This document shows positions 1 through 64,000 of a DNA stretch of 64,000 nt, one piece after another. Position 1 is the stretch's first letter. Each line of letters begins with the position of its first letter. The position numbers were made by a program, and so were the translations under genes. The notes beneath the pieces were generated by a model. The model saw nothing but the letters and a program-made list of their open reading frames with translations. It had not been told where the DNA came from and ran no database searches. The stretch comes from Ranitomeya imitator (taxonomy: Eukaryota), in the NCBI RefSeq assembly GCF_032444005.1, contig NC_091284.1, forward strand, positions 39,556,001 through 39,620,000. The letters are read 5' to 3'.

Positions 1-298
1 CTCCTCTCTGTTGTGGTAAACCCGTGACATCGAGCTTGTGCAAGCCTAGATAGGTCCACCAGAGTCTTCGCCACCGTTATCTTGATAGCATCAAACCATC
101 GGGCTGCTGGTCTTCTCTTTGCCTTGTTCCGGTATTCCAATCACTTTCTGGTGAGTAGGGTTTGGCTAATCTTAGCATGGTGGGTGGTTGGGAGCCGGAC
201 TTGGACTGACCCATGGGTGCAACTGATAGATCACATAGTGGACCACTGAGCTCGCAGTGGGCTCCCAGCAGGAAAAACATACATCCAGTCTATGCCTC

Positions 299-898
299 TG
301 GAGCGCCCCCAGACGCAGGGCCGCGGGTTACTCGGTACCGGTCCTTTCTGTCTCAGTTCTTAGGTTGTCACAGTGGCTGGACCCGGTCCGTGACCCTGCT
401 AAGTGGCGTCCAATAAAAGGGGTGATGAAAGTCGGCTAAAGTTTCGTGACGCCACCTGTGGTATTCGGATGTTGCCGTTCTCGGGGCACGACTCCTACTG
501 GCTCTCCTTTGTGCTTTGATCTAATTTTTCACTTTCCGCAATATCCTTCTCTTCGTGTCCTTTCTTAGGATACCGCCGCAAGGTAGTGCAGGCGCAGTTC
601 CGTTGCTTTCAATTCGTTCTGCTAGGCCCCTGTCAGGAACCCACCCCTGACAGGTCCTCCCTGGATCTCTCCCAGGCTGCGTTCTGTTCTAACTTCCTAT
701 CCGACCCCTAGTTTTACCAGTGTGAGGACTGGCCTAATACATAGTGCCTTTTGCTTCCCCTAGTGGCCAGAGTGTGAAGTGTAATGTGTGCTTGTGATAC
801 CTGGTCAGGTGAACTCCTTTAGTGCAATCAGACATAACATCACTCCCCTTGGCGGCAGAGCGACATTACTGCAACAATGAGGTCTCTGGGGCGCTGCC
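299..898. mobile_element. Probable solo LTR (Gypsy-like)
   Basis: Starts TGGAGCGCCCC (299) and ends GGGGCGCTGCC (898), i.e. short inverted termini as in LTRs; AATAAA at ~411; flanks cctc/catc are an imperfect 4-bp TSD. Confidence 0.4.
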
Positions 899-1001
899 CA
901 TCCATATAGAAAATGACCCAGTTTACCATCACATATACGCACAGGCTGACTAGTTGCAGATGCAGTAGGAAATCCTGTCTTCTAAGGCTGCATCACCTTA
1001 A

Positions 1002-1330
1002 AGGGAATCTGTCAGGAGGATTCCACTCCCCCCCCCCCCCAATCTATTTATATGTGCATGTAGGTCTTTGAAATACAAAACCACCAAAACCTTTACATGA
1101 CCAGTCCGTTCCTCCGTTACTGAGAAATCAGCGTTTGAATTGATATGCAAATGAGGCTGAAGAGCTATGGTAGGTCTGAAACATCTGTCACTCAAGCTCT
1201 ATTCCTGGCCCAGCGCCGCCTCCTCACGCTTGACTGACAGCTTTTATGCTGTGGGGCGAGAGGCAAAGGAGCTGTTAGACAAGCAGGAGGCGGTGGCACT
1301 GGGTGGAGCATAGAGCTGGAGTGACAGAGG
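1002..1330. mobile_element. Kolobok/T2-type MITE remnant (right terminus not found)
   Basis: TTAA|AGGGAATCTGTCA left end resembles the other TTAA|AGGG..CTGTCA MITEs here; internal imperfect palindrome centred near 1255. Confidence 0.4.
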
Positions 1331-1884
1331 TTGCAGCATGTGATAAATGTGTGAGTCACATGTCCTGCATGTGCAGAGGTGTGTTAGGCTTGTACACAGG
1401 GTGTGTATGGGTTGTGTGTTATGCCCCTTGTGTGAGCGATCCATATGTGTAATTTAGTAGTGCACTATGTGTGAGTGGTAGGTATTTGGAGTTGTAATTT
1501 TCCAAAATGTGAATTTACATGCACAATACGGCAGAAAACTGCTCCGACATGCAGACTGACCGCAGATTGCATGGTGTATGTCAGTGCAACTGTGCAGATA
1601 AAAGCACGGTTTACTTGCAAAACAGGACAGCCAATCAAAAAACTGTGCTGGTTCACTCATGTGACTGTCATAAATATCAGCTGTTGTCCGCCCTATTATT
1701 CACATACTTCCGTGGAGATATGTCCGATAGCAAATGAAGCCCACCTTCTATTAAAGTGCATGGAAAGTCCAGCGGACGGGAATTGGCTAACAGGGTCAGG
1801 GTATATTTGCTTTTACTTCTAAGGTGGGCGCCCAGAATTGGTGGGTTCTAGACACCCTAGTTGGACACTGCCGATAACGCTGAC

Positions 1885-2070
1885 AGTGAGGGCGATCAAT
1901 GAGTGGAACAGGTTGTTACGAGAGGTGGTGAGTTCTCCTTCAATGGAAGTCTTCAAACAGAGGCTGGACAGACGTCTGTCTGGGATGGTTTAGTGAATCC
2001 TGCATTAAGCAGTATGTAGGACACAATGACCCTGGTGGTCCCTTCCAACTCATTCTAGGATTCTATTTCC
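1885..2070 (+). mobile_element. CR1 LINE 3' fragment
   Basis: High similarity to 44700-44885 (gagtggaacagg...gtgagttctccttcaatggaag...ggtcccttccaac); typical CR1 end of ORF2/3'UTR. Confidence 0.6.
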
Positions 2071-2985
2071 CATAGACAATGAGTGGAGCAGACGTTGAAC
2101 ATGTGAATCTCCCCTCCATTCAAAAAAGGGGCTCTGCAGATCCAAGTGTCCAGTTTTGGGGATTGCTAGGAACCTCAGCGGAAGACCCCAACCTGGCGAT
2201 CAATAAATTATCCCCTATTCTATGGATAGAGCCACTGATCTCAAACAATACAATCAGGTCAGACATATCTGCTAGAAGACTAGTTCCTAAAATGTTGGGG
2301 GTCCCACCAGTATGGCCCGTACCAGTCAGGAATTATTTATCTTAGCGATATGCCAACACTGTGATAGAAATACCGCGCTATCATGTTCAAAATCAGTTTT
2401 ATTATAACCATCGACATGCTTGATGACCACTATCTCTGCATTTCTGTGGAAATGGTTGGGAAAATGTCTACCAGACCCTTCTGGTGCCGCAGATGTCAGG
2501 TAGAAATAAAAGATCCAGACGCATGCATTAGATGCTCAGTTTCTAAAGTTTCTCAAGAAGCAGAATGATCTGAAATGATGAAGCGGAGCAAGTTCACGTT
2601 ACAGCCCTCTCAGATGTACTAAGAGTTAATCCTCCCGGCACTGTAAATCCCTCCGTCCGTGGCATGTGTTTCTTATCCAGGGCTCATTTATTTTGTGCTT
2701 ACAAATGGGCATAATGCATTTCTGTATTGCAGCACATTATATTATTTGGCTCATGAAAGTCTAAACCCTAATAAATCAGCTCACAATAGCTGGACGGGTT
2801 CCTGATGGAGACACAATCCCTGGCTGAGGTCATAAACAGCCTCCGGTCTCTGAATAAATATTTCATTTTTTAACTCATAATCCCAAACCAGAGGAGAAGT
2901 AGTGGCCGTATAATGAACGGAGAGCAGGTCTGATGGCGCAGGGGTAACACCACGCCTCCCAGTTCTGAAAATGCATGTAGAAAAG

Positions 2986-3214
2986 CCGCGGAGACGCCAT
3001 CACGTGTTTCTCAACGCAAGCAATAAATAGCCAGGTCTTTCACCAGGAAGGAACAACCACGGGAAGGGCAGCATCCAAAAAGGAAAACCACCTATGCCAA
3101 AACATGGTATCCATCCACAGACATCTGTTTCGGGGTATTTGCCCCTCATCAGTGTGGAGTAGGAAACTGGCTATTAGGAGCAGTGCCTAGTAACACGTGA
3201 TGGTGTCTCCACGG
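2986..3214 (-). mobile_element. Short inverted-repeat-bounded element carrying hammerhead (Penelope-like/retrozyme-like remnant)
   Basis: 23-bp IR at 2986-3008 and 3192-3214 (2 mismatches, both CpG-type) encloses the hammerhead. Confidence 0.55.
3114..3158 (-). ncRNA. Minimal type I hammerhead ribozyme motif (Penelope/retrozyme-type)
   Basis: Minus strand reads UCCACA-CUGAUGA-GGGG-CAAAUA-CCCC-GAAA-CAGAU-GUC|UGUGGA: complete core, 6-bp stem I, 4-bp stem II, near-palindromic stem III (ACAGAUGU), GUC cleavage triplet (cut between 3120 and 3119). Confidence 0.75.
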
Positions 3215-3494
3215 TGTTGGATGTTTTGATCTCCCCGAGGTCATTCATCCTTATGTTTATAGTCCCAGTTCTGAAAGACCTACGATAATCACCACCACTA
3301 ACCTCAACCAGTTCTTTTTGTCCATTCATACAGAAATAGTGTCCCTAGGAAAGCTCCTAATGTGCCCTTCCACCCCACTAATAACAGTGCACTGACTAAT
3401 AAAGAAAATCCTCACTTAGCCCATTCCTACGATGAGCAGACCACAGTAAATCTAAAGGTCTGCTCCGTATGTGGCTCAGCACAGCAGGTGCGAT

Positions 3495-4163
3495 TGTCAC
3501 GGTGTGACGGTCTTCGGTAAGGAAGTGAAGCCTCAAACTGTCCCTGGAACTGGGACCCTGACTCCCAGGGGTACTCTTGAAGATAGAGAGGACCAAGAGG
3601 ACCGATTCTCTGACCTTACTATACTGCTAAACCCTGATCTGTCCCCTCTCCCACCCCATGAGGCCTGGGACAGAAATATCAGGTAAACAGTACACAAAGG
3701 CAAAAACAGGTATAACAGAAAGAAAGCAGCAAACATACAAACACTCACTAAAGGTAAAGAGATATATGGGGAAGGATAGGGATGTACCAACCAAATGGGA
3801 ATAGGACAATGAGGAAGGCATACACCCAAAAACAGCATGCAACGATCCCTAGTAGCAACAATGATCTTCAATTCTGCACAGCGTCTCCAAGGAGCTAGGA
3901 AGCAAAGCTTTCACTGGCAAGGCAGAGAGGGTCTGGCCAGATTTTATAGGGAGAAGTAATGACCAGATCAGAAGCAGCTGAAAATAGAGCAACAAGTTTC
4001 TTACCAGCATAGAAAGGGTCGTTAACCTCTTCAGCACCAAAGGAAACCAAATCCATTTAATATGGGACACAAACACACATGCTAAATGGAAGATCTGAGA
4101 TTCCCAATACGTAGTGATCTTCTAACTCCAGATCTCCCAGGAGGACGCGACACACTCGTAACA
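3495..4163. mobile_element. Solo LTR with 5-bp TSD
   Basis: TGTCAC...GTAACA termini; TSD GCGAT at 3490-3494 and 4164-4168; same family as 36958-37587 in the opposite orientation. Confidence 0.8.
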
Positions 4164-4291
4164 GCGATTTAGTGATATCATTGCACCTGCTGCTCTGAGT
4201 CTCGAAGAGTATAGGCTGAATGAAGGAGCATGGACGTTATGGCTCCCTGCTCCACCACTGAATTCAACTGTAAAACACAGAAACTCGCCCG

Positions 4292-4553
4292 GGTGGTCTC
4301 TGAGTATTTATGACTACTCGGAGATTTAGTTTTCCTTGCCGCAGCTGGATGATTTGCAGCTACTAGACAGCTTGATTACATGTGGGGACTCCCTAGCAAC
4401 CAGGCAACTCCTACATGTACTCAGGCTGGGTAGCAGCCATAAATCATCCAGCTGCGGCAAGGAAAACTAAATCTCAGAGCAGTCATAAATACTCAGAGAC
4501 CACCTGAGTGTGCTCAGGAAAACCCGAGCAGCGAGTATATTCGCTCATCACTA
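4292..4553. mobile_element. MITE remnant with internal inverted repeat
   Basis: 64-bp IR arms at 4292-4355 and 4441-4504; right-end motif cgagtatattcgctcatcacta at 4532-4553. Confidence 0.5.
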
Positions 4554-5114
4554 GTGATGAGGTTGACTTGCATTGTTTTGTTTTTTTTTAGCAATTTGCA
4601 TAGTTTTTACTCCTCTGTTTTGCAAGTCAACAAGCTAGATGGCCTGGACAATGTATAATAAATATATCAGCAAACATTATTGTTCATTTGCCTTGCATTC
4701 CTGTCATCCAGGATAACAGCGCAATATGTTACAACGAACGTCAACTTAAAAGTCAATATTACAGGCTTATAAGAACAAAAGTCTGTGTTTTCTTAACCAA
4801 CCAGAAAGAAACACATAAATTCAAATGTCAACATATAGATAACAGTCTATTCCACCTGACTTACTAAAAATTGATGTCTGGTTTATTAAGATAAAATGCT
4901 GTGTTGGCACAGTTTGGTATCAACAAACTAGTAATGACCTGGAGAATTAAAATGGCCGGTCAGTTTTAGCATTTAGTGAATGTGGTAAAAAAAAACAAAA
5001 CAACAATTGTGTAATTGCACTTTTTGCAATTTCACCGCACTTGGATTTTTTTTTTGCATTTTACAGTAAGATATATGGTAAAACCAATAGTGTAATTTAA
5101 AAGTACAACTCGTC

Positions 5115-5517
5115 CTAACAGTCTATTCAGTAGGATTATCAGCTGTGTATCCACCAGACTTCTGCTCAACACAACTGATGGTCCCAACCCCATTTATAAG
5201 GCAAGAAATCCCACTTATTAAACCTGACAGGGCACACCTGTGAAGTGAAAACCATTTCCGGTGACTACCTCTTGAAGCTCATCAAGAGAATGCCAAAAGT
5301 GTGCAAAGCAGTCATCAAAGCAAAAGGTGGCTACTTTGAAGAACCTAGAATATAAGACATATTTTCAGTTGTTTCACACTTTTTTGTTTAGTATATAATT
5401 CCACATGTGTAATTCATAGTTTTGATGCCTTCAGTGTGAATGTACAATTTTCATAGTCATGAAAATACAGAAAAATCTTTAAATGAGAAGGTGTGTCCAA
5501 ACTTTTGGTCTATACTG
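5115..5517 (-). mobile_element. Tc1 terminal fragment (same family as 15567-17466)
   Basis: Ends gtgtccaaacttttggtctatactg|TA; 5260-5517 is near-identical to 17200-17466; ctaacagtctattcag is the reverse complement of the pre-ATG sequence of the other copy. Confidence 0.8.
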
Positions 5518-6645
5518 TATGGCATTGTATCATGGATCTGCACAACATGGATCTCTAACACAGAAATGTTCATGAAGACCTGGCCCTCTATCTAAATAGT
5601 TTAATTGACCCAGGGTTACTTGATGGCTCTTACATACACTGACGTGGAGATTTCAGCAAAATTAGCAAAAATGTCAAACAAGTCAGGTACAAGTAAATGT
5701 TTTGAAGGGATTTCTTTTTTCCTTTGGTTACTATTTTATCCGAGGACACCAACCCTAGTAGTATCCAGTGGTGTTAAGATATAAGACCTCTCACCATCCC
5801 TGTGATCTGCGTTATTTACTACATCAATGGCTCCCTCCACCACGGCAGTAGAGGAGGCAGTTCACTATATCACAGGCACAATATTCCCATGTGCTTGTTA
5901 ATAAATGACCCTGATTAACAGGGTCGCAGCCGGAGGGTCTCTCCACAACATGTGTTTATTGCAGAATGGCTTCATCTGTTTCTTCCCAGGCTCTCTCTCT
6001 CTGCCCTTCTCACCCACTTACTCATGCATTATGGATACAGAACTATAGGAAATTTCCATTCCAATTTTAGCTGTGCATTCCTATTCTTATACTATATCAG
6101 GGTCAGAAATATTCTCAGCCTCTCCTGGACGGTCAAGTTATTTCATAAAGACATCCTTCAAACTATTACACCACCACAGGTGATGCCGTAGATCCCCCAT
6201 TTGTTAGCAGGCCCACCTTGCCGATTTCCTCGTTCTATACTGACATGGACACATGACCAACAACACTTCTAGGATTTAGGGGGCTGACTACAGGGTGTGT
6301 GACTTGACTTGACCAATCTTTTATAGGACCTTTGGGCAATCGAGACCAATGCTAAGCTTGACCCAGGATTTTTTAAGGGGATCTCACTCGTAACAATATG
6401 CCCGAGCAAGAAGTATTTTTGGCTCCTATTAGTGCAAAGACGGTGCTTCTGAGTTCCATTTTCATCATTCATCCCGCCCTTGATGCTTGTCTGCTTCCTA
6501 CCCTGACATTCTGCTCTTCCACCATATTGAGCGAACTCTGCCTGTAATAACCTCCAGACCATGTTCCATAAGTCACATCTTGGTCCTACTCTGAGGTTGT
6601 GCCCAGGAGACATCCGATACAGGGATTAAGTTAGTCTCTCTCTTG

Positions 6646-6986
6646 CAAATATATTGCAACCCAAGGAGTCCTTTACTTCCAGGAAAGCCTTGTCCCAACA
6701 TACACAAGCCCCAATCCAAATATATTGCAACGCAATGGGTCCGTTACTTACAGGAAAGCCTTGTCCTAACATACACAAGCCCCAATCCAAATATATTGCA
6801 ACGCAATGGGTCCGTTACTTACAGGAAAGCCTTGTCCCAACATACACAAGCCCCAATCCAAATATATTGCAACGCAATGGGTCCGTTACTTACAGGAAAG
6901 CCTTGTCCCAACATACACAAGCCCCAATCCAAATATATTGCAACGCAATGGGTCCGTTACTTACAGGAAAGCCTTGTCCCAACATA
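6646..6986. repeat. Minisatellite, 71-bp unit x ~4.8
   Basis: Unit starts at 6646, 6717, 6788, 6859, 6930 (caaatatattgcaacgcaatgggtccgttacttacaggaaagccttgtcccaacatacacaagccccaatc). Confidence 0.95.
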
Positions 6987-7844
6987 AACAGACTTTCCTA
7001 TTATAAGTACAATTTTTTTAAATGAGGTGCAGACACCATATTTTTAAGCCACCAGACACTAACCATGGGTTCAAAAATTTGAGCTTGGAGAGGAGCCATC
7101 TAGGTGCCCATAGCTTCCTCTTACACCTACCATACCTAGAACTTAAGGTCTTCAGATAGAAAGTCCTTGTCAGGAAATATGACGGAATTTCTTATTGTTC
7201 TAATCCCACCACTGACACCAATATGTGACGAACTGGGGGCAACTACCCACCCCCAATTCCTGACAGTCCTGAAGACACAAACTTGTATGACCAGTCAATC
7301 CCGAACTAGAATTGCTGTTAGGTCAGTAAATGAAAATTTAAATTGTCAAGTCAAGCGCAGACGGGAAGGCTTGACCCCATAACATTCATTATTTAGTGAA
7401 CACAACAGGATGCATTAACAGCTGAAGGTTACACCAGAACAACACAAATAGGATATTCCCAATTCCAAACCCATATTGATTAGATGTATGGACATTTACT
7501 ACGAGGGTAGTAGGTGGAGCGGTGGATATGGATCCAGTAGCCAAGGACTGAAGAGCATTTTATGATAATTGTAGATAGAAAGGAGGGGAAGGAAAGAAAT
7601 TATAAGAAACCAAAGCCTAAATATTCATAAGCATTCCATGTCTTGATGGAGTTGGAACCCATTCCACAATTTCCTATGGAGCTCTATGGCTATTTGTTAC
7701 ATCTGCTATAACTAAAACAAACAAAGTCTCCAGAACAGTACAATATGGAGAACAGCAGAGAAATTATAAGAGGTGCCAAGATGTGTTCTACGATTGGCAT
7801 TAATTGTATGGTGTGCTGAGCGCCAGGTGAGAAAATCACCTTCA

Positions 7845-8363
7845 GCAGAATTCATCCACTATAAGTTCATGCTCAAAACTTAGAACTCTGCTCTCCATCT
7901 GGCCAAACAAGTCTAATTCACCATCCTCATCATATCTCTAGTAGACAATCCAAAATGTCTCTTTGAAACTTTCCACTCCTTCCTGAGCCCTACAGTACAG
8001 GTCCCGGTCATCAACCTCAGCACTGAGTATCTGGCCACTTATCAATCGTATCAGTCAGGACATTTTCACAGAATCCCTCAGGGCCTCGATCCCTTTCCCT
8101 CCTGCACCTCAAGCTCACTATGCTCCACTCTGTCGGCCTCAGACATACTGTTCTTTCTTGGTTCTCTTCCTACCTCTCTGGCCGCTCCTTCGCTGTATCT
8201 TTTGATGGCCCCTCTTCCCCTTACAATCGGGGTTCCTCAAGACTTAGTCCTAGATCCCCTCCTCTTCTCTCTTTTCACAGCCCCTATTGGATAAACCATC
8301 AGTAGAGTCAGTTTCCAGTGTCATCACTATGCTGATGACACCAATTATACACATTGTCTCCTT
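7845..8363 (+). mobile_element. L2-clade LINE, 5' piece (degenerate RT)
   Basis: Decayed RT motifs LSWFSSYLSGRSF, GVPQ..VL.PLLFS and YADDT (gctgatgacacc ~8332); continues after the L1 at 11991. Confidence 0.75.
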
Positions 8364-11300
8364 TCTTTCAACTTTCTTTTTATTGAAAAAAGATGTATAA
8401 TACAGGAAGAAAAAGAACAGGTTGAACGATACACAGTACAATATGATAAATCTTGTAAAAAAAAAAGAGACAATCATGTATAATCACCTATTTTACATTG
8501 AACCAAGATAAAGGGCCCAACTTTAACTTTAGATAAGTGAGCCAGCTCATTACAACGAAGAGTAGGACATGGTGATTCAAGATTGACTCGGTTAATAAGT
8601 GTTTCATCAACTTAGAGATAAGGAAAGGAGAGAAGAAGAGGGGAAGAGAGAAAGGGGGAGAAAGGGATTAAGAGAGAGCGAGAGTAGAGGAGAGGAAAGC
8701 GGGGGGGAGGGGGTTGGTGATCCGAGGCAAGGCGAGAATTCAGGGAGAAAACTTCAGGGCGAGCCATCCCATATATGATATAGCTTGGAAACAGTTAGTT
8801 TTCTGTGTTTATAGAGGTGTTTGAGAAAAAATCAGGACTGGAGCGATACACGGACCAGGGCCCCCAAATATTCCGAAAGGAGGTGAGAGACTCCTAGGTA
8901 TTGGCTACCAATTCAGCTGTGTAGTACAATAAATCTATTCTGTCTAGGGTTTTTTTTTTTGTGGGAATAAGAGTAGATTTCCACAAGGTGGGGATTAGGT
9001 ATTTTCCGGCCGCTATGATATTACTAGCTAGTTTGGACATTTATGAATCTTTGGGCCAAAGGGGAAAGTTGAGTAATACAGACTGGGGATCTAGGGTTGG
9101 AGCTCGGCTTAGTACTGAAAGTATGATATCTGTTATCATTTGCCAGTAGCACATAATTTTTGGACAAGTCCACCAGATATGTAGGTAAGAGCCTACATCA
9201 GTGCAGCATCTCCAACATGTCTCGGGAGTGGGCGCGTGCCATAGGTGTATCTGGGAAGGGGTTCAATACCATCTTGATATCACTTTATAGGAGTTTTCTT
9301 GCAACTTCACACATTGGGAAGGTCCGTGTGAATTGTTGTAAATAGAAGTGATTTGGTCTTGAGTGAATGAGATATTGAGATCCCGTTCCCAGAGTCCTAT
9401 AAATGCTCTCTTGGCAACGGCTTTTTCGGCAATCAGTATTTTGTAGAGCTTGGATAGGACCTTTTTTGGTGGATTGTGTTGGGCGCAGAGTTGTTCAAAG
9501 GGTGTAATGGGGCGGAATAAATTAAGCTAGTCTTTCTTTTTATAGCAATAGTCCCTTAATGTTTTGTAGTGAAGGAAAGTAACATTTAAATGAGGATTAG
9601 AAGCCTGAAACTCGGGGAAACTCATCACTGAGCCTTTAGTGAAGAAGGCGTCTATTGGTAATGGTGGCCTGGGCAGGTCCCTATGTGGTAATTTAGGGGG
9701 AATGGGTCCAATGACGTCTTGTATTGTCAAAATCGGAGAGATAGGTGGGGTTAGTTTGGGGAACACGGTTCTCCAAATTTTAAGTACAGCTATAGTTAAT
9801 TCGTTGGAAAGGAGTTGATTTAAATTGGAGTAATCATGTAGTAGTGTCATGGTTCGTAGAGGGATAGGAGCGAGGTGTTCTTCAATGGGCAGCCAAAGTT
9901 TTTCGGTAGGTTTTCTGATCCAATCAACTACTCTAGAGAGCATAGCGGCTTTATAATATTGGAAAATATCAGGGACACCCATGCCCCCATCCAACCTCGG
10001 TAAAGCTAATGTGGTAGCGTTAATTCGAGGACGTTTATTATTCCAGACAAAGTTGATGAAAAAGGAGTTAATTTTGGCCAGGTAGTGTTTGGGAATATAA
10101 ATAGGGAGCATCTGGAAGAAATATAAGAATTAAGGTAGTATAATGCTTTTCAACAGATTTTTCCTTCCCATCCAAGATAGGAAGGAAGCTTTCCAGGAGT
10201 TAACCGTGAGGGTAGCCTGTTTTAGTAAAGGTGTAATATTGAGCTCCAAGAGTTCTCCCATCGACCTCCCAATTTTGATGCCCAGATTTGTTATGAACTT
10301 GGGGGGCCATTTGAAGGGGTAAAGTTTTTTCAGTCTATCAATTCCGGATTTGGGAATATTAAGGCTTAATGCTTCTGACTTTGTGATGTTAATTTTGTAG
10401 TTGGATAGTTCCCCATAGAGCTCTATTGTATGGACAAAGGCAGGGATACCTCTCCCAGGATCAGACAGTACCACTAGAAGATCATCCGCAAACGCTGCAG
10501 ACTTGTGATGGAAGCCGCCAACTTGGATCCCTTTGATATCTACATTTTGTTGAATGCTTTGGATTAGAGGCTCCATAGCAAGCACGTATAGAATCGGAGA
10601 GAGAGGGCACCCCTGCCGCGTGCCATTTTGGATATAGAAGGGGTCTGATAGTAAATTATTAATTCTCAGTCGAGCCGAGGGAGTGGTGTACATCTGGAAA
10701 ATTGCATCTACTAATTGGGGGGGGAAGTGAAAGGCGAGGAGAGTTTCACGTAAGAATGTCCAGTCCACCCTGTCAAAGGCCTTTTCGGCGTCTGTCCCCA
10801 ATAAAACAAGAGGAATTTTGTGCATTTTTGCGTACTGTATTAGGTGTAGAATTCTGGAGGTATTGTCCCTCCCCTCCCGGCCTGTCACAAAACCTGTCTG
10901 GTTGGGTGAGATGAGTTGTGGTAGTAGTTCCGCTAGTCTCCTTGCAATAAGACTTGCATACATTTTTAGGTCAACATTAAGCAAGGAAATGGGTCTGTAG
11001 CTTCCACAACTTTCTGGATCTTTCCCTTCTTTATGAAGAAGGGAGATATGGGCTTCAAGCGATTGGGAGGGGAAAGATTTACCATCCAGAACTGCATTAC
11101 ATACATTTATTAGGTGGGGGCCCAAAATGTCAAAGAAGGATTTGTAATATATTTTGGGGAGTCTGTCCGGTCCTGGGGACTTCCCTTTTGCCCTACCAGA
11201 CAGGGTGGACTGAAGCTCAGAGAGGTCAAAGGGTCTGAGCAGGCACTCCTGTTGGAGAGCAGAAAGTTGGGGGAGGTGTAAGGAGGATAAAAAAGCTCGG

Positions 11301-11974
11301 GTTTTGGTTTGCCTTTGATTTTTGTCTTCTGTGGAGTCACTCTGGCGGAGTTGATATAGGTCTTTAAAGAAGGTCAAAAATGCATCAGTGATCTGGTTGT
11401 ATTGTTGCGTAGTTTGACCTTCAGTAGATTTGATTTTATGAATAAAGGTTCGAGTTTGGCGTTTTTTGATCAAAGAGATCATGAGTTTGGAGGCTTTATC
11501 CCCATGTGCAAAAATTTTGTTTTTCCAGGAAAGGTAATTTTTGGAGGTGCGGGTGTTTAATAGATCTTTTAAAGATTGACGTTTTCTCGTAAGTTGTGAA
11601 AGTACATCACCAGATAATTCTTTCTTATGGCAAGTATCCAAAGTCACAATGTCGTTATATAGGGCTAGGATTTCTGCTTTTTTCTGTCTATTTAAGAACG
11701 AAGCAATTGAAATGAATACACCGCGAATCGTGGCCTTATGGGCTTCCCACAATAGTGGAGGGTCAATGTCAGGGGTGGAGTTAAGTTTAAAGTATTCTTG
11801 GAGCGATTCACGGATACGTTTTTTAACGTCTTCACGTTGTAGTAGCGATTCGTTAAGCCTCCATGTCCTAGAGTTAGAGTATGGTTTGTGGAATTCTAGG
11901 TTAATTAGAACTATAGAGTGGTCAGAGTGGATAGCGGGAATTATATTTGTGCTTATGGTAGAATGGACGAGGGG
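8364..11974 (-). mobile_element. 5'-truncated L1 LINE with 16-bp TSD
   Basis: TSD TACACATTGTCTCCTT at 8348-8363 and 11975-11990; AATAAA plus A-rich tail at the left end on the minus strand; ORF2 motifs present. Confidence 0.95.
8795..11974 (-). pseudogene. L1 ORF2 (end of EN, RT, CCHC) with in-frame stops
   Basis: EN SDH motif, RT QGCPLSP and FADD, C-terminal CWRC...HIWWTC; in-frame stops at 10130, 9527, 9263 and two more near 9045 and 8895; frame maintained to TAA at 8795. Confidence 0.9.
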
Positions 11975-11990
11975 TACACATTGTCTCCTT

Positions 11991-12539
11991 ACATCACGCC
12001 CACCGTAATACAAAATACCAGTGATTGTTTTTCCGTTGTCTCTGACATCATGTCAATCTAAAACTGAACTTCTCGTGTTTCTTCCCTCTACTAACTTACC
12101 TAAACCTGATATTGCCATTGCAATGGGTCATTCAACCATAACTCCCAAGCAACACGCCCGCTGTCTTGGGGTCATATTTGACACAGAACTTTCCTTTATT
12201 CCCTATATCCAATCGCTCACTCGTTCATTCTGCATCTCCAGAATCTGACATGTAATCACCTTTGAAACTACAAAAACTCTTACTGTTGCTCTTATTCATT
12301 CTCGTCTGGACTACTGCAACTTTCTACTGATCAGTCCCCCTCTAACCAAACTTTCTCGTCTCCGATACATCTTGAATGCTACCGCTATGGTCGTATTTCT
12401 GTCCAGCCACTACAATAATGCTTCCACCTTGTGCCGGTCATTGCAGTGGTTTCCCATTCGCTATAGAATACAATATAAACTTATTTTTTTCCTCCCTCAT
12501 CTCTATCGCTCCATTCTCTCCGTTCTGCAACTGATCTAA
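11991..12539 (+). mobile_element. L2-clade LINE, middle piece
   Basis: Continues the RT after YADDT (..SKTELLVF..; CLGVIFD; LIHSRLDYCN-like). Confidence 0.75.
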
Positions 12540-13209
12540 GGGTACCGTCACACAGTGGCACTTTGATCGCTAGGACGGCACGATCCGTGACGTTCCAGCG
12601 ATATCCTTACGATCTCGCTGTGTCTGACACGCTACTGCGATCAGGGACCCCGCTGAGAATCGTACGTCGTAGCAGATCGTTTGAAACTTTATTTTGTCGC
12701 TGGATCTCCCGCTGACATCGCTGTATCGGCGTGTGTGACGCCGATTCAGCGATGTCTTCACTGGTTACCAGTGTAAATGTAAAAAAAAAAAAACACTACA
12801 TACTTACATTCCCGGTGTCTGGTCATGTCCCTCGCCTTCAGCTTCCCGCACTGACTGGCGAGCGCCGGCCAGCCATAAAGTACAGCGGTGACGTCACCGC
12901 TGTGCTTTCCGGCTGTCCGGCGCTCACTGTCAATGCAGAGAAGCACAGCGCCAAGGGACGCAACAGGAATGTAAGTATGTAGTGTTTTTTTTTTTTACGT
13001 TTACGCTGGTAACCAGGGTAAACATCGGGTTACTAAGCGTGGCCTTGCGCTTAGTAACCCGATGTTTACCCTGGTTACCAGGGGACTTTGGGATCGTTGG
13101 TCGCTGGAGAGCTGTCTGTGTGACAGCTCTCCAGCAACCACACAGCGACGCTGCAGTGATCGACATCGTTGTCGTATCGCTGCAGCGTCGTTTTAGTGTG
13201 ACGGTACCC
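12540..13209. mobile_element. PIF/Harbinger MITE (GGGTACCGTCACAC TIR, TAA TSD)
   Basis: TAA|GGGTACCGTCACAC...GTGTGACGGTACCC|TAA; removing it rejoins the L2 sequence; same family as 48950-49696. Confidence 0.85.
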
Positions 13210-13640
13210 TAAGACTAACATCCTCCATTATTCGAATCTCCCAACCCGTCTCCAAGACTTCCCTCGTGCTGCACTAGTTTTGTAGAATGCTCTACCAAGG
13301 GTAATCTGATTAATACTTAGCCCCTACATTTTTAAGCATGCCTTACAAACACTTCTCTTTACTAACTGATGGCGGCACATGCAGCTTTATATCATAACCC
13401 CTATTTATTATAACGATGGCGGGCAGTACATGACAAGAACCTATTACTTACTGGTTCCTCCTTCCTTATAGATTGAAACTTGTTATCATCAGGACCCTCA
13501 CTCCTCCTGGAACTGGTGAACTATGGTTTACTTTGTGATGTCTTTATTGTCTGTACATCTCCCCGCTTAATTGTAAAGTGCTGCGTTATATGTTGGCGCC
13601 ATATAAATACAATTATTATTATATTATTATATTATTATTA
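13210..13640 (+). mobile_element. L2-clade LINE, 3' end with (ATT)n tail
   Basis: ttgtaaagtgctgcg...gttggcgccatataaat followed by (att)n; homologous to 15630-16242. Confidence 0.75.
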
Positions 13641-14109
13641 GAATGACTTCCACAGAGAACTCTTGTCATTTACACCATAAAAAATGTCTGAACGTGGCCC
13701 TCCCCTACAATCCGAACATCATCAATATTACATTACGTTTACCCTGACCACTAACGTTCATCTTGGAAGTGATTGTAAATGTCCGAGTCATTTTACCGTT
13801 ATCACCAGTTTGTCCATATTTAGCTCACAAATGTACACAGCAAAGATGGACTATGAACCTCCACATGGCAAAAAAGAAAAATCAATTCATGGGATACAAG
13901 GTAATCTTTAACCTTCTGAGGTATGTGGAGAACAACAAACCCTGGTGCAATCCCATAAATCTGATATACGACCTGTATGGACAAACATTTGGGGACAACA
14001 ACACAGTGAACCTACAGGACATACCATTTATGATATCCTACTTTAAATCTATAGGCATTAAGATGGAGTCGGTTCCCCTTCTTCGTCTATAATAGTTTCC
14101 ACTCTTCTG

Positions 14110-14950
14110 GGAAGATTTTGGTTTTGTCTGTGGGAATTTTTTGACTAATCGTCCAGAAGAGCATTTGTGAGGTCAGACGCTGATGTTGGGTAGAGGACCT
14201 CAGACGCTGGTGTTGGGTAGAGGACCTCAGACGCTGATGTTGGGTAGAGGACCTCAGACGCTGATGTTGGGTAGAGGACCAGGCTCACAATCTCTTGTCT
14301 AGTTCATCCCAAAGATGTTGGATGGAGCCGGTCAAGTTCTTCCACACCAAACACCCCCAACCATGTCTTTATAGACCTTGCACTGGCCACAGTCATGAGC
14401 AACGGAAAAGGACCTTCCCCAAATTTCCCATAAAGTTTGAAGCTACCATTGTCCAAAATATCTTGTGCTGAAGTATTAAGGTTTCCTGTCACTGGAACTA
14501 AAGAGACGAGGCCGCCCCCTGAAAATCAAGTCCATAGCAATATCCTCCTCCACCAAACTGTACAGCGGGCACAATGCAGCCAGGTGGCTAACATTCTCCT
14601 GGCATTCACCAAACCAGATTCATCAATCAGATGCCAGATAAAGAAGTGTGATCCGTCCCTGCACAGAACACGTGTCCTCCAGAGTGCAGTGGTGGCTGCT
14701 TTACACCACACCATCCGACGCTCAGCCTTGTGCTTGGTGATGTAAGGCTACATGCAGCTGCCAGGCCATAAAGCTCCTGGCGGGGGTGCAGTTTTTTGCT
14801 GATGTTAATACCAAACGAGGTCTGAATTCTGCAGTTATGGGGTCAGCAGAATCTTGATGACTTTTCTTCCCTCTCCTCCTCGGGACTCGACCCCCCGCTT
14901 TGTAACGTCGCGGAGTCTCCACTTTGGGCCTTAGTTCCTTCCCCTTGTCA
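14110..14950 (-). mobile_element. Highly degenerate Tc1-like transposon
   Basis: Minus-strand decayed transposase-like segments (e.g. KTWLGVFGVEELD); boundaries approximate. Confidence 0.5.
14173..14280. repeat. Tandem repeat, 27-bp unit x4
   Basis: tcagacgctgatgttgggtagaggacc repeated four times. Confidence 0.95.
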
Positions 14951-15629
14951 ATAATATTACTCACAGATGATGGGGGATAGTGAACAAGCTTCTTGCACTG
15001 ATGGCTCCTATTACAGGACCGCGCTAGTATTAGTGAGCGCTGCATCACCGGCCATTTTGTCAAACATCGGAAAAGACAGACGGCATTACGGTGGACTGGG
15101 GGTTATACACCAGGGACAATGGAGCCGGATGTCATCTACCAGGGGTGAAGGGCCGGATGTTATACACCGACGGCAATGGGACTGAATGAAAACCTGATTT
15201 CAATGATTAAGAGTTAATCTACGTTTCTCCATATACTGTGGTTAGACAATTAAAAAAAAAGCTGGTACCTAATTAGATATTTGTAAGACCATTAAGACTA
15301 AAGATAAACTGTTCCTGTATTCCTCAGGGATAGGAAAAGTTTTCTTAAAACTCCACATTGCGCCCTTCCTCTGTTATTCCTCTTGGAAATATTTTTACAA
15401 TAATGACACATGGGTTTTACCACTCACCTTGTCAGACGTCCGTGCTGCTATATCACACACAAACTGCCAAAATTCACCAACTTTAAAGCATTTTTAGGAG
15501 AATCTGCCCGGGCCCATCCGTAATGATCATTCTGACATTTCCATTATTGCACAAAGTTTATATTTACAGTACAGACCAAAAGTTTGGACACATCTTCTCA
15601 GTCTGAATAGACTGTTAGAATTTGTATTA

Positions 15630-16242
15630 GTCTACCACCCTACCCGTGCCCTCCGCTCCGCTAATGACCTGAGGTTAGCATCCTCAATAATCAGAACCTC
15701 CCATTCCCATCGCCAAGACTTTACACGCGCTGTGCCAATTCTTTGGAATGCACTATCTAGGTTAATACGATTAATCCCCACAGTTTTAAGCGTGCCCTAA
15801 AAACTCATTTGTTCAGATTGGCCTACCGCATCAACGCATTAACCTAACCATCCCTGTGTGGCCCATTCAAAAAACTTAAACCATTATCAGGTTCCTCGCA
15901 TTATGTTCTCATACACTTTATGCAGTTAATAGCCCTCTGTGTCTGTACTGTTACATACTTAGGCAGTTAACCGGTTCCTGCAGCTTTACATGAACACCCG
16001 AGCCTTACACTATGGCCGGTCCGAACAACTAAAGCAATTGTTACCATCCACCTCTCGTGTCTCCCCTTTTCCTCATAGTTTGTAAGCTTGCGAGCAGCAG
16101 GGCCCTCACTCCTCCTGGTATCTGTTTTGAACTGTGATTTCTGTTATGCTGTAATGTCTATTGTCTGTACAAGTCCCCTCTATAAGTTGTAAAGCGCTGC
16201 GGATTATGTTGGCGCTATATAAATAAAATTATTATTATTATT
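15630..16242 (+). mobile_element. L2 3' fragment with (ATT)n tail inserted at the Tc1 start codon
   Basis: Sits between Tc1 ...atttgtatta and tggcaagaat...; homologous to 13210-13640. Confidence 0.75.
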
Positions 16243-17302
16243 ATGGCAAGAATAAAGCAGCTAAGTAAAGAAAAACGAGTGGCCATCATTACTTTAAAAA
16301 ATGAAGGTCAGTCAGTCCGAAAAATTGTGAAAACTTTGAAAGTGTCCCCAAGTGCAGTGGCAAAAATTATCAAGCACTACAAAGAAACTGGCTCACATGA
16401 GGACCGCCCCAGGAAAGGAAGACCAAGAGTCACTTCTGCTTCTGAGGATAAGTTTATCTGAGTCACCAGCCGCAGAAACCGCAGGTTAACAGCAGCTCAG
16501 ATTAGAGACCAGGTCAATGCCACACAGAGTTCTAGCAGCAGACACATCTCTACAACAACTGTTAAGAGGAGACTTTGTGCAGCAGGCCTTCATGGTAAAA
16601 TAGCTGCTAGGAAACCACTGCTAAAGACAGGCAACAAGCAGAAGAGACTTGTTTGGGCTAAAGAACACAAGGAATGGACATTAGATCAGTGGAAATCTGT
16701 GCTTCGGTCTGATGAGTCCAAATTTGAGATCTTTGGTTCCAACCACCGTGTCTTTGTGCGACGCAGAAAAGGTGAACGGATGGACTCTACATGCCTGGTT
16801 CCCACCGTGAAGCATGGAGGAGGAGGTGTGATGGTGTGGGGGTGCTTTGCTGGTGACACTGTTGGGGATTTATTCAAAATTGAAGGCATACTGAACCAGC
16901 ATGGCTACCACAGCATCTTGCAGCGGCATGCTATTCCATCCGGTTTGCGTTTAGTTGGAACTTGGAACATCATTTATTTTTCAACAGGACAATGACCCCA
17001 AACACACCTCCAGGCTGTGTAAGGGCTATTTGACCAAGAAGGAGAGTGATGGGGTGCTACGCCAGATGACCTGGCCTCCACAGTCACCAGACCTGAACCC
17101 AATCAAGATGGTTTGGGGTGAGCTGGACCGCAGAGTGAAGGCAAAAGGGCCAACAAGTGCTAATCATCTCTGGGAACTCCTTCAAGATTGTTGGAAGACC
17201 ATTCCTGGTGACTACCTCTTGAAGCTCATCAAGAGAATGCCAAGAGTGTGCAAAGCAGTCATCAAAGCAAAAGGTGGCTACTTTGAGGAACCTAGAATAT
17301 AA
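16243..17302 (+). pseudogene. Tc1 DD34E transposase pseudogene
   Basis: HTH, GRPR, SDES, QDNDPKH and SPDLNPI(K) motifs; stop at 16459-16461, 7-bp duplication (ttggaac) frameshift near 16960, catalytic E replaced by K. Confidence 0.9.
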
Positions 17303-19001
17303 GACATATTTTCAGTTGTTTCACACTTTTTTGTTAAGTATATAATTCCACATGTGTTAATTCATAGTTTTGATGCCTTCAGTGTGAATGTACAATTTTT
17401 TATAGTCATGAAAATACAGAAAAATCTTTAAATGAAAAAGTGTGTCCAAACTTTTGGTCTGTACTGTACGTGTAGGGGTTAGAGTTAGGAATACAATTAA
17501 TTGGTGCCAATTCAGAAGACTTTTTAGGCTTGGTCAAATAATTCACATGAGGTCTTCTGTCTTCTGTTCCAATTGAATTTCACAATTGACTAATAGTCCA
17601 AAAAAAACAACCATGTCATACCCAGTTTTCAGCCTTGAATTACACATGAGTTGTTTGAAGTTCAACAATTGTAGAGTAACCTCAATTTTAGTCAATAAAG
17701 GATGGGGCTGTCCTGTGTGATGAGGTGACGGGATCATCACTGTGAAATGCTGGTTAATTATTAAACCGGGTCTCCACGTATTATTATATCTCCATAAATC
17801 TGTGATTGTTTCTTTTTTTGAATGTTGAGAAACTGTAATCAATCATCTACCAGCTCTAATCTGAATGGTCTATTTGTAAGCACTGATACCAATATGACTC
17901 ATTATAATCTGGGATATTAGAGGAAATAAGAACAAAGCTGGATTAACTGAAGGGTCACAGTCCCAGATCTGATGAGGAAGTTATATAGACGACACGTCCT
18001 CTTTAAAAGGGGTCATGTTACCATTTAGATCAGGCATGCACATTGTGATACTGAAAGGGATGCCAAAAAATTAAAGAGGTACTTGCACATCACCAGAACC
18101 ACAGACAGTATATCAATACATCAATAGAACCACCATCAATCCATGAATACATTACTGGAACCACTATCAGTATAGTAATACAGTACCAGAGCCTTCATGA
18201 ATACATGAAGACAACACCAGAACCATCGTCAGTTCATGAATACATAACTAATCTTAGTACAGTGATCAATTGCAATGTCAAGTCAGTACCATATACACTT
18301 GTATTGCATGAATGTACAACAGACAATATTTCCTTAATAATGGTAAGGAGATACTGGGAGTTGTTGTTACCAGCCATCATTAGACAGCGGACCATACAGG
18401 AACCACAATACTGATTAGATATAGTATCACAAACATTTACATCAGGTTCCTTACAGGTGTAGTCTTCTCTGATTGGAGTTGTTCTCGTCCTTTTTAGTAC
18501 AGATGCCATGATGCCTTTGGACATCCACAGCTTGTCTCTGCAGACTTTTCACTTCTCAGGTCTTCTGCAGCACATGCCGATACAGTGCCCTTAAAAATAC
18601 CAGTATCATTAGAATGCCCCATGAATAAAAATATCTCCCATTCTGTGTCACTAAATAATTAATTGCCCCTCACTGTACTTCCTGACCCTCTTGCTGCCAC
18701 TTCTCCATACTAATCCCCAACACTTCCACCTCCCCATATTGTCCCGCCACACTCTTCCGTCTATATACTGTCCCACCAAAACTGAACTTCTCCATATTGT
18801 CCCCTGACACTTCCCCTCTTCATACTGCCCCCCATGCTACCACCTCTTCAAATGCTCTCTATGCTGCCGCTAAAAGTATATGGAAAAGGACGGCATTAGA
18901 GTGATACAATATCCAATGAATAGGACTGGTAATGGAATCCCAACCATCAGGCGTCACGAATGCTAGGGGTTTGCGGTGCTCTGCATACAAAATTTTAACC
19001 A

Positions 19002-19232
19002 AGAGTCCATGTGAACAGTAAAGAGAAAATATGCGGCACTCACCCCGATATAGCAGTGGAAGACGTGAACTTTAATGGAGAAAATGAGTAAATACATACA
19101 TCTGTCAGGACATCAGGTAAGCAGGAGGGTGCAGTATTGGAGCTTGGACGACGGCCGTTTCGCACGCTAGGTGCTTCGACGGGTCCAGATGTGAGTGCCG
19201 CATATTTTCTCTTTACTGTTCACATGGGCTCT
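19002..19232 (-). mobile_element. Short inverted-repeat-bounded element carrying hammerhead-like fold
   Basis: 42-bp IR at 19002-19043 and 19191-19232 (1 mismatch) encloses a hammerhead-like motif. Confidence 0.6.
19145..19187 (-). ncRNA. Hammerhead-like motif with non-canonical core (CCGUCGAA)
   Basis: Minus strand reads UGGAC-CCGUCGAA-GCAC-CUAGC-GUGC-GAAA-CGGCC-GUC|GUCCA: 5-bp stem I, 4-bp stem II, perfect palindromic stem III ACGGCCGU; core differs from CUGANGA. Confidence 0.55.
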
Positions 19233-22200
19233 CTATGCTGCTCCCCCTCTATACTGTGCCCCCTCTCACACTTTTTCCCCATCTACACACTAACACACTC
19301 CCCATCTGCAATCAATGCCTGTATGTACAATCTTCGGGTCCAAAGATCGTGTACCTTTCCCACCGTCTTTACCCTTTCCATCACAGCATTAAGGGCAACA
19401 ACGTGATGAGATCAACAGAGTGATGACCACATCGCCCCACGGCACGTCAACGCAGAGAGCTGATGAACGCTCCTTTGCCTGTCCCGGTTCTCATGTATTG
19501 ATAATATATTTGCGTCTAAAATACACAAATACAATTAAATACAGAGAGAAGGGAAACGGCTCCATGGGCCAACAAAAATCCTTTGGTGGGCCGTACGTAA
19601 CCTATGGACCATACGTTGCGAGGCCGGATGTAGATAGAAGTCTAATCAGAATGGAACCAAAAGTCAAACAAGACAATGTTATTGCAGATCAACCTGTCAT
19701 TAATCCACCTCGTTTAAAGGGGTTGTCCAGGCTTGTGGTCCAAGTCTGAAGTCTTTATGACTGCAGACTTGTGAATCTTCATACCGCGCAGAGAGTGTGT
19801 GCTGTCAGGATTCTCTGGTGCCACCGCAAGCAGCATGACCACAAGTATGCAATTTGCATACATTCGGTCACAATCAGTCTAGCTGTGCACAGCTTCGCTC
19901 CCCACATCGAGTAGACTGTCAGCTGAAGCCACCGATATCAGCTGGTTCAGCCTATGTTAGTCTAATGTGTAGGTACACTGCCCTCATAAAAATGTATGCC
20001 ATAATATGGCTAACTTGACTATTGATGGCTAAAGGCATTTTCCAACAGTTTTGCTTTGAGAAGTCTACCCCTTTTGCGAGCTACACAATATTTTTCTCTT
20101 TCTCCTGTTTTCCTGAATACATTCAGTCAATCCCACTCAAAGGACATTTGGCTCAAGAGCAACGCCGCACACCCTCCAACAACAATGCTCGCGGTTGGGA
20201 GCCCGCCAGTATGTCTTCACATAAACATGCTAAATAGCCGTAGCTATGTGAGTGGGAGAATCTGAACGTCCCTGTCAGACATAGGAGAAAAATTTGCATG
20301 GAAAACAAGGGACCTGAACAGACTTAAGGGGTTGATTGCTCTGGTTAGAAGAAATAGCACACAATATATACATTTGTACTTTTTTTTAATAGAAGTTTAG
20401 GACGCCATGATGCAGCATTGTTAGAAATGGACTCACGTTGGGAGGTATATAGTTGTCATGGGGCAGCATTGGGCCATATTTATATTTAATTATTCTTGTA
20501 GAGAAGTGGTGCCCAACAAGTAGCACCGGACCCATACTTCCCCCAGCTTTGTGTCTTACAATAGACCTTAGTGATGGTGATAGTCGGTGGTAGAGTGGAC
20601 CTCTGCTATGGAGCGTACTGGCCAGCTCTGCTCGAATGTCTAAAATACTCTGGAGTGAAAAAGAAAAACTTTGCAAACCAACAAGAGCTATCCAGTCTCC
20701 TGGGTGCTGAGTTCAGACTAAATACTTTCCTCTCGTCGTTACCACAGTCCTCGACACTCACATTTGGGTTTGAGGAAGGTGGGCTGTCAATGGATCGCTA
20801 CAGGTGACTTAGTTTCATGACGTTATCTTTGGTCACACCGCTTCTCCAAAGTCATCCTGATTGCTGGTCCTGCCAGTCCATCAGTAACAGCAACACAGAC
20901 ACTTGATAGCTGTTGGCCGAATGATCCCCATGCACAGGACTGCTTGGATTGGATCCTTCCCTCACCCCAATATTATGTTAGAGGAAAGTTAGGAGGCCAC
21001 CATACCTATTAGATGGTTGAACAATTCTTCCAATGTCTGTCTCTACATTGGCCTGACTTTATTGTCTTTGGGGGCCTTGGGCAAAACTGAGGCAGAGTTT
21101 CTTGGTATGTCCTGCTGTTAGTTTAAAAAAAAAAACATGCTTGGATGAGTGAAATCCTCACCATCTTACAGATGATAGTACTGCTCCTGACTGTAGCATC
21201 CTCCATGATTAGCAAGCCTCCACCCTTCTTCACCTGTGCTTACTCGGCTGCCTCTTGCCACTGTGTTTTCTACTGTGCCGTCATCCTGTTTCATCGGTCT
21301 TTCTTTGCTGAATCTCTGGATCCAGTGTAGTCAACTGCTCAACTGCACCAGTTGCTATCCAGCCATAACAGCCTCAGTTCCTCCATCCTGTCCACCTCAG
21401 GTCATCCATCCTTGCTGCACAACAACTGCTTAGTCGGACTTGTTATACTCTATGTGGCTGTTTACAAGTCTGCAATTTTTTTGGGACCATTTGCCCACCA
21501 AAAAAAAAAGGAGTGATGGATCAAAATAACCCATACAACTCAAACTGATCTGGGAAAATCACGGACAACACACAGAAGTCATCCAAGTGCAATCTGTGTG
21601 CTGTCCATTAACATTGTAATGAGCAGTATTACACACTTGTCCCAGGTATCCCGATCTCCACAGCCTTCTCCTCGATCCGCTGCCCGCTGTTGTGCTCCAC
21701 GTCGGACTTTTCAGGTTGCCCAGTGTGGATCTATGACATCATCTCCATAGACCTATTTAAGGTCCATTGACATACACACCTGTATCTTGGGATTGAGACT
21801 CCTAGTCCTATGTTTGGTGGGCTCCACCTTCCGTGCTGTTTGTGCTTGCATCGATCCCTGCTGCTTTCCATATTTTTCGTCCTGCTCATCCTGAGATTCC
21901 TGGTGAGCCTTTACGGTTCTGGCTGCCCTCGTGCTTTCCCAACACCAGCGGTCTGTGTGCCCAACTGGACCTGAGGTTCAGATGATCCACCTCATTTGGT
22001 GAGTCTTAACAAGGAGAAGAAACTTTACAATCTTCTTTTTTAGCATAGAATTTTCATTTTTAGCATAGGAGAAAATCAGCCCTTTTTTTCTGGTAGGTGA
22101 AAAAAACCACGGACGTCTGAATGAGGCCTAAGAGTTCTAACCCCTTTAAGAAAAAGATGGGAATTTTGCTTTTTAATTAGAACCCCCCCTGGATTAATTC

Positions 22201-23190
22201 CTCCACCATAGAGATCAGAGTTCCCTTTAAATTTCACTTCCAGGTGGCAGAACAGACCAGACCAGGCCGGTTGTACCCTCCATAAGTACCACTTTGACAG
22301 TGCGCTATCTGCAATTATTAAATGTCAAAAAAGCAATCCTGGGCGGAAACAATCTGCAATAAAACTGCTAATTTAGCTGCAAATCATCCACAATTGCCTC
22401 GGTTAAATGTCTAACAAGTGAAAGTGAGAGGAGCCATTTAGGAAGTGACTGGAATGGCAATGCGGCTCGGTAGGAGTGAGTGTTCTATGACTGTTGCTAG
22501 GTAACACTAGAAGCCCCGCGTCATGTCGCTCAGGCCGATGTACCTGTAGAGCTCCATTACCGTATACCGAGCGGTATAAATGGCATGCAGCAGCTTTCAC
22601 CCCCATCCCCCCAACCTAAAATTAAGAACCAAAGTGAAGAGAAGGTTATTTTATATTTTTCTATTCCCTGACTCATTGGCAGCTTCTGAAGTCACACGGC
22701 GGACAGAACAGTGGAATTTTACAAAAAAGCTAATCAACATCTAAAAATGTCTCACGCCCCATCATGTAAACAGATCCAGGGCAGCTGACTATTCGGACTT
22801 ACCCCATCCTATACTGAAAAGTCCCACACACAACGGCGACATTCCGTGCCAACCATTAAGGAGGGGTAGGGCGTACGTGCCTGCTAACATCAAAGGGTTA
22901 ATAGTTTGCGGAAGGTTTACTATTCACTAATCCAAATAGCTTCAGGGTCCCAATGCAAATCTGTAAGAGGGCCCCACCTGCCATTGACAACACCGAAGGG
23001 TTCCTATAAAGCAGTGAGGCCTTCAGGACTTTCCAGGTATTGGCGCCTGGGTGCGACTCCTACCTCTGTATCCCCGAAAGCTACACCACTGGATGCAATC
23101 ATGGTAATTAACACCTTAGTGACCTCCAATACGTCCTTTTACTGACCTGAGAAATGAGAACAGCATCACCCATTGCCACTGCCCTTAGAT

Positions 23191-24116
23191 TAGGGGTCTC
23201 AAACTCGGCTGGGTATATGGGCCGCAAATAGAAAAAATTTGAATTGGGGGGCTGCAATCTTTGAAGGACAAAGTGACATTTTTAGTGCAACCATTTTTTT
23301 TTTTTACAACTTTTGAACATTTTTGCAGTGCTTTTTTTTAGAGCTTGGGTCATTATGGATGTGCTAATAACAAATGTGTACTTATATTGTAGCTATGTCC
23401 CCATATTGTAGATATGTCCCCATCCAGGTTCTCAAATTGTAGTTATGTCCCGGTCCTCAAATTGTAGTCATGTCCCCATATCCAGGTCCCCAAATTGTAG
23501 TTATGTCCCCATCCCCAGGTCCGCATATTAAGTCATTGTCCAGGTCTCCATATTGTAGTCATGTCCCCATGTCCAGGTTCTCAAATTGTAGTCATGTCCC
23601 CATCCAGGTTCTCATATTGTAGTTATGTCCCGGTCCTCAAATTGTAGTCATGTCCCCATATCCAGGTCCCCAAATTGTAGTTATGTCCCCATCCCCAGGT
23701 CCGCATATTAAGTCATTGTCCAGGTCTCCATATTGTAGTCATGTCCCCATATCCAGGTCCTCATATTGTAGTTATGTCCCCATCCCCAGGTCCGCATATT
23801 AAGTCATTGTCCAGGTCTCCATATTGTAGGTTTTAGAGGAGGAAAATAGATATGTCCCCAACCCAGGTATACATGGCCCCCTCATCTCTATCTTGGTATG
23901 CATGGCACCCATCCACATCCCTTTTCTGGCATGCATGATGCCCATCCACCTCCACAGCAAGTACTTCATTTAAATTGAATGTGCATCTAAGGACCCACAT
24001 TCAGCTGAAATAAAACGCTGCCGTTGGCGGATCTCCTGAACCGGGCAGTGTCTAAGGGCTGCATGAAGCATCCTCAGGCCGCATGCTGCTCGCGGGCTGC
24101 GTGTTTGAGACCCCTG
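23191..24116. mobile_element. Non-autonomous hAT element with 8-bp TSD
   Basis: TIR (T/C)AGGGGTCTCAAAC; TSD CCTTAGAT at 23183-23190 and 24117-24124. Confidence 0.9.
23385..23830. repeat. Variant minisatellite (20-33-bp units) with 180-bp higher-order repeat
   Basis: Units of type atattgtagtcatgtccccat(at)ccaggtcctc; 23461-23520 is identical to 23641-23700; extra 91-bp duplication (23701 vs 23792). Confidence 0.9.
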
Positions 24117-25919
24117 CCTTAGATGCTGATGTAAACAGCAACTACAGCATCTAAATGGTTAACAGAGTGGGGGGGGGGGTTCCCTCTTTAACCCCCTTCA
24201 GAACCCTGAGATCATAACTGCGTGGTCCTGATGCATGGCCAAATAACGGCCTTAGAGTTTGCCGGCTATAGCGGCCCGTTCAGAAGTTAGCGGCATTTTC
24301 TGTAGATGATAGAAATAAGTTTTTAATTCCTGTCATGTCACTTTGCATTAATTCCATTGCATTAATTGTTTATATGGGTACAACTATATTAAAGAAGTTG
24401 TCCAGGTTTAGGAATAAATGACACGACTCCGCCACTACTATGAACCATCCTAAAAAAAATACCAACAAAGCAAAAACAACAACATTTAGCTTGAAAAACA
24501 AAGATTCCACAAATCACCGAGACATCAATATTGACCCTGGCCGAATCTCTTTCCTTCTCTGCACTCGTCTTTTATCAGACATATTAGTAACTAATTTCTT
24601 CTGGTTTCCCAAGCCAAGAATTCACAAGTAAGAACAAAAATCACACTAACCTTACACCCATCCTAGCAGGCCGACCTCCAGATACACAGCTAACGTCCTC
24701 CTAACGAGGCGAGATTGATCATTCTACATTTACTTAGTTTTAAAAAGCTCTTGGTTCAGTATAAAAACATAATAGAGCAAACTAATATATGAGATTTTGT
24801 CTAATTAGTAAAATATTGTATGGAAGACGGCACAAAAAATACAATCTGACGCACTCTTGATGGCAAAGATGGACTATCTCACCAAAGGTTGACCAGACTC
24901 AATACTGGTCCAGCAGAAGACCACATTTGGTAACTTTGGAGCCATTTAAGTCTATTTTTTATGGGCTTTTTTTAAATATTTTTTTTAATATATTTTTGGG
25001 GGCTATTTTTTAGTAGTCTTTGATCCTATGTATTACATGTTCTGTGTGTACATTGACAACTAAATGTTTTGTGTAGATGTAATGCGAGCTTCAGAACCAT
25101 CTCCTCTGGTGGGCCAGGAGATAACCAGTCGATGAAAGACCTGGAGATAAACCTTTCACAATGATGTGTCAGAGATTGCGATCGGTTTGTTATCGTATTT
25201 ATATGTTATTTTTGCAGCTCTTTATGTGAGAGTTGTACGATAAAGAGGCAAATTAGAAAAAGTATTGACGCCCTTGAAGTTTGGAATTGGTGACGACTTT
25301 TAAGGACACACGGAGAGCAAAAGAATGAAGTCAAAACGTTGGCTTGAAGCACAAATGACCTGAATGAAGACTTTATGTTCTGGACAAATTATGAGAAGAT
25401 CAAAAACATTCAGAAAAAACCCCAATAATATCTGGAAATGAGCAAAATTATAGAAGGAGGAAGGAGGAGGATCAGCACCAGGATGGATTAATATAACTCA
25501 CACAAACCTCGAAAGAGAAGACTTTAGTCACCTAGACACCAGGAGTCCAAACCTGGGGTATAAGGCACATTAGCCAATATTAGCACTGGCACTCTCATAT
25601 TGCTCTCCATCTTTGGTCTGAACCTACACATTCACATGAGTATATAATAAACTGTTATCAGATTTATGGTGCCCGAACCACAGACAACATGAATCAGACA
25701 GTGGCGGCACGATTGTAGCCAGACATATTTTAACGAGTCGGCCGGTGATTATGGGGCAGATTCAGCAAAACTTTTACGGCAGAAAACTGACGTAAAAGCT
25801 TTGAAAAGTCGCATTTTTTTTTTGCTTAATGAGGAGTTGAGCAAAAATGTTGTGAATTTTGGCGTTTTCACGCCAGTTTAATGGACAGAGTTGCGGAGGA
25901 TCCGAGGAGGGATGAGGTG

Positions 25920-26771
25920 CGGGCACGACCACCCATCAAATGTGCTGTATTTTTCTTTAAAAAAAAATCCAAGTGCATTAAAATTGGAAAAAAAAGTGCA
26001 ATTCCGCCATTGTTACTTTTTTTTTTTATGTACCATGTTCACTTTATGGTAAAAATAAGCTGGCAAAATGATTCTCCATGTTGGTACGAGTACACAGATT
26101 ATGTTACACTAGATATGATATTTTGATCGCCTCTCATTGAATCTTATTGCGAAGTTGCGTCGGCGAAAATAAAGTAATTTTGGCATTTTAATTTTTTGCT
26201 CATTACGCCGTTTGCCGATCGGATTAATTTTCGATAGATCATACTTTCACTAACACAGTGATACAAAATATGTTTATTTTTTATTTTCTTTTAATTGCTT
26301 TATTTTTAATTATGTAAAAGGGGAGGCGATTTGTTTGTATTTTTTTTTCACATTTTAAAAAACATTTTTTTTACTGTATTTAATAGTCCCCTTAGGGGAA
26401 CTTGAACCTGCGATCATCTGATCACCTGTGCTACACGTAGTAGGGCATCAGCACTGCATGTACAGTGAAAATCACGATCTCCTATGGATGCCATCTGGGA
26501 ATGGTCAGAACAAGAAGAGGAGTCTTCAGCAGACCCCCTGCTGTCATGGGAATCCATTGTGACCCGCGATCACATCATGAGGCGCGACGATGGGTCGGTG
26601 GAATGATGCACCGCCCTGCTGGTACATGTTAAACATCGCTGACATAGACTGACGGCGGTATTTAACAGGTTAACAGCTGTGGGAGGAGCTCTGGTCCACC
26701 CACGATTGTTACAGACAGATGATGGCTGCATAACACAGCCATCATCAGCCGGGAAAGATGCCGGAAAGGGG
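25920..26771. mobile_element. Non-autonomous DNA transposon fragment (piggyBac-like GGG|TTAA end)
   Basis: Ends ggaaagggg|ttaa; internal segments recur at ~4975-5112, 44260-45480 and 50510-51060. Confidence 0.45.
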
Positions 26772-27834
26772 TTAATATAATATATGGAACTGTACATGAG
26801 ACACGTACGATTTTGCACAGAGTCTCGGATCAAATGCAAGTCTTTGGAAATCAAATCGGACTGGACTCGGATAACTTTGTGTGATGTCCAATTTTCATGT
26901 TTGATGGGAGAAGGTTCAGAAAACATCTAACACACAAAAAGATCCCTGAAGTTGAAAATCTGATCCAAAACACTTACAAAAGTCGGTTCGTTTTCTTGTT
27001 AGTATGAGAAAAATCACTGACGAGTCTTTCGGGCAATGCTCCATGGGAAAAAATAAGCAAATACGTTTTTTGCACTCTTTAGTGCCACCTATAGGACGGA
27101 GGCCTTGTGTACACCCATATTGTACCAGACCATTACCTATGAGACATGCAATTGTTTGGATTTTCTTCGCGTACAGAGGAGGTTTCTGGATTTTTCGGCA
27201 GCCACAATAAATGCTTTGTGCCTCTGGCATATATAATAATCTCATTGTTTCATTTGTAATAAATGCTGAAAAGTCATGATTTTTACACTGCATTGTGTGC
27301 TGGATAAACACTTCTAGAAGCGCAGTCCGTGAGAAACTTTACAGCTTATTCCCGCTGTCCGTGAGGTGGTCTTCAGAGCATCCAAAACCGTCATGGAAAA
27401 TAATCTGGGGAAATTGATGACTTATTATTAATGGTCGCGCTCTCTGTGGCCCCCGACCTTAATAGCAGGAATAAGCCTTGTGTGGTGATTCCCAACATTC
27501 CATCACCTACGCACAGGATTGGGGGCCAAAACCTACTCCTGGTGTTTCCCTTTAAAACTCACTTCATGTGTCTCTGCCACTAGGGGGAGCTCACTGAATA
27601 CAGATTTCTGCCGTTCGGACATATGAATGACACAGAAGTTGATGCAGTGCTCCGGCCCCCGACCAGTGAACCGCCACATAATACTATAATGGTTGATTGT
27701 ACACTTTAAAAAAAATTATCTTTAGATGCATTCATATATTTTTACTTTTAATTTTACTACAATTTTTTGGGAAGTCAGAATTCCCTAATGAGTAGTTAAA
27801 GGGGTTGGTCCAATGTAACAGCTTATTAAGTATC

Positions 27835-28488
27835 TGTCACAATTCTGCTGTCAGAATACCCGGGCCAGGGGCTCCTTCCCTATCCCTAACGCTAGAGGCA
27901 CCTTAGTTATCCCTACTCCCCAGATAACTTCTGATGGTGAAGACCCCGGGGCCACATACCTTGCTGAACTCCTGAATCAGCCCTATATCTGCCCCCCTCC
28001 CCCACCCAGGGAAGTGGGGATTAATAGTGTATGTATATGCACAAACTAGACTAACAAGGGAGGATGTACAGGGATAAATGAAAATACCAAACATGCAAAT
28101 ATGCACTCACAGACAACAGCGAGGTACACCGGGGAGAAAAAGAAGTGTAAATGAAATAGGAGAGGACGGGGGGGTTGCACACAGCTGAAAAACACCAAGC
28201 AGCAGTCACAGATCAACAGACGCCTCAACCAACAGCCGACTCCTCCACTCCCCACCAGGTAGTACAAAACTAACACTGACAATCCAGATTTCCTGAGGCG
28301 AGTATATATAGGAGATAGCAGTGGCCAACACTGAACAGCTGAGATCATTCCAGCAGGTAAGCTTCTGCGACTCCCCTGCACTGCTAACAGACACCTGCAC
28401 CGTTTAATATTAAGAAGTGCTTGCAGGAGTAGATGAAATCAGACACTGCGGTCTTCTGGCTCCTCTGTGTTGCTGTAAATCCATGACA
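27835..28488. mobile_element. Solo LTR with 5-bp TSD
   Basis: TGTCAC...ATGACA termini; TSD GTATC at 27830-27834 and 28489-28493. Confidence 0.8.
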
Positions 28489-28810
28489 GTATCTCCTGGA
28501 TCACTGGTTTCTTCAAAACTTTTCTGGGTTAAATTAAAGGCAAAAACTGAGTCAAGACCTAGTACAGGTCCAAAATATTACTTGTAACACAGCCCCCTCT
28601 AGGGGTAATAGGTGTTACAGCATGTTGTATTTTCACTGTTTCTTGAATTACACAAATGTACCTCGCATCATCGACAAACAGGAACATGAAAAAGCCCTTT
28701 AAAGGGATTTAAATACAGGTTGTTTTTTAATCAAATAAGTCCTCCATTTTACAATTTTCCTAATAGGGGTTGGAGCTCAGGTTTTTTTTGATGGAATGTG
28801 CAAAAAAAAA

Positions 28811-29625
28811 GGGGTTGTCCGCTACTTGGAGAAACCCTTCTTATATACTAAAGTAATCTTCCAGTACCTAGATATTGATGGCCTGTCCTTAGGATGGGTC
28901 TTTAATGCCTGATGGTGGGGGTCCGACACCCAGCATCGTCCCACTAATCAGCTGTATAAAGCTGGAAGACAGCACCATGTATGGTGTAGTGGCCGTTCTC
29001 AGGTACTGCAGCTAAAGTGAATGTGCTCTAAACTGCAGTACCTGAGAACGGCCACTGCACAGAGCATGGCGCTAATGCCTGATATTAATGACCTATATTA
29101 AAGGGGACTATCCTATATTGATGGAATATCCTTAAAGGTTTTTCCACTAATTGGACAATCCCTTCTTGTATACTTTATTCTCCAGTGTACAATAAAGTGA
29201 AAAGATTCTCCCCTCCCGAATTGGCGCCGTTCCTGCGACGTCAGTACTGGGTCTCCCGACACTTACGTGACATTAGTAGAGCCACATAGAGTTAATCAGT
29301 GGCCACTAATGAACTATAGTTCTCACTCTTTCCTCAGAGGTCCAAAAGACCTGGCTACAGGGCTCACATGGCTGTGAGTAGTGGACAACCTCTTTAATGA
29401 TATCCCATCAATGTAGTGAATGACCCATTTAAGATAGGTCACGAATATCAGGCACTAGCGCCGTACACTGTGTAGTGGCCGTTCTCAGGTACTGCAGTTT
29501 ACATTAAATTCATTTCAATAGGAGCTGAGCTGCAGTACCCGAGAGCGGCCACTATGCGGTGTATAGAGCTGACTTCCGACTCTTTACACTGCTGATTGGT
29601 GGGAGTACCGGGCGTGGGACCTTCC
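28811..29625. mobile_element. Nest of Kolobok/T2-type MITEs (mirror-image flanks around a central TTAA-bounded MITE)
   Basis: Central element 29136-29393 is bounded by TTAA; ~28918-29131 and ~29398-29621 are inverted homologues. Confidence 0.55.
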
Positions 29626-29871
29626 GTCAAGGAGCCATAACGGCAGGCATTATTGCCACCGAACCTGGTCTCTTCCCTCTGGTCAGGATGAGATGAAACA
29701 AACCTTTAAGTCCATACACCCTAAAGAGGTTCAACCACTAAATGGCTCAATAAAATAAAAGTATTTTGACTCTTTTTTTATTGCATGTATATTGGGCTAA
29801 CTTTCGACAACGTTTGGCTATTTACAAGACTTTTGTTTCCCCTGTACGTTACTGGCTGCAGAATAAGTTAA

Positions 29872-30665
29872 AGGGAACCTGTCACCCCGTTTTTTCAAGA
29901 TGATATAAAAATAGCGTTAAATAGGGGCAGAGCTGTGCTTTAAATTAGTGTATTTTGGAGCCTTTATTCCCCACCTATGCTGCCGAAATACCTTTGTAAA
30001 GTCGCCGTTTTGGGCTGTCACTCACGCTGGTCAGGTCATATGGGTGTGGTGACAGCGCTGTTTCTCCCCCAGATCTCCGTTGGTGGCGTAGTGGTGTGCG
30101 CATGTCCAGCAGGCGAATCCAGTGCGCAGGTGAAGGAAAAAAGCGCGATCTGCGCTATTCCACGGTTTATTGGTGGGTGCGGCCATCTTTGTGAGGCTGC
30201 GCGTGCGCAGATGGTACTTCTCGGCTTCCCGGGGCTTCAGGAAAATGGCCGCCGCGATCTCCATCTGCGCACGCGCGGCATCCCGCGCCCATTTTCCTGA
30301 AGCCCCGGGAAGCCGAGAAGACCCATCTGCACACGTGCGGCCTCACAAAGATGGCAGCGCCCACCGATAAACGGCTGAATAGCGCAGATCGCGCTTTTTT
30401 CCTTCACCTGCGCACTGGATTCGCCAGTTGGACATGCGCTCACCACTACGCCACAAACGGAGATCTGGGGGAGAAACAGCGCTGTCACCACGCCCATATG
30501 ACCTGACCAGCGTGAGTGACAGCCCAAAACGGCGACTTTACAAAGGTATTTCGGCAGCATAGGTGGGGAATAAAGGCTCCAAAATACACTAATTTAAAGC
30601 ACAGCTCTGCCCCTATTTAACGCTATTTTTATATCATCTTGAAAAAACGGGGTGACAGGTTCCCT
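29872..30665. mobile_element. Palindromic Kolobok/T2-type MITE (TTAA TSD)
   Basis: TTAA|AGGGAACCTGTCACC...GGTGACAGGTTCCCT|TTAA; 377-bp arms, 40-bp spacer (30249-30288). Confidence 0.9.
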
Positions 30666-30881
30666 TTAACTGAAAAACTATCAGTGAGCTCTGGCTCAAT
30701 GGAGTTTGTAACTCTTATTCCTCTTTTTTCCTGAACTCCCGTCTGCTGATTTATGACCAAAGAGGAGTTGTAGTCATAAATCCGCTGAGCAGAGGACAGA
30801 CAAAAGAGTTACAAACTCTTAATGGGAACTCACTCATGGATTCTCAGTTAACTCATTCAGCAGCCAAACGGTGGCAAATTT

Positions 30882-30887
30882 TTTATT
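30882..30887 (-). terminator. Polyadenylation signal of the Harbinger-derived gene
   Basis: AATAAA on the minus strand ~190 nt downstream of the stop at 31080. Confidence 0.55.
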
Positions 30888-31079
30888 ACATTATTTAGTC
30901 CAAAGTACGTGTATATGTAACAAAAAAAAATAATAATGAAAAGTGCACATCTTTAGTGGGTTCCTCTGCAGTCCCCGGTCAGGCAGGGTGGCTTGTTGGT
31001 GTCTCTCCGTCCATGCCCCGCCATCTCGCCCCCTACTATGCTCTTATGAACAGAATTCCAACTTTTCGCTTCTTTGGCC

Positions 31080-31956
31080 TCAGATCTTTTCATTCTGAAA
31101 CGGGATTTCTCCTTGCGGCGACACAAAGTAGCTGGCGAAAGAGTTTCTGACCAACATGCCGCTCACGGGGCCCCGAACCGTGGTCCACGCCACGTCATGG
31201 AGCGGATTACTGAGGATGTCCTCAAAGACGAAGCCGTCCCTGAGGAGCACCAGGTTATGGAGGACGCAGGCGGCCTTGATAATGTCCTGAACGAAGTTCG
31301 CTTCCAGCTGAATGGGGGAGTAGAAGACGCGCCACTTGTTGGCCAAGATGCCGAAAGCGCTGTCTATTGTCCGCCGTGCCCGGATCAGCCGGTAATTAAA
31401 CACCTTCCGGATGGGGGTTATGTTCCTGGTGGGGTAGGGTCTTAAGATATTCTCAGTGAGGCCAAATGCTTCATCGGCTACGAAAACGAAAGGCATGGGA
31501 GGGCGACTCGTGCCGGGCAAAGGCCGACACTCCGGCAAATCTAACCGGCCTTCTTTCATCTTGCGCCCCAGGTGAGACTTCTTAAAAATACTGCAGCTCC
31601 CCGTGGTGCCGTAAGCGCCAACATCTATGGCGATGAACCTGTAGCTGCTGTCCACCAGGGCCAAGAGGACGATGGAGTGTTTGTTCGCGTCCCACTGCTT
31701 GCCTCCGCTGTTGGGGGGCATCTTCATCCGAATGTCTTTGGCATCTAGGGCACCCACACAATTCGGGAAGCTGGTGGTGGCGTGGAAGTCCTCAGCTATC
31801 TTCTGCCAGGTTTCGCCGGAGGGCTCCGGCATGAGCACATCTAGGAGGGTGCCGCAGATGGCTCTGCACGTCTCCCGGACAATCAACCTGATGGTGGCTT
31901 TACCGATGAGGAACCGGAGGTGGAGAGAAGTGAAACTATTGCCCGTAGCCAGGTAC
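31080..31956 (-). CDS. Harbinger transposase-derived (HARBI1/ALP1-like, DDE_Tnp_4-type) protein, last coding exon
   Basis: Acceptor ctccctggctttgcag|G; reads (K)YLATGNSF...FPNCVGALDAKD...VADEAF...FNYRLIRARRTIDSAFGILANKWRVF...ACVLHN to stop; no internal stops. Confidence 0.9.
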
Positions 31957-32754
31957 CTGCAAAGCCAGGGAGACGAGAAGATGGTAAACAGGTTCCTAAC
32001 CCTACGGCGCCGCAGCCTATGTTTCTTTTTTGCACTGTTGTTTTTTCCTCCTTTTTTTTTTTATTTTTCCATCCCCATAGGCTTGTTTTGTGCGGGACAA
32101 GCTGTAGTTGTGATTGACATTAGTCATTTTACCAAATAATGGATATTTTTCCTTATTTTTCAGTACAAGTGCGGCAAAATAAAATGTACTTTGGGTTTCA
32201 TTTTTGTTCATTGTGCGGCAAAAGATTACCTGAAAAATATGATTCTTCGGGTCAGAATGAAAAGATAATTCATTTGTATAGTTTTTTTTTGTTTATCTAT
32301 GTAGTACTTAATAGTGCAAGACTACTGGACTGTAGTATATAGAGGGAATGACAAATATTGAAAAATGAAAACTATATTGAGGCAGGCGCCGATCCCACCT
32401 ATTGGCTTCCATGCCAAAAATATGCCATAAATTTCTGAGATGGGACTGACCCTTTAAAGACGTTTCCTGATTTTAGAAAACCCTTGGCTAGAGTTCGTTA
32501 TATAAAGAAAAAAAAACAAAAACAAAAAAAAAAAGCGCATTTCTCACCCTCCTATGGTCCAGCACTGAATCTCGGCCAATACACCTGGCGTCAGTTATTG
32601 TCTGCAGCCAGTCACTGATCTCAGCGGCTCTTAGCGGCTGCTGCTGGCAACTCGATGAGCTCAGTGATTGGCTGCAGAGCTGTTGATATGACGTCGGCGC
32701 TGCAGACAATAACAGACAACGGAAACTCAGAGTTGGACCCGGGAAGGTGAGTGA

Positions 32755-33135
32755 GGGTATGTGCACACGTCAGGATTTTTTCCCGACAAATTCCTGAGAA
32801 TTCTGCCAGAAATCCGCGTGCTTTTTTCGCGCGGATTTCTCGTAGAATTTGCGCGGATTTTTTGCTGATTTTTTGCGGTTTTTTTTTTCTTTTCCTGAAT
32901 GACCTTTTTGATAGGAAATCCGCAAAAAATCCGGAAAAAGATTGAGCATGTCCGGATTTTTTGCGGGATGCGTTTTTTTTGCAGAAAAAAACGCTAACAT
33001 CTGCACAAAAAATGCGGAATGCATTCTAAATGATAGGATGCATAATGTTAGCGTTTTTTTACCGGATTTATAGCGTTTTTATGGCGAAATTCCGCAAAAA
33101 AAAAACGCTAAAAATCCTGACGTGTGCACATACCC
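32755..33135. mobile_element. PIF/Harbinger MITE (GGGTATGTGCACACG TIR) in the intron of the Harbinger-derived gene
   Basis: 15-bp+ TIRs; flanks TGA/TAA (imperfect 3-bp TSD); termini shared with 53063-53399 and 55478-55822. Confidence 0.85.
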
Positions 33136-33466
33136 TAAGATCTAGTTTTTTTGTTTGTTTTTTTTTTTAAATGTTGCAGCCACAAGGACAGGGGTTTTGC
33201 GAAGCTGGAAAACCGCTTTAACTTATTATTTTCTGTTCCTATCTGAGGCGGTCTTCCTAGATGAAAATCGGAATCGAGACAGAAGCGCCATATTCTGGGA
33301 TATTTCTGAATTTAGGACTCTTTTGGTAATCAATGACCTAAAGAACGCGGTTGCTTTCTCCCAATAATAGCGCCAGGTTGTAGGAGCTGAGCTGCATTAC
33401 CACACACAACCTGTAGGCAGGGGTGGCGCTGTTTCTGGAAGTAAAATGTGTTAGGATAGAACATAC

Positions 33467-33780
33467 TTAATAGTCACACAGAGCCGCTCCTCCGGGGAGA
33501 TCGCCAGCCGCATCTTCGTGTCGCTCCTGATGAGTGCGGGCCGCAGATGCTTCAGCAGCTCATCGAATGTTCCTATGGACATTTTAAAATAATCAAAAAA
33601 CCTTTTGGGGGATTTTCGCAAATCTCCGTACCGGAGGTGAAACTGTCCCTTGGAGAATCGCTGGCTGGTCAGCGGGTGCACCCAGTAGTTCCGCACCGTC
33701 TCTCTTTTCCGCTTCTTCTGTCTGGATACGACATAGCCGAGTAACAGCAGCCAAAAATGGATCTCGTGCTCTGTGGTCAT
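33467..33780 (-). CDS. Harbinger transposase-derived protein, first coding exon
   Basis: gcacagccATG; MTTEHE...QKKRKR..YWVHP...YFKMS..TFDELL...DTKMRLAISPEERLCVTI; donor AA|GTATGT (phase 2) joins the next exon in frame to give 396 aa; upstream acceptor ttttaccttttag at 33801 implies a further 5'UTR exon. Confidence 0.85.
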
Positions 33781-34083
33781 GGCTGTGCCCGGAGTAGGGG
33801 CTAAAAGGTAAAAAAAATATATATATTTAATATAAAAATGAAAGTCTGAACTGATTTCTAATGAGAACTTCTAAGACTGAGTTTACTGAGAATCAGTCAG
33901 TGAGCTCGCTATGACGGACTGATAGGAGAGCTTGTGCCTCTTATCTGTTATTTTTTTCTGACCTTCTCCCAGCTGATTTATGACCTCAGACCACATCATA
34001 ATGTGCAAGGAAACAAAGAGACTGTAAACACTTTGCGTTTTTGCTCCTTTTTTTTTTAAAATGCAATTTTAAGTTGCTTATTA

Positions 34084-34163
34084 GGCCATGTTCACACGTT
34101 GCATTTTTGCTTTGTTTTTTTTTTTTTTGCCTGCAGAAATAAACGCGACGTGTGAACATAGCC
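34084..34163. mobile_element. 80-bp Harbinger-type mini MITE
   Basis: TTA|GGCCATGTTCACACG...CGTGTGAACATAGCC|TAA. Confidence 0.6.
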
Positions 34164-34808
34164 TAAAAGTCAAACGGTGCAATATTTTTAATGAAACCCA
34201 ATTGCAAGAATGATTTTTAGCCCAAAATATATGTGTTCCTAAAAATTGCCCCTTTAGGTAGATTTGCTTTTCTGGTGCGTGACCTGGGAAATACGTGACA
34301 TATTAAATTTACATTAGGAATCTGACAATTTGAGTATGGATTTTGGGCACAATAAATTCAGGTGGGATTCACCGGACATCAGATCTGATCTTGCGTCATA
34401 TCCACAGGCACCAGAGATTAGGGTCTTTATCATGACTTGCGCCATATATAGAGGGTAACCTAGGAATAATACCGCTATAAGTCGTGCTGTATCCATGGAG
34501 AGGTGCCGCGATGCCCCCATGCATGCACACGGCAGGGTCATACTTTTTTGGGGTACACGATTGTACAAATATTTTCGCCCCTTTATTTTTATCCGCGGTT
34601 CCAGCTGTCGTGTAGTCCCTATAACCGTACAGCGGCCCCCCTATAGGGCGACTGCATCTGCTGTGCCTGTCAATCCACCGAATGGCCTGAAACTTCCAGA
34701 ATGACACCAGCTCCTCCCAGTAACCAGCACTGTCCCAGTATATACACAGCCGTCCTCCTGCCAGAAACCAGTACCGACACCGCTCTGATCCTGCACCGAC
34801 CTAGCACC

Positions 34809-34829
34809 ATGCCGGATTTCAATTGGAAG
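34809..34829 (+). CDS. SMIM11: SMIM11 first coding exon (MPDFNWK)
   Basis: accATG context; NWK followed by donor AAG|GTAATT matches the MNWK| exon of mammalian SMIM11; phase 0 fits the next exon. Confidence 0.7.
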
Positions 34830-36957
34830 GTAATTGATCAATCATTAATAATGCATACATACATATATCTTATTTTTTGGCTATGGAGATGTAACGGAGC
34901 CGAGTTTGTCATTTGGCTTGACTCCTTTTATGCAGTCTTACATAGGACTGCTGGAAAAGCTTAGCTGCACTTATCACAATGTATAAACAGTGCATTCCCC
35001 AAAGTGACAAACTCAGCTCTGCTACATCTGTACCTTGCATTATGCAGCAATACAGACGCAATTCAGCCCCTTACCTGCATGCAAGGCCTCCTAGTCTTCT
35101 GCAGCAGCTTCTCTCTGTGCAAGACTAGCAGAAGACAATACAAGGAAGGTGTCTGCAGTGCACAATCCAGCTATATTCTATTATTCTGCTTCATGCCCAC
35201 CACACACCTCACTCCGTGACTCTCCTGCAGTCATCATCAGACATAAAAACTAAACCTGAATAGTAGAAACGATGTGAGAAATGTCTGTACTAAGGAATGC
35301 TGTATGTCGGCCATTTTTCCGAAGACCATTCCATTACGATCGACTCGGGGAAAGTGACTCCAGAGCTGGAGACAAGTTGTCAGCCGGTACGGGCGACCTC
35401 TAGCGTACAGAGTGAAAAAATGGTGGTATTATATGACATTTTGGTTAAAATCTGTCACTAGGAACCAGACAGGCTCTCACTGGAGTAAAGCAAATAACTG
35501 ATGTCATGTTTCTTTCCCCCTCAACACAAAAAAGGGAACATTAAAAGAGCAAAAAGGGACAGAGTGAAAGTCATATATAATCCTGTCACGATCTGCGCCC
35601 CTCACTTGTCACCTTGCATAGTAAACAATGGCCGCGACGTGTGACTTGTTACAGTCGCCAACCATGTTGTCCCAAGCTCGTGCATCATCATCGGGACTGT
35701 CATATGGTTCTGTTGATGTGACCCCATATGGACAACGCATCACTCAGCTGCCAATCCTTTGGTGGTTCATTTGGATTTGTAAATGGCGCAAGCACCATTC
35801 CCATATTTACAAAGTTTTTGGATGGACATTTTACCTTTTTTAGGAGCATGTGATATTTATTAAGTGAGCAAAAAAAGGGGAGAAGCCAGCGCAGCCTAAG
35901 GTTAAGACGCAATACATAAAGTGCAAATGCACATATTAATTTCTAACTGTATTTTCAAAATGAGACATTTAGCAAACAATTGATCAATTCTTTGAGCCAC
36001 CCCGCCTCTTCACGGCAATCTCATATTGGGGCAGTCCTACACTACGTTTTTTATATTTGCTGTGCCATAAAGGCCTCCTAAATGAACTAAATGCAAGACC
36101 ACATTAAAAACATGCTGTACCTGGAGCATACACTGAGTCACCCCCATGGCGCCAGAGTAGGCAAGCGAGGATAAAGGTTGACCAGGTCCAGACAGACATT
36201 TCGGATCCAACCTCCACACTGCCCATCTAGAACCACAGATGAAGAGTGAAACAGGCTGAGGCACAGGTGCATAATTAAACAAAGCCTTTATTAAATTTAT
36301 TAAGTGCCATTGTTCATCAGTCGGCGTATCTCCCTAAAACATGCAATAAAAGTCCTAAAAATGTCACATGTACTAGAGATGAGTGGATCGATTTGTGGAA
36401 CTTAAGTCTAGGTCAGTGGTACCTTGCCGCTAGACAGGAGGCCCATGAATCTTTTTCCTTCCGGTGCGACTATTGATTAGCCGGGACTGGTGCGATGTTG
36501 TCTGTGCTTCGCGTTGCACAAATAACGTTACGCCATCTCCGACAAATCAAAATAACTTCCGGGGACACCGGAAGGTAAGAGATTTGCAGGCCTTCCATAC
36601 AGCCACGAGGTACCAATGACCTGGACGCTGGACGAGAGTCCCACAAATTGATCCGTTCACGCCTAGTATATACCAAAAAATGTGATAAAGAAAAAAAATT
36701 CAATAACTAAAGGCCGGCTTCACATTTCTAACGGTCCAACTACGGACCGCAATGTCCTGACCAGCTGCAGGTCTCTTGACCCAGACTCAACATGTAGACA
36801 TCGTGGTCCGTAATCTCAAAATAAATGTCAGGCATAAGCTACAAAAAAAAACCTAAACCCCTGAAAAATCTAACTTGACCAATTTATTTATTTTTGCCTG
36901 ATTTCATCCACATGGACATGTGGGTTATGACAACCACTACAGGTGTTGAAGGTTTAA

Positions 36958-37587
36958 TGTCACAAGTGTGTCACATCCTCCTTGGAGAACTGGGGTTAGA
37001 AGATCATTACGTATTGTGAATCACAGATCTTCCATTTAGCCTGTGTGTTTGTGTCCCATATTAAATGGATTTGGTTTCCTTTGGTGCTCAATCGGTTAAC
37101 TACCCTTTCTATGCTGGTCAAAAACATGCAGCTGCATTTCAGCTGCTTCTGATCTGGTCATTACCTCTCCCTATGAAAGCTGGCCAGACCTTCTCTTCCT
37201 TGCCAGTGAAAGCTTTGCGTCCTAGCTCCTTGGAGACACTGTGCAGAATTGGTGTTCGTTGTTGATACTGGACACTATTGTGTGCTGTTTTGGGGTGTAT
37301 GCTTTCCTTATTGTCCTATTCACGTTTAGTTATTACAATCCTACTCTTCCCTATATACGTCTTATACTTGAGTTTTGTATGTTTGTTGCTTTTTGTTATC
37401 CCTGTTTGTCTTACGTGTTGATAAACTAGCATTTTTGTCCCAGGCCTCCTCCGGAGGTGGACAGCATAGGAAATACCATGAAAACAGTAAGGCTGGTGGC
37501 CCAAACCTCCTCACCTTTAGAGGTACCTTTGGGAGCAGAGACTGTTCAGGACCCCTTTTCTTAATCATGAACAGTCACAGCGTGACA
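36958..37587. mobile_element. Solo LTR with 5-bp TSD in SMIM11 intron
   Basis: TGTCAC...GTGACA; TSD TTTAA at 36953-36957 and 37588-37592; reverse-complement homologue of 3495-4163. Confidence 0.8.
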
Positions 37588-37697
37588 TTTAATCTGCCAA
37601 CCGTAGATCAACTATTCAGGACCCTCAATTAGCTGAAGAAGGGGATGTAAGTGTAGGCTGCCACCAATTCTCAGTGTCTATCATTTTCTGGTTCCAG

Positions 37698-37880
37698 GCG
37701 CTGGACAACTTCCCGCTGCTCATGTACATTTTAGCAGCGAAGACTTTGCTGTTGTGTTTGGCTTTCGCTGGTGTGAAGATTTACCAAAGTAAAAAAATTG
37801 AAGCCAAACTAAAGCGTGAGCGAGAAGAGAAACTGAGGAAGGCAGCAGAGAAGGAAGAAACTGATAAGAAGGATGACTGA
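37698..37880 (+). CDS. SMIM11: SMIM11 (FAM165 family) second coding exon
   Basis: Acceptor ttttctggttccag|; ALDNFPLLMYILAAKTLLLCLAFAGVKIYQSKKIEAKLKREREEK... matches the SMIM11 TM helix and charged tail; donor GAG|GTAAGT at 37885. Confidence 0.92.
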   Translation, partial: ALDNFPLLMYILAAKTLLLCLAFAGVKIYQSKKIEAKLKREREEKLRKAAEKEETDKKDD

Positions 37881-38229
37881 TGAGGTAAGTGTTTGCATAA
37901 TGACCGGTTACGCATCTTCCATGTCGTAGCTGTCTTGGGTCCGTAAAGAACCCCTGACTTCCGCGTTGCAGTTTCATAAATTTGTGCCAACCGCTTACAT
38001 TCACTCGAGACTCGTGGTTAGTCCAATGCACTCACAGTTCTGCATCCCCTTATTTTAGTGACGGAGGAAGGACCTTCACCATTTATAGACATAAATGTAT
38101 GTGATGAGAGAAGCCCTAAGAAGTTGTCATAAGATTGATGCCACTTCTCCCACAGTGCACTGCACATTCTGATGATCTCACTACAATATCCACCGATCAC
38201 CAATCGAACATTATGTAGTTTCCATTCAC

Positions 38230-39100
38230 CCTGACAAAAAGAGCCTGACCCACACAGGTATGGACTTCACAAGATCTCCAAAGGTGTTCTGCAGGATCTG
38301 GCAGCAGATCCAGTAATTCCTGTAAGTTGCTCGGTACGGCCTCCATTGATCAGACTTGTTTTTGCAGCACATCCCACAGATAATCTATCATATTGAGATC
38401 TGGGGAATTTGGAGACCAAATCATCACCTGAACGTCTTCATTAGCCTGAAACCTTTTCCGCAGTGTGGCCGCAGCATTATCCTGCTGAGAGAAGGCACTG
38501 TTATTAGGGAATGACACTGCCATGAAGGTGTTTACTTGGTCTATACAATTACTAGGTAGTTGATACATGTCACATCCACGTTATTCTAGGACCCTCGATC
38601 TCCCATCAGAACATTGTCCAGATCATTACTTGGCCTCCTCTGGCTTGTCTTCTTCATTCTAGTGGATTGGTGGGGTCATCTCTTCCCCAAGTAATTTATG
38701 CACATGCACCTTGAAGTCCTTATGATGTACAAGAAAATGTGATATTCCAGACCAGGCCTCCTTCTTCCATTGCTCCATGGTCCATTTCTGAGGCTTACGT
38801 GCCCATTGTAGAACCTTTCAGAGCAGTCTTATTAGGCCTCTGACTGATCTGTGGCTACAGCAACCTGTGTCTGTTCGCACCCCTTCCAACATAGCCAGCA
38901 ACACTTTTTTTAATAGAAATATATGTGTTACAGTAGATGTTCTATGTGATAGGACCAGACAGGATAACCTTGGCTTTCCATGTGCGGTAATGAACTTTGG
39001 GCACCCATGACTCTGTCGCTGGTTCTCCAGTTATTTTTCCTCTGTCCATTAGTAATAGGTACTAACCAATTCACCCCGGGGACACAAGGCCTAATGTTCT
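38230..39100 (-). mobile_element. Degenerate Tc1-like transposase remnant
   Basis: SQQDNA...WSPNSPDLNMIDYLWDVL on the minus strand (38350-38568); boundaries approximate. Confidence 0.65.
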
Positions 39101-39603
39101 GATATAGATGCTCCATGTTTTAGTAGAAATGCTCTTTAATCTCTTCCCAACATATGGAGCAAGCTCAGGTGCTGGGCCCGCACCATATACCGCAGGTGTC
39201 AGCTGGGTTATATAGTCGGCACTTTCCACCCCTCTGACAACAAACGTTCGTATTCCCTCATTGAAAATAATTTTACGCTGCTCTGCATGTCACGTATGCC
39301 CCGCTGTCTTCTCCTCTTCAGCAGGCCTGACTCTACACCCTCGTAGGGCTACCTTCATGGGACATAATCCACTGTCACTCACTTTCCAACAGGATCAGCT
39401 CAGGTTCACGTGGCTCAATGTTGTCGTCAGTCGAGGACCGGCGTTGGGCTCCTTCTTCATGGCTGCCACTTGTGCGACCTTCCTTGAACTTCTCCTTCCA
39501 TTCCTACACACGTCTTCTCCGCAAAACACTTTCTCCATACTGTACATAAAGTCTCCGATAGATATTGTGGCCTAATCAATCATTTCTTTCTTTTCCTTCG
39601 CAG

Positions 39604-39775
39604 GTTATGTGTCTGTAAAGGATGAAGCAAGTTCTTTTTTTTCCCTCTCTCTGGAAGGAAGAGACGTAATAAAGAATTGGAGGACGCTTTCTAAATTATT
39701 ACTTTATATGTCAGATTTTCCAATGCCATTTTGTACATAATAATAGTAATAAATGTTTATAAAACTGTTTTTTTT
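39604..39775 (+). other. SMIM11: SMIM11 terminal 3'UTR exon
   Basis: Strong acceptor tttctttcttttccttcgcag| at 39603; AATAAA at 39748-39753; end approximate. Confidence 0.6.
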
Positions 39776-39999
39776 AACCACTTGTCTGCCTGATATTTAT
39801 GACTTGATGATGATTTTCTATGAACAAGGATCTATCTGAATGGTGGAAATGAAACACTACTTAAAGGGAGGGACTGCCATAAAAGAGAGTATCCTGTTCT
39901 GTAGGACAATGGACAAAGCCCCTACTCTCCACACTACCCCCTATCTTATAAAGCCGGAAGCACATACTTAAGGGGAATGTATACATAGAGGTAGATATG

Positions 40000-42672
40000 T
40001 TCAAAAAATAATGGAAGCAATGGAGAATATCCTCGTAAAGCAAATAGATGAAGCTGCGACTCAAGGAGAAGTCATTATTATGGGGGACTTCAACTACCCT
40101 GAAATAGATTGGGGAACAGAAACCTGCAGTTCCAGCAAAGATAATCGGTTTTTGACAACTATGAGAGACAATTACCTTTCACAACTGGTTCAGGACCCAA
40201 CAAGAAGGGGGGCACTGCTAGACCTAATATTAACCAACAGGCCAGACCGCATATCAAATATAAGGGTTGGGGGTCACTTGGGAAATAGCGATCACAAAAT
40301 AATAAGTTTTCATGTATCCTTTAATAAGATGTGTAATAGAGGGGTTACAAGGACACTAAATATTAGGAGGGCAAATTTCCAACGGATGAGAGAGGATCTT
40401 GGTGCAATTAAATGGGACGATATCCTGAGACACAAAAATACACAAAGAAAATGGGAGACGTTTATTAGCATCCTGGATAGGACCTGTGCACAGTATATAC
40501 CGTATGGGAATAAACATACTAGAAATAGGAGGAAACCAATCTGGCTAAATAGAGCTGTAAGGGGCGCAATAAGTGACAAAAGGAAAGCATTTAGAGAATT
40601 AAAGGAAGTAGGTAGTGAGGAGGCATTAAATAAATACAGAAAGTTAAATAAATTCTGTAAAAAGCAAATCAAGGCAGCAAAGATTGAGACAGAGACTCAT
40701 TGCCAGAGAGAGTAAAAATAATCCTAAAATATTCTTTAACTACATAAATAGTAAGAAACTAAAAAATGACAGTGTTGGCCCCCTTAAAAATAGTCTGGGT
40801 GAAATGGTGGTTGAGGATGAGGAAAAAGCCAATATGCTAAATGACTTTTTTTCATCAGTATTTACACAAGAAAATCCCATGGCAGACAAAATTACTAGTG
40901 ATAAAAATTCCCAATTAAATGTCACCTGCTTAACCCAGCAGGAAGTGCGGCGGCGTCTAAAAATCACTAAAATTGACAAATCTCCGGGCCCGGATGGGAT
41001 ACACCCCCGAGTACTGCAGGAATTAAGTACAGTCATTGATAGACCATTATTTTTAATCTTTAAAGACTCCATAATAACAGGGTCTGTACCACAGGACTGG
41101 CGTATAGCAAATGTGGTGCCAATATTCAAAAAGGGAACAAAAACTGAACTCGGAAATTACAGGCCAGTAAGCTTAACCTCTACTGTGGGTAAAATCCTGG
41201 AGGGCATTCTAAGGGATGCTATACTGGAGTATCTGAAGAGGAATAACCTCATGACCCAGTATCAGCTCGGGTTTACTAGCGACCGTTCATGTCAGACTAA
41301 TCTGATCAGCTTCAGCTTCTATGAAGAGGTAAGTTCCGGACTGGACCAAGGGAACCCAGTGGATGTAGTGTATATGGACTTTTCAAAAGCTTTTGATACG
41401 GTGCCACACAAAAGGTTGATACATAAAATGAGAATAATGGGGATAGGGGAAAATATGTGTAAGTGGGTTGAGAGCTGGCTCAGGGATAGGAAACAAAGGG
41501 TGGTTATTAATGGAGCACACTCGGACTGGGTAGCGGTTAGCAGTGGGGTACCACAGGGGTCAGTATTGGGCCCTCTTCTTTTTAACATATTTATTAATGA
41601 CCTTGTAGGGGGCATTCAGAGCAGAATTTCAATATTTGCAGGTGACACTAAACTCTGCAGGGTAATCAATACAGAGGAGGACAATTTTATATTACAGGAT
41701 GATTTATGTAAACTAGAAGCTTGGGCTGATAAATGGCAAATGAGCTTTAATGGGGATAAATGTAAGGTCATGCACTTGGGTAGAAGTAATAAGATGTATA
41801 ATTATGTGCTTAATTCTAAAACTCTGGGCAAAACCGTCAATGAAAAAGACCTGGGAGTATGGGTGGATGACAAACTCATATTCAGTGGCCAGTGTCAGGC
41901 AGCTGCTACAAAGGCAAATAAAATAATGGGATGCATTAAAAGAGGCATAGATGCTCATGAGGAGAACATAATTTTACCTCTATACAAGTCACTAGTTCGA
42001 CCACACTTAGAATACTGTGCACAGTTCTGGTCTCCGGTGTATAAGAAAGACATAGCTGAACTGGAGCGGGTGCAGAGAAGAGCGACCAAGGTTATTAGAG
42101 GACTGGGGGGTCTGCAATACCAAGATAGGTTATTACACTTGGGGCTATTTAGTTTGGAAAAACGAAGACTAAGGGGTGATCTTATCTTAATGTATAAATA
42201 TATGAGGGGACAGTACAAAGACCTTTCTGATGATCTTTTTAATCATAGACCTGAAACAGGGACAAGGGGGCATCCTCTGCGTTTGGAGGAAAAAAGGTTT
42301 AAGCATAATAACAGACGCGGATTCTTTACTGTAAGAGCAGTGAGACTATGGAACTCTCTGCTGTATGATGTTGTAATGAGTGATTCATTACTTAAATTTA
42401 AGAGGGGACTGGATACCTTTCTTGAAATGTATAATGTTACAGGGTATATACACTAGATTCCTTGATAGGGCGTTGATCCAGGGAACTAGTCTGATTGCTG
42501 TATGTGGAGTCGGGAAGGAATTTTTTTCCCCAATGTGGAGCTTACTCTTTGCCACATGGGTTTTTTTGCCTTCCTCTGGATCAACATGTTCGGGCATGTT
42601 AGGTTAGGCTATGGGGTGAACTAGATGGACTTAAAGTCTTCCTTCAACCTTAATAACTATTTAACTATGTAA
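40000..42672 (+). mobile_element. 5'-truncated CR1 LINE
   Basis: EN (GDFN, DLILTN, SDH) and RT (PQGSVLGPLLFNIFINDL) motifs; 3' tail ggtgaactagatggac...(aactat)n; frameshift near 40690 and FADD>FAGD. Confidence 0.92.
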
Positions 42673-42843
42673 TATACATTACATGCCCGAGTATACTTCC
42701 TGCCATTCCAATTTTCTACAATGCATTAGTTGGCCGGGTATTTAGGTGGGCACGTTGTTTGACTCCATAGATCACCAAGGAAAATGACCTCATTGGGGTT
42801 TTTGCAGTCGTTAATTGGCCTTATATTTGGGAATTTAGCAATA

Positions 42844-43769
42844 TTTAGCATGTAAAAGTTATGCACCCCCTGGTCAAAATTCCTGTTATTGTGAACAGTT
42901 AAAGGGAACCTGTCACCTGAATTTGGCGGGACTGGTTTTGGGTCATATGGGCGGAGTTTTGGGGTGTTTGATTCACCCTTTCCTTACCCGCTGGCTGCAT
43001 GCTGGCTGAAATATTGGATTGAAGTTCATTCTCTGTCCTCCGTAGTACACGCCTGCGCAAGGCAAGATTGCCTTGCGCAGGCGTGTACTACGGAGGACAG
43101 AGAATGAACTTCAATCCAATATTGCAGCCATCATGCAGCCAGCGGGTAAGGAAAGGGAGAATCAAACACCCCAAAACTCCGCCCATATGACCCAAAACCA
43201 GTCCCGCCAAATTCAGGTGACAGGTTCCCTTTAAGCAAGATGAAGATGAAATGTTCTCTAAAAGGCCTAAAGTTAAAGATGACACATTTCCTCTGTATTT
43301 TAGGCAAGAAAATATGTATAGCCAAGTTTTACTTTTTAAAAATTACAAAAAGGAAAATGGGCCGATGCAAAAGTTTGGGCACTCTGCATGGCTAGTACCT
43401 AGTAGCGCCCCATTTTGAAAGTATGATAGCTTGTAAACCTTTTTTGTAGCCCTACAAGAGTCTTTGAACTCTTGTTTCAGGGATTTTCATCCATTCTTCC
43501 TTGGATAATGGATGGTGTTGTGTTTGCAATTTGTTGAAGTTTCATTGAATCCATTCTTCCCTCTACCGGTGTTCTCTGTGCCATTGGCTGCAGCACAACC
43601 CTAAAGCATGCTTACAAATGTGTGCACTTTTTTTCTCCACACATACCTTTGATCATTGTGGCCAAAGAGTTCATTTTAACCTCATCGATCCACCGGACTT
43701 GTTTCCAAAATGCACAATCAAAATAATAGTAACTTTGACCAGGGGTGCCCAAACTTTTACATGCCACTC
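42844..43769. mobile_element. Non-autonomous Tc1-like element
   Basis: Degenerate TIRs gcatgtaaaagtt..gcacccc(c)tggtcaaa / tttgaccaggggtgcccaaacttttacatgccac|TA; interrupted by a Kolobok MITE. Confidence 0.6.
42903..43230. mobile_element. Fully palindromic Kolobok/T2-type MITE (TTAA TSD)
   Basis: TTAA|AGGGAACCTGTCACC...GGTGACAGGTTCCCT|TTAA; 164-bp arms meeting at 43066/43067. Confidence 0.9.
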
Positions 43770-44259
43770 TATCTAGTGCCATTAATCTGGCATCTGCTAA
43801 TCCAGAAAGTCTCATAATCCAGCGTATAGACTAAAAGCAGGTCAACTGACAATATAATAAGCCGATTGGCACTCGTTTAAAGGGAATCCATCAGCATGGT
43901 TTCACATGTGACAGTAGCGGCATGGTGGTATGGAAGCTTGTTCACTAATTTAAATGATGAGAGCTTCTAGAAGAGTTTTGATGTACAGCGAGAAATCTAA
44001 TATAGAAGTCATATGCAAACGAGGATGGAAGTGCACTGTGGGCGTGTCAGTGCACTTAAGCGGCTTCTTCCAAGTGACACGCCCCAGTGCACTTCCAGTC
44101 TAGAGGCTTCCACTAACTGTTAGGGTTTTCAATCATCAAAGCGACTACATCACATCAATGAGATTGCTGGGGCTTGTCGATGGGCTGCCATGGCAGATGG
44201 GGGACTACAGAAGACTGGTTACTGACATTATGGCCATAGGAGACCATAATATTGTCTGT

Positions 44260-45480
44260 AGACTGGAATAGTGAGAAATTGCAATACATTGCACGAGAGA
44301 TCAATCGCAGGACTAAAAACAAAGTGAAAATAAAATAAAAATACCTTTGAATCAGAACTCATTTGTCCATCCAAAAAATGTAAAAATATTAACAAAATTT
44401 AAAAAATGAATATATTATTGACTTGTTTGTAAAATGTCAATATATAATAATATAGAATGATTTAAACCCTCATACAGTAAAAGCCATAAAAAAATCAAAC
44501 TGCCAGAATTTGGGAATGTTTAGCTTGCGCAAAAAAAAAAGACTGAGAGGAGACTTCATAGCGGTCTACAAATATCGGAAGGGCTGTCACAGTGTAGCGG
44601 GGTCATCATTATTCTCATTTGCACATGGAAACACGAGAAGTAATGGAATGAAACTGAAAGGGACAAGACAGACTAGATATTAGAAAAAACTTTCCGATAG
44701 TGAGGGCGACCAATGAGTGGAACAGGCGGCCATGAGAGGTGGTGAGTTCTCCTTCAATGGAAGGCTTCACACAGAGGCTGGACAGACATCTGTCTGAGAT
44801 GGTTTAGTGACTCCTGCATTGAGCGGGGGGCTGGATACGATGACACTGGAGGTCCCTTCCAACAATCACATTCCATGATTCTCTGAATTGCTGTTTTTTT
44901 GTTTGTTGCTACACCTACAGATACAAATGCCATACAAACCGATAAAAACGCCGTATCTCACCCAACAATATCAATAAAAGCTACAGCTAACCCCGGAAAA
45001 AAAAAAAAACCCCAAGCCCTCATACCGCTCGCCTGAAAAATAAAGAGTTAAGGATCTCAGAAAATGGAGAAACTATTTTTTTCCAAAATTCAGAATTTTT
45101 ATTAAGTTTTAAAATAATAAAAATAAACAATAAATGGTTAAAAAACACAAAAAAAACTAAACAATAAAAAGATAATAAATGAAAATGATATAAAAAAATA
45201 AATGATTAAAAAAACTCAAAGATAAACAAGTCTGTCATCGCTGTGATCGCACTGTTCTCTAGCACATTACAGGGTCATTTTTACCGCACAATACACGCCA
45301 TAAAAAAAAGTTGGTATTGCATTTTTTTTTCTTTTTTATTAATTTCAAAACCGCAGGATTTTTTTTTTTCCTGTTTTTACTACATTATACGGTAAAATGA
45401 ACGGCATCAGTCAAAAAAACTACGACTGAACCCACAAAAAAAAACCCCTGTGGTAGGGCTGCGTGGTGCAAAAGTTATGG
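44260..45480. mobile_element. Non-autonomous DNA transposon remnant (piggyBac-like family), interrupted by CR1 fragment
   Basis: Shares blocks (aaccctaagccctca..., aaagttatgg.t.ctgg) with 25920-26771 and 50510-51060; boundaries approximate. Confidence 0.4.
44520..44885 (+). mobile_element. CR1 LINE 3' fragment
   Basis: ..RLRGDFIAVYKY.KG..-like end of RT plus 3'UTR homologous to 1885-2070. Confidence 0.7.
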
Positions 45481-45560
45481 TTCTGGGGAGTGGGGAGGAA
45501 GTATCAGCAAATGACCGGAGTCACGTGATTCTGGTGCGCCCTGCATCTACACTCACTTAA

Positions 45561-46371
45561 AGGGAACCTGTCACCCCGTTTTTTGAGATTGAGCTATAAA
45601 TACTGTTAAATAGGGCCTGCGCTGTGTGTTCCTATAGTGTATGTAGTGTACCCCGATTCCCCACCTATGCTGAGATATAACTTACCAAAGTCGCCGTTTT
45701 CGCCTGTCAATCAGGCTGGTCAGGTCGGGAGGGCGTGGTGACATCGCTGGTTCTTCCTCAGCTTTACGTTGGTGGCGTAGTGGCGTAGTGGTGAACAAGC
45801 AGCGCGCGATCTGCGCTGTAATCCCTTGCATCGGTGGGGGCGGCCATCTTCCTGGGGCCGCGCGTGCGCAGATCGAGTGCTCTGCTGCACGGGGCTTCAG
45901 GAAAATAGCCGCGGGATGCCGCGCGTGCGCATTAGAGATCGCGGCGGCCATTTTCCCAAAGCCGAGTTTGCATCTCGGCTTTGGGAAAATGGCCGCCGCG
46001 ATCTCTAATGCGCACGCGCGGCATCCCGCGGCCATTTTCCTGAAGCCCCGTGCAGCAGAGCACTCGATCTGCGCACGCGCGGCCCCAGGAAGATGGCCGC
46101 CCCCACCGATGCAAGGGATTACAGCGCAGATCGCGCGCTGCTTGTTCACCACTACGCCACCAACGTAAAGCTGAGGAAGAACCAGCGATGTCACCACGCC
46201 CTCCCGACCTGACCAGCCTGATTGACAGGCGAAAACGGCGACTTTGGTAAGTTATATCTCAGCATAGGTGGGGAATCGGGGTACACTACATACACTATAG
46301 GAACACACAGCGCAGGCCCTATTTAACAGTATTTATAGCTCAATCTCAAAAAACGGGGTGACAGGTTCCCT
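45561..46371. mobile_element. Palindromic Kolobok/T2-type MITE (TTAA TSD) immediately upstream of ATP5PO
   Basis: TTAA|AGGGAACCTGTCACC...|TTAA; near-perfect hairpin with 7-nt loop (45967-45973) and an 8-bp duplication in the left arm. Confidence 0.92.
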
Positions 46372-46419
46372 TTAATAATGTACTATACAGCGGAACAATA
46401 GAGCGTAGATGTTTCCAGC

Positions 46420-46620
46420 TTTGTCCTACGCATGCGCGTCTCTCAGCCAGCCTTGGTAGCGTTGTACGCATGCGTTGTGACCTCTCCTCCCAGCACTACA
46501 TTACCCGGAAGTCAATGCGCGCGTCTTGCATTACCATATTTTACGTCACCGCGCTTGACGTTCTCTGGCTCGTGGGAGGCGCCGGTTTGACCTAGACAGC
46601 GGCCGGAGGAGAAGATGGCA
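46420..46620 (+). promoter_or_regulatory. ATP5PO CpG-rich promoter with NRF1, GABP/ETS and YY1-like motifs
   Basis: ACGCATGCGC 46428-46437, ACGCATGCGT 46466-46475, CCGGAAGT 46505-46512, AAGATGGC overlapping the ATG. Confidence 0.7.
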
Positions 46621-46644
46621 GCGGCGGGCAGGATCTCCTTGAAG
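46615..46644 (+). CDS. ATP5PO: ATP synthase OSCP, exon 1 ([10 protein letters not shown])
   Basis: aagATGg context, donor AAG|GTAGAA, phase 0 into VRSFSTS; presequence-like. Confidence 0.75.
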
Positions 46645-46716
46645 GTAGAAGTGACGAGGGACAGGAGGAGAAGAGGAAGGGACGCTGGTGTGTGTGTTCC
46701 CCCCGGAGGCTGCCAT

Positions 46717-46738
46717 TACTGTCAGTGTGCTCAGCTGG

Positions 46739-46824
<86 letters not shown>

Positions 46825-46869
46825 TATATATGAAACATTGCTCAGTGACACTGCACAGATGGCGGCAGG

Positions 46870-46916
<47 letters not shown>

Positions 46917-46945
46917 CACACATAGACCAGCTGAGCACACTGACA

Positions 46946-47006
<61 letters not shown>

Positions 47007-47047
47007 CCCTGCCGCCATCTGTGCAGTGTCACTGAGCAATGTTTCAT
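46717..47047. repeat. (TG)n/(TA)n microsatellites with interleaved inverted repeats A-B-A'-B'
   Basis: A 46717-46750 / A' 46917-46948; B 46830-46872 / B' 47005-47047; each separated by a (TA)n tract. Confidence 0.9.
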
Positions 47048-48420
47048 GTTTCCATTTTTTGGGGGGGAAATTTAATTTTTTTGATCATATTTTACCGATG
47101 TGGCCAGATCCAGCCGCCCAGGAGAACAAGCATGGCGGCATTGGGGGTCTTCACACGCCCCTGCTGCCATGTTACCCTGTAGGCGCCATGTAATTACGCC
47201 AACCCCCCCGGCGATCACTGAGTGTGAATGCCACAATCTGAGGGGTTAATGGCAGCCATGGGCTGTAGCACCAATCGCTGCTGTTAGAGGCAGATGCCGG
47301 CTGTGCGATACAGCTGACATCGGCCCTGTGTGCAGCGGGCTCGGCTGCTGAGCCCGCACCGCACACTGACCTGCGCCATGACGTATATTCCCCCCCATTA
47401 TTGCTGTGGGATGTGATTATTACATGGACCGCGCTCTCTGGTAACTATATACTGATATGTTGCCCTCCAGTCCTGGGGGATAAGTGGCTGTAATTTAACA
47501 TATTTGTCATTACCGGACTTTTGACCTGGATCCGCTGTCACTGAATGGTTTCTTAGAGGAGCTAAACTTTGTAAAAGTTTTAATTTTACCATCACCTGTT
47601 TATTAGTGCTGATCAATGGTGGTGGTGAGAGGGGTAGGGTCTTAAGACCCCTATAGATTAAACATCTATGGCAGGAGTAGAGCTGTGTACGGTCAATCTC
47701 GTGGCTTGTGCAATAATTCCGGACCCTTTTTTGAGTGATCCCTGGGGGTCCTGGCTCTCTAGACACCCATCGATCTCACACGCCTTTGTAATGATTGGGG
47801 TGAAATCCGATACAGATTTGCTGACAATTTTTCATTTTTGAATGATTTCTTAAAGGGATCCTGACCCTGTCATTGGGTGTTCATTATAGAAACCGACGCG
47901 TCCCACGTTATTTGCACATCTTCGCAGCTGTCCTCGGTGCCTTTGCTGACGCCGTGACTTCTACTCCTCTGCACAGCTCTGTAATCTCCACAAGTTCCCT
48001 TTAAGATCTATTAGTTGTCAGTGCCTTACTACATCACAATAAGGCGGCCATTGACGCACATTAAGGTCACTGAAGCGCTCGCTCACCTTGAAGTGCACAG
48101 CCTGGCGGAAACTACTGCTTTTCAGTAACACAATACAATGCTCACATGCATCCGATACAGTACAGCGAGCGACAGGGGAGGTTTTTTGTTACCACTTTTT
48201 TTTATGTGGGAGAGATATTTAGAGAGAGATTCTCCGGCAATGAGATCCCTCCTTGTAATCTGTTGTTAGACGGGTCACATTCAGCCTAAGCGGGTGAAGC
48301 CTGTGGGCGGGTAAGAGAGGAAGGTTTTACATTTATTACATTTCGACCTACTCAGACATAATCTTGTATTTAGATCTAAGGTGGAAAAACATCATCTCAC
48401 CTCTGCGTCTTCTATTCCAG

Positions 48421-48471
48421 GTACGTTCCTTCAGCACAAGCGTCTCCAGACCTGTCGCCAAGTTGGTGAGG
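48421..48471 (+). CDS. ATP5PO: ATP synthase OSCP, exon 2
   Basis: ttccag|VRSFSTSVSRPVAKLVR|gtaagt, 51 nt. Confidence 0.95.
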
Positions 48472-48949
48472 GTAAGTCTACGGCGAGCCCGCCATTCTCT
48501 GCGATATGAACGGTTTTTGTTACTAATATGCTGTACCGCTAATTCTCAGTCTTCACTCCCGGGATCATGGTGGCCACTTGCTGCCCACCATGGTGAGATT
48601 TCATCACAGTGACCAAATTTGAGAAAAAAATATTTGCAAGACCCTGGTCCGGCAGCCACGTTGGTCACGCGGGACCAAAGCCCTGCAAACCTCCTCCTGT
48701 TTGTGGGCATCACCGGGGCCTCTGCTGATTTTGTAGTCTCTGTGTGTGATATACACATGACATCGCAGCTAATCAGAAGAGGCACCAGTGATACCGGCAG
48801 GTAGATGGAGACCCATAGGGCTCGGTAGTTGCTGGACCAGGGTCCTGTGAATCTTTTTTGCCCAGCTCTAATACTGGCAGTACACAGGATAAATATTTTT
48901 ATTTTTTTCTTTGCTTCGAATACTGACTAAATCTGCAGTGTGTGACTAA

Positions 48950-49696
48950 AGGTACCGTTACACTAAATGATTTACCAACGATCACGACCAGCGATACGAC
49001 CTGGCCGTGATCGTTGGTAAGTCGTAGTGTGGTCGCTGGGGAGCTGTCACACAGACAGCTCTCCAGCGACCAACGATGCCGAAGTCCCCGGGTAACCAGG
49101 GTAAACATCGGGTTACTAAGCGCAGGGCCGCGCTTAGTAACCTGATGTTTACCCTGGTTACCATTGTAAATGTAAAAAAAAAAAAACACTACATACTTAC
49201 ATTCCGGTGTCTGTCGCGTCCCTCGCCGTCAGCTTCCCTGTACTGTGTAAGCGCCGGCCGTAAAGCAGAGCGGTGACGTCACCACTGTGCTCTGCTTTAC
49301 GGCCGGCCGGCGCTGACCGTGCAGGGAAGCTGACGCCGGGGGACGCGACAGACACCGGAATGTAAGTATGTAGTGTTTTTTTTTTTTTTTTTTTTTTTTA
49401 CATTTACAATGGTAACCAGAGTAAACATTGGGTTACTAAGCGTGGCCCTGAGCTTAGTAACCCGATATTTACCCTGGTTACCAGTGAACACATCGCTGGA
49501 TCGGCGTCGATTCAGCGATGACAGCGGGTGATCAGCGACCAAATAAAGGTCCTGATCATTCGCAGCGACCAACGATCTCCCAGCAGGGGCCTGATCGTTG
49601 GTTGCTGTCACGCATAACGATTTCGTTAACGATATCGTTGCTACGTCACAAAAAGCAACGATATCATTAACGAAATCGTTATGTGTGACGGTACCT
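48950..49696. mobile_element. PIF/Harbinger MITE (AGGTACCGTYACAC TIR, TAA TSD)
   Basis: TAA at 48947-48949 and 49697-49699; internal ggtaaccagggtaaacatcgggttactaag repeats as in 12540-13209. Confidence 0.85.
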
Positions 49697-49699
49697 TAA

Positions 49700-50462
49700 A
49701 GGGCCACTGTCACCCCCCCTCCAGCCGTTATGAACTAAAAGAGCCACCTTGTGCAGCAGTAAAGCTGCATTCTAACAAGGTGGATCTTTTAGTTTTGTGT
49801 TCAGGTGTTACTAAAATTAAGCGCTTTGAAACTTTGCAAAAATACCTATCTTTGTCCACGGAGGCGGGTCCTCAATCCCCAGCTTGAACGGTACTCTGCC
49901 GGCACTCACATCTTCAGGGGCTTTCGGCGCCGCCCCCTCCGCGCTGTTTTCTCTTCAAATCCGGCGCCTGCGCTGTGTAAATGTTTGTGGGGCAGGCGCA
50001 ATAAGCTCTGGCGGTCTGACGTCCCAGCCAGGCTTGGAGACTGCGCCTGTGCGGGCAGTGCGGCCACCCACCTCGGTAATCCCTGCCCCGCACTGTGTTA
50101 TGCATTATGAACAGTGCAGGGCTAGGATTCCTGGGCATGCGCACTGCGTGTGTCAGACTGTCACCCAGGTCCCCCACCTTACAGCGTCTGTCTATTCAGC
50201 TGATCGTGCCTCCTCCTCCTCACAGCAATCGCCGGGACGATCAACTGAATAGACAGAGGCTGTAAGGCGGGGGACCTGGGTGACAGTCTGACACACGCAG
50301 TGCGCATGCCCAGGAATCCTAGCCCTGCACTGTTCATAATGCATAACACAGTGCGGGGCAGGGATTACCGAGGTGGGTGGCCGCACTGCCAGAATGCAGC
50401 TTTACTGCTGCACAAGGTGGCTTTTTTAGTTTATAACGGCTGGAGGGGGTGACAGTGTCCCT
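49700..50462. mobile_element. Kolobok/T2-type MITE (TTAA TSD)
   Basis: TTAA|AGGGCCACTGTCACCCC...GGGGTGACAGTGTCCCT|TTAA; palindromic core; right arm carries a deletion. Confidence 0.85.
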
Positions 50463-50509
50463 TTAAGGCCGGTCACTTGTACCGGTGATGTGATCACTGG
50501 AAACCACCT

Positions 50510-51060
50510 TCCCCTTTTAACATAAGACGCAAAAGTCTAATTTATTAAAATATAAAATCCGTTACCCCAATCGATAAACACTGCAATGAGAGAAAAAAAA
50601 ATCCTACAACTAGAATTGTGTTTTGTTTTTGTTTTTTGTTGCTGAAACATCGCAAGAATGCAAACCCAACACATCGACCATAAGATGGAATCATGAAAAA
50701 CGTCAGATTGCCATGCAGAAATCAAGCCCAAGAGTGGTGTTTTTTTTTTTTTTCGAATTTCCATCTTTTTCACCGCTTAATGACATAAAAAATTATATAC
50801 GATAAAACCTTGGTATAATTGTCGTGCTGTAAAACTACAGCACCAAAAATTGCGTGTTTTTTTTTTTTTTTTCTCAGTTTCACTGCACTTTCATTTTCCC
50901 CCCCCATTTTCCAGTACATTGAAGGGTAAAGAGCTTTGAAGTGCACCAATCTACAACTCGTACCGCAAAAAAACCCCTAAGCCCTCATGTGTCTGTGAAA
51001 AATTAAAGTTATGGGCCTTGGAAGTAAGGGAGGAAAAATCACCCGGTCAGGAAGGGGATA
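50510..51060. mobile_element. Non-autonomous DNA transposon fragment (piggyBac-like end)
   Basis: Ends ggtcaggaagggg|ataa; shares blocks with 44260-45480. Confidence 0.4.
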
Positions 51061-51405
51061 AAGTAGGCATCATCAATTTGGTGCCTTATTAGACAATCGT
51101 GACTTTTTTTTTTTTTTTTTTAAAGGAATGACGACTTCTGGCTCTTTAAAAAGTTGCAAAAACCAAAAAAAGTATAGAGCTTTAAAAAAAAAAAAAAAAA
51201 ACTTGCACGAAGTTTATGAACAGCGTGCGCTATTTTAAAGAATGCGGATCAAAAATGTGTGTAGGTAGAAGACAATAAATAAGTGACTTCACCAGTGGTG
51301 ATTTTGGACCAATATGTGGATTGGCTTCAACTTTATTTCATGTTACGTGACAGATATTATTGGGAAGGAAGAGTTCATTGCCTGTTTTTATTTTTTCTCC
51401 TCCAG

Positions 51406-51516
51406 CCGCCCATCCAGGTGTTTGGTCTGGAAGGCCGCTATGCCACCGCTCTGTACTCTGCCGCTTCCAAGGAGAAGAAACTGGACCAGGTGGAGAAGGA
51501 GCTGAACCGAGTGTCT
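51406..51516 (+). CDS. ATP5PO: ATP synthase OSCP, exon 3
   Basis: tccag|[37 protein letters not shown]|gtgagt, 111 nt. Confidence 0.97.
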
Positions 51517-51636
51517 GTGAGTATCGCTGCTGGCGCTCGTCCCCAGGCCTGGTCTGCTGAATGTGTAGACCTGACCTAGCGGATCCCTCCTTCTACCGGA
51601 CGTGATTATATGTAATGCTGATACTTTTTCTTTCAG

Positions 51637-51766
51637 ACTCTAATTAAGGATCCGAAGTTATCAACCATCATCACCAACCCCCACATCAAGCGCAACCTGA
51701 AACAGAAGACGGTCGCTGATCTACTGACTAAAGAGAAGTTTTCTCCCCTCACCTCCAACTTTGTCA
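51637..51766 (+). CDS. ATP5PO: ATP synthase OSCP, exon 4
   Basis: tttcag|TLIKDPKLSTIITNPHIKRNLKQKTVADLLTKEKFSPLTSNFV(A)|gtgagt, 130 nt. Confidence 0.96.
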
Positions 51767-52067
51767 GTGAGTATCCAACCTCCTGCACCGATTCATGTCT
51801 CCCAGCCCTTTATTTAATAGTCTGGAAGCAGTGAGCCCCCTCCGCTGTGAGGACGAGGCACTGCTCTCTGGAGGACGGGAACCAGCAGAATTGTATCGGT
51901 CTCATTGTAAAGAATAGCTAAATGGAGAGATGAAGATCCTGTGTTATGGAGAGTGTCGCTGAGCCCTAGATCCTGAGGCCGGGGTGTTCGGCTATCAGCC
52001 GTCCAGTTGGGAACAATCCTTTTAATGTTGAGCATTTCCATCGTTAACCTACTGTTTTTTTTGACAG

Positions 52068-52180
52068 ATCTGCTGGCCGAGAACGGTCGTCTGCGCTACA
52101 CTCCGGAAGTGATCGGCGCATTTGTTAAAATCATGAGCGCTCACCGAGGAGAGGTGTTGTGTTCTGTCACCACAGCCTCC
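52068..52180 (+). CDS. ATP5PO: ATP synthase OSCP, exon 5
   Basis: gacag|(N)[37 protein letters not shown]|gtaagt, 113 nt. Confidence 0.97.
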
Positions 52181-52630
52181 GTAAGTGTCCTGTCTGCAGC
52201 GGACCACACGTGTTGTATAAAGCTCCGTCTTGAGGAGAGATGAAGTTATGAAATGTTTTCTACCCCGGGGCTGGGATGTGTTCATGGGGGGGAAAATTTA
52301 TTATGTGAATGTCAGGTGGCCCAGACTTTTGTGTGAGATTAGAGGGCGTGAGTACTTAAAAGAATTGCCCATAGTAAGTACTCCGGATCTGTCACTTTTA
52401 AAGAGATTTTCCACTTTCAGGAAAGTGGATCCTAAGCATTGGATGTAAAATAACAGGCAGGGCTGGTACTCGCCCTCCATGGGTTCAGCTGCAGCAATGA
52501 CGTCACATCGGCAGCTTGAATTTATGCAATATGTACTGCAAAATGTAGGAGCTGCTCTGTGATCAGACCACTCCAGTCCACTGCTATGACTATAAACCAT
52601 CAATCTGATCACATAAACGTCTGCTTTCAG

Positions 52631-52717
52631 CCTCTGGATGAAGCCACCTTGACTGAATTAAAGACTGCCCTCAATGGTTTCCTTGCAAAGGGAGAATCCT
52701 TGAAATTGGAGACCAAG
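52631..52717 (+). CDS. ATP5PO: ATP synthase OSCP, exon 6
   Basis: tttcag|PLDEATLTELKTALNGFLAKGESLKLETK|gtaggt, 87 nt. Confidence 0.96.
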
Positions 52718-52821
52718 GTAGGTGTTCAATGATTGATGCCATCCTTCATTAGACTCCATTATTGTCCGAAGATTATCAGACAAGGTAAAAGGTTTTGGAT
52801 TTGCAGCTCAGTCTTCATTAA

Positions 52822-53505
52822 ACGGGTTGTCCAGTGAAAACGTCATCAATAGGCTGGGTGTTGATTGATTGGGGTCTGACCGCTGGACTCTGTGATGGGC
52901 AGCAAGGGGAACGTAGCAGGTGTACTGCTGCTCCTTTCATTCCTAATTGGGCTGCTGAGCGCTGCACTCGGCTTTTTCTACAAATCTCATAGAGATTGAA
53001 TGGAGCGTCAGTCAGATGTCTGACCTGCTGCACCAATTTTTTTTTTTTTTTTTTAAGTATGAGGGTATGTGCACACGATGCGGATTTAGCTGCGGATCCG
53101 CAGCAGTTTCCCATGATTTTACAGTACAATGTAAACCTATGGGAAACAAAAAAACGCTGTGCCCATGCTGCGGAAAAAAAACGCGCGGAAACGCAGCGTT
53201 TTATTTTCCGCAGCATGTCAATTCTTTGTGCGGAATCAGCAGCGTTTTTACATCTGCTCCAATAGAAAACTGCAGATGTGAATCCGCAATGGAAAACGCG
53301 ATAAATCCGCAGTAAAAACCGCAGTGGTTTTTCCCTGTGGATTTATCAAATCCGCTGCGGAAAAATCCGCAGTGGACCATTCTACGTGTGCACATACCCT
53401 GAAAGTTCTGCTGATTGGTACAAGTCCCATCTGTCAGACACCCATCAATCATCACGTTATCACCTACCCTGTTGATTGGAGATAACTTTCTACTGAAAAA
53501 TCCCT
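52822..53505. mobile_element. Old Kolobok/T2-type MITE containing a Harbinger MITE
   Basis: TTAA|ACGGGTTGTCC...AAAAATCCCT|TTAA, degenerate. Confidence 0.5.
53063..53399. mobile_element. PIF/Harbinger MITE (GGGTATGTGCACACG TIR, TGA TSD)
   Basis: TGA at 53060-53062 and 53400-53402; close homologue of 55478-55822. Confidence 0.88.
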
Positions 53506-53574
53506 TTAAACTGAATGCAATACCTGACGCCACCCTCAGAGGGATGAGGATTCTGAAATGGCAATGTGTTAGAG

Positions 53575-53668
53575 CAGGGGTCCCCAACTCCAGTCCTCAA
53601 GGCCCACCAACAGGTCATGTTTTCAGGATTTCCTTTGCATTGCACAGGTGATGCAATTATTACCCCTG
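53575..53668. mobile_element. 94-bp internally deleted hAT element
   Basis: CAGGGGTCCCCAAC...ACCCCTG; TSD TGTTAGAG at 53567-53574 and 53669-53676. Confidence 0.8.
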
Positions 53669-54056
53669 TGTTAGAGGAAAAAACTTCCAAATTCAGACAA
53701 TCTAAGATAAAGAACTCAAGAATCTTGCTTCTCATTATCTCATCAGAGCTGTTCTTAGGTGTGTGAGCGTGCTAGTAACCGTACTGTCCGCAGGAGGCAG
53801 GATAACACGTTCTCCTCTTATAAATAGTGTAGGCATAGCTCACGCTGCTTATGACTTTTCCCACTAAAGGGGTTACACCACGTTTATAAATTATCTCCAT
53901 CCCATCAGTTAGGGGGCTAACGAACTTACTGATTGCTGGAGGTTCAGCTGATGGGACCTGCACCGATCCTGACAGTGGGGCTTGCAGAGGTCAAGCATGT
54001 GCACATTCTCTCCATTTATTTTTTTGTGCAACTGATGGAAATGACCAAACACTTTT

Positions 54057-54218
54057 GGCCACGTTCAGTATTTCACATCAGTATTTGTAAGCCAAAACCA
54101 GGAGCGGGTGATAAATACAGAACTGGTGACGTGCTTCTATTTTTTTTTTCCTGACTGTTCCACTCCTGGTTTTGGCTTACAAATACTGATGTAAAATACT
54201 GAATGTGTGAACATGGCC
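54057..54218. mobile_element. Harbinger-type palindromic mini MITE
   Basis: GGCC...GGCC ends; cagtatttgtaagccaaaaccaggag / ctcctggttttggcttacaaatactg inverted arms. Confidence 0.55.
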
Positions 54219-54812
54219 CAATCCTCTGGTCCATCCAGACCTCCAGCAATCACTTCTCCTGTGGATAGATGAGAACACAAACGTTGAACAAAGCCTTTCC
54301 TTACAGATGAGCTAATAAATAGCAGAGCCTGGTCCAGCCTAGTAATCTACGTCTGCTGGATGGGAACCTGTGAACCATGTCCCGCTCATCTAATGATTTG
54401 TAGGGCTGGACCGACTTAATCTGTGTCAAGCCAAACTGGCTAATCTAAAGAGCAGCCACGAATGCTTGCAGGGCCAACGAATTACTTACTTGGTTGCTGA
54501 ACCAGGGTCATGCCATTCGATTCGCTCAATTTTACCCATCATTGTGGTGTTTCCTGATAAATTATATATCATTGACTTCTGGAAACAATGTAAGTGCAGA
54601 TTGCAAGGCCTTTGCCTCTGTTGCCTCATAAATGAGGGAGCCATGGCTATCAATGACTCCTTGGGTATGGGGTAAGATAGGGAATGGCGGTGCCATCTGT
54701 ACTTACACAGAACACGATGTGGGGCAGATAACAACCCGAGTACATCTGCCATTAACTTTCTATGAGCATGCACTGATAACTTGTCTTTCTATTTTTTTCA
54801 TATGTTTTGTAG

Positions 54813-54926
54813 ACTGACCCCTCAATCTTGGGAGGAATGGTTGTCAGCATTGGGGACAAATATATTGACATGTCAACAAAAACCAAGATCCAGAAACTAA
54901 CCAAGGTTATGAGGGATACCGTGTAA
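54813..54926 (+). CDS. ATP5PO: ATP synthase OSCP, exon 7
   Basis: ttgtag|[37 protein letters not shown]; total CDS 636 nt (211 aa). Confidence 0.97.
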
Positions 54927-54960
54927 GAGCGTTGATGGTCTGTCTGATCACTAGTAACTG

Positions 54961-54966
54961 AATAAA
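54961..54966 (+). terminator. ATP5PO polyadenylation signal
   Basis: AATAAA 35 nt after the stop; a second AATAAA lies near 55139. Confidence 0.65.
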
Positions 54967-55477
54967 TCATTTTACAGAGTGTAACTTATCTCGTGTCTTG
55001 AGTGTTTTCCTGAAGATGTCCGTCCCATTGACTCGTCGCAGTCTCCTCTCCTGCATGTCTGCTGTTAGACAAGAGAAGATCCTACTGATTATACACAGCG
55101 CCTGTCTAAACTGTGTGATGGGGACAGGTCATATTTCTAATAAAGACTGTTTTTGGCCCACCAGAAGGGGCTCATTGTAGAGGAACCTGAGTGTAAACGG
55201 CCCCTTGCTTCCAAATAAACTGAAGAAACTGCATCGTAGTTCTGCTAAGTGGTAAAAGTACTGACATCTCTTCCTCTATTAGGCCGGCTTGAGCACAGAC
55301 CGATAATCTGGATTAGACATGGGGACGGGGTCTCCAGACCAAAGCACAGCAGCCTCATATGCCAGTGAGTTTAATTCAGATCAGGAGGCCTGCGGCCAAA
55401 ACCACACATCAGTCCGTACTGAGTTGGGCCGTGCATGTTGAATGTATGAGTCCAGCATTACAGATGTCAAACCATAA

Positions 55478-55822
55478 GGGTATGTGCACACGATGCGGAA
55501 AACGCTGGGGGTCCGCAGCAGTTTCCCATGAGTTTACATTACAATGTAAACCTATGGGAAACCAAAAACGCTGTGCACAAGCTGTGGAAAAAAACGTGCG
55601 GAAACGCAGCGGTTTACATTCCGCGGCATGTCACTTCTATCTGCGGATTCCGCAGCGGTTTTACAGTTGCTCCTATAGAAAATCGCAGTTGTATAACCGC
55701 AGTGAAATCCGCTGTAAATCCGTGATAAATCTGCAGCAAAAACGCAGTGTTTTTGCCCTGCAGATTTATCAAATCTGCTGAGGAAAAATCCGCAGTGGAC
55801 CATTATACGTGTGCACATAGCC
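55478..55822. mobile_element. PIF/Harbinger MITE (TAA TSD)
   Basis: TAA|GGGTATGTGCACACG...CGTGTGCACATAGCC|TAA. Confidence 0.88.
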
Positions 55823-57299
55823 TAAGACTAGGATATGCAGTTTTTCAGGACATCTCAAGACGGCACACCAGGATGTAGTCCTTATCATATAGGGACAGGG
55901 AAACTCCAGTCCCAAGCAGGTCTGACGCAGAGTGGACACATCAGCGAAAGGATTACCTGCCGAGCTCGGAGGGGATCCATCCTTTCCCTTCCTTCTCTGA
56001 AGAGGCTCATGGCTGATACCTCACTGGTTAGGGGGTCCCTGACCCTGGTCCGCAGAGTGGGAAGTGGCTTATTTGCCGCTTCTCTCTGTGGAGGGCTCTC
56101 AGCCTCATGCTGCAGCTTCCCCAGGGTGGAACATACTGCCGGATTACAGGGGAGGCAGGACGCTCCTACATGTGCAGAGACAGAACAATTCCTGGGCAGT
56201 CTTTATGATGTTGGTTGGCCCGAAGATTTTCTTGAGTAAGCTCAGGAACTCTTAGCCTTAAATATCTTATTTAAGTTCAGGACAGAGGAACCCATATAGG
56301 GTCGGATTCTTCATCCAGGAAGCAAACCAGAAGATGTGCGACATGCTTAATTACCAGAGGCACATAATCGGTTATATGCGGAGTGCATCATGAAAATCTT
56401 AAAGCAGGAAAATGCCTTATTTATGGCCTACATGAGATCTATGACTGGAGAGGAGATGCAAAGCAGTCTCCAGCATAATTCCCCCCCTCAAGCGCTGCAG
56501 GGCATATCCCGCGCTAAAAGAGCTAGATGGGAAATGGAGGGGTCATCAGAAGAGGAAGAGTTTTCCTATTACTCTGACAAGGGTCAGGAGGATGCACCCA
56601 AGATCCTCTCAGAAGAAAGGAAGTATTTCCAGTTCACCACCTGACCGCACTATTGGAGGATGTCCTTCTAACCCTCAGTGGGACAGGAACAACAAGCGGT
56701 TAAAAGTTCCCTCCCCACTCCACCCACCAGTGTTTTTCCTGTCCCACTGTGGATAGGAACAGCAAGCTTATCCTCCAACTGCTGTGGAGATCGGGGGGCC
56801 CAGCCTTTCCCTTCCCCACCGCAAGACATCTGCTGATACCTGCCATGGGGGGGTCCCTCAGCCTCCCCATTGTAGCGCTGGTCCTGGGGTCAGGGTCAGG
56901 TCCATCTCCTCCATGTGGGGGGCGTGCATGGCAGCCGCTTCCAGCCTCCGAGTCCAGTGGCCGCATCACTTCCGGCCGCGACAAGCACACTCACCGGAGA
57001 TACCAGCGGCAGCGCCGGCCTCAGGTGAGGCCTTGCAGCACGGTCAAGCCACGTGGGACACAGCAAGGAGGGTAGGATCAAACAGGTAAAGAAGCATATA
57101 AAAACGGGGTATGGGGATCCATGTGCGCCGGCCATCCTGATAAGGAGCACCCGACTAATGTGTCTTCATAATGGAGGAGACAGGCAGACCTGAGGGCCCA
57201 GAACAAAACACGGACACCAGAGTAGGCTAAACTATACTAGAATCTCTGTGTGTTTTAGGGTGAGCCTCCCACCCCTGCACCTGAAAAGAAAAAGTCTGG

Positions 57300-58525
57300 G
57301 AAGAATAAATGTCTTATTTGTGCAGCTAGATTACCAGAGAACTGGCGGAAGCCACTCTGCAAGTCGTGCACGTCTAAAATCATTGGTGAAGAACAGACTT
57401 CATTGTTAACCAATATGAGAGCAATGATACATCAGGAAGTTCAGGCATCCATCTCTAGCCTGAATTTTCCCTAGACCAGCCAGACAGAACCGCAAACATC
57501 GCGGAAAAGACCGAGAGAATCCAGTCCATCTTCTGATGAATAAGATACAGAGAAGACGGATCAAGAAGAAAGAGAAGAACCATTGGGAAGAGGAAAGAAA
57601 TATCTCTTCTCGGCGGCAGATACGGATGAACTCCTACATACAGTATGTAACACCATGCAGTTACAGGACACTCCAGAGGAAATCTCGGGTCAGGATCAAA
57701 TGTTTGGCGGTTTGCATGCGCAGGTCACGAAAGTCTTTCCGGTTAACAACCATATCCATTCCATGATATTGGAGGAATGGCAGGAAGTGGAGAAAAGGCT
57801 AGTGGTACCTAGAGACTTTAGACTCCCGTTTACCTTATAATCCAGAGGATATAAAAGTTTGGGATGAAGTTCCCAAGATAGATGTGCCATTGGCTAAAGT
57901 AGCAAAGAAGACTGCGATTCAGTTTGAGGACGCCTCCGCGTTGAAGGATCCAATGGATCGCAAAGCAGATGGACTGCTTAGGAGAACTTGGGAATCCTCG
58001 GCGGCGAGAATACGGGCCAATATAGCAGCAACCTCGGTAGCCCGGTCCATGCATCTATGGATGGACAATTTAGAGGAGCATCTCAAGGCTAAGACCTCCA
58101 GAGATGTTATCCTTAAATCCCTTCCATTACTAAAGCTCGCGACAGGTATCATGGCGGACGCTTCAACGGAATCGGTACGATTCGCCACCAGAAGAGAGTC
58201 TTTGTCCAATGCAGCCAGAAGATCTATCTGTCTTAAAACGTGGTCAGGGGATATTCAATAAAAGAATAAGCTTTGTGGGATCCCGTTCTCAGGGAGTAAA
58301 GTGTTTGGGCCTATTCTAGACGACATATTAGAAAAAGCCTCGGACAAAAAGAAAGGGTTCCCTGAGGAAAACACAAAAAAGTACCAGCCCTTTCGTAGAT
58401 CCCGGCCTAGTCAGAAGACAGACTACAGGGGGAAAGGGAAGACTGGGAGATGGTCTTATCCCAAAGGTGGAAGAGGAAGAGATTCCATCTTCCCGGGTAC
58501 AGGTTCAGGGAAACCGAATAAATGA
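57300..58525 (+). pseudogene. DIRS ORF1 (gag-like) remnant
   Basis: CxxC..CxxC knuckle (CLIC...CKSC) near 57310; LKDPMDRKAD and WSGD..K..L.GIPF.G..VFG.ILD motifs; frameshift near 57835 and stop at 58259. Confidence 0.75.
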
Positions 58526-60600
58526 CATCAAAGTGGGAGGTCAGTTACAAAGATTTCTAGGGGGTTGGCAGAAAATATCCAAAAACCCGTGGTTACAAAC
58601 TAGAGTTCACCAGCCTTCCTCCAGAAAGGTTCATAGTAACCAGATCCTATCCCCTCTTAAACTCCCCTATGTGGTCAGACATCCAGGAGTTGTTAGAAGT
58701 AGAGGCAATCGTCCCAGTACCCATCTCAGAGAAAGGCAAGGGCCATTATTCACATCTATTTTCAATTTAAAAAAACCCATCAGGGGACTCCCGGACGATT
58801 ATAAGTCTAAAACCCCTGAACAGGTGGATCAGGTACAGGAGATTCAGGATGGAATCTATTAGGTCCACAATACCTCTCAAAGACATGGTGATGTGCACCT
58901 TGGATCTAAAAAGTGCATACTACCATGTCCCAATACATGCTTCCTACCAGAAATTCCTAAGATTCGCCCTGATGAACAGAGAGGTAATTTATCATTTTCA
59001 GTTCAAGTGCCTCCCCTTTGGCCTAGCTTCGGCACCCAGGATATTTACCAAACTAATGTCAGAGGTAGTGGCCTACTTAAGAAATCAAGGTATTTCCATA
59101 GTTCCATACTTGGACGACTTTCTGATAATGGCGAGATCAGAGAAGCTTCTCAAGATCGACTGCAACTTCACACTCTCCATTCTACAGGATCTGGGGTGTT
59201 CTCTTGTGTCTACAAGACTGGGGAGTTCCACCACTCCTCTTGGGCTATCTGCACAAAAGCTGTTCTACCCTGTATGCACACATGGATTTTTCCTCTCTGA
59301 ACCCTGTTCACACAGGTTATATACAGATGATCAGGTTTTTAAATACATCAGATAGGGATTGCATACATTAGTTAGGACTGCTCTGATAAGGGTATACCGT
59401 GAAGATTGGTAGAGCAGCTTAGTATACATTTTTTGCAAAAAACGTATCAACCAAATACCCTGTTTTTTACATCTTTTACTAGCACTTGCGGATTACTGCA
59501 ACATTTTTTCAAACTGAGTGTTTTTGGTTTCACTATTCTCTTTTGTGTCTTCAGGTTTCTTGGTGGTGTGTGAACATGATCATACAGACTTGTTCACTGT
59601 GCAAGTAGCCCATGTGTTCCTGTTTCCATCATTGTTCTCTTGTGTCTACAAGACTGGGGAGTTCCACCACTCCTCTTGGGCTATCTGCACAAAAGCTGTT
59701 CTACCCTGTATGCACACATGGATTTTTCCTCTCTGAACCCTGTTGTTGAATTGGGAAAAATCATGCCTAGTCCTAAATTCCAGAATTAAATTTTAGGGAG
59801 TCATATTAGATTCCAACACCAGAACGTCTTTTCTACCAGAAGAAGTTAATCAAGAACATACACCAGTTCAGAAAAAGCACTTCCTCCATAAGACAAGCAG
59901 TGAGGGTTCTAGGCTTAATGACGGCCTGTATTCCCTGTGTGAAGTGGAGCCAATTTCACTCACGAGGGTTACAGAAGGAGATTTTGAAATCTTGGAACAG
60001 GAGGCAAGATTCTCTGGAGAAGATGATTCTTTCTCCCTCAGGAAAGAAATCTCTAACCTGGTGGACCGTCCCAGAAAACCTGAAGGTGGGAGTTCCATGG
60101 GGCCTCTATCCCTGTGTCACTGTTACCACGGACGCCAGTCAGTTCGGATGGGGCGGGTATATAGGAAGGACATAATACCAGGGGAAGTGGAGTCCAGAGA
60201 TGTCAACCAAGTCATCAAATTTCAGGGAACTATATGCAACTGGAAAGTACTCTACCAGGCCCAGTCACAAGTCAGAAACAGACACGTAAGGATACTGTCC
60301 GACAATGTGATGGCGGTGGCGTTTCTAAGGCACCAGGGAGGCCCGAGACATCCATCTCTACAGCACTGAGTGGATCAAATTTTCAGATGGGCAGAGAAAT
60401 CCGTCAGATGCATCTCGGCAGTTCACCTGGAGGGTGCCAAAAATCAGGTGGCAGATTTTTTTGAGCAGAACGCCAGTAGATCCCAGAGAATGGAAATTGA
60501 ATCCAGAAGTGTTCAGCAGTCTGTGCCAACAGTGGGGAACACCTCAAGTGGACCTTTTAGCCGCAACCTGGTCTAGCCGAAATACCTTCAACACTACAAG
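58526..60600 (+). pseudogene. DIRS RT/RNase H/methyltransferase-like remnant
   Basis: LDLKSAYYHVPI, LPFGLASAPRIFTK, YLDD, TTDAS..GWG, SDN..AVAFL..QGG, W.LNPEVF..L...WG.P.VDL; multiple frameshifts; interrupted at 59197-59744. Confidence 0.85.
59197..59744. repeat. Insert bounded by 112-bp identical direct repeats inside the DIRS RT
   Basis: 59197-59308 equals 59633-59744 with a 324-bp spacer; RT frame resumes as ..LNWEKS after removal. Confidence 0.85.
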
Positions 60601-63600
60601 CTGGACATATCTGCCCAAAAGTTGGCGTATAGAAGGAAAGTCCATCAGGCAGTGGCCCAGTCCTAAGCCCCAATAATTTGGTATTTTTCCTGATGTGCCG
60701 TCATGAGGGACATCCTGGACAGTAGGAATTAGTCCTGTCGGTAATTGTATTTCCAGGAGTCCATCATGACAGCACCCTTACATTCCCTCCCCTGAATTCC
60801 TTGTACTTATGTGCAGGTAACATTTGTGTGAGAGAACTCGATAAAACTTAAGTTGCATCCATCCTGGTGCGGTGGGCTTTTAACCTCTCATGTGTTTCCT
60901 CTCCTTAAGAACTACCTCCTGGTGTGCGGTCATGATGGACTCCTGGAAATACAATTACCTACTAATTCCTACTTTTACAGTAACTGCAAAATGACTAAAG
61001 TCTAAAATTCATTCATATGATGCAGAAAGATAAAAAAAAAAAAAAGCAGCTTAACATAAACGTGCCAAAAACATGAAATTTCCAATTTTGTCTTTTCATG
61101 CAAAAACAATAACAATAGTAATCATCACTATTTTACCCATTTTTGAGGTCTCTGTTGCTGTCACTGCAGCTTTCAGGCCTTATTCCGGGCACACAGCTTC
61201 TGGGTATATTACAATATAACACCAGGGCCAGTTATTTTGCTCGCAATATAGACAAAAAAAGATACATCCGGTACATTTTAATGTAAAAATCACAATTTTT
61301 ATTTTATTACAAATCCATTAAACGCATGGACAAAAGTTACATCGTATGACAGCAATGCTCGGCGTATATCATGTGGAGCAACTTTTGTCTGTGTTTTTAA
61401 TGCATGGCTAATAAACTTATGATTGTAGGGGTTTTTTTTTTTCTTTTTTTTAGACTAAATGGATTTTCTGTTCTCCTTTTTGCCTATTGCAATGTATCAA
61501 TGGTTATTTGTGCTGATGCGTTTAATTGCATAGACCCCTTTCGAGTGCTCAGCCATGTGTTCTGGTATCTACAATCTCTGATCTTTGTGTAAGTGATGGG
61601 CATACGAGCGAGTGTCAACCCAAAAATGTAACAAAAAAAAAAAAAGACTAAAAACACACGACTCTTAATTACTTCACTAATTGTTTTAATAAACTCTTAT
61701 TTCCCCCTCCCTCCGCACCAAAACATGAAATTCATACATCACAGAAGAGGCGATAAAAAGGTCTGATATGTCTCGGAGTTGCAGTATGGCTGCCTTGGCA
61801 TTTTCCTGAAGATGCCCATGTGTCGTAGTGCATGTGTCTTGGGAGCAGATACCAATAAGTGACAGATGAATGGTTTACGAACCAACAAAAAAAAAACAAA
61901 CAAACTTATGGATCAATCGAAAAGTGCAAATACAGTATTACCCATAACCTGATCTTATTTGACCATCACAGGTAACCACTAGTTTCCTACCCCCAATTTA
62001 AAGAAAAAAATATATATATCTATCTCCTTCCTTCCTAGAACATTTGGCTGCTGGGAACGCCTGGAAAATAGAAACCAAGACAGCAGAACTGTAACTTTTA
62101 ACAGTGAAACGAAATACTTTAATACGGTAAAAGCCTGAAATTGGCAACAAACACATGCTCGATTTACTCGAAATAATTCCCTTAAAACGTGTGACAGGAG
62201 GAGAAACAAAAAAATAAATCAACACTGTTGTCTAATAAATAATCGCTAAAATATTCATGTATGAAATGTAAACTCTGAAGTTTCGGAAACTTTTCCTACA
62301 ATATTTCAAAATACATTTATATTACAGTGGTCTGTAGGAACAACCCATCGACTTAGGGGGTCACCCCTGGCTCTTACCTCGGGAGCCACGGGGAACCCAA
62401 GTCCTGAATTTTTCATGTCGTAGTCTACAGCCTGTGGCCTTTTCAGATGTTGTGAAACTACAACTTCCAATATGGTTTCCGCCAGCGGCAGAACACGGTT
62501 GTAGTTTAACGACGGGCCACGGGACGCAGAGCACCGGCCTCGTGCAATGGGCGGTGGCCGTTCTGGACACATTCGCCACACTACAATATTGGGGCTAAAA
62601 CACGGGCTTGTCATAGTGACATACGTACCATATTAAAACACACGTACCATAGTGATCGTCAATAAATTACAGACTATACGGCAGTATTCAGTAGTTTCAT
62701 CCGTAGGCACTGCCAGGATCAAGTAGTCACTGTGACCAAGAGTCCTCGACAATGGCACCACAACAGGGATAACAAAAAAATAAAATCTAATCCTTCTTTT
62801 ACATAAAGGAATGGCAGAAGATTAGAAAAACTGTTTTTTTTTTATTTTTTTTTTTAGAAACAGCGCCACTTTTATCTATGAGCTATGTCAGGTATTGCAG
62901 CTCGGCCGTAAAGAAGCTGCAATATCAGATGTCGTCCATGGGCAAAGCGAGGCGCTGTTATTGCGAGACGGGTAAAAAAAAAAGAAGCCTTTTCTTTCAA
63001 TTTCTTTATCCTTTTAACACCTTCACAACTGGAAACGTTTCCTGATATTTGTTGCTGACAAGGAGTGCTGGCAGCCATCTTTGTGGACTATCATAGAGTC
63101 CAAGGACCAGGTCAGCCACTTCATCGATGGCCGGCTGCAATTTTTGACTTTTCAAATAGGCCATTTCATCATTAAAAAAGAGAAGAAAATATCACAAAGA
63201 TATTGTTAAAATAGCAATTGTCGCTTTTCTGGAGTGCTCAAAATGGCCACCTCTTTAGTGCGAAGGAGGTCAGCTTCAAGAAAAATAGATAATATCCATA
63301 CAAAAAAAAAACAACGATCAATACAGGGTATTCGGCAGTGGATAAAAGGTAGGGATGGGGCATAGTCAACACTATGCGGGCGAATATTTAGCAGTTCGTA
63401 ATGGATTCGATTGGGAGCCGTGGATTAATAATTACATGTATGGTCCATACTATTATGTGTCGCAAATGGTTTAAAGAACAACGCTACTTTAACAGAGTAA
63501 AATTCTAGGCAGGTGAAAAAGAGGATCTAAAGGGGAAGTTCAGGATTGGAAAACATGGCTGCTTCCTTCCAAACGTTGTACCACATCTATGGATTGTGTG

Positions 63601-64000
63601 TCATATCGCAGCCTGAATAGATTTACTTCTACGCGTGGCCCAAAATCGCCATTATACGCTGCTACATCACAGCATAGTGCAAGTGAAGGGGGGTCACTTT
63701 TGGGATCCGCAAGGTCCCACGAAAAACTACAAAAAAGTCATTTGGATTTTTTCTGACTTATTTGTCGCAGTAAGTTGAGACTCCATTTTGAAGCAATCTT
63801 TGGCCTTAGGACCTGTGTCCCTGTCAAAGTTGCCACGTAGCTCCAGTCAGCCATATTTCACAGACCCTAATGCCCGGACTGTCCGTGGGTGGCTCGACTC
63901 GAACCTCGCCTTATATAAGCCTATCAGGAGATGTGTTCGGATCCTGAGACCCACGGACATTTCGAAGCGTCTAATACGCCAATCTGAACTCAGCCTAAGG

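What the first reader, a model, noticed from the sequence alone, without database searches (positions are those of the whole stretch)
30882..33800. Candidate domesticated PIF/Harbinger transposase gene: intact, spliced, with altered catalytic motifs
Seen: two coding exons with canonical splice sites join in frame to an uninterrupted 396-aa Harbinger-type transposase. It has a good ATG context, a spliced 5'UTR (acceptor at 33801), a QKKRKR NLS-like stretch and AATAAA ~190 nt after the stop. The exon is GC/CpG-rich and undecayed, whereas every other TE ORF in the window carries stops or frameshifts. I see no flanking TIR/TSD and no partner Myb/SANT gene. Established: Harbinger transposases use GA(I/L)DG(T/K)H...D...R..(I/V)E..FG, autonomous elements carry a second Myb gene, and domesticated copies (HARBI1, plant ALP1/HDP1) act in chromatin complexes. 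Here the motifs read GALDAKD (D176), VADEAF (D266) and RRTIDSAFG (E>D at 303), and the usual NYK and SD positions are lost. Inference: a lineage-specific, probably catalytically dead, co-opted transposase; the best candidate for an undescribed system in this window.
Basis: partly seen in the sequence, partly recalled or inferred. Interest (0 to 1): 0.85.

Follow-up and report, generated by a model that had tools for sequence, protein, structure and literature searches.

The report
Frog gene born from Harbinger transposase
This is a real, expressed host gene that descends from a PIF/Harbinger "jumping gene" enzyme; it has sat next to SMIM11 in most modern frogs for well over 100 million years under strong selection with a rebuilt active site, and no paper I could find describes it.

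Summary
On the minus strand, two coding exons (33780-33467 and 31956-31080) join in frame to a 396-aa DDE_Tnp_4 protein. It is identical to a Ranitomeya imitator RefSeq "uncharacterized protein". RNA contigs confirm the coding intron and the 5'UTR intron; the 5'UTR exon lies inside SMIM11 intron 1.

The interpretation, a domesticated transposase, is supported.
- One orthologue per genome turned up in at least 15 neobatrachian frogs, at 79-94% identity and mostly 396 aa.
- It lies head-to-head with SMIM11 in six species of Hyloidea and Ranoidea.
- It is absent from the 10 kb upstream of SMIM11 in Spea, Xenopus laevis and Ascaphus.
- Pairwise dN/dS is 0.045-0.064, with no indels.
- In the clade's stem, sites nearly invariant in 116 relatives changed and then mostly froze: G177A, H179D, D225C/S and catalytic E303D. 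D176 and D266 are kept.

- A flanking inverted repeat does exist, but it is two copies of a palindromic MITE, not TIRs.
- The coding intron was inherited from the transposon.
- "Catalytically dead" is unproven, because an acidic D-D-D triad remains.

This is a new member of a known kind, comparable to HARBI1, ALP1 and the insect PIF-like genes. The function is inferred only.

The parts
35075..35283 (-). Non-coding first exon (5'UTR) of the transposase-derived gene. It lies inside intron 1 of SMIM11 on the opposite strand. The 5' limit is only the end of the longest RNA contig.
   Evidence: RNA contigs join 35075 to 33800 (skip of 1274 nt, GT..AG on the minus strand) in runs X1, X5 and X15. The X15 contig reaches 35283. 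The donor context is CAG|GTAAGG.
33801..35074 (-). 5'UTR intron. It contains SMIM11 exon 1 on the other strand and one MITE copy (33875-33984).
   Evidence: Joint table; sequence.
33467..33800 (-). Exon 2: 20 nt of 5'UTR plus CDS codons 1-104 and two bases of codon 105 (ATG at 33780). It encodes an N-terminal hydrophobic helix, the basic QKKRKR cluster and the helical N-terminal domain.
   Evidence: The exon is 86% identical at DNA level to E. coqui and 80% to Pyxicephalus, while the flanks do not align.
31957..33466 (-). Coding intron, phase 2, 1510 nt. It carries a MITE with perfect 27-nt terminal inverted repeats at 32754-33136.
   Evidence: The junction is seen in RNA contigs of X5, X6 and X15. 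The same position and phase occurs in E. coqui, Pyxicephalus and Engystomops, and in X. laevis P0008 and X. tropicalis P0005. MITE: pair I8.
31080..31956 (-). Exon 3 CDS (codons 105-396 plus the stop): the helix-turn-helix region and the DDE_Tnp_4 RNase H-like domain.
   Evidence: Pfam DDE_Tnp_4 at 9.7e-21. The AlphaFold2 model has mean pLDDT 85.6 with beta1 171-180, beta4 262-265 and helix 286-312.
31743..31745 (-). Codon of D176, the first catalytic Asp, retained. Its neighbours are changed: G177A and H179D.
   Evidence: Clade D 20/20, others D 114/116. Position 177: clade A 20/20, others G 113/116. Position 179: clade D 20/20, others H 111/116.
31473..31475 (-). Codon of D266, the second catalytic Asp, retained.
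   Evidence: Clade D 20/20, others D 116/116.
31362..31364 (-). Codon of D303, at the position of the catalytic Glu, here Asp.
   Evidence: Clade D 20/20, others E 116/116.
30640..31079 (-). 3'UTR. AATAAA is at 30887-30882, but the RNA contigs continue to roughly 30640-30690, through a MITE copy.
   Evidence: sequence, table 8 (records 1, 8 and 15 extend 10-60 nt beyond 30700).
30664..30858 (.). Palindromic MITE copy in or just beyond the 3'UTR. One arm pairs with the copy at 33875-33984, which gives the appearance of TIRs around the gene.
   Evidence: (I7, I10, I12). It does not align to the E. coqui, Pyxicephalus or Engystomops loci. High-depth chimeric joints in RNA contigs show that many copies exist elsewhere (table 5c).
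33875..33984 (.). Second, partial copy of the same MITE family, inside the 5'UTR intron.
34757..34830 (+). SMIM11 (FAM165) exon 1, with its ATG at 34809. It is transcribed divergently and overlaps the other gene's first intron.
   Evidence: tblastx to the FAM165 genes of E. coqui and Pyxicephalus. An RNA contig covers 34757-34830 and then continues into the last-exon sequence (loose end at 34830).
37680..37830 (+). SMIM11 last coding exon.
   Evidence: Its 40-aa translation finds SMIM11 of many vertebrates at E about 1e-12, Pfam PF14981.

Best explanation
This is a host gene derived from the transposase of a PIF/Harbinger DNA transposon.

Origin (shown). One transposon copy, whose transposase gene already carried the phase-2 intron, inserted beside SMIM11 in the ancestor of neobatrachian frogs. 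That was after the split from spadefoot toads, pipids and Ascaphus. The copy lost its ends and its mobility, and it came to be transcribed from a start site inside SMIM11 intron 1, head-to-head with SMIM11. It has been kept since as a single-copy 396-aa gene under strong purifying selection.

Active site (shown). On the stem of the clade the region around the active site was rebuilt: G177A, H179D, D225C/S, S226C, the NYK block replaced, and catalytic E303D. It was then largely frozen. The RNase H-like fold, the N-terminal helical/HTH region and a basic NLS-like cluster were kept.

Mechanism (inferred, about 50%). The protein no longer cuts and pastes DNA. It acts in the nucleus as a DNA- or chromatin-associated adaptor, probably together with a Myb/SANT/MADF-type partner encoded elsewhere in the genome. 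This is how ALP1-ALP2, HDP1-HDP2 and HARBI1-NAIF1 work. A retained but altered metal-dependent nuclease activity is the main alternative (about 30%).
For: Gene model and domain.

Expression and splicing in the source species.

Identity: the protein is identical to R. imitator XP_069616885.1, named only 'uncharacterized protein'.

Orthologues: one contig each in E. coqui, Pristimantis, Dendropsophus, Ranitomeya, Anomaloglossus, two Bufo species, Engystomops, Leptodactylus, Pyxicephalus, Rana temporaria, Mantella, Gastrophryne, Hyperolius and Pseudophryne.

Synteny: FAM165/SMIM11 is the divergent neighbour in E. coqui, Pyxicephalus, Hyperolius, R. temporaria, Engystomops and the window.

Absence outside Neobatrachia: tblastn finds no trace in the 10 kb upstream of SMIM11 in Spea, X. 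laevis or Ascaphus.

Selection: dN/dS is 0.045-0.064 with dS 0.75 to about 2. All four CDS are 1191 nt with an identical intron phase. Only the exons align between species.

Tree: the clade has SH-aLRT 100 and a stem of 0.38. Internal branches are short, and the grouping, as far as it is resolved, follows the species tree.

Clade-specific fixed substitutions at family-invariant sites. The Pfam score drops from 110.6 bits in the TE-like P0008 to 73.5 bits.

Fold: pLDDT 85.6. The nearest predicted structures are ALP1-like, ALP1 and HARBI1, at TM 0.66-0.73.

Contrast: the multi-copy relative P0008 has at least 6 loci on different X. laevis chromosomes at 90% identity or more.
Against: No functional data exist. 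The mechanism rests on analogy with other domesticated Harbinger transposases.

All three catalytic positions are still acidic and invariant, so catalysis is not excluded.

No Myb/MADF partner was found. No conserved coding block lies within 10 kb downstream in three species, and the rest of the genome could not be searched.

Single-copy status rests on annotated proteins and one window, not on a whole-genome search.

Synteny was not checked in Pseudophryne, and in Gastrophryne no FAM165 gene was called within 10 kb.

The X. laevis upstream flank contains 2 kb of N.

The Xenopus 'harbinger transposase derived 1-like' gene is sister to the clade (SH-aLRT 94), so the domestication itself could be older than the SMIM11 insertion.
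Confidence: 0.85

Rival explanations
1. Same domesticated gene, but still an enzyme. The D176-D266-D303 triad binds metal and the protein is a nuclease or recombinase with altered specificity, as proposed but never shown for HARBI1.
For: All three catalytic positions are acidic and invariant in 20/20 clade members. E>D is a conservative change. On general knowledge, DDD triads are functional in other transposase superfamilies. The RNase H-like core is predicted with high confidence.
Against: Residues that are 95-100% conserved in 116 relatives and flank the triad are replaced: H179, D225, N194-Y195-K196 and C304. Invariance of the triad is not specific evidence, because the whole protein evolves at dN/dS 0.05.
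Confidence: 0.3
2. The domestication is older than Neobatrachia. The Xenopus 'harbinger transposase derived 1-like' gene (P0005), which has canonical motifs and lies at a different locus, is the true orthologue. The neobatrachian copy was relocated or duplicated next to SMIM11 and only then lost the canonical active site.
For: P0005 is sister to the clade (SH-aLRT 94). It shares the intron position. It is itself conserved between X. tropicalis and X. laevis at 90% identity or more and has a cDNA clone. No P0005-like second gene appeared among the neobatrachian hits.
Against: There is no shared synteny within 10 kb. The shared intron is also present in a multi-copy TE-like relative, so it is uninformative. 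P0005 has a long branch (0.46) and an unrelated N-terminal extension of roughly 70-95 aa. Independent domestication of related elements is common for PIF transposases (PMC9710019).
Confidence: 0.25
3. It is an autonomous or recently active Harbinger transposon copy that happens to be intact, with the inverted repeats at 30773-30858 and 33875-33984 as its ends.
For: An inverted repeat about 80% complementary brackets the coding region. The ORF is intact.
Against: The left repeat is a complete palindromic element in its own right (I12). The right one lies in the 5'UTR intron. Neither aligns to the orthologous loci. RNA contigs show that the repeat is a dispersed family. The gene sits at the same locus in frogs whose synonymous sites are saturated.
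Confidence: 0.01

Closest known systems
HARBI1 (vertebrate Harbinger transposase-derived 1)
   Same: It is a single-copy host gene derived from a PIF/Harbinger transposase, with a DDE_Tnp_4 fold (Foldseek TM 0.66-0.72 by query, 0.74-0.81 by hit). It is conserved by purifying selection, its biochemical function is unknown, and a nuclear role is expected.
   Different: Only 16-18% identical in the structural alignment, so this is an independent domestication. HARBI1 dates to the base of jawed vertebrates and keeps the canonical DDE (PMC9392472). This gene is restricted to neobatrachian frogs, is 396 aa instead of about 349, and has E>D plus loss of H179, D225 and NYK. Frogs have a separate true HARBI1 (X. 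laevis Q5U538). HARBI1 has a known partner, NAIF1; no partner is known here.
Arabidopsis ALP1 / ALP1-like and HDP1
   Same: These are the best structural matches (E 2e-20 and 2.7e-19, TM 0.71-0.73). They are domesticated Harbinger transposases that act as chromatin-complex subunits with a Myb-like partner (PMC8616336, PMC5339849). They are the model for the proposed mechanism.
   Different: They are plant genes from independent events, at 19-20% identity. PRC2 or histone acetyltransferase association is untested here.
Insect PIF-like genes (DPLG1-7, APLG1/2, LPLG1/2, BPLG1/2)
   Same: The same operational signature applies: conserved synteny, dN/dS about 0.04-0.2, lost TIRs and TSDs, and transcription (PMC9710019). 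Transposase-only domestications without an adjacent MADF gene are documented there too.
   Different: Different host phylum and independent events. Several insect cases keep the MADF gene next door, whereas none is adjacent here.
Xenopus 'harbinger transposase derived 1-like' (P0005, NP_001335467)
   Same: It is the closest sequence outside the clade (57-60% identity), sister in the tree, and has the same intron position. It is conserved between X. tropicalis and X. laevis.
   Different: It has canonical GALDGKH, D225 and VECAFG motifs. It carries an N-terminal extension of roughly 70-95 aa, spans more exons over 7.3 kb, and is not next to SMIM11.
Multi-copy frog Harbinger transposases annotated 'ALP1-like' (e.g. 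X. laevis P0008 family)
   Same: 45-57% identical, about the same length, the same intron position and phase, and the same N-terminal architecture.
   Different: These occur at many near-identical loci on different chromosomes and have all canonical motifs with a DDE_Tnp_4 score of 110 bits. They behave as transposon copies, not as an orthologous gene.

Membership tests
PIF/Harbinger transposase superfamily (descent) | DDE_Tnp_4 domain above the Pfam gathering score | tested here: met
   74.5 bits against a cut-off of 24.8, E 9.7e-21; 73.5 bits for the full-length protein.
PIF/Harbinger transposase superfamily (descent) | RNase H-like fold with acidic residues on beta1, after beta4 and on the following long helix | tested here: met
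   AlphaFold2 model at pLDDT 85.6, with strands 171-180 and 262-265 and helix 286-312 carrying D176, D266 and D303. Foldseek hits ALP1, HARBI1 and IS5-family transposases. This is a prediction only; no solved relative exists.
Active PIF/Harbinger transposon | Canonical D-D-E triad with the GA(I/L)DG(T/K)H and R..VE..FG motifs | tested here: not met
   E303D, G177A and H179D are in 20/20 clade members, against E 116/116, G 113/116 and H 111/116 in relatives.
Active PIF/Harbinger transposon | Terminal inverted repeats with 3-bp (TWA) target-site duplication bounding the element | tested here: not met
   The only flanking inverted repeat is two copies of a palindromic MITE. One is in the 5'UTR intron, and neither is conserved at orthologous loci.
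Active PIF/Harbinger transposon | Second gene for a Myb/SANT/MADF DNA-binding protein within the element | tested here: not met
   tblastx shows no conserved coding block between the window's 31 kb downstream and the 10 kb downstream in E. coqui, Pyxicephalus and Engystomops. A fast-evolving small ORF could escape this test.
Active PIF/Harbinger transposon | Multiple dispersed near-identical copies | tested here: not met
   Each species contributes one contig to the 90% clusters. The next-best R. imitator proteins are 46% identical or less. There is no second locus in the window. A whole-genome search was not possible.
Domesticated (exapted) transposase gene, criteria as used in PMC9710019 | Orthologues at a syntenic position in distantly related species | tested here: met
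   It is head-to-head with FAM165/SMIM11 in 3 hyloid and 3 ranoid species, with ATP5PO beyond SMIM11 in Engystomops.
Domesticated (exapted) transposase gene, criteria as used in PMC9710019 | Purifying selection on the coding sequence | tested here: met
   Pairwise dN/dS is 0.045-0.064 in all six comparisons and in every protein segment where dS could be estimated (0.02-0.12). Third-position identity is 48-70% against 92-95% at second positions.
Domesticated (exapted) transposase gene, criteria as used in PMC9710019 | Transcription and correct splicing | tested here: met
   Both junctions are seen in RNA-run contigs of the source species. Full-length ORFs occur on short (1.6-2.9 kb) contigs from Logan assemblies of public runs for ranoid orthologues, consistent with spliced transcripts, since the genomic loci carry introns of 1 kb or more.
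HARBI1 orthologue | Orthology to the jawed-vertebrate HARBI1 gene (about 349 aa, canonical DDE) | tested here: not met
   16-18% identity to HARBI1 of six vertebrates, including X. laevis, which has its own HARBI1. The tree places the gene among frog and insect 'ALP1-like' transposases.
ALP1/HDP1-type chromatin-complex subunit (function) | Physical association with a Myb-like partner and a chromatin-modifying complex | not testable with these tools
   This needs IP-MS or two-hybrid experiments. Only fold similarity is shown.

The most novel reading that the evidence does not exclude
The rebuilt pocket is not decay but a new active site. On this reading, the invariant D-D-D triad plus the invariant new residues A177, D179, H198 and C226 were fixed in the neobatrachian ancestor. 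The protein would be a frog-specific nuclease or DNA-processing enzyme with a new substrate. Alternatively it would be a sensor or repressor that binds the ends of the still-abundant Harbinger elements and MITEs of frog genomes and so controls them.
Probability: 0.2. Interest if true: 0.7.

Novelty: new member of a known kind. Interest (0 to 1): 0.55.

Why it matters
The papers read here name HARBI1 as the only transposase-derived PIF/Harbinger gene known in vertebrates (PMC9392472). This would be a second, independent and much younger vertebrate case. It is shared by the clade that contains the great majority of living frogs, and its birth is well bracketed: absent from the SMIM11 locus in Spea, Xenopus and Ascaphus, present at it in six hyloid and ranoid species.

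It shows a burst of change at otherwise invariant active-site residues followed by very strong constraint. That makes it a clean natural experiment on what a transposase fold is reused for. Its TE-like relatives are still multi-copy in frog genomes, which makes a role in transposon control testable.

It also flags two further frog genes as probable sister cases: the Xenopus 'harbi1-like' gene and a ranoid gene mis-named as an SLX4IP isoform. On the practical side, RefSeq names all of these 'uncharacterized protein', and the annotation could be improved.

Tried and rejected
- TIR hypothesis. The repeat finder gave two inverted-repeat pairs bracketing the gene. Alignment, pattern searches, cross-species blastn and RNA-contig joints showed they are two copies of a dispersed palindromic MITE, so I rejected them as transposon ends.
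- Adjacent Myb/MADF partner. tblastx of downstream flanks across four species found no conserved coding block.
- Rfam scan of the whole window: nothing at gathering thresholds.
- PDB by sequence and by fold: no significant solved relative. The best is the ISCth4 transposase at E 0.017 and TM 0.33, so no experimental structure anchors the active-site reading.
- Splicing as evidence of domestication: rejected, because the intron is shared with a multi-copy relative.
- Earlier notes of this scan near the locus concerned unrelated hammerhead-like motifs and were not used.
- Pseudophryne isoform X2 could not be located by exact look-up.
- Literature searches found no description of this gene. The library does not cover all journals, so absence is not proof.
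Full report
**1. What is in the sequence**

On the minus strand an ATG at 33780, in a good context (G at -3), opens an exon that ends at 33467 before a GTATGT donor. A polypyrimidine tract and AG at 31958-31957 precede a second coding exon, 31956-31080. Joined, they give 1191 nt and 396 codons with no internal stop.

The second exon carries a DDE_Tnp_4 domain, E 9.7e-21 and 74.5 bits against a gathering score of 24.8. The exons have 52-56% GC and CpG o/e 0.81-0.95, against 44% and 0.57 for the window. AATAAA lies at 30887-30882, 193 nt after the stop.

**2. Transcript evidence**

I laid contigs of four public runs that hold this locus on 30700-36600. Three are labelled RNA and one has no stated type. 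They show two junctions:
- The coding junction, a skip of 1510 nt with GT..AG on the minus strand, in X5, X6 and X15.
- A second intron, 33801-35074, in X1, X5 and X15. It joins the coding exon to a non-coding first exon at 35075 to at least 35283.

The first exon lies beyond SMIM11 exon 1, which is on the plus strand at 34757-34830 with its ATG at 34809. The two genes are therefore head-to-head and overlapping: the transposase-derived gene starts inside SMIM11 intron 1.

Minor isoforms exist. One is an alternative acceptor at about 32226. The other is RefSeq isoform X2, which lacks residues 51-105. Contigs run about 200 nt past the AATAAA, so the 3' end is not settled.

**3. Identity and relatives**

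The protein is 100% identical to Ranitomeya imitator XP_069616885.1, "uncharacterized protein isoform X1", so the window is from that species or a very close relative.

A search of 5.8 billion proteins, with expansion of the 90% clusters, gives one orthologue per genome. Each is on a single chromosome-scale contig and most are 396 aa. The species are:
- Hyloidea: E. coqui, Pristimantis, Dendropsophus, Ranitomeya, Anomaloglossus, Bufo bufo, B. gargarizans, Engystomops and Leptodactylus.
- Ranoidea: Pyxicephalus, Rana temporaria, Mantella, Gastrophryne and Hyperolius.
- Myobatrachidae: Pseudophryne.

Full-length identity to the window protein is 80-94%. The next proteins are Xenopus genes at 52-60%, and then hundreds of frog and insect "ALP1-like" transposases at 42-53%.

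In a maximum-likelihood tree of 65 proteins the 21 clade rows form one group (SH-aLRT 100) on a long stem (0.38). Internal branches are very short. Hyloids, ranoids and Pseudophryne separate as in the species tree, although several forks are unresolved.

**4. Synteny and age**

FAM165/SMIM11 is the divergently oriented upstream neighbour in E. coqui, Pyxicephalus, Hyperolius, R. temporaria and Engystomops, as it is in the window. ATP5PO follows SMIM11 in Engystomops and Spea.

Between species only the two coding exons and the SMIM11 exon align. Introns and flanks do not.

In Spea bombifrons, Xenopus laevis and Ascaphus truei, no gene is called in the 10 kb upstream of SMIM11. tblastn with the 396-aa protein finds nothing there, with the caveat that the X. 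laevis flank has 2 kb of N.

The simplest reading is one insertion beside SMIM11 on the neobatrachian stem. On my own recollection of published frog timetrees, which I did not check here, that is well over 100 million years ago.

**5. Selection**

The CDS from the window, E. coqui, Engystomops and Pyxicephalus are all 1191 nt with the intron at the same codon and phase. Pairwise dN/dS is 0.045-0.064 by both NG86 and ML. dS runs from 0.75 to saturation at about 2. Every protein segment where dS could be estimated lies in the range 0.02-0.12. This constraint is strong by comparison with the dN/dS values reported for insect PIF-like genes (0.038 and 0.18 in PMC9710019).

**6. The active site**

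I aligned 20 clade members against 116 relatives. D176 and D266 are kept. The catalytic Glu is Asp in 20/20 clade members, against Glu in 116/116 relatives.

Several other sites that are nearly invariant in the family were also replaced:

| Position | Relatives | Clade |
|---|---|---|
| 177 | G 113/116 | A 20/20 |
| 179 | H 111/116 | D 20/20 |
| 194 | N 111/116 | D 17/20 |
| 195 | Y 107/116 | A/S/T |
| 196 | K 112/116 | S/N/G |
| 198 | Y/F | H 20/20 |
| 225 | D 116/116 | C/S/N |
| 226 | S 94/116 | C 20/20 |
| 304 | C 111/116 | S/G |

The Pfam score falls from 110.6 bits in the TE-like P0008 to 73.5 bits.

The AlphaFold2 model (pLDDT 85.6, pTM 0.81) keeps the RNase H-like order of elements, with the three acidic residues on beta1, after beta4 and on the long helix.

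The pocket was therefore remodelled once and then largely frozen. Canonical transposase chemistry is unlikely, but "dead" is not demonstrated.

**7. What is not evidence of domestication**

The coding intron occurs at the same codon and phase in X. tropicalis P0005. It also occurs in X. laevis P0008, which belongs to a family with at least six loci at 90% identity or more on different chromosomes. The intron was therefore inherited from the transposon.

**8. The flanking inverted repeat**

The repeat finder reports 30826-30858 against 33875-33907 and 30773-30805 against 33952-33984, together about 110 nt at about 80% complementarity. The following points show that these are MITE insertions and not the ends of the ancestral element:
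- The left copy is itself a complete palindrome, about 30664-30858 (I12).
- The right copy sits in the 5'UTR intron.
- Neither aligns to the orthologous loci.
- RNA contigs contain high-depth chimeric joints between the two arms, as expected for a dispersed repeat family (table 5c).

**9. Partner gene**

No conserved coding block lies within 10 kb downstream in three other species when compared with 31 kb of the window. There is therefore no adjacent co-domesticated Myb/MADF gene. A partner elsewhere in the genome cannot be excluded. Transposase-only domestications are documented in insects (PMC9710019).

**10. Comparison with known genes**

Foldseek against Swiss-Prot models puts Arabidopsis ALP1-like and ALP1 first, then HARBI1 of six vertebrates, at TM 0.66-0.73 and 16-20% identity. 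Bacterial IS5-family transposases follow. No solved structure matches.

The gene is not HARBI1, because frogs have their own HARBI1 and identity is below 20%. It meets all the operational criteria used for domesticated PIF transposases: synteny, purifying selection, lost TE hallmarks and transcription (PMC9710019).

PMC9392472 names HARBI1 as the only transposase-derived Harbinger gene known in vertebrates. Four full-text searches found no description of this frog gene.

**11. Mechanism and verdict**

Shown:
- Descent from a PIF/Harbinger transposase.
- Fixation at one locus.
- Expression and splicing.
- Strong constraint.
- A remodelled active site.

Inferred:
- Nuclear localisation, from the conserved basic cluster.
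- Loss of transposition.
- Action as a DNA or chromatin adaptor with a Myb-type partner, by analogy with ALP1-ALP2, HDP1-HDP2 and HARBI1-NAIF1 (PMC8616336, PMC5339849, PMC9392472).

The main rival is a retained, re-specified nuclease.

A separate open point is whether the Xenopus "harbinger transposase derived 1-like" gene reflects the same, older domestication or a parallel one. That gene is sister in the tree, has canonical motifs and sits at another locus.

Verdict: this is a genuine and apparently undescribed gene, and a new member of a well-known kind. Interest is moderate.

Noticed in passing
window 29866-30671: A large near-perfect inverted repeat: two 387-nt arms, 96% complementary, with a 32-nt loop, at up to about 60% GC. 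It sits immediately beyond the 3' end of the gene, and mirror-image ORFs appear on both strands. It may be a foldback-type element; its nature is not determined.
   Followed up: no
window 32754-33136: A MITE with perfect 27-nt terminal inverted repeats inside the coding intron. Its sequence reaches word depths of 200-2000 in the RNA-run contigs, so the family is very abundant and transcribed, or embedded in many transcripts.
   Followed up: partly
window 34757-35283: The first exon of the transposase-derived gene (minus strand, 35075-35283) lies inside intron 1 of SMIM11 (plus strand, exon 1 at 34757-34830). The two genes have overlapping divergent transcription units. In Pyxicephalus the two start codons are only about 500 nt apart.
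   Followed up: partly
proteins P0011, P0014 and cluster (Rana temporaria, Lithobates pipiens, Aquarana, Mantella, Pyxicephalus, Hyperolius): A second Harbinger-transposase-like protein of 397-398 aa is conserved at 90% identity or more across ranoid frogs, one contig each. RefSeq names it 'protein SLX4IP isoform X1/X2/X3'. It keeps D, D and E but has GKR instead of GKH. It is probably another domesticated transposase, mis-named because it lies in or beside SLX4IP.
   Followed up: partly
L003:10001-17314 (Xenopus tropicalis) and X. laevis LOC108695554: 'Harbinger transposase derived 1-like' is conserved between the two Xenopus species at 90% identity or more. It has canonical catalytic motifs and an acidic N-terminal extension, spans more exons, and is not next to SMIM11. 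It is sister to the neobatrachian clade in the tree.
   Followed up: partly
window 31927-32226 and RefSeq isoform X2 (P0122): Two minor splice forms exist. One contig uses an alternative acceptor near 32226, retaining 270 nt of intron. The annotated isoform uses an internal donor and lacks residues 51-105.
   Followed up: no
L008 (Xenopus laevis, 6001-7481): A member of the multi-copy 'ALP1-like' family sits about 3.4 kb from an olfactory-receptor-type 7TM gene. No inverted repeat of 14 nt or more was found within 3 kb on either side, so this copy's transposon ends were not identified.
   Followed up: partly
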